NCBI GenBank assembly: GCA_035473115.1
Contig: DATION010000007.1
Span: 1-39,733, forward strand
Origin: Candidatus Udaeobacter sp.
Lineage (GTDB): Bacteria > Patescibacteriota > Patescibacteriia > Magasanikbacterales > GWA2-37-8
Direction: 5' to 3'
Length of the DNA: 39,733 nucleotides
In this document: positions 1-39,733 of the stretch, in pieces
Layout: the number at the start of each line of letters is the position of its first letter
Position numbering within the stretch: position 1 is the stretch's first letter
Program-made: the position numbers and the translations under genes
Notes under the pieces: generated by a model
Told to the model about the DNA's origin: nothing
Seen by the model: only the letters and a program-made list of their open reading frames with translations
The model's database searches: none

Positions 1-135
1 ATGACAGAAAGAGGTGTAATGTGCGGTAAACAAAATTTTGAAGCTGGTGGAGGATCGTCAATTAGGTTTTCAGTAGAATGGAAAGATTTGGAAGATATTT
101 TGAATTTGGAATTGGTAAACAGGCTTCGGGAATAA
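1..135 (+). CDS. Possible 3' end of a CDS entering from the left edge (function unknown)
   Basis: Open frame from base 1 to TAA at 133-135 (...DLEDILNLELVNRLRE*); too short to assign. Confidence 0.4.
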   Translation: MTERGVMCGKQNFEAGGGSSIRFSVEWKDLEDILNLELVNRLRE

Positions 136-279
136 TTTTAACATCTCTTTTTCATTAGCAGAGCAGTGTCCCATTTGTCTAATTTTTTCCTAAAAAATCC
201 CTTTTTGAAAAAATAATTATCTATCTGTCAATTATTGATAAAAATCCAAAAATAACGAAATGTAGATTTTATAAAAACC

Positions 280-303
280 AAAATCCCCATAGCAGGGGAT
301 TTT
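280..303. terminator. Intrinsic terminator hairpin, probably bidirectional
   Basis: aaaatcccc-atagca-ggggatttt, between converging transcription units. Confidence 0.7.
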
Positions 304-406
304 GAGTTAAAGTTTTTTCACTTCAGAGCACCAGTCAAGCCAATAATTTTAGCTGTACTGGTGCATAGCTCCGAAGTGGCAAGGTTGGTTCGGGCTGCAC
401 TCGCTT

Positions 407-541
407 CTACTTGGTATTGGTTTGGGCAGGCGTGCCCGTGCAGCGCTTTCGGCCGCTCTTGCTGTGCTTCCCCTGACCCTTACACTTGGGGCAGTTGGTA
501 TCGATCACGATACGCTGCCGGATGTCGATCTTCTTGGCCAT
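407..541 (-). CDS. 44-aa basic protein with one CxxCxGxG (DnaJ-type zinc-knuckle-like) motif
   Basis: ATG at 541 after an AAGGGAG RBS; MAKKIDIRQRIVIDTNCPKCKGQGKHSKSGRKRCTGTPAQTNTK; own promoter upstream. Confidence 0.65.
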   Translation of the reverse strand: MAKKIDIRQRIVIDTNCPKCKGQGKHSKSGRKRCTGTPAQTNTK

Positions 542-600
542 CGCACGCTCCCTTCGTTCCCCCAGTAAGAGTTGTTGATAGCAGTTTAGGAGAACAAAGA

Positions 601-629
601 ATAATAGCATTTTTATCATATTTTGTCAA
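601..629 (-). promoter_or_regulatory. sigma70 promoter for the 44-aa gene
   Basis: TTGACA-17 nt-TATTAT on the minus strand. Confidence 0.75.
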
Positions 630-681
630 TATCATATATAGTTTATAAATTTCAAATAAAAAGTTTTTTAATTGTTTTATC

Positions 682-792
682 AACTAAAAAAGCCTTTCTG
701 TATAAGAAAGGCTTTTTTAAATTTGTTTTATACATCCGAGCTCGCATAACCTAACAAATTAATTATTAAGTTGTGCGAACGGCTCGGATGTG
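682..792. repeat. 111-bp two-hairpin element, copy 1
   Basis: 105/111 identical to 2406-2516 by manual alignment; terminator-like hairpin plus a long imperfect hairpin. Confidence 0.95.
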
Positions 793-829
793 TCTCTCTG
801 GGCAGTCGCGGCCGCGCGTTGCGATTGAA

Positions 830-1492
830 TCATTCAGCTGGTTGTGTTGCCAACCACACTTCTCGATGAAGTCGTCTGCGCAGCGGTGGGATGAGGGTAG
901 CTACCTTTTCAGATATTAGCAGCATCCAGACTGTGCCCTTGGTCGTTGTGGCATTGGCCCAGTTGTGCCAGCGCCACATACCAAAGTTATCGGAGGGCCG
1001 GCCATGATGCTTTGCATGGAGTTTGGATGGAAACGGTCCGCCCTCATGAGTCCATGCATGACACAGGTCATAGGCTAGAAGACAGGTGAATGCTCCCAGC
1101 AGGAATGCACCACTACCCCAGGCCACAAATCGAAACGAACAGAGTTCGAATCGCATGGCGATGGTCAGCACTATGAACAGGGCGATGCTCGTACCCGCAT
1201 AAAGGGTTCGGAGCGCTATCCAGCGCGGATTCGTTAGGGCAAAGCCGATCGCCCAACCTAGCTTGTTGGCCCATTCTCTGACCGATAGTTTGCGGCGGCA
1301 GGGTGTTACCTCTTGATGGATCTGGCGGTGATGAGCCAGATGATAGGCCCGGTATATGGCTGCAGATGATGGGCATTTTGGCCCACGTTCTACCAACCTC
1401 CCTTTGTGCGCGTAGCGATGCAGCGAAGCGATAGCCACCCCTGACCAGAAGTAGCCAAGTGCCATCAAGCCCAAGATTTTGAAGATCATCAT
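830..1492 (-). CDS. Fatty acid hydroxylase/sterol desaturase superfamily membrane di-iron enzyme
   Basis: Four His boxes HRYAH, HLAHH, HAWTH, HAKHH separated by hydrophobic segments; purine-rich RBS. Confidence 0.75.
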   Translation of the reverse strand: MMIFKILGLMALGYFWSGVAIASLHRYAHKGRLVERGPKCPSSAAIYRAYHLAHHRQIHQEVTPCRRKLSVREWANKLGWAIGFALTNPRWIALRTLYAGTSIALFIVLTIAMRFELCSFRFVAWGSGAFLLGAFTCLLAYDLCHAWTHEGGPFPSKLHAKHHGRPSDNFGMWRWHNWANATTTKGTVWMLLISEKVATLIPPLRRRLHREVWLATQPAE

Positions 1493-1640
1493 TTCTTTCC
1501 TTCCCCTTTTTCAAATTGTTGGTTTATGTGCGAGTAAAGCTAGCAATGCTTATTCATCTTATTTTAAGCACTTTTAGCTTTACTCACAAATATTGTAATG
1601 TGCAATTTTCCTGGTTTTTAAAACGTCAGGAAAACAGTTA

Positions 1641-1669
1641 AATTTACCATATGATAAGCAATTTGTCAA
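1641..1669 (-). promoter_or_regulatory. sigma70 promoter for the hydroxylase gene
   Basis: TTGACA-17 nt-TAAATT with a TG extended -10. Confidence 0.65.
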
Positions 1670-1722
1670 TAGGAATTCAAAAACAGCTTTTATGCTAGCA
1701 AGACCTACTTTGGCATATAATA

Positions 1723-1751
1723 TTGACTTTTATCTATTTTTTGTATATATT
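1723..1751 (+). promoter_or_regulatory. sigma70 promoter for 1771-2208
   Basis: TTGACT-17 nt-TATATT. Confidence 0.65.
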
Positions 1752-1770
1752 CCCGTGCAGGAGGATAATC

Positions 1771-2208
1771 ATGAAAAGGCTAATGCTAGTCATTATCATT
1801 TTGCTTTTGCTGCTAGCGGCAGCTTTGTGGTGGTTCTGGTTCAGAAACAAATGGGTGGAATTGTCACCTACTGACTCAGACCTGGGCGCTTCGGTCCATG
1901 TGGTCCGGGACTACAGCCTCAAGCCGAATGCTCCGCGTAGTCAGTGGGGGTTATGGGTTGTTCTACAGAACCTTGGCCCTGAACCTGTCAATGTGGCTTT
2001 TCGAACGGCAACGAACCATGTTGAGTACAAAAGATCGGTTCAGATCGGGATTGGAGAGATGGTTGCGCTGCGAGTTGGCCCAGAGGATGTGGACTTCCTG
2101 TTTCGGCGAATAAAGCCGGAAGATCCGGAGCCGCTGATGCCGAAGCATGTCGGTCGGTTTACCACGACCGAACTGGAGAAGAAGCATCCGCTGGTTTCTC
2201 GGCTCTGA
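1771..2208 (+). CDS. Hypothetical N-terminally membrane-anchored protein (145 aa)
   Basis: AGGAGG RBS before ATG 1771; hydrophobic N-terminus MKRLMLVIIILLLLLAAALWW. Confidence 0.75.
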   Translation: MKRLMLVIIILLLLLAAALWWFWFRNKWVELSPTDSDLGASVHVVRDYSLKPNAPRSQWGLWVVLQNLGPEPVNVAFRTATNHVEYKRSVQIGIGEMVALRVGPEDVDFLFRRIKPEDPEPLMPKHVGRFTTTELEKKHPLVSRL

Positions 2209-2405
2209 ATATCTCTTCGCGGTTCCTTCGTGGTACAGCAAATATTTGCAGACGCTGTTGTAAAGGCGTCGGCAGATTGATCAGAGAGCGCTTGTCTTTA
2301 TGTTTGAGACGAGCCGCCAAATTCAATTAGGAAAATTCGTAATTGGTGAGGCGAGATTGTTTTCTGGGTGTTTTTATTTTTTATTAATTAAGTGCATTTT
2401 TTAAT

Positions 2406-2516
2406 AACTAAAAAAGCTTTTCTATATCAGAAAAGCTTTTTTAAATTTGTTTTATACATCCGAGCTCACACAACCTAACAAATTAATTATTAAGTTGTGC
2501 GAACGGCTCGGATGTG
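2406..2516. repeat. 111-bp two-hairpin element, copy 2
   Basis: Direct repeat of 682-792, 3' of pyrE. Confidence 0.95.
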
Positions 2517-2586
2517 ATTGTCTGTTTGAGTTGCAAGCTGGTAGCGGGCAGCGCCGTTATCTGGGTATGCGATCGCCGCACATAAT

Positions 2587-3252
2587 TTATTGACTGGCAG
2601 TGAGTATTTCCCAGTTGTCTTTGGGTCGCAGCGCTTGCGAACCTGCTTTGCATAAAGGGCAATCGTTCGGCTTCCAGACAGTCATATCTCTGTTTACCAG
2701 ACTGATTATTTCTCTGCCGTCCGCCTCTTGCTGTCCGGACCAATTCATTAGAGCAGCTACTAAAGGTACTACTTCAGCTCCTTCTTTCATTACCGCATCT
2801 ACTGTCAACTTTACACTGCCAGCAGTAGTGATCGCGTCTTCACAAATTATAACCAGCGGTCTATTGTTTGATAACAGTTGACGCTCCACTTTGTTGAAGA
2901 CCATTTGCCTGAGGTCTCCATCGCCAACTTTTTCCGGAGAAGCCCAGAAACATGGTTGTCCGGTTAGTTGTATTTTCCGGGCACACATGAATTTTGCCAG
3001 CTGTGTGGCTCCGTTTTTAGGGCCAACCACTCCTTTTATTTTGTGGATATCAGTCTTTTGGACAGCAAGCTCAAAAAGATCGCAAGCTGCTTGATATAAC
3101 AATGATCTGTCAATCAATCTGCTGTTAAAATAGCATCCGGAGTGGTTGCCGGATGTAAGCAGCGCGTGTGGGTTATTAGGATTTCCATCATGTATCCATA
3201 AAGCGCCACAGCGCGAATATCTATCAGGCCAGACTGTTCCATTTCCAAACAT
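2587..3252 (-). CDS. pyrE: Orotate phosphoribosyltransferase-like type I PRTase
   Basis: LLTSGNHSGCYFN motif; PRPP-binding loop ICEDAITTAGSV; AGGAGG RBS; divergent from pyrF. Confidence 0.8.
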   Translation of the reverse strand: MFGNGTVWPDRYSRCGALWIHDGNPNNPHALLTSGNHSGCYFNSRLIDRSLLYQAACDLFELAVQKTDIHKIKGVVGPKNGATQLAKFMCARKIQLTGQPCFWASPEKVGDGDLRQMVFNKVERQLLSNNRPLVIICEDAITTAGSVKLTVDAVMKEGAEVVPLVAALMNWSGQQEADGREIISLVNRDMTVWKPNDCPLCKAGSQALRPKDNWEILTASQ

Positions 3253-3395
3253 TTGGTCCTCCTGTTTTTTAGGAATGATTTGGTTGCTAAAAGAATACTA
3301 ACTTAAAATTTAATTAAGGTAAAGACTAGTAATTGACATATTATATATAGTTGCCGTAGGATTATCGTACAACCAAGAGAGGCAGGTAGATCAAT

Positions 3396-4163
3396 ATGGC
3401 AATGATGACTCGGCAAGAAGCTGCTCAGAGAATTTATGTAGCCCTGGATGTTCCCAAAATCGAGCTCGCTGCGGAAGCTGTTGACGAGCTCGGCAACCGG
3501 GTCGGTGGCTACAAGATTGGGCTCGAACTCGGAACGTCCAAAGGCTGGAGCACGGTTCACAATGCGCTTACAGCGCAGGTTCAAGTTTCTGTGTTTGGAG
3601 ACATCAAGATCAAGGATATCCCCAAGACTGCTGGCAGAACGGCAGCTGCACTCATCAGAGGTAATCCCGGTTTCACTTTTTTCAATGTCCATGCCGATGG
3701 CGGCGAGGCGATGATTCAGGCGGCCAGGGAGCAGTCCGAAGCAGTGGCAGTTTCCGAAGGACGGCAGCGTCCCAAGCTGCTCGCCGTGACTGTTCTCACC
3801 AGCCTGGACGAGAGTGATCTCAGTAAGCAGGGCATCGCAGGTTCCACTGCCGATCAAGTCATTCGTCTAGGCAAGCTTGCAATCAGCGCGGGAGCAGACG
3901 GTCTGGTCTGTTCGGCGCGCGAGGTCATGCTGCTCAGGCAAGCTATCGGTCCGGAGCCAATCCTGATGGTGCCGGGCCTTCGGTTGCCAGGTTCAAGCAC
4001 GCGCGATCAAAAGCGTGTGATGGAACCGGGTGAGTTGGTTCGCATCGACCCCAAGGCTTTACTGGTCATTGGGAGCGACATCATGGACAAGTCTCCGGGT
4101 CAGCGTCTGGCTGCCCTAGAGCGAGTGATCGACAATATTATTTTCGGTATCCAACCGGAGTAA
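3396..4163 (+). CDS. pyrF: Orotidine-5'-phosphate decarboxylase
   Basis: VALD, GYKIG, DIKIKDIPKT (DxKxxDIPxT), VTVLTS, PGLR and DQKRV motifs. Confidence 0.92.
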   Translation: MAMMTRQEAAQRIYVALDVPKIELAAEAVDELGNRVGGYKIGLELGTSKGWSTVHNALTAQVQVSVFGDIKIKDIPKTAGRTAAALIRGNPGFTFFNVHADGGEAMIQAAREQSEAVAVSEGRQRPKLLAVTVLTSLDESDLSKQGIAGSTADQVIRLGKLAISAGADGLVCSAREVMLLRQAIGPEPILMVPGLRLPGSSTRDQKRVMEPGELVRIDPKALLVIGSDIMDKSPGQRLAALERVIDNIIFGIQPE

Positions 4164-4188
4164 TAACGAAGTACTTCTTCGCAGACCG

Positions 4189-4240
4189 AACAGCGGTGGC
4201 GAAGATGTTCGCCGGATTTTCGCCATTGCTGTTTTGTTTA
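4189..4240 (+). terminator. Long hairpin terminator after pyrF
   Basis: aacagcggtggcgaagat pairs with attttcgccattgctgtt (G-U pairs favour the plus strand), followed by a T-rich tail. Confidence 0.6.
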
Positions 4241-4315
4241 TAATTTATTTGTAATAAAAACAGCGCGAAAATCTGGTTTATATAAAAGGCGGGAAAGTTT
4301 TTTGGGTGTTTTTAT

Positions 4316-4355
4316 AAAAATAACCCCGCCCTTCGCGAAGGGTGGGGTTATTTTT
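4316..4355. terminator. Bidirectional intrinsic terminator
   Basis: aaaaataaccccgcccttc-gc-gaagggtggggttattttt. Confidence 0.8.
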
Positions 4356-4369
4356 AATTTATTAACTAT

Positions 4370-4738
4370 TTATTTTCCAGCTTTACAGGCATCTCTATCT
4401 GCAGCAGCTTGTTGCTTGGCAGCTTTTAAGACTGCTTTAGCTTCTTCGATTGCAGATCTTTTGTTGGTTCTGGCGGTCTGTACAGCAGCTTTACGTTCTA
4501 CTTTATCAGTTAATTGTCTAGCGGCAGTAACTTCAATTCTAAATCTGGCTTCAGCGTTATTTGCTGCATCGGTAAATACGGCTTCGGCTTCTGCAACAGT
4601 AGCGTCGTGAACTTTTTTGCATTCAGCGGCTGTAGCCTTAGGAGTTACAGCTGTATTTGTGCCGGCAGCCAAAGAGGCCATAGGCAAAGCCATTGTTAGT
4701 ACGGTTGCAAGTAGTAGAGAACTCATTAGTTTTTTCAT
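4370..4738 (-). CDS. Secreted Ala/Lys-rich helical protein
   Basis: Signal-peptide-like N-terminus (…LPMASLA-A); Ala-rich coiled-coil body; two Cys. Confidence 0.8.
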   Translation of the reverse strand: MKKLMSSLLLATVLTMALPMASLAAGTNTAVTPKATAAECKKVHDATVAEAEAVFTDAANNAEARFRIEVTAARQLTDKVERKAAVQTARTNKRSAIEEAKAVLKAAKQQAAADRDACKAGK

Positions 4739-4907
4739 AGATAAATTGGTTATTGGTTTTAGTAAGCTGTCGACCTTTTTTTAAGTTGACTCATTATAGC
4801 ACTATATAAAATAGCGTCAAATGATTTTTTACTGCCTTTTACAGATCTGTAATATATAACAATAAAACACTATATTAGTAGTGTTTTATTGTTTTTTTCG
4901 TACCTAT

Positions 4908-5525
4908 TTATTTTTTCGGATAAAAATAAAGTACACCGCTGATAATGGCTGCGAAAAAACACCAGACCGAAGTAAAATTAATGGCGTAGAAATACCAGGC
5001 TATAAGAGAAAAAATCAGTAACAGTACAGAAAATAATTTTATTATTGTCTTGCTGGAAATAGCACCAACGCCAACAGTGAAGAGAATATATAAATAGCCA
5101 AACAGAGTAGGGTAGGGTGCTAGGTTCGGATAAAAAAGGCATTGATTAATTATTTGCGCCGCTTCCGGTTTTTGTAAAAAAGCGGCATAAAGTATTATTC
5201 CAACTACGGCTCCGCCTAGACAAAATATAGAAATAATAAGTTGCCTAACTTTATTAGTCTCCAGCATTCGTGCTGCCAAAGGAATATAGATTGGCCAAAG
5301 CAGCAGAGCAAAAAATAAATAGATATCTGTCAGAGGTAGAGTGTATGGCCAGTGATTTTTTAGAGATAACCAGATGAGCCCTTCTGCAAATTGTTGGATG
5401 GCAAATAAAAGCGGCACTGCCATTAACATCCAAGCCTTTTTATTTTTGGTTTTGGCTAGAGTGGCTATACCCACAAAACCAATGGCGGCGCTGGCAGAAA
5501 AACTGGCGGTTGCAGAAAAGCACAT
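4908..5525 (-). CDS. Multi-pass membrane protein, DUF6629-like
   Basis: N-terminal MCFSATASF and C-terminal SVWCFFAA signatures; several hydrophobic segments. Confidence 0.7.
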   Translation of the reverse strand: MCFSATASFSASAAIGFVGIATLAKTKNKKAWMLMAVPLLFAIQQFAEGLIWLSLKNHWPYTLPLTDIYLFFALLLWPIYIPLAARMLETNKVRQLIISIFCLGGAVVGIILYAAFLQKPEAAQIINQCLFYPNLAPYPTLFGYLYILFTVGVGAISSKTIIKLFSVLLLIFSLIAWYFYAINFTSVWCFFAAIISGVLYFYPKK

Positions 5526-5716
5526 AAGTAAAATCGTACGTAATAAAATTTAAGCACTTGTTTATTATAGCACTCATTATCAAATTTTACTTCCTTAGTA
5601 TGTTTAAACTTTAACTGGCGGTAACATTTACGGACATTAACCATTTATCTTTAATATTGACAGAATGAGCAATTAATACTATAAAGACCACACACAACCT
5701 CCCAAAGGAGAGTCTT

Positions 5717-6481
5717 ATGGCAAGTTCAAAGTGGCCGGTTGATCCAGTTCCTGTTTCCGAAAGCATCAGCAGCTTGGTACGGCGATCTACAGCAGTTTTT
5801 TGTAAAGCCGATGACTCTTTGATAGGTTATTTTGGCAGTGTTGTTGGCCCGATCGAGTTTTTTCTCAGATGCCTGCCAAAGAATTGTATGACCAAATTGG
5901 TTGTGCATTTCCAGGGGTTTGGGGAAGAAGTTGGTACTATGGTGGTGAACACTAGAGTACAGCTTTGGTCAGGTGAAAATATCGCTCGGCTCACTTTCGA
6001 TGACCCTCAACCGGATCTTAGGTGTCTGGGAGGAGGGCCGAATTTCTGGAGTCCGTTTATTATCGCCATTGCCTGTGCGCATGAAAACGCGCCGGTTTGT
6101 TTCCACAAAGATGGTGATGCTAGCAAGTTCATTTCACTTGCCAGCGATCTGTCTTTCATGCCTGTGGGTGTGGTAGAACTGCTGAAGCAGTATGAGAAGG
6201 ATATCATATACGATGCTCACAGTTTTGGTACCAAGGTTCAGCGCTCCGATGCTGGCAAGCAGATTTTGGCCTTTGGACTGCAGGCGTTGCCCAAGATACT
6301 GTCATATCTTGGGGCGAATCCACCAACAGAAGAAGAGGTGAGTCGCGCTTGGGCAAGCATTATCAGCCGTATCGCTGTTAGTCACAAGCTTCATAGCCCT
6401 CACAACCTGCTGCTTAACTTGTCAGCATGGACTGATTGGGCCAAGAATGTTATTTCTCCCGCTCCTGTTCAAGCGCTCTAA
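5717..6481 (+). CDS. Hypothetical protein (254 aa)
   Basis: Long ORF, AAAGGAG RBS, upstream TTGACA at 5657-5662, terminator downstream; no motif recognised. Confidence 0.75.
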   Translation: MASSKWPVDPVPVSESISSLVRRSTAVFCKADDSLIGYFGSVVGPIEFFLRCLPKNCMTKLVVHFQGFGEEVGTMVVNTRVQLWSGENIARLTFDDPQPDLRCLGGGPNFWSPFIIAIACAHENAPVCFHKDGDASKFISLASDLSFMPVGVVELLKQYEKDIIYDAHSFGTKVQRSDAGKQILAFGLQALPKILSYLGANPPTEEEVSRAWASIISRIAVSHKLHSPHNLLLNLSAWTDWAKNVISPAPVQAL

Positions 6482-6502
6482 ATACAGTTGAGCCTTGGGG
6501 AT

Positions 6503-6576
6503 AAAAAATAAGCCACTCTAACGTCACTATATTTTCATGATTTGAAAGTTTGGTGACGGGTGGCTTATTTTTTTTT
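6503..6576 (+). terminator. Extended hairpin terminator
   Basis: aaaataagccact/ggtggcttatttt outer stem with inner cgtcac/gtgacg stem, then a T run. Confidence 0.7.
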
Positions 6577-6703
6577 GGCAATACTTAAAAGCAAAAGATG
6601 TTGATTCGTATGCGTGAATCTTTTTTATATTTTTTATTTTGTTTGACAGTCTATATATTTTATAGGTAGCATAAAATAAGAAACCAAAAACAAGGATGGT
6701 ACA

Positions 6704-7351
6704 ATGTCGCGAAATAACAGAGCGCAGGTTTTACTGCTCGTATCATTTTTTCTGCTAAATATTTTTGGGCAGGCGCGAGCAGATAACAAGCCAGTTTTCA
6801 AACTGCCGCTTCCAGCTGGTTTCGCTTGGCGGGTTCATACTATGGTTGGCGGCAAGTGCGGCCGTAAATGTTATAACCGACATCATTCAGATAAGAAAAA
6901 CGGTTATTACGCAATTGACTTGAACCCCATAGTGAAATCCGGAAACGAAATAACATTGGTCGCCGATGGAGAAGAGGGGATGGTAGATGTTTTGGCTGCG
7001 GCTGATGGAATTATTATTGAAGCTGTCAGTGCACCTTGTCACAATCGTGGTCCGATTTGTAAAGTTGTCATTGACCATGGCAATGGTTACACAACTACGT
7101 ATTTGCATTTAGCCGAGAATAGTTTGGCAGTTGAAGTTGGAGACAAAGTTCGGCAAGGACAGGTAATAGCCGAGATGGGCAATACCGGTCCGTCAGATGG
7201 AACACATCTCCATTTCCAGGTAAGCTATAAGGGTGGCAGCAGATCTAATCTATCAGAGTTGAAAAGTATTACTTTAGAAGGCATTCGTTTATCAGATTTT
7301 CAAACCGGCTCTTTCTATATATCAACTAACGTTTCACCTCAACCTCTCTAA
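6704..7351 (+). CDS. Secreted M23 family metallopeptidase (peptidoglycan hydrolase)
   Basis: Signal peptide; H...YAID, YLHL, GNTGPSDGTHLHFQV zinc motifs. Confidence 0.9.
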   Translation: MSRNNRAQVLLLVSFFLLNIFGQARADNKPVFKLPLPAGFAWRVHTMVGGKCGRKCYNRHHSDKKNGYYAIDLNPIVKSGNEITLVADGEEGMVDVLAAADGIIIEAVSAPCHNRGPICKVVIDHGNGYTTTYLHLAENSLAVEVGDKVRQGQVIAEMGNTGPSDGTHLHFQVSYKGGSRSNLSELKSITLEGIRLSDFQTGSFYISTNVSPQPL

Positions 7352-7395
7352 TTTTTTGATGAAGAGAGTGTAAAGATAAATGTTAAAAACAACCC

Positions 7396-7414
7396 AGCTG
7401 GCCCAAAGCCAGCT
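7396..7414. terminator. Terminator hairpin between the convergent M23 and S9 genes
   Basis: agctggc-ccaaa-gccagct with T-rich flanks on both strands. Confidence 0.55.
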
Positions 7415-7442
7415 TTTCCATTTGAAAAGAAGTAATTATTTT

Positions 7443-7500
7443 TGCTTTTCGTCCTGCGATGTTTGTGGACTCATCAGTTTTGGTCTCACCAAAAGAAGCA
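7443..7500 (-). ncRNA. Type III hammerhead ribozyme
   Basis: Minus strand: UGCUU-C^-UUUUGGU gag ACCAAAA-CUGAUGA-GUCC acaaacaucgca GGAC-GAA-AAGCA; all core positions and stems I-III match the consensus. Confidence 0.9.
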
Positions 7501-7588
7501 CATTGGAGAGTGGCAAGACACTCTCCGGGCCGACGACTGAACTCATCCTTGCAGTCTCGCTCTTGGCGAAGCTATGAGTTTGTGTTGC

Positions 7589-9664
7589 CTAGTCCAGACT
7601 TTCCAGCCATTTCAGCAAGGCAGGTAAGTATTTGTACTGCCCCGGTGTTTTATAGCCATGGCCTTCACCAGGCAGAATTAGGCATACGACCTGTTTGCCC
7701 ATGGCAATAGCTTTGTAGCAGAAGTTAAGTGTCTCGTCAGTCGGAACCCTATTATCGGATCCTCCTGCGTCGAGAAACAGCGGAACGCTCAGCAGATCAA
7801 TGTGGTTTATCGGAGATCGGTCGTTCCACTTGTCGATGATTTCCTTCGGCCACTTGTCCGGATCTTTGTCTAGATCCGCAAATTTCATAAGGTCCTTGTA
7901 CCAGAGTCGAATGTTTCCGTTCTTGAGGGCGTTGATGAGATCAGAAATTCCAAAATCACTCCACCCGAACCCAAACTGGAAACTTTCGGTTATGCCGTCG
8001 ACCTGGCCTGGGAAGGTTAACGCGCGTAAGGTGTCATAACCCCCGCGGCTACCCCCGAACACTCCGATCTGTTTGTTTGGTACCTTGAGGTAATTAGCCA
8101 GCCATTTCCCGGCCTTCAGTGCATCAAGCGTTTCCATTCCTCCCAAATCACCATATCCCATAGTCTGGAATTTGATGCCAAAGTCTGTGGTACCTCTTGG
8201 AGCCGGACTCATTACATAATATCCGGCAGCGCACAGAATTTGGAAGTAGGTATTCCATCTGTTGAACCCACCGTAAAACGATAGGACCATGCCTTTTTTG
8301 TTGGCGCCGGTCTGTGGGTTTTTGGGAGAAAGGAGGTAGGCATGGAGTTGACCGTTTTTTTCTCCTTCGACTTCAGGCCTGTTCTCGCTTTTTGAGTCGG
8401 AAGCATCGAAGCTTACTTTTTGATAAGTACATTGCCGGAGTTGGTTTAGTAACTCCGGCGGATATCCACCGCGGTCAAAGACTTTGATCTGGCCGTCAGT
8501 GATGACAGCTTCTCGTTGGGTAAATGGATCATCCAGAGCACTTGTATAGAACCCAATTCTGCTCCCGCCGTAGTCGTCAATAGTAACTGTTCCAGCAAAT
8601 TCCTTGCTATCTACAACCTTGCCGTTTGTCCAGTCGATAGACATCAGGCTAGTCCGGAGAGGATTTCCCTCCAGGCCAATCACATATACCTTGCCGCTAG
8701 GTTGGCGGATAGCTATGGCGTCTTTCATGTTTTTGCCAGGTGGAGAAACCAGCCTGGTTTTACCACTCGTGAGGTCATATGCGTACACCAGAGTCTCGTC
8801 TGTATCCTCATCCGTAGCGAATAAAAAGTGAGACGCATCAGGCCACTCGTTGAGTGGATACATGTCGATCCGCTTTTTACTGGTATCACTAAGAACTCTC
8901 GGTTCTCCGCTGCCGTCCAAGGGAATGTAGATCAGGTTGTTTCTCTGACGGTCACTGTTAGCCACGAACTGAACTACGAGAGCTTTTCCATCAGGACGCC
9001 AAGCTGGTCCACCCCAGGTTAGTTTCATACTGGGAGGTGAGTCGCGGTACACAACCCGTTCGCTGTAGTTACTTAAGTCTAGAATATAAATAGCTCCTGA
9101 TGAAGCTTCGTCTTTGGCAGAGCGGCCAGTGTACACCAGAGATCGACGGTCCGGACTTACAGTCAAGCCGTATACGTAATACACACCCTCGCCGGTAATC
9201 TTACGCTCTTCTCCCGTTTTGAGGTCGAGAGCATAAAGTACTTTGTTCTCATCATTGACCTGGTCGGCCAACATGATGATCTCTCCGGGACGTTGCGGAT
9301 TACAGAATGCTCCGCCAAAGTTCCGTTTGGCAAAGTCGCGCGGAGAAATAATCCTCCCCTTGCTGAAATCGACCCGCTCTTCGCTGCGCGGATCGAATTT
9401 CACCATCATCAGCCGTTCTTGTTCTCCCTTGAGTTTGTAAAACATGGCTCCACAACCGATGTCCACGATTGGAGCGGTGTAGGGCCAGCCCTCGAGGTAG
9501 GCGGTGAGGTTGATCTCCCTGTTTCCTTTGAAATGGAAGATTTTATCCGGCGGCTTTCCTGTTGCTGCCGTGCTGGCAGTCGATTGCACTGGGTGGATGG
9601 AGCAGGCGGAAGCTAGCCCCAATACCCCTAACAACAACACTAACGCAAAATTCACTTTTCTCAT
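7589..9664 (-). CDS. S9 (prolyl oligopeptidase family) serine peptidase lipoprotein with a TolB-like beta-propeller
   Basis: ATG 9664 after AGGAGG; lipobox LASAC; GGSRGG nucleophile elbow, DNRV and GEGH triad motifs; SPDR/RPDG propeller repeats. Confidence 0.88.
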   Translation of the reverse strand: MRKVNFALVLLLGVLGLASACSIHPVQSTASTAATGKPPDKIFHFKGNREINLTAYLEGWPYTAPIVDIGCGAMFYKLKGEQERLMMVKFDPRSEERVDFSKGRIISPRDFAKRNFGGAFCNPQRPGEIIMLADQVNDENKVLYALDLKTGEERKITGEGVYYVYGLTVSPDRRSLVYTGRSAKDEASSGAIYILDLSNYSERVVYRDSPPSMKLTWGGPAWRPDGKALVVQFVANSDRQRNNLIYIPLDGSGEPRVLSDTSKKRIDMYPLNEWPDASHFLFATDEDTDETLVYAYDLTSGKTRLVSPPGKNMKDAIAIRQPSGKVYVIGLEGNPLRTSLMSIDWTNGKVVDSKEFAGTVTIDDYGGSRIGFYTSALDDPFTQREAVITDGQIKVFDRGGYPPELLNQLRQCTYQKVSFDASDSKSENRPEVEGEKNGQLHAYLLSPKNPQTGANKKGMVLSFYGGFNRWNTYFQILCAAGYYVMSPAPRGTTDFGIKFQTMGYGDLGGMETLDALKAGKWLANYLKVPNKQIGVFGGSRGGYDTLRALTFPGQVDGITESFQFGFGWSDFGISDLINALKNGNIRLWYKDLMKFADLDKDPDKWPKEIIDKWNDRSPINHIDLLSVPLFLDAGGSDNRVPTDETLNFCYKAIAMGKQVVCLILPGEGHGYKTPGQYKYLPALLKWLESLD

Positions 9665-9902
9665 TGCGATCCCTCCTGGGACATGTGTTACGTGGACTCT
9701 CCACGCAGAAGAACTAGATAGAACATTTCTTTCCAGCCTCCTTATTAACTTCAACAAAGTAAATTAGTTAAAATTAAAAAGAAAGCCAGAAGCTGAAATT
9801 GATTGTAAAAGAACAACGTTTTACACTAGCAAAAATTAAGCTTTGTGTCAATGAAAATCATAATTAAAATTTTTAGGATAAATAATTTTTAACAAACTAA
9901 AT

Positions 9903-9920
9903 ACCGCCATCGCTGGCGGT
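9903..9920 (-). terminator. Terminator hairpin downstream of the 9935-10232 RNA candidate
   Basis: accgcca-tcgc-tggcggt; T-rich tail on the minus strand. Confidence 0.55.
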
Positions 9921-9934
9921 AGTTTGTTGGAAAA

Positions 9935-10232
9935 GGAGCCGGTGGGTTATGTCCGGCAAATTTGTCACAAAATTATTTTGGCACCAAGAAGTGCTCTCGG
10001 CTACCTGGCTCGGAAACACCCGCCCTTCGGCTCTCACTATGTGACCTACACCTTACACCTACATAATTTTGTGGAACAACCCGGTTGTGGCTCAATGGCC
10101 AAGCGTGAAGCTAGTGTTTAAGTCACCCAACTTGATCAGAGATCAGGTGACCGTGTCCCGACAGAATACGAGCATAAGATCGACAGGGCCGATCCCATCT
10201 TGTTGCTCGCAATCAGAACACAACTTCATGCT
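9935..10232 (-). ncRNA. Candidate ~300-nt structured ncRNA, family unknown
   Basis: GC-rich intergenic tract with nested helices (gtgttctga/tcgggacac, gcgagca/tgctcgt, gtcacc/ggtgac, gagcc/ggctc, cacaaaattat/ataattttgtg); G-U pairs favour the minus strand. Confidence 0.6.
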
Positions 10233-10362
10233 AGAAATAAGTTCAATGAATAGTCCGGTAAGTGTCAAGTTGTAAAATTTATAGTCAGATAAGAATGGTC
10301 TTTTATATTTTTTTAAAATGATATATAATATGCTGACTAAATTAAAGTTAAGCAAATAAATT

Positions 10363-10713
10363 ATGCAGGACATTCAAGAAATTTTTAATCGCATGCAGGA
10401 GATTAAAAAGAAACAAAAAGATATCCGCAGCGCCTATAAGGAAGCTTTAGAGGCTTCTTTGGAGTACAAAGAAATTAACGACAAAATTAAAACTTTGAGA
10501 GAAAGAAAAAAACAGATTGAAAATGTGACCAAGGAATCTTTTTCCGGAGAGTTTACTAAATTAGATGATCTAAAGATAGATTTGGAGTCAGACAGCGTGA
10601 TGCTGAGTGATATTGCTCTGAATAAATTAATGAAAGGGGAGACCGTTCAGGTGGTGGATGAATATAACAATAGTTACGAACCTCTGTTTACCGTAAAGTT
10701 CAAAAAAACTTAA
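10363..10713 (+). CDS. Hypothetical coiled-coil protein
   Basis: 116-aa charged helical ORF with host-like codon style. Confidence 0.8.
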   Translation: MQDIQEIFNRMQEIKKKQKDIRSAYKEALEASLEYKEINDKIKTLRERKKQIENVTKESFSGEFTKLDDLKIDLESDSVMLSDIALNKLMKGETVQVVDEYNNSYEPLFTVKFKKT

Positions 10714-10721
10714 TCAGTTGA

Positions 10722-11183
10722 TTATTTCTTTTTATTAATCCGCAGCAGCTCGTTTTGAATTCTGTTTAAGTTTGTCCGTTCTTTCATTATGGCAAGCTCT
10801 TTGTCGTCTGCTGAAGAAAGTCCGAGATGGTTGTGGATTTTATCGAGCATGTTGATTATTTTGGTAACTTCATTTTCGGCTTGAATATTTATTTGTAAAT
10901 CAATCTCTTCACGCAGTTCATCTATTTCATTGGATCTTTTTTGTGATATCAGAACAATGATGCTGAGAAAAATAGCTTCCAGAGAAACAATGGTAGTTAA
11001 AAGTCCGTAGGGGAACGGGTCAAATGGTTTTAAATTTGGAATTAAGCCGGCATTGATAATTAGCCAGCTAGGGAAAAAGATAAAGTGAAAAATAAGAAAC
11101 CAGATACTACCAAAATAACCGGTTAAGAAATCAGCCAAGCGGCCGGTAAAGGTTTTATTTTTTTCTAATTTTGTTCTAAACAT
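10722..11183 (-). CDS. DUF1003 membrane protein
   Basis: FDPFPYGLLTTIVSLEAIFLSIIVLISQ signature. Confidence 0.88.
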   Translation of the reverse strand: MFRTKLEKNKTFTGRLADFLTGYFGSIWFLIFHFIFFPSWLIINAGLIPNLKPFDPFPYGLLTTIVSLEAIFLSIIVLISQKRSNEIDELREEIDLQINIQAENEVTKIINMLDKIHNHLGLSSADDKELAIMKERTNLNRIQNELLRINKKK

Positions 11184-11286
11184 ATGATTATTAATTATAC
11201 CAGATTAATTTTAGTAGGCAAATTATCGGTAGTTTATTTCTTTATTTGGTATAAAAGTTGGCGGTGGATAACTTTTGCTAATTATC

Positions 11287-11315
11287 TTGACGCAAGATTA
11301 TATCAGGTATATGAT
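11287..11315 (+). promoter_or_regulatory. sigma70 promoter for the candidate sRNA
   Basis: TTGACG-17 nt-TATGAT. Confidence 0.75.
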
Positions 11316-11321
11316 AAAAAT

Positions 11322-11437
11322 ATCAGAGAACTTAGTTCGATGGTAAAAGTAGCGGACCCCACAGCCGCCATCAAACCTCAACTAAACTTCTCTCCCACCC
11401 AGCAAAAGACGAACTTCGGTTCGTCTCTTAATTTTTT
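11322..11437 (+). ncRNA. Candidate ~115-nt sRNA
   Basis: Own promoter; rod agagaa/ttctct, ttagtt/aactaa, gatgg/ccatc, gcgg/ccgc; terminator agacgaac-TTCG-gttcgtct plus T run. Confidence 0.65.
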
Positions 11438-11453
11438 ATATTAAAGTTTTTAT

Positions 11454-11489
11454 AAACAAAAAATTCCGAATAATCGGAATTTTTTGTTT
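11454..11489. terminator. Bidirectional terminator 3' of hup
   Basis: aaacaaaaaattccga-ataa-tcggaattttttgttt. Confidence 0.8.
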
Positions 11490-11500
11490 TCTATTTTTTT

Positions 11501-11776
11501 TTACTTCAATGCATCCTTTAAACCTTTACCTGCTTTAAATTTAGGTACGGTAACAGCTTTGATTTGGATTTTTTGAGAAGGATTTTGTGGGTTAACACCT
11601 TGACGCGCGGCGCGCATTTTGGCGGTGAAAGCTCCAAAGCCAGTCAAAACAACTTCCTCACCTTTTTTTAACTGTTCAGTAATAGTATCCAAGAGGGTGT
11701 TTAAGATTTCTTCAACTTTGCTCTTTGGTAGACTTACTTTTTCAGCTACGTGTTGAGCTAAATCTGCTTTGTTCAT
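11501..11776 (-). CDS. hup: HU family DNA-binding protein
   Basis: MNKADL..., LTGFGAF, RQGVNPQ, VPKFKAGKGLKD. Confidence 0.95.
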   Translation of the reverse strand: MNKADLAQHVAEKVSLPKSKVEEILNTLLDTITEQLKKGEEVVLTGFGAFTAKMRAARQGVNPQNPSQKIQIKAVTVPKFKAGKGLKDALK

Positions 11777-11992
11777 AGTTTCACCCCCTTTCCAATTTGG
11801 GATCTAGACATAGAATTAGAATGGTAAATTTCTCTAATCTTAGCCTCTATTATAACATGAGCCGATTTTTTTGCCTACACTAAGCAAAATTAGTTATCCC
11901 CAGAGCTTCACCATAACTTGAGTTATGGCTTCGCTCTGTAAACTAAATCTTTATAAGGTGAGGGAATTTATGGGGTGTAGCGCAGCGAAGCC

Positions 11993-13522
11993 CTATTTTG
12001 CGTATTCAACAACGCGAGTTTCGCGAATAATGGTAACGCGAATTTCTCCAGGATACTGTAATTCCTGTTCAATTTTGCGAGAGATATCTTTGGCTAATTG
12101 GAAAGCAGAATAGTCATCAATTTCATTTGGTTTAACAAAGACGCGCACTTCGCGGCCAGCTTGGATGGCATAAACTTTATCAATGCCTGGGAAGCTGCTG
12201 GCAGTTTTTTCCAAGTCTTCCAAACGGCCAACAAATTGTTCGTAACTATCTTTGCGAGCGCCGATTCTGGCTCCAGAAATTGCATCAGCTGCTTTGGCGA
12301 TAGTGGCATATATATTGTAGGCTTTGTCTTGGTGGTGGGTAAGCGCAGTTTGGCAGATATCTTCATCCATATTGAACTTTTTCAAGATCATATGGCCGAT
12401 TTCCGGGTGGGAACCTTGAGTTTCCTGGTCTACAGCTTTACCTATATCGTGGAAGAAGCCACATTTTTTGGCATGAGCAGCATTCAGTCCAAGTTCACTG
12501 GCAATAGTTGCGGCCAAGTAACCAGTTTCCATAGAATGCAAAAGTATATTTTGGCCATAGCTGGTGCGGTATTTTAAGCGACCAACAATGCCGACTAGTT
12601 TTGGATCAATTCCGGTAATACCCATTTTGTAGAGAGCTTCTTCGCCAGCTTTTTTAATATCCAAAGCCAGATCTTGTTTAGCTTTTTCCACAAATTCTTC
12701 AATGCGAGCCGGTTGAATGCGGCCATCAGCCATTAATTTTTCTAAAGCCAACTTGGCAATTTGGCGGCGGATAGGTGAGAAGCCAGAAACGATAATAGTA
12801 TCTGGAGTATCATCGATCACGATTTCACAGCCAGTTAATTTTTCAATAGTTTTAATATTGCGTCCTTCTTTTCCGATAATGCGTCCTTTCATATCTTCGC
12901 TAGTCAAATGGACAGCGGTCGAAGTGACTTCAGCGGCATGAGAAGAAGCGCAGCGCTGGATAGCGTCGGTGATCAGATCACGCGCTTTGGCATCATAGAC
13001 TTCAATTGATTCTTTTTCTAATTTCAAAACTCTAGCCATCAAGTCGCTCTTGCTTTGCTCCTCAACTCTTTTGAGCAATTCGTTTTTTGCTTCTTCTTTA
13101 TTTAGGCTGGCCAGTTCTTGCAGTTTAACTATTTCCTGGTCGCGCATCTTTTCTATTTCTTGTTTGACTTGCTGTACCTTGTTGGTCTGTTCCTGAAGTT
13201 TATTTTGATTATTTTGCAGCTCTAACAATTTTTGGTCGAACATGGCTTCGCGTCTTTCCAGTCTTTCTTGGACGGTATGCAGTTCTTGACGAACAGTTTT
13301 TTCTTCGCGCTTAGCTTCGTCAATTAATTGGGCAGCTTTTTCTTTGCCCTGCATAACGATTTCCTGCTGCTGATTTTTTGCTTCAATCAGCATTTTTTCT
13401 GCCTTGGCTTCAATGGAGTTAGCCTGGGCTTGCGCTATCTTTTTACGAAAAAAATAGCCTAAAGAAAAGCCTGCGCCGGCGCCGACTATAATGGCCAGTA
13501 TGGCCAAAAGGTAGTTGCTCAT
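11993..13522 (-). CDS. rny: Ribonuclease Y
   Basis: N-terminal TM, coiled coil, KH (GRIIGKEGRN), HD domain (YRTSYGQN..HS, FFHDIGK), C-terminal YAIQAGREVRV. Confidence 0.97.
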   Translation of the reverse strand: MSNYLLAILAIIVGAGAGFSLGYFFRKKIAQAQANSIEAKAEKMLIEAKNQQQEIVMQGKEKAAQLIDEAKREEKTVRQELHTVQERLERREAMFDQKLLELQNNQNKLQEQTNKVQQVKQEIEKMRDQEIVKLQELASLNKEEAKNELLKRVEEQSKSDLMARVLKLEKESIEVYDAKARDLITDAIQRCASSHAAEVTSTAVHLTSEDMKGRIIGKEGRNIKTIEKLTGCEIVIDDTPDTIIVSGFSPIRRQIAKLALEKLMADGRIQPARIEEFVEKAKQDLALDIKKAGEEALYKMGITGIDPKLVGIVGRLKYRTSYGQNILLHSMETGYLAATIASELGLNAAHAKKCGFFHDIGKAVDQETQGSHPEIGHMILKKFNMDEDICQTALTHHQDKAYNIYATIAKAADAISGARIGARKDSYEQFVGRLEDLEKTASSFPGIDKVYAIQAGREVRVFVKPNEIDDYSAFQLAKDISRKIEQELQYPGEIRVTIIRETRVVEYAK

Positions 13523-13829
13523 ATGTTTTTATTATTTTCGAGCCAGTGAGTGTTAGTGGCAACAGACGCGCCAAAAATATGGATAATTTTTAGTTATTAT
13601 CTGGCCAGTTTAAAGAAGAAGCTTGGCTATTGTTTATGAAGTTATGCTTATTTTAAAACGAAAAAATAGCTGTCCAGTTTAGGTGGAGGTTATCGTTTTT
13701 TGGAAGTTTTTGTCGTTTAGTTAGCATAATTTTGTAGCCAGTTTGGTCGTTTTCTGAATTTATTGGTAAAGTTGTCAGATTCTTCTTGGTAATTACTCAA
13801 AGATCGATTAATTAAATTAACTATTAATA

Positions 13830-13858
13830 CTGTATCAGCCGGAAAGTAATTTGTCAAG
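13830..13858 (-). promoter_or_regulatory. Likely rny promoter, implying a ~300-nt leader
   Basis: TTGACA-17 nt-TACAGT with a TG extended -10. Confidence 0.6.
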
Positions 13859-14006
13859 TTTACTTTTAGGGTGAGTGAGTTGTTAAAATTGGCTATTTTT
13901 GTCGTATTTTACCCGAATTAGGTTTGTAAATTACTCTTTTTAATGGTAATATACTAATTATTAACCTTGTTGGTTGTTTTTTGTAGTAATTTAATAAGCT
14001 TAATTT

Positions 14007-14927
14007 ATGTGGATTTTTGTCGCTTTAGTTGCTGATACCGTGCTGGCCGCAGTAGGGATAATAGATAAGCTGATTTTGACAAAATCTATTTCCAAGCCGA
14101 TCATTTTTGTTTTTTATTCCACCATTTTTTCTTTAGGCCTGCTTTTCTTGTTTCCTTTTGGCATTAAATTTCCGCAGGTTTGGTCGGATTATGCTATTTT
14201 TGCTGTGTCGGGCTTCTGCTTTGCTTTGGCTTTATGGACAATGTATATAGGTTTGCAAAAAAGCGAAGTTAGCCATCTTGGCCCGCTGATCGGCGCCACC
14301 ATGCCTTTTTTTATCTTATTTCTTAGCCGGATTTTTTTGGCAGAAAAACTTGGCACTTATGGTTTATTGGCCGCAGTGGTTTTAATGATCGGATCACTAA
14401 TAATTTCTTTTGATTTAAGGCAGAGCAAGTATGGCTGGTATGGAGCGATGGGTTGGGGAGTACTGGCCGGATTTTTGTTTGCCGTTTCCCATGTTACTGC
14501 CAAGTACTCTTATGATGTTTATGGTTTTTATAGCGGCTTTGTCTTAACAAAATTTCCTCTAGGTATTTTTGGGCTGGCTTTGCTTTTTTCTCCGGCTGTG
14601 CGCAGTCTGTTTGGCAAAAAACCTGCGCCGGAACAATCTGCAGACAAAACAACTGCTAATAAAAAAGGAGCTTATCTGGTCATTGGCAATATGGCTTTGG
14701 GTGTAATTGGCACTACTTTGGTGCAGTATGCGGCGGCGCTAGGAAGTGTTTCTCTGGTCAATGCTTTGGCCGGAGCCCAGTACGCGCTGCTGATTGTTTT
14801 TGTCGCTTTGATTTCCAAATTTTTTCCGAAAATTTTAAAAGAAACATTTACCAAAAAAGAGATAATTCAAAAAACAACCGCGGTGGCGGTCATTAGTTTA
14901 GGGTTGGTATTATTATTTATTAAATAA
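14007..14927 (+). CDS. EamA/DMT family transporter
   Basis: About 10 hydrophobic segments in two repeats; ...LSRIFLAEKL motif. Confidence 0.85.
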   Translation: MWIFVALVADTVLAAVGIIDKLILTKSISKPIIFVFYSTIFSLGLLFLFPFGIKFPQVWSDYAIFAVSGFCFALALWTMYIGLQKSEVSHLGPLIGATMPFFILFLSRIFLAEKLGTYGLLAAVVLMIGSLIISFDLRQSKYGWYGAMGWGVLAGFLFAVSHVTAKYSYDVYGFYSGFVLTKFPLGIFGLALLFSPAVRSLFGKKPAPEQSADKTTANKKGAYLVIGNMALGVIGTTLVQYAAALGSVSLVNALAGAQYALLIVFVALISKFFPKILKETFTKKEIIQKTTAVAVISLGLVLLFIK

Positions 14928-14941
14928 AGATTTTTTGCGGT

Positions 14942-15934
14942 ATGCCGATATTAAAAAAAATTTGGTCGATAATATTTGTCTTGGCTATATTGTTTGCTAT
15001 TTGGTGTGTAGTAGTTAAATTTTCCAATTATAAAAATATGATTTATGGCGTCAGTTTTAATCCGGAATATGGCAATTACCTTGGTTTGGATACCAAAAAA
15101 TCTTTCTTAAAGATTGTAGATAATTGGAATTTTAAATATATTCGCTTATCAGCCCAGTGGGATTTGATCGAAAAAGAAAAAGGTAAATATGATTGGACTG
15201 AGCTGGATTGGCTGATGAACGAAGCGGCCAAAAAAAATGTAAAAATAGTTTTGGCCGTCGGCAATAAGACGCCGCGCTGGCCAGAGTGTCATCCGCCAGC
15301 TTGGATTATAAAAAATAGTTATGCTGGCAGACGTGAACCACTGTTTGCTTTTATGGCTTCGGTAGTTAATCGTTATAAAAAACATCCGGCTTTAGAAATT
15401 TGGCAAGTGGAAAATGAGCCGTTTGTAAATTTTGGCGACTGTCTGCCGCTTTCTCAGAAAGAATTAATGGAAGAGGTAAATTTTGTTAAAGGTTTAGATC
15501 CTAATCATAAGACCCTAGTTACCGATAGCGGCGAATTAAGTTTTTGGTTCAACAGCGCCAAGGCGGGCGATTTGTTTGGTACTACTTTATATAGAGTAGT
15601 TTGGAATAAATATTTTGGTTATTTTAATTATGACTGGCTGATGCCGCCGCTTACTTATATTGCCAAGTTATGGCTTAATGGGCGGCATATTGATACTGCG
15701 TATGTAATGGAGCTGCAAGGCGAGCCGTGGATTCCCGACCGGCCGCTGACTGATACATCTTTGAACGAACAATTTAAATCAATGAGCTTGCAGAGGTTCA
15801 AGGATAACGTGGATTTTGCAGCCCGAACCGGTATGCCCCGAGCTTATCTGTGGGGAGCGGAGTGGTGGTTGTGGCTAGAAAACCAGAATGTGCATAATTT
15901 TTCAGATTATATTAAAACTTTAAATAAAGAATAG
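14942..15934 (+). CDS. Membrane-anchored clan GH-A glycoside hydrolase (GH5/GH42-like)
   Basis: IRLSAQWDLIE, YDWTELDW, WQVENEPF acid/base motif, MELQGEPW. Confidence 0.75.
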   Translation: MPILKKIWSIIFVLAILFAIWCVVVKFSNYKNMIYGVSFNPEYGNYLGLDTKKSFLKIVDNWNFKYIRLSAQWDLIEKEKGKYDWTELDWLMNEAAKKNVKIVLAVGNKTPRWPECHPPAWIIKNSYAGRREPLFAFMASVVNRYKKHPALEIWQVENEPFVNFGDCLPLSQKELMEEVNFVKGLDPNHKTLVTDSGELSFWFNSAKAGDLFGTTLYRVVWNKYFGYFNYDWLMPPLTYIAKLWLNGRHIDTAYVMELQGEPWIPDRPLTDTSLNEQFKSMSLQRFKDNVDFAARTGMPRAYLWGAEWWLWLENQNVHNFSDYIKTLNKE

Positions 15935-15950
15935 GGTATATTTATCTAGT

Positions 15951-17117
15951 ATGGAATATATTTCTCAATTTCAAAAACAGTTCCCATTGAGTCGGAAAAA
16001 GTTTTATAAGAAAATTGTAGCGAAGCTGCCGGCATTAGCCATAGTGTCTGTTTGTCTTCCTATGATTATTTACTCAATGAGTAGGGTTATTTTTTTGGTT
16101 ACAACTTTTAAGTTAAACAATATTCGGGCCGGCGGTTCAATTCCAGAGATCGGCTTGTCTCAGCTGCTTGATAAGTATATTTTTGGCGCTTTGTTGGGTT
16201 TATTAGTCTTGCTTATTATTTATGGTCTTTATATTAGCGCGTACATTAAAAGATATTATTATGATTCCACTGATTTTATCACTATAAAAAAAGGTGTTTT
16301 TACGCCAACAGAAATTCATGTTCAGTATAAAAAAATTCAGGATGTGTATGTTGATCAAGATTTATTGGATCGCTTTTTTGGCATATACGACGTGCATATT
16401 GCCAGCGCCACTTATACTTCTGGCATTGAAGCGCACATAGATGGAGTTGACACTCAAACTGCGGAAGCTCTAAAAAATTATATTTTAGCTAAAATACAGA
16501 ATGGCACGGACGCCGTATCTGCCGGAATAAACAATTCAGCAACTAGGGAGTTGGTAAAACCTGTAGATATAAATTTTAGCGAAGAAATTTCCAGCAATAC
16601 TTTTCCTATTGATGATAGATGGTATATGCAAGTAGTGTTCAGCGGCATTATCAGTTCAATAATTTTGACCATATTAATTGTTTTTGTAATTTTTGGCACA
16701 GTTTTTCTTCACTATTTTTCCTTAATAACTAATTTTATTGTTTGTTTTATTCTGTTTGCTGTTCTTTTAGCATGGCAAATAATTTATTCTGCAGCCTGGA
16801 AAGGAAAATTTTATTTTGCTTTCCAGCCGCAATTTATTATGCAAAAAACCGGAGTCATTACTTCTCAAGAAATACATTTGCCATATAAATCTATTCAGGA
16901 TGTGATAATTAATCAAAGTTTTTTCGAAAAAGTTTTTGGACTATGTACTGTTACAATACAAAATGCTGTTAATGCAAGTATGGTTAATGGGAAAGGCGGA
17001 GTTAGCTCGGGTAGTTCCGGGATGGTTCTTGTAGGCCAGCCTTTAGAAAAAGGGCAGAGACTGGTAGAGGAGTTAAACAAAGTTTTGGCGCTCAAGAATG
17101 ATTTAATGGGTCTGTAG
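15951..17117 (+). CDS. Membrane protein with two bacterial PH (bPH_2) domains
   Basis: Two TM-TM-PH modules with the repeated motif Y..IQDV...Q....FG. Confidence 0.8.
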   Translation: MEYISQFQKQFPLSRKKFYKKIVAKLPALAIVSVCLPMIIYSMSRVIFLVTTFKLNNIRAGGSIPEIGLSQLLDKYIFGALLGLLVLLIIYGLYISAYIKRYYYDSTDFITIKKGVFTPTEIHVQYKKIQDVYVDQDLLDRFFGIYDVHIASATYTSGIEAHIDGVDTQTAEALKNYILAKIQNGTDAVSAGINNSATRELVKPVDINFSEEISSNTFPIDDRWYMQVVFSGIISSIILTILIVFVIFGTVFLHYFSLITNFIVCFILFAVLLAWQIIYSAAWKGKFYFAFQPQFIMQKTGVITSQEIHLPYKSIQDVIINQSFFEKVFGLCTVTIQNAVNASMVNGKGGVSSGSSGMVLVGQPLEKGQRLVEELNKVLALKNDLMGL

Positions 17118-17158
17118 GGTTTATTTGGTCAGTTCGGTTTAATTTAAAATTATAACCT

Positions 17159-17707
17159 ATGAAAAACATTATTAAATTGTTGTCAGTGGCTGGGATTTTT
17201 TCGTTGGCATTATTTTGTAGCTTTTCTTCGGCTGAAGCTGCCAGTCTAAAAAAGTATGATGATACCTTTATTAGCTTTAGCTACCCAGCGGCTTGGGATC
17301 TGCAGACAAAAAATATTGACCATTATTTTTTATCTGAACCAATATATTATCTTTTTTATATCCCTTCAAAACCACCGTACACCGAACATGCAAGTTTTAT
17401 GATTGAAGGTCAACTTACCTTGAAAAAAATTGAAGAATTAAAAAATAAATACCCAAGCAATGGGTATAAACAGACTGGCGTGCAGAAAACTACCACTAAG
17501 TTATCAGGCCTAAAGGCCTACAAGGTAATTTCTAACTATAAAGATAATTTAAAAACACCTCATCGAATGATTTCACTTTGGACAGTTAGCGCTAACGATA
17601 AAGAGTTTGTGCAGGAGGTTTGGGTGGAGTATGATGCGACAACTAAGTTTTATAATCAACATGTTCAAGATGCTTTAAAAGTAATTAATTCTATAAAGTT
17701 TAAATAA
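17159..17707 (+). CDS. Secreted protein, PsbP-like fold possible
   Basis: Signal peptide ending AEA; SFSYPAAW motif. Confidence 0.65.
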   Translation: MKNIIKLLSVAGIFSLALFCSFSSAEAASLKKYDDTFISFSYPAAWDLQTKNIDHYFLSEPIYYLFYIPSKPPYTEHASFMIEGQLTLKKIEELKNKYPSNGYKQTGVQKTTTKLSGLKAYKVISNYKDNLKTPHRMISLWTVSANDKEFVQEVWVEYDATTKFYNQHVQDALKVINSIKFK

Positions 17708-17714
17708 AATATTT

Positions 17715-18287
17715 ATGTTAGACAAAAAATATTTTGCGCAAGTTCGCCAAGAATTGCTTGGTTATTCCGCTAAACGCCAGAGTATGATTAAAGAATCAAG
17801 CGAAGCCCAGTTTTTATCAAAGAAAGCTATTTTTGCGATGCAGCGAGACGATATGTCTGAAGGGAAAAATTATTTAGTTCAAGCCGAAAAGATCTTGGTT
17901 GAATTAAATTCTAAACATAAAAAAGATCCGGGAATTTTTGAAGAAGGCTCCTACAAAGCCGGACTAGAAGAATTTGTCGAGGCTTCTATTTTTAATCAGT
18001 ATTTGCAAGATAAAACTATCGGTAAATTGGCCAAAATAAAAGTAGATTCAGATATTTTTATCAGTGGACTATGTGATGTTCCGGGAGAACTGTTGCGCTA
18101 CGCCATTAAATCAGCCACGGAAAAAAAGTTTGCGGAAGTAAAAAAATGTCGTCAGGCCGCTGATGAAATTATTAGTGAATTAGTAGATATGAATTTAACT
18201 GGTTATAATCGTCAGAAATTTGATCAGGCCAAGCAGGCTTTGCATAAATTAGAACAGGTTTTATACGAAGTAAGCATCAGGCAGTAA
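17715..18287 (+). CDS. Translin/TRAX (C3PO) family protein
   Basis: GLEEFVEA and GLCDVPGELLRYA motifs; all-helical pattern. Confidence 0.8.
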   Translation: MLDKKYFAQVRQELLGYSAKRQSMIKESSEAQFLSKKAIFAMQRDDMSEGKNYLVQAEKILVELNSKHKKDPGIFEEGSYKAGLEEFVEASIFNQYLQDKTIGKLAKIKVDSDIFISGLCDVPGELLRYAIKSATEKKFAEVKKCRQAADEIISELVDMNLTGYNRQKFDQAKQALHKLEQVLYEVSIRQ

Positions 18288-18288
18288 T

Positions 18289-19584
18289 ATGCCAGTTTTT
18301 AAAAAAATAATTCATTTTTTATTAGCTTGGTCTGCCTACTGGTGGTATGGCCGTCCGTCTCGCAAGCTAATTGTTGTGGGAGTAACGGGCACTAAAGGCA
18401 AGTCAACTTCTTGTCGACTAATCGCTTCTGTTTTGGAAGCTGGGGGCAATAAAGTTGGGCTTTTAACTACTGTGGAGTTTCAAATTGGCGACAAGCGCTG
18501 GCTCAATGATAAAAAGATGACCATGCTTGGTCGCGGCCAAATTCAAAGCATGCTCAGGCAAATGGTTAAAGCCGGCTGTAAATATGCGGTGGTAGAAACT
18601 TCTTCGGAAGGAATTTTGCAGTACCGTCATTACGGATTAAATTATGATATTTCCGTCTTCACCAATTTGGGAACAGAGCATAGCGAAAGGCATGGCGGGT
18701 TTGCCAATTTAAAAAGAGATAAAGGAAAAATTTTTTCCCAATTAATGAGCAGGAAAAATAAAATAATGGCTGGCCAGAAAGTTTCTAAAATTATTGTCGC
18801 TAATTTTGATGATCAGCATGCGGATTATTTTTGGCAATTCAAAGCTGATGAAAAATATGGCTTTGGAATTAAGAATAGTGCTCAGACTAGCAATTTTGTT
18901 TTGGGAAAAAATATTATGGCTAATGAAAACGGCAGTGAATTTGAAGTTGGCGCTAATAAATATAAATTAAATATTTTAGGAGAATTTAATGTTTATAACG
19001 CTTTGGCAGCTATTGCGGTTGGCCAATCGCAAAATATTTCTGCAGATAAAATCGCTGCCGGGTTGGCCAGTGTAAAATTAGTTGAAGGCCGAATGGAACT
19101 GGTAAATCCAGGCGAAGACTTTAAAGTGATTGTTGATTATGCTCACGAACCAATGAGTTTGACCGAACTGTTTAAAAGTTTGCGTCGGCTTGTTGGCGCA
19201 GATCATAAAATAATTTCCGTAATCGGCTCAGACGGCGGCGGTCGCGATAAAGGCAAAAGAGAATTAATGGGAGAGTTGGCTGGCAAATTGACTGACTTTG
19301 TAGTTGTTACGGATGTAAATTGTTATGATGAAGACCCAAAACAGATTGCCGAAATGTTGGCCGTTGGCGCCAGAAAAGCCGATAAAAAAGATAACACAGA
19401 TCTGTTTGTGGTGGTTGATAGGCGAGAAGCGATAGCTAAAGCTATTTCTTTGGCCAAAGCCGGAGATGTGGTAGTAATTACCGCCAAAGGTACAGAGCCA
19501 TTTATTGGTATAGCTGGCGGCCAAAAAATTCCTTGGGATGATAGAAAAGTAGCCAGAGAAATTTTAGCCGGTTTGTCTAAATAA
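18289..19584 (+). CDS. murE: MurE-type Mur ligase
   Basis: VTGTKGKST P-loop, VETSSEG, FTNL..EH, FNVYN, GRME, VDYAHEP, GGGRDKGKR. Confidence 0.9.
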   Translation: MPVFKKIIHFLLAWSAYWWYGRPSRKLIVVGVTGTKGKSTSCRLIASVLEAGGNKVGLLTTVEFQIGDKRWLNDKKMTMLGRGQIQSMLRQMVKAGCKYAVVETSSEGILQYRHYGLNYDISVFTNLGTEHSERHGGFANLKRDKGKIFSQLMSRKNKIMAGQKVSKIIVANFDDQHADYFWQFKADEKYGFGIKNSAQTSNFVLGKNIMANENGSEFEVGANKYKLNILGEFNVYNALAAIAVGQSQNISADKIAAGLASVKLVEGRMELVNPGEDFKVIVDYAHEPMSLTELFKSLRRLVGADHKIISVIGSDGGGRDKGKRELMGELAGKLTDFVVVTDVNCYDEDPKQIAEMLAVGARKADKKDNTDLFVVVDRREAIAKAISLAKAGDVVVITAKGTEPFIGIAGGQKIPWDDRKVAREILAGLSK

Positions 19585-19589
19585 TATTT

Positions 19590-20210
19590 ATGAACCTCGC
19601 TAAAAAAATTAATCTAAAAGAAAACGAGGCTGTAGCCGAGATTATCAAACCAGCGGCAATTACTTATGTTTGGAAGTATTTATTTGGACTAGTATTTTTA
19701 TTTGCCGCTTCGTTTTTTATGTTCCGCCTCTTTGATTATGGTTGGTGGGGAGATGCCATTTACGGGCTGGGAATATTTCTGGGATTATATATAATTTTAC
19801 GCGCTTGGTTTATGCGCAATGCCAACCTTTTTGTTATTACCAGCGATAGAATTGTGGATATACACCGAGCGGGCTGGTTGGAAGAAATTATTTCTGCTGT
19901 CAGTTATTTGGATATAAAAGATATAGCCATCAGAAAAAAAGGCATTGGCCAAAGTTTATTTAATTTTGGCAGTTTAACTATTGCCACAAAAGATGAACGT
20001 TTAATTTTGGAAATTATAAATATTAGCCATCCGGCCAAAATTCAGCTGCTGCTTGCCGAAGCCGGTCAGCAGTATAAACAAAATCTTAATTTAACAAATT
20101 CACGGGCGATTTATAATAATTTTATTAAAATAATTCCCAATTTAACGGATGTTGATCTAAAAGAAACGCGGCGATTAATTGATGAGCAGCTTGGAACTAA
20201 TATGGTATAA
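19590..20210 (+). CDS. Membrane protein with a bPH domain
   Basis: Two TM segments then ITSDRIVDI...IKDI...FNFGSLTI. Confidence 0.75.
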   Translation: MNLAKKINLKENEAVAEIIKPAAITYVWKYLFGLVFLFAASFFMFRLFDYGWWGDAIYGLGIFLGLYIILRAWFMRNANLFVITSDRIVDIHRAGWLEEIISAVSYLDIKDIAIRKKGIGQSLFNFGSLTIATKDERLILEIINISHPAKIQLLLAEAGQQYKQNLNLTNSRAIYNNFIKIIPNLTDVDLKETRRLIDEQLGTNMV

Positions 20211-20234
20211 TATTTACAACATTATTTTTATAAT

Positions 20235-20663
20235 TCCCCGCTTGGGCGGGGTAGGGGTGGGTTGGCATATTTTTATGGAAAAATTATTATTCCCATTGTA
20301 TAGCCAAAAATTGATTGACCGAGCAAGATGGTTAAGAAAAAATTCCACCTCTTCAGAAGTTTTGCTTTGGGAAAAAATAAAAGGACGGCAAATTTATAAT
20401 TATAAATTTAGACGACAAACACCAATTCTCAAGTATATTGTTGATTTTTACTGTAAAGAACTTAGTTTAGCGATTGAAATAGATGGGTTAAGTCATGATT
20501 ATAAAATGAAATATGATTTTATCAGACAAAAAGATTTAGAAAATGCTGGAGTTAGTTTGTTGCGGTTTAATGATTTGGAAGTTAAGCAGGATATTCAAAA
20601 TGTTTTACAAAGAATAAGTGATTGGATTGAAGCCAACCCACCCCTACCCCGCCCAAGCGGGGA
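20235..20663. mobile_element. DUF559 gene bounded by perfect 32-bp inverted repeats (putative miniature mobile element)
   Basis: 20235-20266 tccccgcttgggcggggtaggggtgggttggc is the exact reverse complement of 20632-20663. Confidence 0.65.
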
Positions 20664-20667
20664 GTGA
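20275..20667 (+). CDS. DUF559 (Vsr-like) endonuclease-domain protein
   Basis: ARWLRKNST.SE..LW, KFRRQ, YIVDFYC, IEIDG.SH, RQKDLE, LRF.D motifs. Confidence 0.9.
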   Translation: MEKLLFPLYSQKLIDRARWLRKNSTSSEVLLWEKIKGRQIYNYKFRRQTPILKYIVDFYCKELSLAIEIDGLSHDYKMKYDFIRQKDLENAGVSLLRFNDLEVKQDIQNVLQRISDWIEANPPLPRPSGE

Positions 20668-20686
20668 TTTGATATTTTAAAAAGCT

Positions 20687-21079
20687 ATGCCTTCGGTAAA
20701 AGAAAACGGCTGGAAGTTATTTTTAGGATCTCGGCTTTTTATTTTGGTAGCTGCCATTATTGCGATAATGGTAATGTTCGCTTATGGAAGAGCGTATTAT
20801 CAGGACTATTTAGTACGGCAGGAAATTTCTCAATTACAGGATCAGGCCAAAAAATTAGAAGCTAAAAAGATGGAATTGTTGGAAGTTCTCAAATATGTAA
20901 AATCCGATAGTTTTACCGAAGAAAAAGCCCGTACCGAATTAAATATGGCCAAACCGGGGGAGCAGATTCTAGTAGTGCCGAAGTCCGATATATCAAGCAA
21001 TAGACAAGAAGCTGGCAGCATGGTAACATTGGAAGGTATTCCAAATTATAAAAAATGGTTACAATATTTTGTTAACTAA
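20687..21079 (+). CDS. FtsB/DivIC-like septum formation initiator
   Basis: TM, coiled coil, EEKARTELNMAKPGE. Confidence 0.8.
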   Translation: MPSVKENGWKLFLGSRLFILVAAIIAIMVMFAYGRAYYQDYLVRQEISQLQDQAKKLEAKKMELLEVLKYVKSDSFTEEKARTELNMAKPGEQILVVPKSDISSNRQEAGSMVTLEGIPNYKKWLQYFVN

Positions 21080-21102
21080 ATAATATTTAAGATAATTCAA
21101 CT

Positions 21103-22170
21103 ATGGACGAGCAAAATTTGGTCGGCGAAAATAACGTAAAAACAGAACAGAAAAACAATTCTTCAATGCGAAATTTTATTTTGCTTGGCGCGGCCGTTTT
21201 GGTAGCGGGAGCTGTTTTTGGACTTGGAGTTTATAAAGTTTATAGCAAAGCTTCTACTGATAGATTTTCTTTAGCTGTAGCTAAAGTTTTTGGTTTGCCA
21301 GCCGTAAAAATTGGCGATAAAAAAATCCCTTACAGCGCCTATGCCGAAGATTTACAGGCTATTCACACTATGCGCGCTTATGATAAATCACAGAGAGATT
21401 CCGGTGTTGGTCCAGAGCGCAGCCCTGGAGCTGATCTTACCGAAGACCAGATGAATGATCAGGTTTTATGGCGTTTGGTAAACAATTTATTGGTAAATGA
21501 AGCGGCGCAAAAATATGGCGTAACTGTTGAAGATAAAGATGTGCAAAATTTAAAAGCTCAGATGCTGCAGCAATTTAAAGATGAAGCGGCGGCAAATCAG
21601 GAATTAACCAAGCGTTATGGCTGGGATATGAGTATTTATGAACAAAAAGTAATGCGTCCATTTATTTTGCAGACAAAGTTAGCTCAAAAAATGAAAGAAG
21701 ATCCGCAAGTTAAAAAAGATTTACAGACTCAAGCGGAAAAAACTTTGGAAGAAGTAAAAAACGGCGCTGATTTTGCCGCTTTAGCCAGAAAATATAATGC
21801 TGACAGCACCGCTCAGACTGGCGGCGACCTAGGTTGGTTTAGCAAAGGAGAGATGGTGCCTGAATTTGAAAAAGCGGCTTTTTCTCTTAAGAAAGGGGAG
21901 GTCTATCCTACTTTAGTGCAGACTACTTACGGTTATCACATTATTAAATTAGACGACAAGCGCGTAGAGAAAATTAAAAATGCTAAAGGACAAATGGTTG
22001 ATACTGCGCAAGTTCGCGCCAGCCAAATCTTATTTAAATTTCCAGACTTATTATCTTTCTTAGACTCTTCAATTAAGAATGGCAATATCAAACTATATCT
22101 CAAAGTTCATAATCCGTTTGCCGAACTTAACGCTCAAGCTGGCAAAACATCTTCTGGTTCACAACAATAA
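21103..22170 (+). CDS. PrsA/SurA-like parvulin peptidyl-prolyl isomerase
   Basis: FAALARKYNAD, GGDLGWF, MVPEFEKAAF, YGYHIIK. Confidence 0.92.
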   Translation: MDEQNLVGENNVKTEQKNNSSMRNFILLGAAVLVAGAVFGLGVYKVYSKASTDRFSLAVAKVFGLPAVKIGDKKIPYSAYAEDLQAIHTMRAYDKSQRDSGVGPERSPGADLTEDQMNDQVLWRLVNNLLVNEAAQKYGVTVEDKDVQNLKAQMLQQFKDEAAANQELTKRYGWDMSIYEQKVMRPFILQTKLAQKMKEDPQVKKDLQTQAEKTLEEVKNGADFAALARKYNADSTAQTGGDLGWFSKGEMVPEFEKAAFSLKKGEVYPTLVQTTYGYHIIKLDDKRVEKIKNAKGQMVDTAQVRASQILFKFPDLLSFLDSSIKNGNIKLYLKVHNPFAELNAQAGKTSSGSQQ

Positions 22171-22283
22171 ATTATTTCTTTTTATAGAGTCGCGTCTTAA
22201 ATGGCGTTAGGGGACATGACTTCGTTAAACCAAAAAATCCAAAGAGGTTCTCTGATGCCAAATTGGAGAACTTTTTTGCATAG

Positions 22284-22354
22284 GCGGGCGTAGTATAGTG
22301 GTAATATGTGACCTTCCCAAGGTTAAGCTGTGGGTTCGATTCCCATCGCCCGCT
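22284..22354 (+). tRNA. tRNA-Gly(CCC)
   Basis: Acceptor gcgggcg/cgcccgc, anticodon loop ttCCCaa, TTCGATT loop; CCA not encoded. Confidence 0.95.
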
Positions 22355-22376
22355 CAATTGTCTAGAGCATATCCGC

Positions 22377-22447
22377 GCCCCCTTAGTTCAGTGGCAGAAC
22401 AGCGGTATCGTAAACCGCCAACGTCAGTCCGATTCTGACAGGGGGCT
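22377..22447 (+). tRNA. tRNA-Thr(CGT), atypical
   Basis: Acceptor gccccct/agggggc; gcggt-atCGTaa-accgc; T-loop TCCGATT. Confidence 0.88.
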
Positions 22448-22493
22448 CAAAAGTATTTATTACTTTATTAAATCATAAGTTAATTTAAAAAGT

Positions 22494-22964
22494 ATGTTAG
22501 CAGAAAAAACATTAGCGCCGGATTTTATCTTGCCGGATCAAAACTCAGTTGATCATAAGCTTTCCGATTATCGCGGCCAGTGGGTAATTTTATATTTTTA
22601 TCCAAAAGATGATACACCGGGATGTACGACCGAGGCTTGCGCGTTTCAGGATAATTTAGCCGGTTTTGCCACCGCTATGAAGCGGGGTCCCGCTGTGGCG
22701 GGAAAAAGCTCAGAAGTAAAAATTTTAGGCATCAGCGCTGATCCGGTAAGCAGTCATCGTAAATTTGCCGATAAGTACAAGTTAAACTTCACTTTGTTAT
22801 CAGATGGTAAAAAAGAAGTTATCAAGAAATACGAAGCAGAAGGAATATTTACCAAGCGCATCTCTTATCTTATTGACCCAGAAGGGCAGATTTATAAAGC
22901 CTACGCCCAAGTTAAACCAGATACTCACGCCGAGCAAGTTTTAGCTGATTTGCCGAAATTATAA
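22494..22964 (+). CDS. bcp: Peroxiredoxin Bcp/PrxQ
   Basis: YFYPKDDTPGCTTEAC. Confidence 0.93.
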   Translation: MLAEKTLAPDFILPDQNSVDHKLSDYRGQWVILYFYPKDDTPGCTTEACAFQDNLAGFATAMKRGPAVAGKSSEVKILGISADPVSSHRKFADKYKLNFTLLSDGKKEVIKKYEAEGIFTKRISYLIDPEGQIYKAYAQVKPDTHAEQVLADLPKL

Positions 22965-23109
22965 ATTTTTAACAGAACAATAATAAATGAGCCGAAATTT
23001 TAAAATGGTATCTTGGGATTTGATTTTGGTTTTTCAAAAGTTATGGTATACTTTTATTAAAGGCCAGTTATGTTATGAGTGTTTAGCCAATTATTTTCAA
23101 TAACTTATT

Positions 23110-23487
23110 ATGAAAAATTTTAAATTAACCTTGATCATTTTAGGAATTTTAGTAATCAGTTTAGGCAGTGCCAGTCTTGTGTTTTATAAGCGAGCCAAAG
23201 ATTTGGCGTCTGATCCGCAGAAAGTAAGTCAGGAACAGAATAAGAAAACAATTGCCGCCGTAGGTAAGTTAGTTATTCTCCCAGAAGGTGAGCTGCCGAT
23301 TATTGCCACTGTTACCGATCCGGATAAAGTAAAAACACAGCAGGCTTTTTTTGCTAAAGCATCTCAAGGAGATAAGATTCTAATTTATACCCAAGCGCGC
23401 AAAGCCATCATGTATCGGCCAAGTGAAAATAAAATTGTTGAGATAGCTCCTTTAGTTATTGGGAGCCCGAACACCGCGGCAAATTAA
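23110..23487 (+). CDS. Hypothetical membrane-anchored protein
   Basis: N-terminal TM; soluble domain PIIATVTD...GDKILIY. Confidence 0.8.
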   Translation: MKNFKLTLIILGILVISLGSASLVFYKRAKDLASDPQKVSQEQNKKTIAAVGKLVILPEGELPIIATVTDPDKVKTQQAFFAKASQGDKILIYTQARKAIMYRPSENKIVEIAPLVIGSPNTAAN

Positions 23488-23577
23488 CAGCAGTTTTTGA
23501 TAAAATTATTATAATACTAATTTATTTTAAAAATACCGTGCTTTAAAATATATTGTGCGGACTAACTTATAAATTAT

Positions 23578-23739
23578 ATGGACGACGATAATAAACAGCA
23601 GGATGATTTAGATGAAGAAGTGCACGATTTAATGGATGAGTATGATCTGGACGAAAGAGAGGCTAAGAAAGTTGAGAAATTAGAGGACGAAGGTTATGAT
23701 GAGGAAGACGCAGTGTCTCAAGTGATAGACGAGTTGTAA
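23578..23739 (+). CDS. 53-aa highly acidic protein (missing from the ORF track)
   Basis: MDDDNKQQDDLDEEVHDLMDEYDLDEREAKKVEKLEDEGYDEEDAVSQVIDEL; fills the gap and ends 11 nt before the next ATG. Confidence 0.7.
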   Translation: MDDDNKQQDDLDEEVHDLMDEYDLDEREAKKVEKLEDEGYDEEDAVSQVIDEL

Positions 23740-23750
23740 TAAATTAAAAT

Positions 23751-24617
23751 ATGCCAGATAAATATACGGCCACTTGGGTTTCTCATACCTCCATGAGTGA
23801 TTTTTTGCGTTGTCCGCGCGCTTATTATTTAAAAAATATCTATAAAGATCCAAAAACCAATCATAAAATAAAATTAATTAGTCCGGCTTTGGCTTTGGGT
23901 CAAGCTGTCCATGAAGTTTTGGAATCTTTATCTGTGCTGCCAAAACAGTCGCGGTTTTCCGAGTCGTTGATTGCTAAACTGGAAAAAGCTTGGACAAAAG
24001 TTTCCGGGAAAAATGGCGGTTTCACCAGTCCAGAGTCAGAATATAAATACAAAACACGCGGCCAAGACATGTTGCGACGAGTAATGAATAATCCTGGTCC
24101 GCTTTCCGGATTAGCCGTAAAAATCCAGATGGACTTGCCGCAGTTTTGGCTGTCCGAAGAAGATGGTATTATTTTATGCGGAAAGATTGATTGGCTGGAA
24201 TATCTGCCAGACACTGACAGTGTTCATATTATAGATTTCAAAACCGGAAAAGCCGAAGAGGATCCGGAATCTTTACAGCTGCCAATTTATCATTTACTGG
24301 TCAGTAACTGTCAGAAATACAAAGCCAGTAAAGCCAGCTATTGGTATTTAGATAGCAATGACAACTTAACACCCAAAGAATTGCCGGATTTAGAAGCTGC
24401 TCATAAAGCTGTTTTGGCTATTGCCAGGCAAGTAAAATTAGCCCGTCAATTACAAAGATTCAAGTGTCCGGCTGGCGAAGAAGGCTGCGGCGCTTGTCGC
24501 CCAATGGAAGCTATTTTTAACAGGCAAGCGGAATTTGTCGGAGTTGATGAGTATAAATATGATGTCTATATGCTTAATTATAATAAAGAAGAAAATAGGG
24601 AAGGGATTCTTTTGTAG
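23751..24617 (+). CDS. PD-(D/E)XK nuclease, AddB/RecB/Cas4-like, with a probable Fe-S staple
   Basis: SHTS...RCP, GQAVH, GKID, IIDFKTG, QL..Y; C-terminal CxxxxxxCxxC. Confidence 0.85.
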   Translation: MPDKYTATWVSHTSMSDFLRCPRAYYLKNIYKDPKTNHKIKLISPALALGQAVHEVLESLSVLPKQSRFSESLIAKLEKAWTKVSGKNGGFTSPESEYKYKTRGQDMLRRVMNNPGPLSGLAVKIQMDLPQFWLSEEDGIILCGKIDWLEYLPDTDSVHIIDFKTGKAEEDPESLQLPIYHLLVSNCQKYKASKASYWYLDSNDNLTPKELPDLEAAHKAVLAIARQVKLARQLQRFKCPAGEEGCGACRPMEAIFNRQAEFVGVDEYKYDVYMLNYNKEENREGILL

Positions 24618-24628
24618 ATCTGGTTTTT

Positions 24629-25174
24629 GTGAATAATATTTCTTATACTCTCAAGCATAGTTCGCGCGCCAGACGTCTGCGTATCACAGTTCGCTGTGAT
24701 GCCAGTGTGGTAGTTACGGCGCCTTATTTTTTTTCGCAAAGCAAGGTAGAAAAATTTTTGGCCGACAAAGCTGGTTGGGTTTTAAAAAAAATATCTTTTT
24801 TTAAAAAACTTAATCCGATAGTTTTACCAAAATTAAATCGAGTTGGAGCGCAGGAATATCGAAGTTTAAAAATGCAAGCCAAAATTTTGGTAAGAGAAAA
24901 AATTGCTAAGCTAAATCAGATTTATAACTTTCCTTTTAATCGCGTTTCTATAAAAAATATCAGGAGCCGATGGGGGAGCTGTTCCAAAAAAGGCAATTTA
25001 AACTTTAATTATAAAATTATCCATTTGCCTGTAGAGCTGGCTGAGTATATCGTTGCCCATGAAATTTGTCATCTAAAGGAGTTAAATCATTCTTCTAGGT
25101 TTTGGGCATTAGTGGCCAGGGCTGTGCCGGATTATAAAGCTCGGCGCCAAAAATTAAAATCTATATTTGTCTAA
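24629..25174 (+). CDS. YgjP/DUF45-like zinc metallohydrolase (M48/SprT-like)
   Basis: SSRARRLRI, RWGSCS, YIVAHEICH, NHS..FW. Confidence 0.88.
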   Translation: MNNISYTLKHSSRARRLRITVRCDASVVVTAPYFFSQSKVEKFLADKAGWVLKKISFFKKLNPIVLPKLNRVGAQEYRSLKMQAKILVREKIAKLNQIYNFPFNRVSIKNIRSRWGSCSKKGNLNFNYKIIHLPVELAEYIVAHEICHLKELNHSSRFWALVARAVPDYKARRQKLKSIFV

Positions 25175-25311
25175 GTACCGGTTGACATTTATAGTTTACT
25201 CGCTGGTATAAATTGTGTTATAATAATTAAGCAATTAAGAACTTTTTTAATTGGGTTGAAGCGAAGGAAGGGGTCGCTGATGAATTTTTGAATGAATTGC
25301 AAAGTAATTTT

Positions 25312-25992
25312 ATGATAAAAATAACCGGTGTTACCAAAATTTACCCAACCGGCACGCCGGCTTTGCGCAATTTGAACCTGAACATAGATGCGGGAGATTT
25401 TGTGTCTATTGTCGGTCAGAGCGGCACGGGCAAAACCACTTTAGTCAAAATGCTAATTGCCGAAGAGCGTCCTAACAAAGGCACTATTGAAATCGGCGGC
25501 TGGGATATTAGTAAAATAGATACTAGTGACGTGCCATATTTACGCAGACAGATCGGCGTTGTGTTTCAAGATTTTAAATTACTGCCAAAAAGAACAGTTT
25601 ACGAAAACGTTGCTTTTGCTCTAGAAGTTGCCGGAGAATTAAAGCATCGTATTCATCAGGTGGTGCCGCAGGTTTTGGAGATTGTAAATTTAGCTCACAA
25701 AGCCGACAGTTATCCGTATCAATTATCCGGCGGCGAACAGCAGCGCACAGCTATTGCCAGATCTCTGGTGCATCGTCCAAAGATTATTGTCGCCGATGAA
25801 CCGACCGGTAATTTGGACTCAATTAACGCCGCAGAAATTATTTCCATTTTAAAAAAAATAAATGAATTTGGCACTACCATCATTCTGGTAACTCATAATC
25901 GCGAAATTGTTAATCACTTACGCCGGCGCGTGATTACTCTCCACGGCGGAGAAATAATCAGCGATGAGCATGAAGGTAAATACAAACTTTAA
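25312..25992 (+). CDS. ftsE: Cell division ABC ATPase FtsE
   Basis: [34 protein letters not shown]; adjacent to ftsX. Confidence 0.93.
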
Positions 25993-25994
25993 AT

Positions 25995-26903
25995 ATGCAA
26001 TCTTTTCTTAGAGTTATAAAATTTGCTTTTCAAGATTTGGCCAGAAGCCTTAGCCTGTCGTTTATGACCATTTTTATTTTGGTCCTCATGCTTTTATCGG
26101 TAAATACTCTATGGTCGCTTGACACTCTAACCAAAGCGGCAGTGGAAGCCGTAAAAAAACAGATCGACGTTAGTATTTATTTCGCGCCAGAAGCAACTGA
26201 CAAAAATGTCAATGAAATCAAATCTTATGTGGCTATGTTTCCGGAAGTGACCGATATTAAATTACAATCCAAAGAAGATGTTTTGGCTTCATTTCGTGAA
26301 CAGCATAAATTACAGCAGGAAGCCTTGGATGCTTTGTCCGAGCTTGGCAAGAATCCGTTTGGTCCAACGATGGTCATAAAAACCAAAGAACCACAGGATT
26401 ATAAAAAAATAGTGGAAGCTTTGAGTGTCCCCGAATATTCCAGCTTAATTGAAGCTAAAAGTTTTGATAATCATGAAGACGCCATTGAAAGGCTGCAAAA
26501 TATTACCAATCGAATTGAGAGAATAGGCTTTGGCCTTACTATTCTCTTTGCCCTTATTTCTTTTTTGATTATATTCAACACTATCCGCGTGGCCATCAAT
26601 ACCCAGCGTATGGAAATCAGCATCAAACGACTGGTGGGAGCCAGTAACTGGTTTATTCGCGGGCCGTATCTGGTTGAGTCTTTGGTATTTACTATTTTTA
26701 GCGTGCTGCTCACAGTCGGTTTAGTTTTTTTGGGACTAAGATGGATTGATCCATATCTGGCCATAGTTTTGCCTAATGGTTTCTCCTTGACAAGTTACTT
26801 CAAATCTAATATGCTGACGCTGTTCGGAATACAAGCTTTAGCCGTGCTGGCGCTTACCGTTTTATCCAGCGGTTTGGCCATGCGCAAGCAGCTAAAAGCC
26901 TAG
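25995..26903 (+). CDS. ftsX: Cell division permease FtsX
   Basis: IFNTIRVAI...EISIKRLVGASNWFIRGPYLVE. Confidence 0.93.
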   Translation: MQSFLRVIKFAFQDLARSLSLSFMTIFILVLMLLSVNTLWSLDTLTKAAVEAVKKQIDVSIYFAPEATDKNVNEIKSYVAMFPEVTDIKLQSKEDVLASFREQHKLQQEALDALSELGKNPFGPTMVIKTKEPQDYKKIVEALSVPEYSSLIEAKSFDNHEDAIERLQNITNRIERIGFGLTILFALISFLIIFNTIRVAINTQRMEISIKRLVGASNWFIRGPYLVESLVFTIFSVLLTVGLVFLGLRWIDPYLAIVLPNGFSLTSYFKSNMLTLFGIQALAVLALTVLSSGLAMRKQLKA

Positions 26904-26907
26904 TGAT

Positions 26908-26978
26908 TCCGAGGTCGTCTAAAGGTAGGACAAGAGCCTTTGAAGCTCTATATCTTGGTTCGATTCCAAGCCTCGGAA
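26908..26978 (+). tRNA. tRNA-Gln(TTG)
   Basis: Acceptor tccgagg/cctcgga; agagc-ctTTGaa-gctct; TTCGATT. Confidence 0.95.
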
Positions 26979-26995
26979 CAAAATAATCCAAATGT

Positions 26996-27187
26996 ATGAA
27001 ATGGTATAAAAAACAATTGGATCAGCTAAAAAAATCTAAAGCAGGGCCGGTTGTGGCAGACGAAGAAAATGATACAAAAAAAATTTCAAAAAATACGTTT
27101 AACTTAAATAAGCCGATAGGAAAAAGTCATTTCCCCAATCCAGTTGCTGCCAGCAACAAAAATCGTCCTAAAACTGATTCTAAATAA
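26996..27187 (+). CDS. Small basic hypothetical protein
   Basis: 63-aa Lys-rich ORF followed by terminator aaaaacttcc...gggaagttttt. Confidence 0.6.
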   Translation: MKWYKKQLDQLKKSKAGPVVADEENDTKKISKNTFNLNKPIGKSHFPNPVAASNKNRPKTDSK

Positions 27188-27237
27188 AAAACTTCCTTTT
27201 AGCGGGAAGTTTTTTATAGTTAATTTTTATAAAAAAA

Positions 27238-27387
27238 GCCTTTTGGAAGATCGGCAAGCGTTATCTGCGAGTGGTCTTTGTCCCGGGCGATATCCACAAA
27301 GGGGAGGGAGTGAATATCTGTACAGACAGAGGACTTCTCAGCAGGTCGCTCAGTTAAACTGATAGTGCAGCTTTTCTTCCAAAAGGC
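27238..27387 (-). ncRNA. Candidate 150-nt rod-shaped RNA (6S-like?)
   Basis: 13-bp closing stem GCCUUUUGGAAGA/UCUUCCAAAAGGC followed by U7; promoter immediately upstream; internal helices. Confidence 0.65.
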
Positions 27388-27393
27388 AAAAGA

Positions 27394-27422
27394 AACATAT
27401 CATAATAGTTACTTTTTGTCAA
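27394..27422 (-). promoter_or_regulatory. sigma70 promoter for the 150-nt RNA
   Basis: TTGACA-17 nt-TATGTT with a TG extended -10. Confidence 0.7.
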
Positions 27423-27467
27423 TATCCAGTTGTTTTTTAGTCATTTTTAAGATAAAATAATGTGGCT

Positions 27468-28202
27468 ATGCAAAAAATAGACCTAAAATTAGAAAAATAT
27501 AACTGGCAAGTATATTTGCGTGATGAAGCCGATCAAAGTGTTTTTAATGAGATATTTAAACTGCATGAGTATCGTTCGGCAGATGAAGTTATAACAAATG
27601 CCAAGTATCCGATTGTAGATATTGGCGCTCATGCCGGTTTTTTTGCTATGTATTGTCGGTCTTTAAATAAGAAAGTAAAAATTTATTCGGTAGAGCCGGA
27701 GCCGGCTAATTTAAAAATATTAAAACAGCATTTGGCTGAGAATAAAATTTTAGGCGTAAAAATTGTTGCCGGAGCTTTGGCTGGGCAGACAGGAAAAAGA
27801 AAGTTAATTTTGTCTGAGGATAGTCATAATCATAAGCTGGCAAACGAAGGTTTGGAAGACGGATTATTCGCCGATTTTGTTCCTGAGAGTGGAAATAAAG
27901 AAAAAACAATTTCTGTCCCAGCTTTTACTTTTGCGGATTTTTGCCGGAAAAATAAATTAAAAAAAATCTCTTTGTTAAAAATGGATATTGAAGGCGGCGA
28001 GTATGAAGTATTTGACGGCATGTCAACTGAGGACTTTATGATGGTAAATTTTATAATTTTGGAGTATCATAGTAAAAATAAAGAGTATAAACAGCTAGAG
28101 GAAAAATTAAGAACAAACGGTTTTGGCGTCCAGACGTTTCCGTCTCATTTTGATAAAACTATGGGTTTTATCTGGGCCAATAACAAAAGATTAAAAAATT
28201 AA
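27468..28202 (+). CDS. FkbM family methyltransferase
   Basis: VDIGAHAGFF, VEPEP, LLKMDIEGGE (alternative GTG start at 27462). Confidence 0.88.
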   Translation: MQKIDLKLEKYNWQVYLRDEADQSVFNEIFKLHEYRSADEVITNAKYPIVDIGAHAGFFAMYCRSLNKKVKIYSVEPEPANLKILKQHLAENKILGVKIVAGALAGQTGKRKLILSEDSHNHKLANEGLEDGLFADFVPESGNKEKTISVPAFTFADFCRKNKLKKISLLKMDIEGGEYEVFDGMSTEDFMMVNFIILEYHSKNKEYKQLEEKLRTNGFGVQTFPSHFDKTMGFIWANNKRLKN

Positions 28203-28215
28203 AATTTTAAAGAGT

Positions 28216-29544
28216 ATGGATAAACAAGCTTGGGTAGTGGCGGTCGATATGGGTTATGGGCATCAGCGCGCGGCTTACCCTTTACGCCATCTTTCTCCAA
28301 CCGGTCAAGTAATTATTGCTAACAATTACAAAGGCATTCCGCAAAAAGATTATCGTATCTGGAAGGAATCGGAAAGTTTTTATAATTTTGTTTCCCGGTT
28401 CGTTAGTATTCCTTTGATTGGTCAGTTTTTGTTTGGGATATTCGATAGATTCCAAAGAATTAAAGAATTCTATCCGCGCCGTGATCTGTCGGCTCCTAAT
28501 TTGCAAGTGCGAAGTTTATATTCTTTGATTGCAAGAGATTGGGGTAAAGACTTGATTAATTTGCTTAATACCAAAAATATTCCTTTGGTAACAACATTTT
28601 TTACCGTCGCTTTTTTTGCCGAAGAGCACGAATTTAAAAACGATATTTACCTGGTCGTGTGTGATACCGATATTAGCCGAACCTGGGTTGCTCTTAACCC
28701 GCAAAAAAGCCGGATAAAATACCTGGCTCCTTGCCGAAGAGTGGTGGACAGATTAAAGCTTTATGGCGTAAAAGAAGAAAACATTTTTTTGACTGGTTTT
28801 CCTTTGCCTGAAGAAAATTTAGGCGGCGATGATTTGAGAGTTTTAAAAGCAGATTTAGTAGCCAGAATTCATAATCTTGATCCGCTTAAAAGATATAGGC
28901 AGAAATATCACAATACTGTGGAGCATTTTCTCAAAGATGCTGGCGATGAAATTGCCAACAAAACCCATCCGCTTACCGTTACTTTTGCGGTGGGAGGAGC
29001 CGGAGCTCAGAAGATCATGACCAAAGATATTTTACGCAGTCTTAAAAAACGGCTGTTAAAAGGAGATTTGCAATTAAATTTAGTCGCCGGTACGCGCAAT
29101 GATGTTTATCTATACTTTCAAGCCAAAATTAAAGAATTGGGTCTAAAAAAATTATTAGACAAGAACATAAAAATTATTTTTGCCATGGAAAAAGAGGATT
29201 ATTTCCGTCAGTTTAACGAATGTTTAAGAACAACAGATGTGCTTTGGACAAAACCAAGTGAATTAGTTTTCTATGCCGGTTTGGGTCTGCCTCTTATAAT
29301 GGCTCCTTCGGTCGGTTCTCAGGAAGTATTTAATCGAACCTGGCTAAAAACGATTAACGCGGGTATTTCGCAAAGTAATCCTAAGTATGCCAGTGAATGG
29401 CTGTTTGACTGGATAGATAGCGGCTGGCTGGCAGAGGCGGCTATGGCCGGATTTTTGGATGGCCGGCAGTTTGGCGTTTACAACATTAAAGACGTTGTTT
29501 TTGAAGGTGTTAAAGAACCAACCAAGAGCCGTCAGTTAATGTAA
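28216..29544 (+). CDS. GT-B glycosyltransferase-like protein (MGDG-synthase/UgtP-like motifs)
   Basis: VDMGYGHQRAA, VCDTD, TGFP, WTKPSE, GSQEVFN. Confidence 0.65.
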   Translation: MDKQAWVVAVDMGYGHQRAAYPLRHLSPTGQVIIANNYKGIPQKDYRIWKESESFYNFVSRFVSIPLIGQFLFGIFDRFQRIKEFYPRRDLSAPNLQVRSLYSLIARDWGKDLINLLNTKNIPLVTTFFTVAFFAEEHEFKNDIYLVVCDTDISRTWVALNPQKSRIKYLAPCRRVVDRLKLYGVKEENIFLTGFPLPEENLGGDDLRVLKADLVARIHNLDPLKRYRQKYHNTVEHFLKDAGDEIANKTHPLTVTFAVGGAGAQKIMTKDILRSLKKRLLKGDLQLNLVAGTRNDVYLYFQAKIKELGLKKLLDKNIKIIFAMEKEDYFRQFNECLRTTDVLWTKPSELVFYAGLGLPLIMAPSVGSQEVFNRTWLKTINAGISQSNPKYASEWLFDWIDSGWLAEAAMAGFLDGRQFGVYNIKDVVFEGVKEPTKSRQLM

Positions 29545-29548
29545 AATT

Positions 29549-29875
29549 ATGGCGACAGAAACAAAAAAAGAAATCGCCGACCTGTTGAAAAAAATTGTTG
29601 TTTTTGAAAAAAAATTTAAAGAAGAGATTTTGCAAAAATCCGCTGGCTTAGAAGAAACTAAGCTGCAGAAACTAAAAAAGGTTTTATTAGAAGTTAAGCA
29701 GTGGCAGACCAAGCTTTTGCAGAACAAGATTGCCAATGATCCGGATTTTTATTATAAAGTTATGGATGTTAAACGCAAGGCAGATCAAGCGGTGATTGAC
29801 ACCTTTCGGCAGAAGTTTAAAGCCGAAGATCATAAAAAAATGGAAATTATTTTGAATAAAATACATTCATTATAA
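29549..29875 (+). CDS. Hypothetical helical protein
   Basis: 108-aa charged ORF, 4-5 nt from both neighbours. Confidence 0.75.
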   Translation: MATETKKEIADLLKKIVVFEKKFKEEILQKSAGLEETKLQKLKKVLLEVKQWQTKLLQNKIANDPDFYYKVMDVKRKADQAVIDTFRQKFKAEDHKKMEIILNKIHSL

Positions 29876-29880
29876 GTTAT

Positions 29881-32028
29881 ATGGCTAAAGATGACGCCGA
29901 AAAAAAATCGTTAGATGGTGCGGAAGATAGAGAATCCCCAATACCTACCGCGGACAATCTTGATGTAACTGAAAAGATCACAGACGCCTTAACTGGTTCT
30001 AATACCCCAGAAGGCTTGGCTGATTTTTTGTCACCTTCTGAAGTTAGAGCAGTAGAACAAAGTCAAAGAGAAATAAGAGAAATTTTGGAAAACAAAAAAG
30101 TAGATCCGGAATTAATCCGGCGTGTTTTGAGAGAATTAGGTACAACCAAAGACCTGCAAGCTTTTGCTGATAACAATTTCGTTGAAGAATTAAAGAAAGA
30201 AAAAGGCAAGGAAGCCGTAGAAAATAAACTGAAGCAGTTCGCAGGCATGATGGAACGAAGAAATTGGGGAAGAATTTTTAATGAGCTTCATGAAGGCGAT
30301 ACGGTGATTAGTTTTTCTTTGCCTGGTGCAGATTTTTTATTACTCAAACATCTTAACGATGATGTTTTTAATCCGTCAGTTGCTGATTTAATCATTGAAG
30401 CAAAACGAGAAAAAATTAGAGAAAAACTTTCGGTTTTATTTCCAGGGCAAGGTTTGCTTAGAAATGATTATAAAATAGAAATCGCTAAAATCCCGAAGGG
30501 AATGGAATATAAGCAGGATGATTTGGAAAAAATGATGGTGGAAATAGACAATGAAATGGTAGAAGCAATAGAAAAATTAGCCGCAGATTTTTTGAAAAAA
30601 AATGAAGACTTAACTGATAAGAAAAGAAGTAGGGTAGAAGATTTCTTAAGTCAGCTTAGGGGTGTCGATGGTGGTAAAAAAGGTTTTAGAATGAATTACG
30701 GAATTGCTAAAGTAACAGGCGCGGAAAGTAAAGATAAAATTTTAGCAGTTAACAATGCTATCGGTACTGCTCGCATGTCTCGGTCTGATTCTGAAAATTA
30801 TGGCAGTGAATATTCGGAAGAGAGCACATTGGTAGAATTGGAATCAATTAAAAATTTAAGAGATAAAATTATAGCTGACGGAAATTCAATTGCGGATAAA
30901 GACGGTAATAATTTTATAATTTTTTCAAAAAATGAGGATGGTAGGTATGCTTTCAATAGAGATTTACTGCGTGATGCTCGTAAAGGAAAGTTTGAACCGG
31001 CTGTAGGGCAAGAAGATTTTTTAAAACAAGTAATTTTATATACCAAAAAATTAAATATTTTGGATTTTATAAAGCCGTTTGTTTATGAAGACTTACCGGC
31101 AGTGGAGTCTGGTATCCAAGAAGCTAACGCTTTGGCGGATAAATTGCGAAAAGGGGAAACTTCGGCAGAGTCAGATAGAGCAAAAGTAAAAGAAATATTA
31201 AATAGTGATGAAAGAGCTGCCGGTTTTACTTCTCGTATGGAGTTTAATCGTCGAGCCACCAATATGTCCAAAGCTGCCTATATCAGCATGGATGTTTTGG
31301 ATTTAGGTGTGGATCAGCTTTTGGCGTATGAGCAGGAAATAGAAAAGATTAATAATGGAGAATTGAGCAAAGAGCAAAAAGCAGAGGAGTTTAGCAAAGC
31401 TTCTTTGCGCGCCGGTGATAGTATTACGGAACGTTTAAAATTTTTTTGGAATACAGTCAAAAAAGTTTGCTCGGATAAAAAGTATAATTTAAATAATAAA
31501 GATGGTTTAGTTACCGGCTTAGTTGGCGGAGATGAGTTAACATTGGCAATAGAAATTGGAGACGGAGAAGGGCAGATAAGCGAAGAATTAGCGCGCCAGT
31601 TAATTTTTCAATTAAAAGATGAAACTAATTCTCGGGTAATTGAAACCAGAGCTTCTCATAGTGTAAAAGACAGCGCTGATGAAACCGATCAGGCGGCTTT
31701 GGCTGAAGCGCATATTCAAGCAATGGATAGATCTGCTAAGGGGGCGGCGATTTTAAAAAATATTGAAGAGTTTGCTAGAAAATATAACAGGCTTTTTGCC
31801 AGGTCAGAAAAAAAATCTGAACTAGAAGATAGATTAAAAATTTTTGGCAGTTTATTTACATTAGAAAAAGGAAAAGGAGTAATAAAAACAAATGCTGTTG
31901 TTATTGAAGAAAATGGCAGATTGGTGGTAGCTAATGATAATAATTATAAAGCTGAATATGAAAATATCGAAGATGAATTAAAGTCTGTACTCGCAGAAGA
32001 TTTTTACCCCGAAAAAATAGCTGTTTGA
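29881..32028 (+). CDS. Large acidic protein with two degenerate GGDEF-like domains
   Basis: Domain 1 LKHLNDD..ADLII..FRMNYGIA; domain 2 YISMDVLDLG..AGDSI..GLVGGDELTLA. Confidence 0.6.
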   Translation: MAKDDAEKKSLDGAEDRESPIPTADNLDVTEKITDALTGSNTPEGLADFLSPSEVRAVEQSQREIREILENKKVDPELIRRVLRELGTTKDLQAFADNNFVEELKKEKGKEAVENKLKQFAGMMERRNWGRIFNELHEGDTVISFSLPGADFLLLKHLNDDVFNPSVADLIIEAKREKIREKLSVLFPGQGLLRNDYKIEIAKIPKGMEYKQDDLEKMMVEIDNEMVEAIEKLAADFLKKNEDLTDKKRSRVEDFLSQLRGVDGGKKGFRMNYGIAKVTGAESKDKILAVNNAIGTARMSRSDSENYGSEYSEESTLVELESIKNLRDKIIADGNSIADKDGNNFIIFSKNEDGRYAFNRDLLRDARKGKFEPAVGQEDFLKQVILYTKKLNILDFIKPFVYEDLPAVESGIQEANALADKLRKGETSAESDRAKVKEILNSDERAAGFTSRMEFNRRATNMSKAAYISMDVLDLGVDQLLAYEQEIEKINNGELSKEQKAEEFSKASLRAGDSITERLKFFWNTVKKVCSDKKYNLNNKDGLVTGLVGGDELTLAIEIGDGEGQISEELARQLIFQLKDETNSRVIETRASHSVKDSADETDQAALAEAHIQAMDRSAKGAAILKNIEEFARKYNRLFARSEKKSELEDRLKIFGSLFTLEKGKGVIKTNAVVIEENGRLVVANDNNYKAEYENIEDELKSVLAEDFYPEKIAV

Positions 32029-32092
32029 CGGTAATTGGTGACGATGATACGCTAAAAACAGCTCTTTCACAATTAAGAGCTGGAGGTAAGCC

Positions 32093-33601
32093 ATGCGTCA
32101 AACAATGTTTGTTGTGATGTTAATGTTTGGTTGGGCGGCGTGTGGCGGGACTTCTCTTCACCCAGGAAAGATTAGGCAATCAGTAAGTAATGCCAATTCA
32201 GTAGCTCAGGTAGAAGGTAGAAAAAATTCCTGGTTTGTCCGGGAGATTTTTCGGCAAGTAGCGGCGCAAGAAATCAGCGCTCAAAAAGCTAGAACAATTT
32301 TAGATGACCGTTCGTTTTCTCTTCAGGACGATTCAGCGCAAGCTATTAAGGCTTTCACAGGTTTTGTGAATGAACCTGGTTCCGATGAAATCAGGTGTAA
32401 TCTTGCTGCTGATTTGGCCTATTACTTCAAACTAGGATCAGATTACGCGGACAAGGCTATCAATTGCCATACCCGTTTGCCTGATCAGGCTAAGTTAGCT
32501 TGCCTCAGACCAGGCTCTCTGGCTTTGCAGAGACAATTAGCTGGCAAATACATTATTGATTTTTTAAGTAATCATAGGCCGCTTAAAATTCATTTAGTAC
32601 CTTACCCCTATGGTGGTTTCTATGTGGCGGAAAGTACTTTTGCCGACATGCTTGAAATTGCTGGTCTATGCACTCTTGACCAGGAAGAATACAGGAGCCT
32701 GTTAGCTTTTGGAATAAAGACCAATGAAGTCTGGTTAACCAGAAAAATCTTTGAGTTAGAAAGATTTGCCAAGCAGCCGGAGGATTTTGATCAGTTTTTT
32801 ACTTTGGCTTTGGGCAAATACGAATGCGGCACTGCTGCCACAGTAGCCTTTGAACACCATTTGTCCGATCAGATTATCGAAAGTATCTTTTTGGATAAAA
32901 GGTGTTTCAGCGGTAATCTTGGAGAACTTGATCCGGCATTAGCGCCTAAAGAAAAAGCAGAATGGCTCTTTAGTTTGTGCTTGCGTGCCCAGGAATTTTC
33001 TTTAGGCAGCAAAGTGATCAAGCAGTTTCAATTGGATAAAGACCATTTCAATCTTCTCGTGTCCGAAGGCTTAAAAGCTCATGACTATAATGATGTGTTG
33101 AATATGGAGCCGTGGGGGAGTGATTCAGTTGAGTATTTTCGTTTTACGGTTTTTAAAGAAATGTTAAGCGCAAATGAAGAGCTGGCTATGGCGAACTTTG
33201 TCCAAGCGCAGAGCTTTGATTTTGTTCAACTTAGCAGCAATCAATTGCTGGAATTGGTTTTTAGCCACGCTCTGTTTCGCTCCGATTATATGCTTGCTGC
33301 GGAGATAATAGCCAGGCATGGAGTAACCAAAAATAAGGACGATGGCATTAGGATTGCTTTTGAAAGCGCCTTACAAAAAGGAGATGACAAAAGTGCTTTC
33401 TATATTGCCAGTCGTCATCGGTTGGGTGCTGATTATCTAACGCGTGTGGCAAATTTTCGCAGGCTGAAGCTGTTGAGAGCAGAACAGGAAAAAGTTTTTC
33501 AGGCGGCTCATGAGGCTGCCGAAGCGTCTCGAAGAGTAAGAGAAAGATGTATAAGTTCAAGAAAGGCAGGTGGTGAGTGGGGAGCGGACACATGCAGGTA
33601 G
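32093..33601 (+). CDS. Hypothetical helical lipoprotein
   Basis: GGAGGT RBS; lipobox-like WAAC; 502-aa ORF; terminator cccctgtactctcg/gagggtgcagggg after the stop. Confidence 0.75.
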   Translation: MRQTMFVVMLMFGWAACGGTSLHPGKIRQSVSNANSVAQVEGRKNSWFVREIFRQVAAQEISAQKARTILDDRSFSLQDDSAQAIKAFTGFVNEPGSDEIRCNLAADLAYYFKLGSDYADKAINCHTRLPDQAKLACLRPGSLALQRQLAGKYIIDFLSNHRPLKIHLVPYPYGGFYVAESTFADMLEIAGLCTLDQEEYRSLLAFGIKTNEVWLTRKIFELERFAKQPEDFDQFFTLALGKYECGTAATVAFEHHLSDQIIESIFLDKRCFSGNLGELDPALAPKEKAEWLFSLCLRAQEFSLGSKVIKQFQLDKDHFNLLVSEGLKAHDYNDVLNMEPWGSDSVEYFRFTVFKEMLSANEELAMANFVQAQSFDFVQLSSNQLLELVFSHALFRSDYMLAAEIIARHGVTKNKDDGIRIAFESALQKGDDKSAFYIASRHRLGADYLTRVANFRRLKLLRAEQEKVFQAAHEAAEASRRVRERCISSRKAGGEWGADTCR

Positions 33602-33664
33602 ATAGACCCCCTGTACTCTCGTCGAGGGTGCAGGGGATTGGTTTATAAATTAACTTTTTTAGGA

Positions 33665-33693
33665 TTGACATTGATTTGTCTTTTATATATAAT
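33665..33693 (+). promoter_or_regulatory. Consensus sigma70 promoter for tRNA-Asn
   Basis: TTGACA-17 nt-TATAAT. Confidence 0.88.
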
Positions 33694-33707
33694 AAGGTTC
33701 AAATTAT

Positions 33708-33779
33708 TCCCAGGTAGCGCAGCGGTAGCGCAGTTGGCTGTTAACCAATTGGTCGTCGGTTCGAATCCGACCCTGGGAG
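33708..33779 (+). tRNA. tRNA-Asn(GTT)
   Basis: Acceptor tcccagg/cctggga; ttggc-tGTTaa-ccaa anticodon arm; TTCGAAT. Confidence 0.95.
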
Positions 33780-33813
33780 CAACTTACAAGCAGTAACTAC
33801 TTCTAAATATAAT

Positions 33814-34275
33814 ATGCCAAAAACTCCTCCGGAAGGCGCTCCAGTAGTTGATCTATTTGCATTTAGAAAAACAAAAGAAGATAAAAAAGGAAAAGATCCT
33901 ATACCTAAACCTATCGAATCCGATGCGGTGGTATTGGAAGATAAGCCTGCACACAAAGATGACGGTTGCTGGGGCTGTTTGTTGGCCCGGGAAGGTATTA
34001 AGGTGCATGAAGTTGTTGCTATTGCTAAACAATTGGAGGAGCTTATTATTGTAAAGATGAAATTCAAGAAAAATCCTAGTACATTTGAAGATGCTTGCAA
34101 GATACTAAGAAATGAAGATACCCGCGGCATAGTAAATATAGTTATGTCACTTTCTGATTTTGATGCACGCAAGAAACCATCGTATACATTAGCAGTGATT
34201 GCTGTTTTTAGAGAAAAATTGAGAGCAGAACGAGCTCGGCTTGAGCCTGCTAAAACTGATGAGCCTATTGAGTAA
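33814..34275 (+). CDS. Hypothetical protein with a CxxC motif
   Basis: 153-aa ORF containing GCWGC; terminator at 34304-34339. Confidence 0.7.
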   Translation: MPKTPPEGAPVVDLFAFRKTKEDKKGKDPIPKPIESDAVVLEDKPAHKDDGCWGCLLAREGIKVHEVVAIAKQLEELIIVKMKFKKNPSTFEDACKILRNEDTRGIVNIVMSLSDFDARKKPSYTLAVIAVFREKLRAERARLEPAKTDEPIE

Positions 34276-34447
34276 TATTTTGTTTGGAGATTTTTTTGGA
34301 ATTAAAAATAAAACAGCTAGTTACAGCTGTTTTATTTTTGTAATCAGACGGTAGAGTAAATTGCTCTGCTTTTAAAAAAGGAGTACCCTATAATAAAGAC
34401 ATATATTATTGGAATCAGTTCAATTTGTGGACGATAACTTGTAAATT

Positions 34448-37081
34448 ATGAAAATTATTTTTAAAAAAATATTAGTTGTTTTCACAATATTTTTTTATTT
34501 AACCCCTGCCACTTTTGTATTGGCAAACCAAGATAGTAAAGCTGATAATGCCGTTTTGGACGGGGATTTAATCGCGGCTCAGGAAGCAGGCAATGCCAAG
34601 GCAAGTAATAAAGATAAGACCCCTCCGGTTATATCTGGAGTGGAATCATTTTCAGTTTCCACAAGCTCTGCTTCAATTGCTTGGGTAACAGATGAGCCAG
34701 CTGATTCAGACATAGATTACGGAGTAGCGCCCGGACTAAATTTGCATGGTCCGGCCAACTCAACTCTCCTTACATCTCATATTATTGTCCTTTCAGGACT
34801 TATCCCAAATACTAATTATAGTTTTTGTGTTATTTCGGTAGATGATTCGCATAATAGAGCTCGGGATTGCGGCCATGCATTTATCACAAACTCCGACATA
34901 CCAACAGATACGAACCCGCCAGTTATTACAAACATACAACTTTTAAATGTCTCTACATCTACCGTAACTGTAAATTGGGTGACTGACGAAATTTCTTTTG
35001 GACAAATTGAGTATGGAGTAAGTAATAGTTATGGCTCTGTTACTCCGCTTTCAGTTACTTTAGATGTTAATCATTCAACTGTAATAACAGACCTTACTGC
35101 CAGCACTACCTATCATCTCCGTATTCGCGCCAGAGATGATTCGGGCAATGAGTCTTTTTCTGTTGATATTCCATTTTCTACCTTGGCCAATCCAACGGAA
35201 CCGCATACAACCCCTCCGATTATTTCGGCAATTCTGCCGCATGAAATTAGTCAAACATTCATCCATGTTTCTTGGATGACAGACGAACTAGCAGACAGTC
35301 AAGTTGAATACGGTACCAGCACAAATTATGGTTTTATGACCCGGCTTGATACGATTCCAGTTTTGGCGCATGAGCAATTCCCGAATAATTTAATGCCTGA
35401 TACTGCTTATCACCTAAGAGTACGTTCGCATGATTATGCAGGCAACTTGTCCGTTTCAGGGGATTATGAATTTAGAACTATTGTCGGCACTTCAACTAAT
35501 CCCTATCCGATTTTATCAGCCATTGCTGTTACAGAAATCAGAACATCATCAGTGGTAATAGGATGGACTACCGATAAGCCTGCGACATCCAGAGTTGAGT
35601 ATGGGTTGGCAAGCTCTTATGGACATAGTACGGCGCAAGATGATTCGCTTGTGACTTTGCATAGCCAAGCCATATATAACCTTAGCCAGCATACGACTTA
35701 TCATTTTAGAGTTATTTCTTCTGATAATCTCGGGAATACTTCATATTCAACGGATACAATTTTTGAAACTGCCGCCGGAGAAGCCGATCATATTCCTCCT
35801 ACGGCTATTCATGATTTGACAGCTAATGAAATTGATCAAACATCTCTTACTTTAAATTGGACTGGGCCGGAAGATACTTCCGGAATAATATCGTATGATA
35901 TTAATTCTTCACTATCACCAATCATAGAAGAAAATTTTTTTGATCCTCCTGTTGTGCATGAAGCTGTAATTACAGCCGATGATGCGGAAGGCCACGGCTT
36001 CGAGCATACTTATCAAATAAGCGGTCTGGCTCCTAATGCCATTATCTTTTTTGCTATAAAAGCTTCGGATCCGTATGGAAATATTTCTCCTGTATCAAAT
36101 GTAATTTCAGTAAAAACATTGTCAGCATCAGTAAATAGTTCCGGGGGAGGAACTTCTAGCGGATCTTTAATCGGGAGTGTGGAGGGCGGGTATTCGTATA
36201 ATGGTAAGTTATTTGCGATTGATAAAAAAGAATTTGTTATTAATGATAAGCAGCCGCCTGCCAGAGTAAGCGATGTTCGAGCTGCCGGTATTGATAAAGC
36301 AGTTATTTTATCGTGGAAGGCGCCTTCTGATTCAGATTTTAAAAAAGTACTTGTCGTACGCAGCGAATCACAATATCCGGCCAACCCTCTTGCTGGAACG
36401 GTTGTATATGAAGGTTCAAGGAGAATTGTTAGTGATATCAATCTTCTTAATGGCAAGACCTATTATTATTCAATTTTTTCTGCGGATGAAGTACCGAATT
36501 ATTCTCATCCTGTTCAGCTTTCCATCGCGCCAATAGTCAGCTCCAAGCAGTATAATTTTGTTACCGGTGAAGAAGGCAAGATTAATATTTTTACAAATAG
36601 AGATTTTGGTTTAGGCGATAGGGGACCGGAAGTTCAATATGTGCAAAGACTTTTATCAACCAATCCGCTTTTATATCCAGAAGGTCTGGTTACAGGTTAT
36701 TTTGGTCCTTTAACACGAAAAGCCTTAATTAGATTTCAGCATAAGTATAAAATCCCGGAGACCGGAGTGGTTGATAACGATGTTCGAGCGGTGGCTAAGA
36801 ATTTAACAGTTGTTCATGTGGTGACTCCTATTGCTAATCCTAATATTGATCTTAAGTTTGGCATGCGTGCGGAGAGCGTAAAAATTATGCAAACCGGTCT
36901 GGTGCAGCTTGGGTATTTGAGTGAAGATTCAGTCAGCGGATATTTTGATTCCAAGACGCTGGCTGCGGTAATCAAATTTCAAAAAGATAATAATATTTTT
37001 CCAGCTGTAGGTTATGTGGGGCCTATCACCAGAGCCAAAGCTGCGCAAATACTTCGTGTAACTACCACTTCTGTTCAGTAA
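34448..37081 (+). CDS. Secreted protein with six FN3-like repeats and two C-terminal peptidoglycan-binding domains
   Basis: Signal peptide; repeats PP.I...W.TDE....EYG...L...T.Y; C-terminal GYFGPLTRKALIRFQ and GYFDSKTLAAVIKFQ. Confidence 0.85.
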   Translation: MKIIFKKILVVFTIFFYLTPATFVLANQDSKADNAVLDGDLIAAQEAGNAKASNKDKTPPVISGVESFSVSTSSASIAWVTDEPADSDIDYGVAPGLNLHGPANSTLLTSHIIVLSGLIPNTNYSFCVISVDDSHNRARDCGHAFITNSDIPTDTNPPVITNIQLLNVSTSTVTVNWVTDEISFGQIEYGVSNSYGSVTPLSVTLDVNHSTVITDLTASTTYHLRIRARDDSGNESFSVDIPFSTLANPTEPHTTPPIISAILPHEISQTFIHVSWMTDELADSQVEYGTSTNYGFMTRLDTIPVLAHEQFPNNLMPDTAYHLRVRSHDYAGNLSVSGDYEFRTIVGTSTNPYPILSAIAVTEIRTSSVVIGWTTDKPATSRVEYGLASSYGHSTAQDDSLVTLHSQAIYNLSQHTTYHFRVISSDNLGNTSYSTDTIFETAAGEADHIPPTAIHDLTANEIDQTSLTLNWTGPEDTSGIISYDINSSLSPIIEENFFDPPVVHEAVITADDAEGHGFEHTYQISGLAPNAIIFFAIKASDPYGNISPVSNVISVKTLSASVNSSGGGTSSGSLIGSVEGGYSYNGKLFAIDKKEFVINDKQPPARVSDVRAAGIDKAVILSWKAPSDSDFKKVLVVRSESQYPANPLAGTVVYEGSRRIVSDINLLNGKTYYYSIFSADEVPNYSHPVQLSIAPIVSSKQYNFVTGEEGKINIFTNRDFGLGDRGPEVQYVQRLLSTNPLLYPEGLVTGYFGPLTRKALIRFQHKYKIPETGVVDNDVRAVAKNLTVVHVVTPIANPNIDLKFGMRAESVKIMQTGLVQLGYLSEDSVSGYFDSKTLAAVIKFQKDNNIFPAVGYVGPITRAKAAQILRVTTTSVQ

Positions 37082-37100
37082 AATAGAAAATTTGTTCAGG

Positions 37101-37138
37101 AATAATAAAAGCAGCTTTGATTAGCTGCTTTTATTATT
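37101..37138. terminator. Bidirectional terminator
   Basis: aataataaaagcagc-tttgatta-gctgcttttattatt. Confidence 0.85.
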
Positions 37139-37678
37139 TTCTCAAGCTCTTTCCAAGAAAGGGATTAAGAAATGATAGGCGAAGGTTTGCGGTCCCTTCG
37201 CCTTTACTGCCGATCTCTATCGGTATATCTCTTGATGGAACGCACCGTGGTTGCGTTCGTTTTTTTCTAGGCCTTACTAGCCCTAGGGAACATGCCTCAA
37301 GTTGGCAGCTCCGCAGCCCCATGCTGCTATCCTGTTTTTTGCGATCCTGATGAAACTAGAGAAGCAATCCTTATACCGTTCAAGTTGCAACGGCTCGCTG
37401 GGGATTGTTTGGAAGCTTGGGGTGCTTCCCTCTGTTTCATTTAGTTTTCGTGCCTACAATCACCTTTGCTCTGCAGAGCACAAACGTTTCACCGTTTCTC
37501 TGTCGCTGTGCCTTCAATCAGAGCGCTGTGACCTTTTATACATCATTGCCCACGGGCAATAATTTGGTGTAGGGCGCTGTTCACTCCACCATTTATATTG
37601 ATAATTTTTTATCCGTATAAACGGTGGAGTGATTTTTTTATTAGTTTCTTCAAAGAACTTTTCGTTTCTTTATCTTAA
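37101..37678 (-). ncRNA. Candidate large (~575 nt) highly structured ncRNA, family unknown
   Basis: Own near-consensus promoter and terminator, no credible ORF, more than ten hairpins or long-range helices. Confidence 0.7.
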
Positions 37679-37684
37679 CGACTC

Positions 37685-37713
37685 AGTATATCTTATTTTA
37701 GTTTTTTTGTCAA
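37685..37713 (-). promoter_or_regulatory. sigma70 promoter for the large RNA
   Basis: TTGACA-17 nt-TATACT. Confidence 0.8.
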
Positions 37714-37826
37714 TAGTTTGTGCCTCGGAGGATAAAATTTATGGCTTAAATTAGCCGAAATATCGTCTTTATTTATCCACAGGGTAAATTTATTATAGTT
37801 AAGAATTATGTTATCCACTTTATAAT

Positions 37827-37855
37827 TTGACACTTGCGTAATCAACTACTAAAAT
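37827..37855 (+). promoter_or_regulatory. sigma70 promoter for the ArsR gene
   Basis: TTGACA-17 nt-TAAAAT. Confidence 0.8.
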
Positions 37856-37856
37856 A

Positions 37857-37882
37857 TTTAGGTGTTTAGCTAAACACCTAAA
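37857..37882. promoter_or_regulatory. 26-bp perfect palindrome, likely ArsR operator
   Basis: tttaggtgtttag|ctaaacacctaaa between the -10 and the ArsR start codon. Confidence 0.75.
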
Positions 37883-37885
37883 ATT

Positions 37886-38233
37886 ATGCTAACCGAGATT
37901 GAGATAAAACAATTAAAAAAATTGGTAGATTGGGACGAGGATAAAATTTCTCCGCTCTTTCAAGCATTAAGTGATCCCAACAGGTGCCGAATTTTGCGTA
38001 CTCTAATAAAAACCGGCAAAAGAGATTTTTCTGTAAGTGAGATTGCTCAGCTTTTGGAAGTTTCTATTCCTACAGCCTCCGAACATTTAAGCATTCTAGA
38101 ACGCAGCGGAGCCTTGGTTCGAAAAAGATTGAAACAGCAGGTGAGTTATGAAGTAAAAAGCGGAGACCCATTAATCAAGTCTATTATTTCAGTTATTAAA
38201 GCTAATGAGTCTTTGTCTAAAAACCAAGATTAA
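37886..38233 (+). CDS. ArsR/SmtB family transcriptional regulator
   Basis: FQALSDPNRCRIL, SVSEIAQLL.VS.PTASEHL..L...G.V. Confidence 0.92.
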   Translation: MLTEIEIKQLKKLVDWDEDKISPLFQALSDPNRCRILRTLIKTGKRDFSVSEIAQLLEVSIPTASEHLSILERSGALVRKRLKQQVSYEVKSGDPLIKSIISVIKANESLSKNQD

Positions 38234-38301
38234 AAAGATTAACGTTAAGGCGAAAAGGTCGAATTCAAATTATTTATTATTAAATTAAACAATATAAATT
38301 T

Positions 38302-38958
38302 ATGACAAAAAGTGTAACATTATGGGTTGTGGTCGCTCTTATTATCGGCGGCAGTATTGGCTATATGTATGGAGTTAAAAAAGCTTCAATGGTTGTTGCT
38401 CCAACTAATTCTTCAACAAGCGCTAAAAGTGTGTTGCTCCATAGCGCTATGAGAAAATTATGGGAAGATCATGTAACCTGGACTCGCTTATATATAGTTG
38501 AAGCTACTGAAGGATTAAAAGGCACCAATGATACAGCTGCTCGTTTGCTTAAAAATCAAGAGGATATCGGCAATGCTATAAAACCATTTTATGGAGAAGC
38601 TGCCGGTAATCAGTTAACTACTATCTTGAAACAGCATGTTATGGGAGCAGTAGATGTTTTGGCTGCTGCTAAAGCCGGTGATGCAGCTAAATTAGATACA
38701 GCTAAAACTAATTGGTATAAAAATGGCGATGATATCGCTACATTTTTAAGCGGAGCTAACCCAAACAGCTGGTCATTACAAAATATGAAAGAAGGTATGG
38801 CTATGCATTTGGATTTAACTCTTACCGAAGCGGTTGACGAGTTAAAAGATCAATATGGCAAGTCAGTTGAAGATTATGATAAAGTCCACGAACATATTCT
38901 TGGCTTGGCTGATTTATTGAGTGATGGCATTGTGGCACAATTTCCTGACAAATTCTAA
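38302..38958 (+). CDS. Exported His-containing helical-bundle protein
   Basis: N-terminal TM; LWEDHVTWTR, QH, MHL and HEHI motifs. Confidence 0.7.
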   Translation: MTKSVTLWVVVALIIGGSIGYMYGVKKASMVVAPTNSSTSAKSVLLHSAMRKLWEDHVTWTRLYIVEATEGLKGTNDTAARLLKNQEDIGNAIKPFYGEAAGNQLTTILKQHVMGAVDVLAAAKAGDAAKLDTAKTNWYKNGDDIATFLSGANPNSWSLQNMKEGMAMHLDLTLTEAVDELKDQYGKSVEDYDKVHEHILGLADLLSDGIVAQFPDKF

Positions 38959-39074
38959 ATAGTTTAAAGTCACGAGTAAAGACGGAGCTTGAAAACAGCT
39001 CTGTTTTTATTTATAAAAATAAATTATGAACAGATAATAGCAGGCAAAAAAGAGTTGTGCTATAATTATTATAT

Positions 39075-39733
39075 ATGCAGCCTATAAAAAAATTTTGGAA
39101 AATACGAACCTATTTTTTGTTAGGTGTATTTATCATTACTCTAATAACTACCGGATTATTTATATTTATTCGCGGGCAGGAGGTTGTGGCCGATGAAAAA
39201 CGGCTCATTGCGGAGCGTGATAAAATATTTGTTCATACTTTGGCTGGAAGTATTTCGGTCTATGTAAATATTAATACTGAAAATGTAGAACGTTTGGCAG
39301 GCTTGATAAATAAAGATAATTTTAGCGCGGACAAGCTTTATCCTTTAGCCGAAAACACAATCAAAAATAGCAATGGTTTTTTTGCGATAATTATTGCAGA
39401 TAAAAACGGCGATGTGGTTTCCGGCTACAATAAATTAGCCAGCAATGAAAATGACAGATTGGTTTCGGGTATCAATATAAGTGATAGACAGTATTTTAAA
39501 GAATTAATTGCTACCAGAAAAATAGTTGTATCTGATGCTATTACTGCTCGAGTTCCGCCCTATGTGCCGACAATTGCAATTGCTGTACCAATTTTTGGCG
39601 ATAATAAAGAAATTATCGGCGCAGCTGTCGGCGGTTTGACTTTGGAACCGCTTTATCATTTAGCGGAAGCGGCTTTGGGAAGCGAATTTGCTACACCGGT
39701 AGTTTTTGATAAACAAGGTCAAGTTATTGTTCA
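39075..39733 (+). CDS. Membrane sensor with a dCache domain, truncated by the window end (histidine kinase or cyclase likely)
   Basis: TM then NISDRQYFKEL...VVSD...TIAIAVPI...IIGAAVG; frame open to the window edge. Confidence 0.8.
   Translation, partial: MQPIKKFWKIRTYFLLGVFIITLITTGLFIFIRGQEVVADEKRLIAERDKIFVHTLAGSISVYVNINTENVERLAGLINKDNFSADKLYPLAENTIKNSNGFFAIIIADKNGDVVSGYNKLASNENDRLVSGINISDRQYFKELIATRKIVVSDAITARVPPYVPTIAIAVPIFGDNKEIIGAAVGGLTLEPLYHLAEAALGSEFATPVVFDKQGQVIV

Follow-up and report, generated by a model that had tools for sequence, protein, structure and literature searches.

Intergenic hammerhead ribozymes in bacteria and phages, mentioned in the original prediction, have been known by the hundreds since 2010–2011 (PMC3088659), and the kind of element analyzed here is therefore not new. 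Many of the bacterial hammerheads adjoin integrase or prophage genes. Tandem hammerheads in polycistronic RNAs of phages and prophages (Clostridium scindens, Azorhizobium caulinodans and Agrobacterium tumefaciens) have been proposed to cut the RNA at gene boundaries (PMC3088659). Processing of 3′ UTRs and of polycistronic RNAs has also been proposed for bacterial hammerheads and twisters, as roles that are described there as unproven (PMC6765202; PMC3088659). With the exception of glmS, what self-cleaving ribozymes do in bacteria has been called "largely elusive" (PMC6765202). Our literature search found nothing relevant that links hammerheads to Saccharibacteria or Patescibacteria.

The stretch of DNA analyzed in this work (39,733 nucleotides, hereafter the window) contains one hammerhead, in the intergenic region between the convergent S9 and M23 peptidase genes. 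When compared to described type III hammerheads (RF00008; PMC3088659), it has the same core, the G10.1-C11.1 and A15.1-U16.1 pairs, C17 and an open stem III, and like many type III elements of bacteria and phages it is intergenic (PMC3088659). In contrast to the many bacterial copies located next to integrase or prophage genes, the window element has no such neighbor, is single-copy and scores below the Rfam threshold. The role proposed for the tandem phage and prophage systems, a cut in the mRNA at a gene boundary, is also the one proposed here, but those systems form an array between genes, whereas in the window a single ribozyme ends a transcription unit.

The glmS ribozyme resides in a 5′ UTR, is metabolite-dependent and has a fold unrelated to the hammerhead. 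The window element would resemble it as a bacterial self-cleaving RNA inside an mRNA, with cleavage proposed to alter mRNA fate, but nothing in the window hammerhead points to ligand control. Viroid-like, retrozyme and satellite hammerheads, which belong to circular-RNA replication, come as two or more copies in tandem or in direct repeats that delimit an RNA of unit length, with an associated retroelement or repeat. The window has one copy, and no flanking repeats were found; as originally predicted, there is no retroelement among the annotated neighboring genes.

All the sequence features that the original prediction had listed for the hammerhead are present on the minus strand between 7500 and 7443 (Table 1). 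The element is 58 nt long, and its 11 invariant core positions (11/11) and 16 helix pairs (16/16) are intact, without decay. All three helices are fully Watson-Crick; loops cap stems I and II, and stem III is open.

Table 1. Position of the hammerhead, its parts and its surroundings in the window
Feature	Position	Strand	Remarks
Type III hammerhead ribozyme	7443..7500	minus	sequence reading, descriptor, RF00008, model R1, MFE fold
Hammerhead stem III, 5 bp	UGCUU 7500-7496 / AAGCA 7447-7443	minus	contains A15.1-U16.1
Hammerhead C17	7495	minus	predicted cut 7495/7494
Hammerhead stem I, 7 bp	UUUUGGU 7494-7488 / ACCAAAA 7484-7478	minus	loop 1 GAG 7487-7485
Hammerhead core C3-A9, CUGAUGA	7477-7471	minus	
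Hammerhead stem II, 4 bp	GUCC 7470-7467 / GGAC 7454-7451	minus	G10.1-C11.1 closing pair; loop 2, 12 nt, 7466-7455
Hammerhead G12-A14, GAA	7450-7448	minus	
S9 family (prolyl oligopeptidase-type) peptidase, 691 aa	7589..9664	minus	Pfam PF00326; mechanical ORF reaches 9757
8-bp GC-rich hairpin, GGAGAGUG ucuugc CACUCUCC	7505..7526	minus	ends 4 nt 5′ of the hammerhead
A/U-rich spacer, AAAAAUAAUUACUUCUUUUCAAAUGGAA	7415..7442	minus	28 nt, from hammerhead to terminator
Intrinsic-terminator-like hairpin, 8 pairs	7414-7396, U-rich tail GGGUUGUUUU 7395-7386	minus	bidirectional, common to the convergent M23 gene
M23 peptidase gene	6704..7351	plus	Pfam PF01551; convergent with S9
Higher-GC accessory block	5528..10361		4.8 kb; 254-aa hypothetical gene, M23, hammerhead, S9

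The MFE fold (ViennaRNA) was the hammerhead fold both for the isolated 58-mer and for the element inside the 221-nt 3′ UTR. The fold energies were ordinary (z = −0.27 for the 58-mer and −1.3 for the 221-nt UTR), and these z-scores are non-discriminating. Loops 1 and 2 of the window are GAG and ACAAACAUCGCA, whereas those of the compact family described below are GUGU and AAAA. A by-eye comparison of the window with three related loci (L243, L246 and L002) revealed no consistent pseudoknot pairing between loops 1 and 2. Fast cleavage at physiological Mg2+ needs a tertiary contact between these loops, for which the loop 1-U/loop 2-A contact put forward in the original prediction is a candidate. 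Because the loops are off the compact-family consensus and no consistent loop-loop pairing was found, such fast cleavage is not assured.

A strict descriptor, which asks for the core with both closing pairs (G10.1-C11.1 and A15.1-U16.1), for any base but G at N17 and for a minimum length of the stems, matched the 39.7-kb window exactly once, at 7500–7443. It yielded no match in 40 Mb of first-order-Markov sequence of the window composition, even when the minima were relaxed to I ≥4, II ≥3 and III ≥4, which is below the lengths observed in the window hammerhead. Chance is therefore not credible as the origin of the motif.

In the Rfam comparison, one of the checks proposed earlier, RF00008 (Hammerhead_3) aligned in permissive mode with the element from end to end. 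The score was 29.6 bits, under the gathering score of 48.5, and the E-value was 1e-4 with 221 nt searched and 0.0032 with 7 kb searched, which taken alone is marginal. At the gathering threshold four tRNAs and nothing else were retrieved from the window. When ten loci bearing compact-family hammerheads were scanned at the gathering threshold, with L124 as the sole viral locus among them, there was no Hammerhead_3 match either. Since these hammerheads also fall short, the RF00008 shortfall of the window says little; the sub-threshold score reflects the training set of the model and not the absence of a biological feature. The low scores also explain why the compact family is unannotated.

We built a covariance model, R1, from 25 other hammerheads, mostly from genomes of the candidate phyla radiation (CPR), and excluded the window from it. 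R1 scored the window hammerhead end to end at 53.8 bits, and the runner-up site in the window at 13.9 bits. A search for further copies had also been suggested. None was found elsewhere in the 39.7-kb window with R1 and filters off, but other CPR genomes do contain hammerheads. Companion Rfam motifs (RAGATH, DUF3800 RNAs and other ribozymes) were absent from 4500–11500.

When 596 Gb of genomes were queried with the 3′ half of the motif alone (CUGAUGAGUCC...GGACGAAAAGCA), one locus was retrieved, L002. The type III hammerhead in L002 is complete, with its own fully paired stem I, C17 and 5′ strand of stem III, and is followed by an A-rich tract and a terminator. A broader pattern with stems I and II left free retrieved at least 119 genome loci and 4 viral loci, and among the 124 loci examined with the descriptor, 32 contained a complete hammerhead. 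Most of these 32 loci carry the compact family, which is 51 nt long and whose consensus reads GCUU-C-CAUAACU-gugu-AGUUAUG-CUGAUGA-GUCC-aaaa-GGAC-GAA-AAGC. Its hosts are mostly Candidatus Saccharibacteria/Saccharimonadales, Taylorbacteria and related MAGs, and also Campbellbacteria. A metagenome scan for the stem I tip and core of the window retrieved L243 and L246, with the first hammerhead (HH1) UGGAU-U-UUCCGGU-GAG-ACCGGAA-CUGAUGA-GUCC-[20 nt]-GGAC-GAA-AUCCA, and also L244, L245 and L247, which are type II permutations with the stem I tip of the window.

The compact family and the window hammerhead have in common a 7-bp stem I, a GUCC/GGAC stem II and a stem III of the form GCUUC...GAAAAGC; both have an upstream hairpin and are co-oriented with the upstream gene. 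They differ in loops 1 and 2 (GUGU and AAAA in the family, GAG and 12 nt in the window), in the distance to the hairpin (0–1 nt vs. 4 nt) and in what lies on the 3′ side, which is a terminator in the window and the start codon of the next gene in the phage compact copies. Closer to the window are the long-loop-2 variants, namely HH1 and the second hammerhead (HH2) of L243 and L246, and L002: as in the window, loop 1 has 3 nt, loop 2 is long (12–20 nt), a GC-rich hairpin lies upstream and the spacer is A-rich, and an intrinsic terminator follows in L243-HH2, L246-HH2 and L002. L243-HH1 also shares the GGU-GAG-ACC tip of stem I with the window. The genes upstream of these variants, however, encode unrelated hypothetical proteins, and in L243 and L246 two hammerheads bracket a two-gene cassette, whereas the window has one hammerhead.

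In the 25-sequence family alignment, changes on both sides were observed for 13 of the 16 pairs and the signal collapsed in slid controls, with the caveat that the members had been chosen by a descriptor that demands pairing. Between the window and L243-HH1, four pairs show compensatory changes, two of them in stem I and two in stem III, and none is disrupted; these four pairs of L243/L246 occupy positions that the search pattern left unspecified. Core, topology, the independent R1 model and the compensatory changes in relatives thus agree that the window carries a complete type III hammerhead, as had been claimed. We consider it very improbable that the resemblance to a hammerhead arose by chance or that the sequence is inactive, with an RNA that does not cleave. 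The score under the Rfam gathering threshold, the ordinary folding energy and the non-consensus loops would fit such a sequence, but the empty 40 Mb of random sequence, the 53.8 bits from R1, the compensatory changes, the module context shared with other family members and the equally low Rfam scores of the compact-family hammerheads in ten loci argue against it.

Most CPR members of the family lie 30–130 nt 3′ of the stop codon of a co-oriented gene. The flanking genes are mutually unrelated, most of them being housekeeping genes or small ORFs for hypothetical proteins, and a common gene family beside the hammerheads was accordingly rejected. No integrase or phage domain was found beside family hammerheads among 25 of the 48 matched Pfam families. 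L030 and L069 are syntenic, and their hammerheads differ in stem II and in the loop that caps it. One hammerhead, in L158 (Campbellbacteria), was found when RNase Y loci were sampled without bias (1.22 Mb), hence these elements are sparse in genomes. Up to five copies are found per locus (L026, 2; L044, 2; L118, 5), and tandem-like arrays are seen at the related loci L118, L212, L208 and L245.

Several loci showed features of their own. In L118 (uncultured bacterium KR5_bin-306) five type III hammerheads (1648–3536 and 6772–6822) lie within 8 kb and bracket small ORFs without Pfam or PHROG match; they adjoin a DUF3800 gene (5001–5657), a DUF3800-IX RNA (4909–4977) and a TrmB-type HTH regulator, and a 29-nt insertion lengthens stem II in two of the five. 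L245 (Ga0193738_1006544) has five type II hammerheads ∼350 nt apart on one strand (2178–3535), each ending a few nt 5′ of the AUG of a small ORF; they carry the GGU-GAG-ACC tip, and one copy has a CUGAAGA core. A RAGATH-10 RNA (L030 1223–1309, 48.2 bits, gathering score 41.2) is located ∼510 nt upstream of the Saccharibacteria hammerhead L030:1819–1872. RAGATH-10 and the DUF3800 gene with its RNA are known to mark the surroundings of hammerheads and twisters. In Taylorbacteria, Campbellbacteria and related bacteria, conservation reaches past the hammerhead (L044 6110–6225 and 7470–7590, L118 1600–1720, L158 8020–8135): a GAAAG...CUUUCC hairpin and a second, covarying hairpin lie upstream, and the motif GUUCUUUAAAA follows directly 3′ of the hammerhead. 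CUGUUCUUUACAA in L243/L246 and ACUUCUUUUCAAAU in the window (7431–7418) weakly resemble this motif. A second type III family, with stem I UAGGU-uua-ACCUA, stem II GUUGG/CCAAC and a 7-nt loop, is present in Clostridia (L013, L039 and L079) and in the viral contig L124.

In the window the hammerhead is co-oriented with the S9 gene, whose N-terminus, MRKVNFALVLLLGVLGLASAC (...LGLASAC), resembles a lipoprotein signal, and begins 88 nt after the stop codon (7591–7589), between the 8-bp hairpin and the terminator. The predicted placement in the 3′ UTR of a lipoprotein-type peptidase gene is therefore borne out. A-rich stretches like the window spacer are also located 3′ of the ribozyme in L002, L243, L246 and the phage copies. 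No sigma-70-like promoter was predicted between the S9 stop codon and the ribozyme; CPR promoters are poorly known, which leaves room for an independent transcript.

The functional product could also be a small RNA, either the ∼105-nt 5′-OH fragment released by cleavage or an independent transcript that starts after the 8-bp hairpin. A structured 5′ end and the terminator would delimit such a fragment, and GUUCUUUAAAA, located on the 3′ side of the hammerhead, is common to L044, L118 and L158 and has a weak counterpart in L243 and the window. We regard this possibility as improbable, however, because an upstream promoter-like site is absent, the spacer is short, A/U-rich and unconserved among the window, L002 and L243-HH2, there is no match to an Rfam family, and in the phage copies the corresponding downstream part is just a leader for the gene that follows.

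An exact match to the 23-mer CUGAUGAGUCCAAAAGGACGAAA was present in 36 IMG/VR contigs (L207–L242), in which R1 detected 63 hammerheads located between genes, often 3–6 and at most 5–6 per contig (e.g., L212 8491–12976, L208 3318–6045 and L210 594–2925). BLAST of the compact module and of the window element against 50,697 GenBank phage records gave no match. Abundant in IMG/VR and without a GenBank phage match, the compact family is therefore a feature of uncultivated viruses. The layout in these phages is highly regular: a GC-rich hairpin of 10–12 bp, 0–1 nt, the 51-nt hammerhead, an A-rich leader of ∼20–25 nt and the AUG of the next gene.

We scored an upstream hairpin as present when the 32 nt directly 5′ of the ribozyme folded at ≤ −8 kcal/mol. 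It was found at 76% of the viral copies, when compared with 9% of local control windows (Mann-Whitney p ∼1e-20), and at 44% of the copies in the CPR/metagenome set vs. 23% of controls (p ∼0.04). Because the hairpin is enriched upstream of the family, the 8-bp hairpin of the window belongs to a conserved composite module. The order hairpin, hammerhead, A-rich spacer, intrinsic terminator is shared by the window, L002, L243-HH2 and L246-HH2, and the genes 5′ of this sub-variant outside the window are unrelated hypothetical genes.

The window thus has a stable hairpin directly 5′ of stem III, with 8 bp and a 4-nt spacer. It departs from the layout of 51 nt, GUGU/AAAA loops and a start codon within ∼25 nt, with its 58 nt, a terminator and a convergent gene, and is therefore a variant, nearest to L243/L246/L002. 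From sequence and layout, the window element is best classified as a putative variant of a composite processing module made of a hairpin and a compact type III hammerhead. A wider reading is that hairpin and compact hammerhead form an undescribed two-part cassette that cuts phage and CPR mRNAs at gene boundaries and was co-opted after the acquired S9 gene. We put this forward tentatively, as a possible rather than a probable reading.

RNase Y, whose gene lies at a distance of 4.5 kb to the ribozyme, shares 84% identity with its counterpart in a Candidatus Magasanikbacteria MAG and 71–82% with those of other Patescibacteria. The reduced-genome host named in the original prediction is therefore a CPR bacterium, Candidatus Magasanikbacteria-like. 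At ten loci labeled 'uncultured Gammaproteobacteria' (L126, L129, L138–L142, L146, L152 and L156) RNase Y is 50–83% identical to that of the window, and some share local synteny; these loci look like mis-assigned Patescibacteria bins, and L002, with the same label, is probably one too.

The hammerhead lies in a block with a GC content of 0.45–0.48, compared with 0.36–0.39 outside. The closest relatives keep the RNase Y/HU neighborhood without S9, M23, the 254-aa hypothetical gene and the hammerhead. The genes that flank the block, hyp_10363 and DUF6629, are 1.2 kb apart in L126 vs. 4.8 kb in the window; L126 carries an HU-like paralogue where the window has the accessory block. Block 5528–10361 is thus accessory and was probably acquired horizontally. 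With the whole block absent from the closest relatives, neither orthologous conservation nor orthologous evidence of selection was found at the exact hammerhead site. A second assembly, L001, was set aside as conservation evidence, being 100% identical to the window and hence uninformative.

In a search of 5.8 billion proteins the closest S9 homologues were 41–47% identical and came from Gram-negative-type, non-CPR contexts; a scan of the genome collection for S9 relatives found none. These non-CPR contexts suggest an inter-phylum transfer of the gene into the CPR genome. The gap downstream of S9 was 8–91 nt in all homologue loci, and no hammerhead was found near the S9 homologues in the two loci with DNA. 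The S9 homologues being without a hammerhead, the ribozyme did not simply arrive together with the S9 gene. No integrase, transposase, phage structural gene or retroelement was found among the annotated neighboring genes, and no bracketing, flanking or terminal repeats were found around the block. A phage or mobile origin of the block was rejected as a candidate, since PHROGs gave generic M23 matches alone and terminal repeats were absent.

These observations bear on whether the hammerhead, although real and possibly still active, is a passenger, that is, a phage or mobile remnant that came in with the acquired block or was inserted into it, with no selected role in S9 expression. Viral contigs carry the family in abundance, often with 3–6 copies each, and the window copy is inside a higher-GC block absent from relatives, lacks the downstream gene that usually follows the phage module and has loops that diverge from the family consensus; accessory-neighborhood markers (RAGATH-10, and DUF3800 with DUF3800-IX RNA) are also found at related loci. 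On the other hand, the 11 core positions and 16 pairs are intact without decay, the hairpin beside the ribozyme persists, as does the shared orientation with S9, neither terminal repeats nor genes for an integrase, a transposase or a phage structural protein were found in the block, and S9 homologues without a hammerhead indicate that it was not simply brought by S9. On balance we find such a passenger rather unlikely.

We favor, as somewhat probable, the reading that the element is a functional type III hammerhead, transcribed within the 3′ UTR of the minus-strand S9 mRNA, that would set the 3′ end of this mRNA. Transcription of S9 would continue across the hairpin and the ribozyme in the direction of the terminator, and the RNA would fold into the three-helix junction and self-cleave after C17, between 7495 and 7494. 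The predicted 5′ product is an S9 mRNA that ends in the hairpin 7526–7505 followed by a 10-nt tail, AAUGUGCUUC, with a 2′,3′-cyclic phosphate. The predicted 3′ product, ∼105 nt with a 5′-OH, would consist of the ribozyme body, the A-rich spacer and the intrinsic terminator, and would be released. Both cleavage products may have structured ends, by analogy with the phage modules.

Because the window has no gene downstream, a ribozyme-set 3′ end would be the main consequence: the S9 3′ end, and hence mRNA stability, would be defined by the ribozyme rather than by the terminator. The analysis shows the motif, its statistical significance, its family membership, the covariation, the context with its module architecture and the enrichment of the upstream hairpin, whereas we infer that the site is transcribed, that the RNA is catalytic and that mRNA stability is affected, in either direction. 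A cleavage that defines the 3′ end or destabilizes the mRNA would agree with the family context and with published, unproven proposals (PMC6765202).

Three features appear to be undescribed in the literature searched: the occurrence of the compact family in CPR bacteria, the hairpin that abuts it upstream, and the hairpin-hammerhead-terminator variant. The window locus offers a clean single-copy case, with one gene, a hairpin, a hammerhead and a terminator, and no phage genes nearby. The side results outweigh this single locus: the compact family is widespread in CPR bacteria and uncultivated phages, is missed by the Rfam threshold and exposes an annotation gap in reduced-genome bacteria. Together with its usual upstream hairpin in phages, it suggests a reusable natural "insulated cut site". 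If the two-part cassette reading is true, (i) cleavage would leave the upstream RNA with a nuclease-resistant hairpin at its 3′ end and place the folded ribozyme at the start of the downstream RNA; and (ii) the 3′ end of the S9 mRNA would be set independently of the terminator in a Magasanikbacteria-like genome.

Follow-up and report, generated by a model that had tools for sequence, protein, structure and literature searches.

A species-specific GC-rich block in a gene-replacement hot spot of a Magasanikbacteria chromosome, possibly a remnant of acquired DNA

Between the divergent promoters of an S9 peptidase gene and of the gene o116 we found a GC-rich, hairpin-bearing block of about 400 bp that is species-specific and lies in a gene-replacement hot spot of a Magasanikbacteria chromosome. 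The stretch of DNA analysed, referred to as the window, comprises 39,733 nt (39.7 kb). A sequence-only reading had proposed an unannotated multi-domain RNA of about 300 nt here, transcribed from the minus strand and carrying a tandem-repeat loop that might serve as a template. Its coordinates and quoted sequences were correct throughout when checked by direct reading of the DNA, but we found no support for a unit of several RNA domains with a template loop at this locus. The reading that we tentatively prefer, with a little less than even confidence, is that the block is a species-specific remnant of acquired DNA, in which the terminator is the working part and insulates the peptidase promoter. 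That the block is foreign, that it has no function of its own and that the terminator insulates the promoter are all inferred. No relatives of the block were found in the searched collections and it is absent from the nearest sister genomes, which makes an acquired scrap likelier than a new multi-domain RNA.

Position and composition of the block

The block (roughly 9880-10275) occupies part of a 606-nt gap between the S9 peptidase gene on the minus strand and o116 on the plus strand, and is bordered by the native promoters of these two genes (Table 1). The candidate forms an island of approximately 50% GC amid intergenic DNA of 30% GC. In comparison to the relative L003, the window contains about 400 extra bases between the divergent promoters, which consist of the terminator, a 300-nt GC-rich stretch and an AT-rich edge with a TTGACA hexamer. 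A second copy of the block was not found within the 39.7-kb window. GATC sites cluster in the hairpins, which is not unusual because the peptidase gene contains a denser cluster.

Table 1. Positions of the features discussed, numbered along the window.
Feature	Position	Strand	Description
S9 peptidase gene	7589-9757 (mechanical ORF)	minus	true start ATG 9664
S9 peptidase promoter, native	9808-9851	minus	TTGACA-N14-TGCTAGTGT then ACGTTGTTCTTT
Bidirectional intrinsic terminator	9895-9928	both	core stem 9902-9921, extended palindrome 9886-9933
Candidate relic ORF	9924-10275	plus	TTG 9924 frame open to 10121; second frame open 10045-10275
3' segment (158-nt domain of the sequence-only reading)	9928-10101	minus	ends can pair through gagcc/ggctc and the 11-bp helix
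31-codon ORF	ATG 9949	plus	10 nt 3' of ribosome-binding site AAAAGGAG
Exact 11-bp inverted repeat	arms 9966-9976, 10063-10073		CACAAAATTAT / ATAATTTTGTG
7-mer tandem duplication	10047-10060		TACACCT on plus, AGGUGUA on minus; core of the repeat loop
Y-shaped 5' domain (predicted)	10102-10232	minus	closing helix 10232-10222/10112-10102, rod 10221-10153, hairpin 10152-10121
-35-like hexamer TTGACA	10263-10268	minus	direct reading
o116 promoter	10302-10329	plus	TTTATA-16-TATAAT; other edge of the insert
o116	10363-10713	plus	well-conserved 116-aa gene, unknown function
RNase Y gene	11993-13522	minus	

Past o116 the gene order continues with DUF1003, HU and RNase Y, and this synteny (RNase Y - HU - DUF1003 - o116) is common to the relatives. 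The RNase Y of the window showed 84% identity to that of Candidatus Magasanikbacteria RIFOXYD1_FULL_40_23 and 71-82% identity to its counterparts in a dozen further MAGs of Magasanikbacteria and Patescibacteria, which identifies the window as part of the chromosome of a candidate-phyla-radiation bacterium. On the other side of the gap, the start of the S9 peptidase gene is marked by a ribosome-binding site (AGGAGG) and a signal peptide of the lipoprotein type, and an upstream ORF of 12 codons has an AAGGAGG site of its own at 10-nt spacing. The exact peptidase protein and the exact o116 protein were each found on a single contig only. With 50% GC in surroundings of 25-35%, and with nearest relatives that are only 41-47% identical and reside in gene contexts unlike Patescibacteria loci, the peptidase gene is foreign-looking in its sequence. 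Genes with 50-57% GC, among them a pyrF-like and a phosphoribosyltransferase-like gene, form a patchwork over the first 10 kb of the window in a genome of about 35% GC. A high GC content in this genome is at least as good an indicator of foreign origin as of RNA structure.

GC-rich intergenic regions in AT-rich genomes are the basis of published screens for non-coding RNAs (GC-IGR, PMC8632094). As this approach is outlined there, the candidate resembles its targets as an extended intergenic region whose G+C content far exceeds that of the DNA around it, but it differs in that the candidates of that screen were accepted after comparative analysis, whereas here no homologue was found. The GC excess of the candidate is equally well explained by foreign origin, because the neighbouring acquired genes have the same GC content.

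The slot upstream of o116 differs in every relative, and the block is absent from all of those examined. L003 and L083-86, whose o116 is 97% identical, have at about 55 nt from the o116 promoter a divergent promoter (TTGACA…TGCTAaTaT…ACGTCGTTCTTTACA) that is homologous to the peptidase promoter of the window and drives an unrelated, markedly GC-rich gene of 187 aa. Unrelated AT-rich DNA is found upstream of o116 in L108 (94% identity). The block is also missing from L087/88, with an o116 identity of 91%; in L087 and L089 (91% and 90%, respectively) the slot is occupied by a conserved small-RNA gene, and this sRNA-like element showed no similarity to the candidate. L090 and L091 (91% each) encode a Fic-family gene at this position, and L004 (79%) an HU paralogue followed by DUF6629. 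In L087, L089 and L090 the neighbour of o116 has the same orientation as o116. The o116 promoter block itself (tatataatatgctgac) is kept in L003, L087, L089, L108 and L109.

Predicted fold and transcription signals

The Y-shaped 5' domain is the sole robustly predicted fold of the putative minus-strand transcript. Its closing helix joins rod and hairpin into a three-way junction of 131 nt in total, with UAAACACU as the unpaired J3/1 strand. The predicted minimum free energy was -55.2 kcal/mol on the minus strand (z = -5.9 against shuffles) and -42.9 kcal/mol on the plus strand (z = -4.4), and pair probabilities of the helices ranged from 0.82 to 0.99. A rod with several G-U pairs had been described before, and we recovered it with 28 pairs in three helices at mean pair probabilities of 0.96-0.99. 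Since 7 of the 28 pairs are G-U, only an RNA from the minus strand can form the rod well. The gtcacc/ggtgac hairpin seen by the same reader was likewise predicted (11 pairs, P 0.82).

For calibration we folded 130-nt segments of positions 1-7800 on both strands. Among segments wholly inside genes 1% reached z <= -4.4 and none of 204 reached z <= -5.9, whereas among mostly intergenic segments the corresponding fractions were 23% and 12%, with extremes of -9 to -10. The other intergenic regions of the island contain terminators and long extra hairpins, and hairpins with z between -6 and -10 are common there. The 5' domain is therefore unlike coding DNA yet ordinary for intergenic DNA of this island. 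We also observed that a 110-nt element occurs twice among the intergenic regions of the island.

The fold of the remaining candidate was far less convincing. Over the whole 346-nt minus-strand stretch (10240-9895) the predicted energy was -120 kcal/mol (z = -3.5 to -3.6), and the only end-closing helices were the one closing the 5' domain and gagcc/ggctc. In the 158-nt domain that had been proposed for the 3' segment the ends can pair, but its minimum free energy of -49.4 kcal/mol equals the shuffle mean of -49.0 (z = -0.1; z = -1.0 on the plus strand), and the small hairpins placed inside it had pair probabilities of only about 0.2. The 11-bp helix is exact, and so long a perfect inverted repeat occurred in 1% of dinucleotide shuffles (p ~0.01); it is A/U-rich, and the region that it encloses is still poorly folded. 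The sequence GUAGGUGUAAGGUGUAGG (10062-10045) in this region had been taken for about 2.5 imperfect copies of a 6-7-nt unit. An exact two-copy tandem of a 7-mer is indeed present, but a run of at least 7 at the same lag was found in 19% of shuffles. In the RNA sense this loop holds three AGGU(G) motifs that resemble Shine-Dalgarno sequences. With a 3' half no more structured than chance, the proposed multi-domain architecture found no support.

The signals at the two ends of the candidate were unequal in quality. A TTGACA hexamer followed by a poor -10 had been noted upstream, and both points are correct: the hexamer at 17-nt spacing is TGAACT (10245-10240), with 3/6 matches and no A at position 2. 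This site is absent from the promoters listed by our scan of the window and does not fit the TTGACA-N14-TGCTAnnnT form of the window's strong promoters, to which its two clear promoters belong. A usable pair of sigma-70-type -35 and -10 hexamers was therefore lacking from the candidate as an sRNA unit. At the 3' end, by contrast, the intrinsic terminator expected of such a unit is present, as had been claimed, with an 8-bp stem including 5 G-C pairs (9921-9902, P 0.97) and the tail TTTAGTTTGT; it is strong and scored on both strands. Like other bidirectional Rho-independent terminators it consists of a G+C-rich 8-bp stem and a 4-nt loop with A-rich and T-rich flanks, and we found no difference from them within this part, which makes up only 34 of the about 335 nt of the candidate. 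Positions 9895-9928 are an ordinary Rho-independent bidirectional terminator. Between this terminator and the peptidase gene sits the peptidase promoter (9827-9851 plus a TAGTGT box), whose homologue in L003 drives a different gene.

The idea of a template-like segment had been put forward together with the remark that the window encodes no reverse transcriptase. The remark holds, as Pfam scans covering the neighbouring ORFs together with every ORF of at least 150 aa detected no RVT domain, although some of the scanned ORFs, including two large ones (715 and 502 aa), had no Pfam match. The same scans of the flanking ORFs and all ORFs of at least 150 aa showed no integrase, transposase, Cas, IscB or TnpB. 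Neither a reverse transcriptase nor another RNA-guided or RNA-templated enzyme was thus found among the window ORFs that could use a template or guide RNA, and this leaves the template idea without support. Retron msr-msd and other RT-template RNAs share with the candidate a structured non-coding stretch of a few hundred nt with a short repeated segment, but no RT gene was found in the 39.7-kb window and no retron family model matched. We rejected this identity because of the missing adjacent RT gene and the missing Rfam retron match. Several other identities were also discarded. Hammerhead and T-box readings were rejected by eye and found no support in Rfam, and an attC reading was rejected by eye. 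A REP or MITE element was dismissed as there is no second copy in the 39.7-kb window and there are no terminal inverted repeats, and a flanking 12-nt direct repeat was not accepted as a target-site duplication, since we estimate that such a repeat is expected by chance in AT-rich DNA.

Searches for relatives and coding potential

We screened the whole window with cmscan (Rfam 15, gathering mode) and obtained four tRNAs only. In a permissive search of positions 9750-10400 (E up to 10) the only matches inside the candidate were 'RNAI' with 16 bits (47 needed) and COG2908 with 12 bits (58.7 needed), and the former corresponds to the terminator. ARAGORN made no tmRNA or tRNA call for the candidate. 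As judged from these sequence and model matches, the candidate is not a member of any Rfam family, be it RNase P, 6S, SRP, tmRNA, T-box, riboswitch, ribozyme, intron, retron or omega RNA.

Homologues in other genomes, which would have allowed covariation to be counted, were not found by any of the routes used. Neither nhmmer nor blastn with a 356-nt query gave a match in 109 loci (1.3 Mb), which comprised 80 RNase Y neighbourhoods from GTDB genomes as well as relatives of the S9 peptidase and neighbourhoods of o116. A single-sequence covariance model of the 5' domain, run against 48 loci, found only itself. No match was obtained by blastn against plasmid and phage collections, and seven scans of viral contigs for exact patterns returned nothing or chance matches. 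One metagenome scan with the 18-nt loop, in a collection that does not hold the window's own contig, yielded 16 matches, all of them by chance or in other tandem repeats; the similarity extended over no more than about 18-28 nt at the pattern, and several matches lay in unrelated tandem repeats. A Logan contig from run SRR9656165 was 100% identical to window positions 763-2464, which lie outside the candidate. Owing to this complete identity it represents the same strain and offers no variation.

The plus strand of the block is unusually poor in stop codons. Stops per frame number 1, 6 and 1 on the plus strand and 4, 9 and 4 on the minus strand. A strand on which two frames have no more than one stop each was seen in 1.3% of shuffles (p = 0.013). 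The two long plus-strand ORFs overlap exactly at the 7-nt duplication, and deletion of 7 nt at 10047-10053 creates a single stop-free stretch of 122 codons (114 from TTG 9924). An open stretch of this length occurred in 2% of shuffles (p ~0.02), a value to be read with the fact that the frame restoration was noticed post hoc. Slipped-strand tandem-duplication pseudogenes are similar in that an exact 7-bp duplication lies in the ORF overlap and its removal restores the frame, but the restored product here shows neither a homologue nor codon bias nor a predicted fold, and the statistical support is modest (p = 0.02) and post hoc.

The codon score of the restored ORF was 1.8. Real 300-nt pieces of the peptidase gene scored 14-35 in 12 of 13 cases, with 5.6 as the lowest value, while antisense frames of real genes reached low positive scores similar to that of the restored ORF. 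Its GC content by codon position is atypical in the second half, and an AlphaFold2 model computed without an alignment had a pLDDT of 34. No match to the relic ORF was found in Pfam or PHROGs, and a six-frame concatenated protein query against 5.8 billion clusters gave nothing at E <= 10. An exhaustive phmmer search with the 76-aa frame against 1.8 billion representatives returned only two matches, both repeat-boosted, with scores derived from five or six repeat copies in the target protein. An ORF of 28 aa (MKLCSDC...), which had been named as the entity that might be conserved instead of an RNA, had no relatives in the protein search.

Explanations for the block

We propose that a foreign-looking block of about 400 bp was inserted between the o116 and S9 peptidase promoters at a hot spot of gene swapping. 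The block might be a decaying, horizontally acquired remnant, i.e. hairpin-rich non-coding sequence that possibly includes a small ORF of the plus strand, interrupted when slippage duplicated 7 bp. The terminator at 9895-9928 would then keep transcription that begins within the insert or reads through it from arriving at the peptidase promoter, and activity of the weak TTGACA promoter might yield an RNA of about 335 nt from the minus strand. Most acquired DNA is coding or the debris of coding sequence, and the stop-depleted plus strand (p = 0.013) with its 122-codon frame after de-duplication (p = 0.02) is consistent with such an origin. So are the GC content of about 50% shared by block and peptidase gene, the absence of the block from the relatives' slot, the failure to find a family or homologue, the chance-level 3' half (z = -0.1), the poor -10 and the general abundance of hairpins in the island. 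Evidence against a remnant comes from a 5' domain with z = -5.9 whose seven G-U pairs work only on the minus strand and whose stability was matched by none of the 204 coding segments, an 11-bp helix unlikely by chance (p = 0.01) and a good terminator exactly at the expected end of a minus-strand transcript. Also, a GC content of 50% kept in a setting of 30% could mean constraint and not youth. The relic ORF of this proposal lacks a protein homologue and a Pfam or PHROG match, has a codon score of 1.8 and a pLDDT of 34, and was recognized post hoc.

A rival explanation is an orphan sRNA gene on the minus strand, starting near 10232 from the TTGACA promoter and ending at the terminator near 9895, which we consider possible but rather doubtful. 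In such an RNA the predicted Y-shaped 5' domain would give stability or a protein-binding surface, and the loose, G/U-rich 3' part with its three AGGU(G) motifs would be free to pair with C-rich or anti-Shine-Dalgarno-like sequences. This explanation draws on the GC-rich island in AT-rich intergenic DNA, on the 5' domain (z = -5.9 on the minus strand and weaker on the plus strand, seven G-U pairs), on the exact 11-bp helix, on a perfect -35 box combined with an intrinsic terminator, and on minus-strand frames that are all filled with stops (4, 9, 4). It suffers, however, from the lack of a homologue and hence of covariation to count, from the absence of the block at this slot in all sister genomes examined, from a -10 box without the key A, and from a 3' half with chance-level structure. 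Predicted pairing of the candidate with the conserved C-rich sRNA of the window was no better than that of shuffles, similar hairpins are frequent in the island, and the plus strand is depleted of stops (p = 0.013). Known island-encoded orphan sRNAs are defined by detected transcripts and targets. The candidate resembles these trans-acting RNA genes as a stand-alone non-coding stretch on apparently acquired DNA with a promoter-like box, hairpins, a terminator and no outside relatives, but it was read from sequence alone, has a poor -10 and no evident target, and with about 335 nt would be at the long end of their size range. A more elaborate version, in which a regulatory RNA of about 335 nt, gained horizontally and restricted to this lineage, uses the Y domain as a scaffold and exposes the triple AGGU(G) as a decoy for C-rich partners, appears quite improbable to us; the partners would be the anti-SD tail of 16S rRNA or the C-rich sRNA.

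Another rival is a small protein gene on the plus strand, either a live ORF of 31 codons or a 114-codon gene recently broken by the 7-bp duplication, with the hairpins located in or after the coding region. The site AAAAGGAG lies 10 nt before ATG 9949, the same spacing as that of the AAGGAGG of the peptidase upstream ORF, two plus frames have at most one stop (p = 0.013), de-duplication yields a single 122-codon frame (p = 0.02), and in L087, L089 and L090 a gene stands next to o116 on the same strand. We nevertheless regard such a gene as unlikely, given that no homologue or family match was found, that codon score and pLDDT (34) are low and the GC content by codon position in the second half is atypical, that the hairpin at 9902-9921 leaves no space for a promoter ahead of the start, and that coding DNA here seldom folds so well (1% of segments at z <= -4.4). 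A DNA-level element, be it a site of recombination, one end of a mobile element or one of a set of palindromic repeats in the island, would fit a hot spot in which cargo genes are exchanged while the promoter over them is conserved; other palindromic repeats do occur in the island. This seems most improbable, though, since the window has no second copy, no terminal inverted repeats and, as far as was found, no integrase or transposase; the 12-nt flanking direct repeat is expected by chance by our estimate, and the seven G-U positions would be A-C mismatches in a plus-strand DNA hairpin. Finally, the peptidase ORF is preceded on its own strand by a structured segment and then a terminator, an order that recalls a cis-regulatory leader (riboswitch, T-box or attenuator) that would control the peptidase gene via the terminator. 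The likelihood of this is close to negligible: a separate promoter, conserved with L003, lies between terminator and gene, whereas a leader would share one transcript with the ORF and use the terminator as its switch, no riboswitch or T-box model matched, no antiterminator alternative was seen by eye, and the relatives of the peptidase gene have no similar sequence upstream.

If the block did encode a true RNA, it would be among the very few experimentally approachable non-coding RNAs of the candidate phyla radiation and would illustrate how an RNA gene can be acquired horizontally. The locus also calls for caution: where an AT-rich genome takes up foreign genes of higher GC content, a GC-rich intergenic block with hairpins is by itself no evidence of a structured RNA, and half of the proposed fold was no better than chance. 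The more useful products of this analysis are two features found beside the block. One is the hot spot itself, where different foreign genes are set under one conserved promoter. The other is a truly conserved, covarying C-rich sRNA at 11322-11437, located 1.1 kb from the candidate.

A conserved, probable small RNA close to o116

In the vicinity of o116, the conserved 116-aa gene, we found an element that looks like a genuine, so far unannotated sRNA of Magasanikbacteria (coordinates of this and the other features are listed in the table). Homologues in four relatives were recovered by nhmmer with E-values from 1e-22 to 8e-67, and either o116 or DUF1003 was always encoded nearby, with the position of the small-RNA gene varying between loci. 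The promoter block, GTGGATAACTTT…TTGACG-N17-TAyGAT, was almost invariant, and its first part (GTGGATAACTTT) resembles a DnaA box. The RNA begins with AUCAGAGAACUUAGUUCGAUGG and forms a hairpin in which a compensatory change was seen (GCGG/CCGC vs GCAG/CUGC), followed by single-stranded sequence rich in C and A (CAAACCUCAAC…) and then by a terminator that also carries compensatory changes. Overall, 7 of the 24 predicted pairs showed covariation (n=4 sequences). The RNA itself had no match in Rfam.

The mechanically called ORF 'o86' (11184-11444) is overlapped by the small-RNA gene.

Features in the window and in relatives (L003, closest relative at the o116 locus; L083, L087 and L089, further relatives)
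Feature	Location	Strand	Remarks
Conserved small-RNA gene	window 11255-11440	+	RNA itself ~11322-11437
Copies of the small-RNA gene	L083 6528-6678; L087 5789-5927; L089 2920-3051; L003 14534-14745	L003: -	
Common promoter and 5' start region	window 9808-9851; L003 15292-15340	window -; L003 +	TTGACA-N14-TGCTAnTnT…ACGTyGTTCTTTaCA
Hairpin, 47 nt	L003 15176-15222		~70% GC; CCCGCCGTTTGCTTGGCGCAAACGCGCAGGGATCCCCGGTGGGGG in o116 sense
12-codon upstream ORF	window 9688-9726	-	MFYLVLLRGEST; within peptidase 5' leader
44-codon ORF	window 407-541	-	CxxC…C motif (MAKKIDIRQRIVIDTNCPKCKGQGKH…); in GC-rich patch
Two-copy intergenic element, ~110 nt	window ~690-800 and ~2400-2510		~90% identity between copies
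Stretch of 430 nt	window 37161-37640	+	49% GC

Exchanged cargo behind a shared promoter

The region adjoining o116 is a hot spot in which the cargo has been exchanged and the promoter kept: in the window the TTGACA-N14-TGCTAnTnT promoter drives the S9 peptidase gene, and in L003 the same promoter drives an unrelated high-GC gene of 187 aa. The peptidase starts at ATG 9664 (minus strand), with a lipoprotein-type signal, and not at the TTG at 9757. The short upstream ORF in its leader, with a ribosome-binding site (AAGGAGG) stronger than any other in the region, ends in a small hairpin, CGTGGA…TCCACG.

The 47-nt hairpin of L003, inserted between the o116 promoter and the o116 start codon, is one more case of a small GC-rich insertion in this neighbourhood, besides the GC-rich block of the window.

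Other segments towards both ends of the window

Genes of 50-57% GC form a mosaic with AT-rich spacers in the left quarter of the window (1-10300), within a genome of ~35% GC. They encode pyrF-like OMP decarboxylase, phosphoribosyltransferase-like and fatty-acid-hydroxylase-like proteins and the S9 peptidase, and with the exception of DUF6629 in L004, a further relative, they were not found in the relatives' RNase Y neighbourhoods. A promoter of the form TTGACA-N14-TGCTA (605-629), together with a ribosome-binding site, lies ahead of the 44-codon ORF; after the ORF come a 3' region that is GC-rich and a terminator. Each copy of the ~110-nt element consists of a terminator and then the hairpin ACATCCGAGCTCrCAyAACCTAACAAATTAATTATTAAGTTGTGCGAACGGCTCGGATGT, and the two copies are break points of a short-read contig from the same strain.

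Near the right end, the 430-nt stretch contained neither a convincing ORF nor an Rfam match. It is flanked on one side by a bidirectional terminator (37107-37133) and on the other by a terminator-like hairpin (37582-37640), and directly downstream lie a perfect and a near-perfect DnaA box, TTATCCACA at ~37776 and GTTATCCAC at ~37812.

Follow-up and report, generated by a model that had tools for sequence, protein, structure and literature searches.

A small DUF559 nuclease gene enclosed by exact inverted repeats is, as the comparison with related loci shows, an insertion between bPH and ftsB in a genome of the Patescibacteria (Magasanikbacteria-like). On balance, gene and repeats probably form a minimal selfish nuclease cassette, whose nuclease would target the repeat and which would spread by break repair. 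The cassette lies within the window (the whole 39.7-kb stretch of DNA that was analysed) and includes or adjoins the following features:

19590-20210, + strand: bPH_2 membrane protein gene, left flank of the insertion
20233-20665, unstranded: the insertion as a whole, from left to right repeat, about 433 bp, outer limits approximate
20233-20266, + strand: left repeat unit, consisting of an invariant A at -2, one variable base and the 32-nt core; delimited from sequence and copy number, with the boundary taken from 111 copies
20236-20241 and 20246-20251, + strand: C-arm and G-arm of the left unit, separated by the loop TTGG and followed by the loop TA
20254-20259, + strand: mirror G-strand of the left unit, followed by the tail GGTTGGC; the G-rich end faces the cassette interior
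20275-20667, + strand: DUF559 gene (PF04480; predicted Vsr-fold, PD-(D/E)XK-type nuclease), 130 aa
20632-20665, - strand: right repeat unit, identical to the left one in inverted orientation and overlapping the last 11 codons; its G-rich strand is the minus strand and faces the cassette interior
20687-21079, + strand: DivIC/FtsB-like gene, right flank of the insertion

The left repeat, TCCCCGCTTGGGCGGGGTAGGGGTGGGTTGGC, lies at 20235-20266 (+ strand) and has its exact reverse complement at 20632-20663. No further copy exists in the window, even with three mismatches allowed, and 100 shuffles gave no such 32-nt inverted repeat. The arms reach 37 nt at 95% complementarity once mismatches are tolerated. 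Between the left arm and the ATG at 20275 there are 8 nt. The right arm codes for ANPPLPRPSG(E), and translation stops at 20665-20667. A preliminary description of this DNA had reported the exact 32-bp repeats, their positions relative to the ATG and the C-terminus (ANPPLPRPSG), an internal hairpin and a four-G-run strand in each arm, and flanking genes of the bPH and ftsB-like families. Our analysis agrees: the hairpin CCCCGC-TTGG-GCGGGG is present in both arms (DNA fold of -8.2 kcal/mol, z of -2.8 and -3.7), each arm carries the four-G-run string GGGcGGGGtaGGGGtGGG, and Pfam identifies the neighbours as bPH_2 and DivIC/FtsB. The description of the whole as a GC-rich unit applies to the repeats, but not to the gene interior, whose GC content (0.28-0.34) is below the window mean (0.40). 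An independent Logan assembly of SRR9656165 reproduced both flank-repeat junctions; its contigs stop at 20261 and begin at 20634, inside the arms, and are elsewhere identical to the window. The predicted transcript of the cassette has complementary 32-nt ends. Rfam gave no match over 19500-21200, and promoter and terminator scans at the cassette found nothing convincing.

The preliminary description had proposed to search relatives for an empty site. We found it in all of the 20 related loci spanning the junction (8 from genomes and 12 from metagenomes): the order murE-bPH-ftsB-ppiC was kept without DUF559, and bPH was followed directly by ftsB, with spacers of 13-151 nt. Hence, the gene is not syntenic in relatives and, as described below, its repeats do occur elsewhere, which are the two points on which that description had made its proposal depend. 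Such presence or absence at a conserved site is typical of free-standing homing endonuclease genes. The bPH proteins of the empty-site relatives are only 43-67% identical to that of the window, and the polymorphism is therefore one between lineages, not between alleles. A close empty allele was not found: among the bPH-bearing genome and metagenome contigs no relative exceeded 67% identity, and searches for the exact bPH and FtsB proteins returned only the same population, on contigs broken inside the repeat arms. The outer limits of the cassette are approximate for this reason, and the lack of an evident target-site duplication, on which we agree with the preliminary description after re-inspection, is provisional. 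In three relatives the bPH-ftsB spacer carries another, different palindromic repeat. We rejected one locus (L328) as a same-site insertion, because the 206-aa gene upstream of its cassette is not bPH.

Comparison with close homologues shows that the gene moves and diverges along with its repeats, and that the repeat is conserved well beyond neutral expectation. Six homologues (63-79% amino acid identity) occupy six contexts different from that of the window (including prepilin peptidase|ligA, Sm_multidrug_ex|prfA, DUF4015|? and Memo|?), each with a window-type repeat showing 0-2 mismatches. Two paralogues, 89% identical, are encoded 4 kb apart on one contig, each with its own repeats. The synonymous sites of the gene are saturated (pS of 0.65-0.88), whereas the repeat is identical at 31-32 of 32 positions. 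One homologue reads the right-repeat DNA in another frame (NQPTPTPPKRGMP), which places the conservation in the DNA and not in the peptide. All five Patescibacteria cassettes that were checked (the window, L001, two in L003, and L328) have the arrangement A...A'. In the L007 cassette the left arm has diverged.

The protein is under selection (dN/dS of 0.05-0.2) and is predicted to be an endonuclease. It matches the Pfam profile DUF559 (PF04480) with E=2.4e-30 and 105 bits (cut-off 20.6) over profile positions 2-107 of 109, and DUF559 and MTES_1575 are its only Pfam domains. The NCBIfam model PRK09767 (YcjD equivalog) gave 71 bits for a cut-off of 218, so that the protein is not a YcjD equivalog. 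Residues D57, E68, D70 and H74 are invariant among 19 homologues, with the core VDF...IExDGxxH. The AF2 model has a pLDDT of 85, residues 121-130, encoded by the right repeat, being disordered. Its closest solved relatives are the DUF559 protein NGO0050 (3HRL, Foldseek E=6e-8), which is best by both sequence and structure, and the catalytic domain of I-Bth0305I (3R3P, E=8e-5); the matches to Vsr (1VSR/1CW0) were weak. DUF559 is a very large nuclease family that includes E. coli YcjD, and we know of no member with a known substrate, nor of a known activity, binding or cut site for its small proteins. This extends, to our knowledge, to YcjD, NGO0050 and Caulobacter VsrA, for which we are aware of no demonstrated substrate. 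A role in defence was rejected, as only a weak PADLOC match to a methyl-directed REase nuclease core and equally weak PHROG matches (HNH, homing endonucleases) were obtained. We found no transposase, including the Y1 type, among the window ORFs, and neither a recombinase nor a cytosine methyltransferase (the partner in VSP repair) among those of at least 100 aa.

The catalytic fold is shared with Vsr-like (EDxHD) homing endonucleases such as I-Bth0305I, and the genes of homing endonucleases are likewise small, free-standing, and present or absent at otherwise conserved sites. Free-standing Vsr-like genes are also known from ‘fractured genes’ (Dassa et al. 2009, PMC2677866). In contrast to I-Bth0305I, the window protein, at 130 aa, consists of DUF559 alone and lacks an additional DNA-binding domain. 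Its gene is associated with no intron or intein and splits no gene, and known homing endonuclease genes lack the bracket of dispersed repeats.

In sister genomes the unit evidently increases in number where no gene accompanies it, both as solo copies and as inverted doublets. The preliminary description had suggested a genome-wide count of repeats with and without DUF559. Sister Patescibacteria MAGs contain about 110 copies (97 stretches in a few MAGs), and the 113 units delimited there comprise 66 solo units, 33 in doublets, 2 distant pairs and 12 at contig ends, the solo and doublet units being without the gene. The gene-less inverted doublets are arranged as A...B' in 31 of 32 cases. Among 111 copies used to set the unit boundary, all have the A at -2. 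The window itself has no gene-less unit, and its only two units flank the DUF559 gene. Viral contigs gave no copy of the repeat. In one locus (L086) a repeat is inserted in frame within a protein-coding gene. In one repeat-rich MAG inverted units stand on either side of a housekeeping gene, rnpA, as well, and bracketing alone can thus arise by chance in such a genome. The short palindromic gene-less derivatives in intergenic DNA, occasionally in frame, recall MITEs and Rickettsia palindromic elements (RPE). Unlike these, they show no transposase partner or target-site duplication, and most copies are single instead of TIR pairs; the window cassette has the inverted repeats of a TIR transposon, and neither a target-site duplication nor a transposase was found there. 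The empty site in 20 of 20 loci, the varied contexts, the paralogous cassettes and the gene-less copies argue well for the selfish element of about 430 bp that the preliminary description had proposed.

The repeats belong to the BoxC/PIT/TMECO family of intrastrand-triplex motifs, and not to a conserved G-quadruplex class. In each unit, a C-arm is joined through a loop to a complementary G-arm, and a short loop then leads to a second G-strand that mirrors the first. Of 203 distinct units, 95 have a perfect mirror, where shuffles gave 11.5 ± 2.9, and 18 distinct arm/third-strand combinations were observed. The window unit (CCCCGC-ttgg-GCGGGG-ta-GGGGTG, parsed as CCCCGC/GCGGGG/GGGGTG) has the layout of a triplex motif (G*G:C, A/T*A:T) with five of six triads. 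Published ‘mm’ motif types likewise contain one mismatch (PMC4666352). The preliminary description had classed the repeats as G-quadruplex-type. This fits the window variant, for which the G4 energy model prefers the quadruplex (-23.6 vs -11.8 kcal/mol, with RNA parameters), but not the family: the model showed no such preference for four other variants, four G-runs are not a constant feature of the variants, and the three-way covariation fits an intrastrand triplex. We thus rejected a pure G-quadruplex reading.

The likeness to BoxC/PIT/TMECO covers the architecture of arm, loop and mirror strand, the dispersed and mostly intergenic copies, the inverted pairs of subtypes A and B, and the sharp variation of copy number among related strains. 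The dispersed copies and two-subtype pairs were found in related genomes, not within the window. The published TMECO pattern, CCCTCNCCC-N3-6-GGGNGAGGG-N3-GGGNGAGGG, does not match the window unit, which has arms of 6 nt instead of 9, a second loop of 2 nt, and a T opposite C:G; given its arms and different sequence, it is a relative of the motif class and not a TMECO copy. BoxC/PIT elements were reportedly described by Bachellier in the 1990s and by Hoyne and Maher in 2000. TMECO intrastrand-triplex motifs were described by Holder et al. 2015, including inverted pairs of types A and B (PMC4666352). Known since the 1990s, BoxC/PIT/TMECO elements are present in hundreds of genomes, where they mark loci that are unstable, without a known origin, function or way of spreading (PMC4666352). 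The TMECO study reports no tie to mobile elements and no functional pattern of neighbouring genes, and mentions neither ycjD nor nucleases (PMC4666352). Unlike in the published account, the units of the window bracket a nuclease gene, in Patescibacteria.

The pairing of gene and repeat holds, in the sequences compared, across phyla and includes E. coli ycjD. We studied 80 distant loci, ordered by how closely they resembled a query whose sequence took in the repeat-encoded tail. A strict inward unit was present upstream of 36 of 72 DUF559 loci and downstream of 45 of 72 (a count that the tail may slightly inflate, the upstream count being unaffected), against 2 of 272 control windows. Strict units are around 70-85 times commoner beside DUF559 genes than in control windows, and 81 were oriented inward vs 21 outward, which puts figures on the remark in the preliminary description that DUF559 genes often abut palindromes. 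When ORFs within 200 nt of repeat copies were clustered, DUF559 was the sole recurrent family in the cross-phylum set, the recurrent families of the Patescibacteria set were housekeeping only, and no transposase recurred beside the repeats. DUF559 homologues at 48-59% identity are spread across many phyla, and across phyla the right unit overlaps the stop codon. The protein tree groups by repeat variant, with a Flavobacterium member within a Pontibacter clade. The link is specific, directional and co-evolutionary, and it extends beyond Patescibacteria to Bacteroidota, Planctomycetota and E. coli. We found no paper tying DUF559 to these repeats among those available in full text.

In E. coli, ycjD terminates within a degenerate unit, 170 nt from TMECO no. 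9 (Holder et al. table), and occupies a fixed locus between fabI and sapF. Sampled genomes with ycjD have a median of 22 TMECO places and those without it 6.5, a contrast that is confounded by phylogroup (e.g., O157:H7 lacks ycjD and has 14 places). Lineages without ycjD still hold 2-20 TMECO copies. A DUF559 gene is found near only about 10% of the generalised repeat copies. From this and from the TMECO copies of ycjD-less lineages it follows that the repeats are maintained, and perhaps spread, in the absence of the gene.

If the cassette is selfish, its nuclease would recognise the repeat, either as sequence or in a folded hairpin or triplex form, and would nick or cut at or near it. Host recombination and repair could then copy the cassette, perhaps also bare units, to new sites, in a manner resembling the spread of a free-standing homing endonuclease. 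Classical transposition is unlikely, since a nuclease alone is incapable of strand transfer. The Patescibacteria cassettes checked are A...A' whereas nearly all gene-less doublets are A...B', and simple homing into the common doublets, or the origin of doublets by internal deletion, therefore fits imperfectly. The 32-bp arms offer short homology for recombinational copying, which counts against this model.

The gene might instead be largely vertical, possibly useful to the host, and make gene-less units without itself spreading, the flanking units being the founding copies of the gene-less population. REP/REPIN systems provide the precedent: their RAYT gene encodes an IS200/IS605-type Y1 HUH transposase and is single-copy and vertically inherited. 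Both systems have a single small gene between inverted hairpin repeats, with gene-less singlets and doublets elsewhere. The numerous solo units and A+B' doublets of sister genomes, the fixed ycjD locus and the higher TMECO median in ycjD-bearing genomes are all consistent with such a partnership, as are the A+B inverted pairs of TMECO, which resemble, or mirror, REPINs (PMC4666352). We nevertheless regard it as unlikely. The enzyme of the cassette is of the Vsr-fold PD-(D/E)XK-type and not an HUH tyrosine one, no Y1 transposase was found, and REP lacks a third, mirror strand. Unlike RAYT, the gene is neither single-copy nor vertically inherited: it is a lineage-specific insertion missing from 20 relatives, its homologues occupy different contexts (two paralogues on one contig), and those at 48-59% identity are patchily spread over many phyla. 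The window lacks any gene-less unit, and the E. coli contrast is confounded as noted above.

We give still less credence to a passive association, in which units spread by other means (another enzyme, or replication or repair slippage) and gather beside small, horizontally acquired DUF559 genes whose nuclease has an unrelated job. Around 90% of the generalised units lie away from DUF559, many of them in intergenic sites and some even in frame within genes; the chance bracketing of rnpA in one MAG and the other palindrome in the bPH-ftsB spacer of three relatives also fit. However, a passive process accounts poorly for the enrichment and inward bias of units at DUF559 genes, the only recurrent neighbour, or for a protein tree that follows the repeat variants and a right unit that overlaps the stop across phyla. 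It is also at odds with a window whose only two units are identical and flank the DUF559 gene.

The protein could also be an orphan Vsr-like nickase of very-short-patch repair, with the repeats serving only to control the expression of a potentially toxic gene (through a stabilising hairpin at the 3' end, 5'-3' transcript pairing, or insulation from read-through). This is very unlikely, although the fold is Vsr-like, the transcript ends would be complementary, and the Vsr site pattern CTWGG is found in the hairpin loop of 101 of 111 copies. VsrA of Caulobacter, of the same Pfam family as YcjD (whose gene also ends in a repeat unit) and NGO0050, has been proposed to be a mismatch nickase tied to a cytosine methylase, and a DUF559-domain protein leads to a DNA-damage response in Caulobacter without a cytosine methylase (PMC12907096). 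However, the window lacks such a partner among ORFs of at least 100 aa, and expression signals leave the gene-less copies, the insertion polymorphism and the changing contexts unaccounted for. PIT elements, in the tests by Maher as cited in the TMECO paper (PMC4666352), had no promoter or terminator activity, and none was convincing at the cassette.

It is hardly credible that the repeats are sites of a programmed inversion switching the gene: DUF559 is enriched (odds ratio of 14.3) among computationally predicted gene-altering inversions, but the definition of these calls for an inverted repeat of which one arm lies within a CDS, so that the enrichment follows from the bracketing geometry of DUF559 genes and was unvalidated there for this family (PMC9881135), no recombinase is encoded among window ORFs of at least 100 aa, and inversion between identical arms would leave the protein unaltered.

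A selfish, repeat-targeting nuclease cassette is thus the reading that we retain. A wider one is possible, and we advance it tentatively: DUF559 nucleases may be the missing protein partners of BoxC/PIT/TM repeats throughout bacteria, Vsr-fold enzymes recognising DNA folded as a hairpin or triplex in a second symbiosis of the REP/RAYT kind, with spread as gene-bearing cassettes and bare units, and might underlie the genome instability associated with the motif, including at E. coli ycjD. If true, BoxC/PIT/TMECO repeats and DUF559 would explain each other, each gaining a candidate partner, and a new enzyme class would join the short list of nuclease-repeat selfish systems. The link between gene and repeat could be tested directly in E. 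coli K-12, with YcjD and TMECO DNA.

An exact 32-nt inverted repeat brackets the DUF559 nuclease gene of the window, as the preliminary description had claimed: both arms and the open reading frame were recovered, and the order of genes around them is MurE-like ligase, bPH_2 protein, cassette, DivIC/FtsB and PpiC/SurA-like protein.

Features of the cassette and of the surrounding window
20235-20266, + strand: left repeat arm, 32-mer TCCCCGCTTGGGCGGGGTAGGGGTGGGTTGGC (sequence search)
20275 (ATG) to 20665-20667 (stop), + strand: DUF559 ORF, 130 aa (Pfam DUF559, E=2.4e-30)
20632-20663, - strand: right repeat arm, exact reverse complement of TCCCCGCTTGGGCGGGGTAGGGGTGGGTTGGC (sequence search)
15951-17117: second, larger bPH_2 protein
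22284-22448: adjacent tRNA-Gly(CCC) and tRNA-Thr(CGT) genes
23751-24617: PDDEXK_1 nuclease gene, conserved among relatives, with no relation to the cassette

The ATG sits 8 nt after the end of the left arm, and the right arm encodes the C-terminal residues ANPPLPRPSG(E). The window holds only these two copies of the 32-mer, even with up to three mismatches allowed, and its shuffled sequence holds none. The cassette had also been described as GC-rich, which is true of the repeats; the interior of the gene exceeds the window mean in AT content. An independent Logan assembly (SRR9656165, k=31) reproduces the window sequence exactly. The contigs end at 20261 and resume at 20634, within the two arms, which is how a 31-mer graph behaves at a 32-bp inverted repeat. 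They cross both flank-repeat junctions, which are thus independently confirmed, and the link between arms and gene interior is based on the source assembly and on five independent contigs of like architecture elsewhere. Since such contigs break in the arms, short-k assemblies will often lose or split cassettes, and metagenome data probably understate how frequent they are.

Comparison with related loci showed that the cassette is an insertion, moving as a unit of gene and repeats. Relatives of the bPH protein (43-67% identity) are encoded in eight species-representative genomes (Magasanikbacteria and Parcubacteria-group MAGs) and in 12 junction-spanning metagenome contigs. All 20 loci keep the order murE-bPH-ftsB-ppiC, with a bPH-to-ftsB gap of 13-151 nt that lacks DUF559. 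The closest homologues of the window gene (63-79% amino acid identity) all lie in other gene contexts.

Neighbours of the closest DUF559 homologues, by related locus
L001: prepilin peptidase / DNA ligase
L003: Sm_multidrug_ex / prfA
L003, second copy: DUF4015 / ?
L007: Memo/PGA_cap / ?
L328: unrelated 206-aa gene / ?
L330: small ORFs

The window repeat brackets the homologue in all five loci examined (L001, the two of L003, L007 and L328), with 0-2 mismatches in four of them; the left arm of L007 has diverged. L003 carries two DUF559 paralogues (89% identity), separated by 4 kb and bracketed by separate repeat pairs. At the 3' end of its second cassette (9138-9251), a truncated A' unit is followed by a B unit and then by a full A' (A and B are subtypes of the repeat unit, the prime marks inversion), and these added units stretch the ORF to 160 aa (P0007). 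This shows that units insert beside or into one another. In three relatives (L105 3619-3736, L115 2458-2608, L125 286-377), the bPH-ftsB spacer contains another palindromic repeat of MITE-like type, TTGTCATTCTGAGCAAAGCGAAGAATCTCTGTC ... GACAGAGATCC..GGATGACAA, and short TGTCATCC-type pieces of it lie directly outside many 32-mer units. Small palindromic elements thus have a hot spot in this spacer.

Compared with its close homologues, the window gene has saturated synonymous sites (pS 0.65-0.88) and a dN/dS of 0.05-0.2, which indicates purifying selection on the protein. Despite this saturation, the repeat is identical at 31-32 of 32 positions and is therefore under far stronger constraint at the DNA level. 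The repeat DNA of L328 is translated in another frame (NQPTPTPPKRGMP instead of ANPPLPRPSGE), so it is the DNA that is constrained rather than the peptide tail, which is disordered in the structure model.

The association of gene and repeat extends across phyla. Protein tails such as NKPTPxPS[RQ]EGN occur in homologues from many phyla, and their back-translation, TCCCCTC-NNNN-GAGGGG-..-GGGGTGGGT, is the window repeat altered by a compensatory change in the stem. Catalytic-core patterns retrieved 80 DUF559 loci (48-59% identity) from Bacteroidota, Planctomycetota, Nitrospirota, Kiritimatiellia, Cloacimonadota, Thermotogota and others, of which 72 had enough flank for a strict unit detector (stem ≥6, perfect hairpin, perfect mirror strand). 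Inward units were found at most 260 nt upstream in 36 loci, at or just past the stop codon in 45, and on both sides in 29; the ranking query for the 80 loci included the tail, which could slightly inflate the downstream, not the upstream, counts. Outward units numbered 11 and 10, and a strict unit occurred in 2 of 272 control windows at a distance of 500 nt or more. The reverse search, from a generalised repeat pattern, returned at least 120 stretches and agrees with this gene-repeat link. Among the matches listed, which came from Cyanobacteria, Bacteroidota, Planctomycetota, Verrucomicrobiota and others, a DUF559 ORF lay within 250 nt of 16 of the 159 repeat copies, and DUF559 was the sole gene family recurring beside the repeat (8 loci). 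The next neighbour clusters among these matches had 3-4 members resembling ordinary cellular genes, and no transposase recurred. In a neighbour-joining tree, DUF559 proteins with like repeat variants fall together: seven, including that of the window, form a CCCCGC clade, a GTCCCC clade unites Pontibacter with one Flavobacterium member, and pairs share CCCCCTT, CCCCCT or CCCCCCT. Hence, gene and repeats are inherited or transferred jointly, and diverge jointly.

In every variant, a G-rich strand mirroring the purine arm comes after the hairpin; this third strand carries T or A opposite the (mirrored) A of the arm.

Examples of repeat variants (C-arm / G-arm / mirror strand)
CCCCTC / GAGGGG / GGGGTG
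CCCCCTT / AAGGGGG / GGGGGAT
TTCCTCTC / GAGAGGAA / AAGGTGAG
TCCTCCC / GGGAGGA / AGGTGGG

The perfect mirror rule holds in 95 of 203 distinct units beside DUF559 genes, against 11.5 ± 2.9 (maximum 21) after shuffling of the 3' flank. By its sequence pattern, the repeat is of the purine-motif intrastrand triplex design known as BoxC, later as PIT elements and later as TM/TMECO. The triplex fold of TMECO was demonstrated in vitro; these repeats form inverted pairs of type A and type B and are associated with unstable loci, and the study states that it found neither a tie to mobile elements nor any functional pattern in the adjacent genes (PMC4666352). The window unit (CCCCGC / GCGGGG / GGGGTG) would form five of six triads, with a T facing a C:G pair. 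Its repeats had been called "G-quadruplex-type", a label that suits the window variant, which has four G-runs and for which a G4-aware energy model favours a quadruplex. The model does not favour it for the Bacteroidota, Pontibacter, L182 (a related locus) and TMECO variants, so the quadruplex would be a property of one variant and not a conserved trait. The final stem C and hairpin loop (window 20242-20246) read CTWGG in 101 of 111 copies (CTTGG 94, CTAGG 7). E. coli Vsr nicks T:G mismatches within CTWGG; the match may be a coincidence.

Gene-less units occur as well. When one genome per species was scanned for the exact pattern, 97 repeat stretches emerged, clustered in few MAGs, namely Patescibacteria H41-bin286_1 and H51-bin093_1 and several labelled "uncultured Gammaproteobacteria", including CAZXML01, the window's closest relative in that collection. 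Only at the L003-cassette loci was a close DUF559 gene beside the repeat. The 113 units comprised 66 solo copies, 33 in doublets, 2 distant pairs and 12 at contig ends. Doublets span 85-106 nt and join a unit to an inverted partner, mostly a variant B unit with an extra 14-nt hairpin; the two that were folded gave long hairpins (z-scores -8.6 and -13.3). An A stands at -2 in 111 of 111 units, the core is almost invariant and the flanks are random, which sets sharp unit limits. Units were gained between relatives: one MAG has a unit between ftsE and ftsX, where the window spacer is 2 nt. In L086 (2922-4376, minus strand), the repeat lies in frame in a predicted 484-aa membrane protein ORF (…NQPTPTPPKRGLL…), resembling the Rickettsia palindromic elements within genes. 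A similar in-frame QPTPTPPERG was seen in L012 and L071. In L069 (6351-6885), a doublet and an inverted solo unit flank rnpA, which has rpmH and yidD as neighbours and whose ORF runs into the repeat. Here chance mimics the DUF559 arrangement, and in such a repeat-rich MAG bracketing alone can be chance; in contrast, the sole two units in the 39.7 kb of the window are the identical pair around DUF559.

In E. coli K-12, the DUF559 gene ycjD ends (...NRRSPSP, stop) within a degenerate unit. Some 170 nt further downstream, after a partial duplicate (~45 nt) of the ycjD 3' end, lies CCCTCGCCCCTCTGGGGAGAGGGTTAGGGTGAGGGG, which is TMECO no. 9 of the published table (1,351,204-1,351,239; the region is L327 7190-7430, K-12 1,351,190-1,351,430). 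This suggests a nested or aborted insertion. Of 5,426 complete E. coli genomes, 3,377 carry ycjD according to a composite ycjD + TMECO query. Across a spread sample, TMECO-matching places numbered 16-33 (median 22) with ycjD and 2-20 (median 6.5) without it, a ~3-fold contrast that agrees with homing-like spread by the nuclease (see below) but is confounded by phylogroup. Units thus persist without the gene. At the fabI-sapF site, ycjD is reported to be present precisely where the eefRABCD operon is absent (PMC12817139).

The element was thereby shown to be an inserted mobile cassette, made of a gene with specific, oriented and co-diverging repeats, plus gene-less derivatives. In model comparison, the nearest solved structure to the AlphaFold model of the protein (pLDDT 85) is the DUF559 protein NGO0050 (3HRL, E=6e-8); the catalytic domain of the homing endonuclease I-Bth0305I (3R3P, E=8e-5) is also close, and Vsr is a weak match. 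D57, E68, D70 and H74 are invariant in 19 homologues. PD-(D/E)XK nucleases cleave DNA without joining strands, and we detected no DNA methyltransferase, transposase or recombinase among the window ORFs of at least 100 aa. As the element encodes no strand-transfer enzyme, a homing-like mechanism would be expected rather than a transposase-like one. True homing endonucleases exist among Vsr-like nucleases (PMC2677866), and a protein with a DUF559 domain induces DNA damage in Caulobacter (PMC12907096).

We favour, with moderate confidence, a homing-like reading in which the nuclease would recognise its own repeat, as sequence or as folded structure, and break DNA there; host repair would then copy the cassette, perhaps bare units too, to new sites. 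Four observations weaken it: most units are far from any DUF559, cassettes have the A...A' form whereas most doublets are A...B', the arms offer short homology for repair, and no exact empty allele of the bPH-ftsB site was found among the relatives (bPH identity 43-67%). The main rival, a RAYT-like role of the nuclease as "keeper of repeats", is unlikely; we give less credence to a passive association of the repeats with DUF559 genes, and less again to a repair nickase with regulatory repeats. That the cassette is an invertible switch is very improbable.

DUF559 and the BoxC/PIT/TM repeats were each already known; their partnership as a cassette was not returned by full-text literature searches. 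The nearest published pointer to it is that DUF559 is enriched, without explanation, among predicted inversions (PMC9881135). We rate the cassette as belonging, like REP/RAYT and homing endonuclease genes, with the selfish systems that pair a nuclease with a repeat.

Follow-up and report, generated by a model that had tools for sequence, protein, structure and literature searches.

A candidate large structured noncoding RNA gene in a Patescibacteria-like genome

The longest intergenic region of the window (the whole 39.7-kb stretch of DNA analysed here) covers 804 nt at 37082-37885 and houses a candidate RNA unit, with a predicted transcript of about 575 nt running on the minus strand from ~37679 to ~37105. 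From the sequence, we regard this unit with moderate confidence as a stand-alone structured noncoding RNA (ncRNA) gene of a new class, lineage-restricted as far as has been seen. Its promoter, terminator, G+C content, fold, and unpaired-adenosine signals may, in combination, be explained best by an independently transcribed and folded ncRNA, an interpretation in which we place middling trust; weighing against it, homologues are lacking, the element is missing in relatives, and both strands fold alike. An initial annotation had named the locus a candidate new large ncRNA. That description holds for a structured, G+C-rich, promoter-to-terminator unit with no Rfam family and no coding sign; what falls short is the step to a conserved functional class, as no homologue with covarying pairs turned up in any reachable collection and the element is absent in the nearest relatives.

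A unit with its own promoter and terminator

The signals and genes that frame the unit are as follows.

34448-37081, plus strand: convergent 877-aa gene, with fibronectin-III-like repeats and two PG_binding_1 domains
37101-37138, both strands: bidirectional intrinsic terminator, a perfect 16-bp stem with GCAGCU/AGCUGC core and A and U tracts
37685-37713, minus strand: sigma-70-type promoter, with -35 TTGACA (37713-37708), 17-nt spacer, and -10 TATACT (37690-37685), an 11/12 match
37773-37781 and 37811-37819, plus strand: pair of DnaA boxes, the first perfect (TTATCCACA, the sole perfect one in the window) and the second an 8/9 box (TTATCCACT)
37857-37882: palindrome with perfect 11-bp arms, TTTAGGTGTTT-AGCT-AAACACCTAAA, between the ArsR -10 (37850-37855) and ATG
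37886-38233, plus strand: divergent ArsR-type HTH gene, the other flank of the RNA unit

The minus-strand promoter lies exactly where it had been placed, with a predicted start at ~37679-37676, and the strong terminator claimed for the far end of the unit is equally plain, as a perfect 16-nt inverted repeat and U tract at 37138-37101. Sites matching the promoter consensus at 11/12 positions or better number five in the whole window, against about 1.1 expected in first-order Markov random sequence of the same composition; all five are intergenic and each is oriented toward a gene, the ArsR promoter and a 12/12 site just 5' of tRNA-Asn being among them. This last site (33665-33693, plus strand) is a perfect TTGACA-17-TATAAT directly 5' of tRNA-Asn (33708-33780), which shows that canonical sigma-70 signals serve RNA genes in this organism.

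The inverted repeat of the terminator (37101-37116 and 37123-37138) is followed on the minus strand by UUUUAUUAUU. It is common to the RNA and to the convergent 877-aa gene, whose stop lies at 37081, and its design is that of other bidirectional terminators in the genome. Perfect 14-21-bp hairpins with A and U tracts end many genes of the window (685-719, 2409-2443, 4315-4356, 4858-4893, 11454-11489, and 27184-27217), and those at 685-719 and 2409-2443 are near-identical in sequence.

Predicted fold: a long hairpin, a junction, and a hairpin string

The whole unit folds at -209.4 kcal/mol, with z = -10.67 against shuffles on the minus strand and z = -10.61 on the plus strand. The whole-unit score owes much to the long hairpin H1 and the terminator; without these, the core (37140-37585) has z = -4.37 on the minus strand. 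Pairing probability is near 1 for most helices, and every helix claimed for the unit is present both in the sequence and in the minimum-free-energy (MFE) fold. A structure predicted from a single sequence is no evidence for conserved structure (PMC8250186). In a 150-nt sliding scan, this locus alone in the contig has several adjacent windows that are all strongly negative, and the other extreme windows are, where inspected, mostly ordinary long-stem terminators. From 5' to 3' on the minus strand, the predicted parts are the following.

37633-37679, minus strand: A/U-rich 5' leader, 23% G+C, essentially unstructured (z = -0.9), with an A7 run at its end
37581-37632, minus strand: hairpin H1, 24-nt arms that are 88% complementary and a 4-nt AAAA loop (z = -9.6 minus, -10.0 plus)
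37446-37580, minus strand (folded as 37446-37583): 5' domain with hairpins AUUGCC/GGCAAU, AACG/CGUU, and UGCUC/GAGCA (z = -1.7 minus, -3.0 plus)
37350-37440, minus strand (folded as 37347-37445): three-way-junction domain, pair probabilities near 1 (z = -4.9 minus, -3.7 plus)
37170-37346, minus strand: 3' string, six short hairpins separated by A-rich linkers (z = -4.8 minus, -3.0 plus)
37327-37313, 37307-37293, ~37287-37266, 37258-37238, 37225-37208, and 37203-37177, minus strand: the hairpins of the 3' string in the MFE fold

Since H1 lacks a following U tract on the minus strand, it does not terminate the minus-strand transcript; on the plus strand, T7 lies 3' of it. The 5' domain, which also contains a poorly defined G+C-rich stretch with three ACAGCG copies, is statistically the weakest and folds better on the plus strand. 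Within the three-way junction, the closing helix pairs AUGAAAC and AGAG with CUCU and GUUUCAU, the first arm is GGAAGC/GCUUCC, and the second stacks AAUCC/GGAUU on CCGUU/AACGG beneath the loop GCAACUUG.

The octamer CAACUUGA occurs in the loops of two hairpins on the minus strand, one in the three-way-junction domain (37387-37380) and the other in the second hairpin of the 3' string (37304-37297). Separately, the apex CCGUGG of hairpin 37561-37546 is complementary to a CCACGG loop near 37250-37245. The recurring loops and this complementarity may be contact sites or chance. A reading of the predicted fold found no GNRA or UNCG tetraloop among the hairpin loops and no recognisable tertiary motif; taken with the simple 3' hairpin string and the weak 5' domain, the missing loops would argue against an “ornate” tertiary fold.

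Choice of strand: unpaired bases and hairpins without tails

At 48% G+C, the core exceeds both coding sequence (41%) and all other intergenic regions (25-44%). Unpaired adenosines are enriched in functional RNAs, and the unpaired bases of the minus-strand core (49% A, 13% U) are the most skewed among 87 windows, with A-rich coding sense strands coming near this value. Hairpins with T-rich tails inside the unit number five on the plus strand, not counting H1 with its T7, and zero on the minus strand, so that a minus-strand transcript would meet no premature intrinsic terminator. The direction of the promoter together with the terminator, the tail-free hairpins, and the unpaired-A skew all favour the minus strand. 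Because the plus strand folds equally well, fold statistics alone cannot separate an RNA from DNA palindromes, and the counts of G-U pairs (12 vs 17) are uninformative for the choice.

The symmetry of the fold and the T-rich tails invite a different explanation, in which the hairpins serve the plus strand: as an insulator or a set of reserve terminators behind the 877-aa gene, shielding the ArsR promoter, or as an origin-like cluster of hairpins in single-stranded DNA. Candidate stops for such a function exist at 37101-37138, at 37238-37258 followed by T7, and at H1 followed by T7. We nevertheless consider it improbable, given that the 877-aa gene already stops at a perfect terminator, that the promoter points the opposite way, that no replication or mobile-element genes occur among the neighbours scanned, and that some 500 nt of nested helices, the three-way junction for example, would be left unexplained.

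A weak promoter-like site on the plus strand (within 37535-37640; TTTATA-17-AATAAT, 9/12), followed by H1 and T7, could give an antisense RNA of ~70 nt against the 5' part of the long RNA; 9/12 sites are frequent by chance in this window.

Coding potential: a 62-aa frame without relatives

The one open reading frame in the unit that had been flagged, and called spurious-looking, is a 62-aa basic ORF at 37134-37322 on the minus strand. It is there as described, has no relatives, and has an atypical start context. Should it be translated, the unit would be the mRNA of a small protein behind a long structured leader, and an AGGA lying 7 nt 5' of the ATG is compatible with this. Set against that reading are the predicted fold, which puts the ATG inside the loop of a 5-bp hairpin and leads the frame through six stable hairpins, and the habit of the genome's own genes, which use AT-rich leaders rather than Shine-Dalgarno sites.

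The searches for relatives, which together span ~15 billion proteins, point the same way. No Pfam family matches the ORF. All stop-free frames of at least 22 codons were searched in concatenated form against 5.8 billion protein clusters, with no relative at E <= 1. The clusters contain no self-match either, which means that the source's gene caller left the 62-aa ORF uncalled. Searched exhaustively with HMMER against 1.84 billion representatives, the longest frame has no match. No reading frame of the region thus has a relative in this whole set, nor did the codon-type homologues that would have spoken against an RNA appear. Coding by the region is unlikely, and we hold a small-protein mRNA to be highly improbable.

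Across the window, gene starts have almost no Shine-Dalgarno sequences and are preceded by AT-rich stretches (for example, taaaatATG), which suggests initiation independent of such sites in this lineage.

Comparison with known RNA families

At gathering thresholds, Rfam 15 returns only the four tRNAs of the window, and the cmscan outcome agrees with the earlier statement that no family-specific motif is recognisable. With E <= 10 and relaxed filters, segments of 1001 and 501 nt gave only chance matches of the terminator and miRNA types; RNase P, tmRNA, group I and II introns, OLE, ROOL, GOLLD, HEARO, and raiA were all negative even at this level. The absence of the universal motifs of RNase P, tmRNA, and group I/II introns, also part of the initial annotation, is a point on which covariance models, ARAGORN, and a reading of the sequence agree.

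Individual classes were set aside on further grounds. The P4 helix of RNase P RNA has the consensus strands GGAAAGUCC and ACAGAAnCCGGCUUA, neither of which is found on reading the sequence, and ARAGORN reports the four tRNAs and no tmRNA in the window. Group I/II introns have no Rfam match save a 14-nt chance one, and the unit has its own promoter and does not lie inside a gene. A GAGCCGU at ~37395-37389 is similar to what we take to be the start of group II domain V, without the upper helix and tetraloop. ROOL is of the same size class as the unit and gave no match to its covariance model at the gathering threshold or at E <= 10 (1001 and 501 nt). GOLLD is ~800 nt long and often located in prophages beside tRNAs; the unit is ~575 nt, has no match to the GOLLD model, and stands among six hypothetical neighbours without a phage-family match, although tRNA-Asn is 3.3 kb away. 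OLE genes are adjacent to oapA, oapB, and oapC in Firmicutes extremophile hosts; the neighbours here are an FN3/PG-binding surface protein and an ArsR regulator, and the OLE model does not match.

TIGR arrays are frequent in Patescibacteria and consist of two alternating 8-12-nt repeats with 9-nt spacers, or of stem-loop units, repeated 5-15 times beside a Nop-domain Tas gene (PMC12045711). The unit has no direct-repeat family, its loops measure 4-10 nt, and Pfam finds no Nop domain among 18 proteins of the window. A type I toxin-antitoxin system was rejected for want of a hydrophobic peptide, and a ColE1 RNA II-like primer for want of a plasmid context; a C/D-box-like motif (AUGAUGU...CUGA) was dropped along with these ideas, repeats, Nop protein, hydrophobic peptide, and plasmid context all being lacking.

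It is also conceivable that the unit belongs, as a strongly diverged member, to a known large RNA family (ROOL, GOLLD, OLE, RNase P, or another) or to a published family outside Rfam 15. Patescibacterial RNAs are often divergent, and ROOL is similar in size; these points lend the idea some credit. OLE, at ~600 nt, is another family of comparable length (PMC9723947). We think it quite improbable all the same: no known family emerges at E <= 10 with relaxed filters over 501-1001 nt, the unit lacks the features universal to RNase P and tmRNA, and the literature searched describes no large RNA from Patescibacteria.

The search for homologues: probes, synteny, and an idle-spacer alternative

Exact or wobble-tolerant probes, as opposed to profiles, retrieved no homologue from GTDB genomes, JGI metagenomes, IMG/VR, phages, or plasmids. 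Three core-derived sequences, a 19-mer searched in GTDB and two 17-mers searched in IMG/VR, produced chance matches only, as judged by nhmmer, and a 14-mer core probe gave at least 120 matches. Wider coverage came from 24 distinct 24-nt probes with third positions free, derived from stop-free pseudo-translations of the RNA (six 8-residue stretches per scan) and covering most of 37150-37591; these found no relative in JGI metagenomes, GTDB, or IMG/VR. BLASTN at 65-70% sensitivity against phages and plasmids matched the promoter alone, in Enterococcus phages, and within the window there are no paralogues or repeats of the RNA. A whole-database search by nhmmer or cmsearch would be far more sensitive than such probes, and the inspected sequence from close relatives comes to ~50 kb. 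The result is accordingly “no homologue retrievable,” not “no homologue exists.”

Synteny was followed through both neighbouring genes in 11 related contigs in all, none of which has the RNA beside its ArsR or 877-aa gene. The ArsR protein has 17 homologues at 67-100% identity, of which the identical one is the window's own protein and the others lie at 67-87%. Ten related contigs with ArsR homologues of 70-87% identity were examined by nhmmer, and in none does the RNA accompany that gene. In the closest of these (87%, L028), a NAD_binding_1 gene occupies the position of the RNA, and homology to the window starts only at 37854, at the ArsR operator. The best homologue of the 877-aa protein is 67% identical; another gene comes after it, and the RNA is absent from its 3' side. 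Scanning GTDB with ArsR, and with the C-terminal end of the 877-aa protein, brought up distant relatives only; the source species itself is absent from GTDB, JGI metagenomes, and the contig index.

These absences speak for the main rival explanation, that the region is functionless, hairpin-rich spacer DNA, for example a relic of acquired or decayed DNA caught between what looks like a good promoter and the stretch that terminates the 877-aa gene, perhaps transcribed into an RNA that stays idle. In its favour, the region is an orphan in every collection searched, is missing at the syntenic positions of relatives, and consists of helices that are almost all perfect Watson-Crick and equal on both strands, as in young palindromes. 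Without selection on a transcript, however, it is hard to account for the concurrence of a promoter matching at 11/12 positions with a terminator, a G+C content above that of every other intergenic region, hairpins that lack U tracts on one strand only, and an unpaired fraction that is 49% A. Nor is there any six-frame similarity to a protein that would mark a decayed gene. We judge spacer DNA to be unlikely and the alternative to be taken most seriously; the stand-alone ncRNA gene remains the reading that we prefer.

One relative has a long gene-free stretch of its own. In L025 (GCA_030650605.1, JAUSDP010000049.1), a 1.1-kb gap lies 3' of a homologue of the 218-aa protein encoded beyond ArsR (see “Neighbourhood and side observations”); the gap, noted at 8953-9600, has z = -2.4 and no similarity to the RNA. 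It holds a tRNA (9524-9594, minus strand) and two further copies of the tRNA 3'-end-like segment GAUUCUCCCAAGGUCCACCA, repeats that look like scars of integration at the tRNA gene.

Possible working mode and place among large RNAs

If the ncRNA reading is right, the sequence suggests how the gene would work. A near-consensus sigma-70 promoter would fire at ~37679, and polymerase would pass the A/U-rich leader, the 24-bp hairpin, and then the G+C-rich core, which should form around a dozen well-defined helices on A-rich linkers, none followed by a U tract, before transcription halts at the hairpin and U tract at 37138-37101. The transcript would probably accumulate as a stable folded RNA, and it could act in trans as a scaffold or decoy, offering its hairpins to a protein or RNA partner. 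Such a hairpin-presenting role is suggested by the layout itself, in which a long 5' hairpin and a compact junction are joined to six short hairpins, with two loops carrying the octamer; the scaffold or decoy mode specifically is speculative, and we rate it as unlikely to be correct in that form. As no gene lies 3' on the same strand, the unit is not a cis-regulator, leader, or riboswitch. Nor is it a guide-RNA array or mobile-element RNA, for it lacks repeats and neither a nuclease nor a transposase accompanies it. An antisense role is unlikely.

More tentatively, and with doubt clearly prevailing, the unit might be the first of a new class of large (~575 nt) stand-alone structured Patescibacteria RNAs, with a standing like that of OLE, ROOL, and GOLLD, a fold and partner not yet seen, and relatives beyond the reach of exact probes. 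With those families it shares a stand-alone gene, a place in the 500-800-nt class, many helices, G+C content above its surroundings, a noncoding nature, and no obvious function. The differences are equally clear. The candidate does not match their Rfam models, and no OLE-associated protein genes are found by Pfam or NCBIfam among the nearby genes scanned. The known families rest on hundreds of covarying representatives, whereas the candidate has one, and their folds are deeply nested and ornate, whereas in its 3' half short hairpins simply follow one another.

Closer in kind are the “unnamed” or low-ranking candidates of the GC-IGR and DIMPL surveys, which likewise come from long G+C-rich intergenic regions in A+T-rich genomes and have predicted structure and fewer than five representatives (PMC11109978, PMC8723152). 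Among 4714 regions examined in 50 genomes, the GC-IGR survey counted 427 “unnamed” and 607 low-ranking ones (PMC11109978). In this scheme of the Breaker laboratory, our candidate would be an “unnamed” single-representative or low-ranking region. It is larger than most such candidates, with unusually clean transcription signals at both ends, and it stands above the average GC-IGR candidate by its size, clean promoter and terminator, strand-specific composition, and reduced, Patescibacteria-like host genome.

For working mode alone, RNAs of the CsrB/RsmZ type and 6S RNA offer an analogy, with action in trans and several hairpins on single-stranded linkers. Unlike CsrB/RsmZ, the candidate has no repeated GGA-type loop motif, only the octamer recurring twice; unlike 6S RNA, it has neither a long bulged duplex nor an Rfam match. 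TIGR arrays resemble it in being noncoding transcripts that end at a rho-independent terminator in Patescibacteria-like genomes, some as arrays of stem-loop units; they differ in their repeated units, in that its 4-10-nt loops are too small for two 9-nt spacers, and in that no Nop protein was detected among its neighbours.

Few large structured RNAs are known in bacteria outside the universal set, and each one characterised has revealed unexpected biology: OLE forms a membrane ribonucleoprotein, and ROOL and GOLLD are RNA-only homo-oligomers that form cages (PMC12286853). Patescibacteria genomes are tiny and have little spare DNA, and a 575-nt RNA gene with strong expression signals in such a genome, if real, is probably needed by the cell and would, being small, lend itself well to cryo-EM or pull-downs. 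If it proves a one-genome curiosity, it will serve as a calibration case of how promoter, terminator, G+C content, z-score, and A-rich loops can convince without evolutionary support.

Neighbourhood and side observations

The palindrome between the ArsR -10 and ATG is likely the autoregulatory operator of ArsR; no second operator half-site lies near the RNA promoter. The two DnaA boxes, 38 nt apart and in the same orientation, lie in the interval separating the RNA promoter from the divergent ArsR promoter. The cumulative GC skew makes no turn there, so there is no obvious origin, and the boxes may mediate DnaA-dependent regulation. An integrated element using tRNA-Asn (33708), 3.3 kb from the RNA unit, as its attachment site was considered and rejected: there are no flanking repeats, and the neighbours scanned include no integrase and match no phage family. 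The six hypothetical neighbour proteins have no PHROG or NCBIfam match. The nearest named relatives of the host's proteins belong to Paceibacterota, Kaiserbacteria, and Parcubacteria.

Downstream of ArsR, a conserved 218-aa protein (38302-38958, plus strand), with no Pfam, PHROG, or NCBIfam family, accompanies the ArsR gene in the relatives L025, L027, and L172. Relatives of this locus also carry a NAD_binding_1 or flavodoxin-like gene and glutamate dehydrogenase, and the neighbourhood may be a redox-stress module.

At the other end of the window, an 11/12 promoter with an extended -10 (629-601) and a terminator (305-278) flank a G+C-rich 44-aa ORF on the minus strand (unit 275-630, ORF 541-407), which has a CxxC, zinc-ribbon-like motif and a Shine-Dalgarno-like AAGGGAG. 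The first 7 kb of the window have a G+C content of 0.39-0.50 per 1-kb window, mostly above 0.41 and richer than the remainder, and may be acquired DNA.
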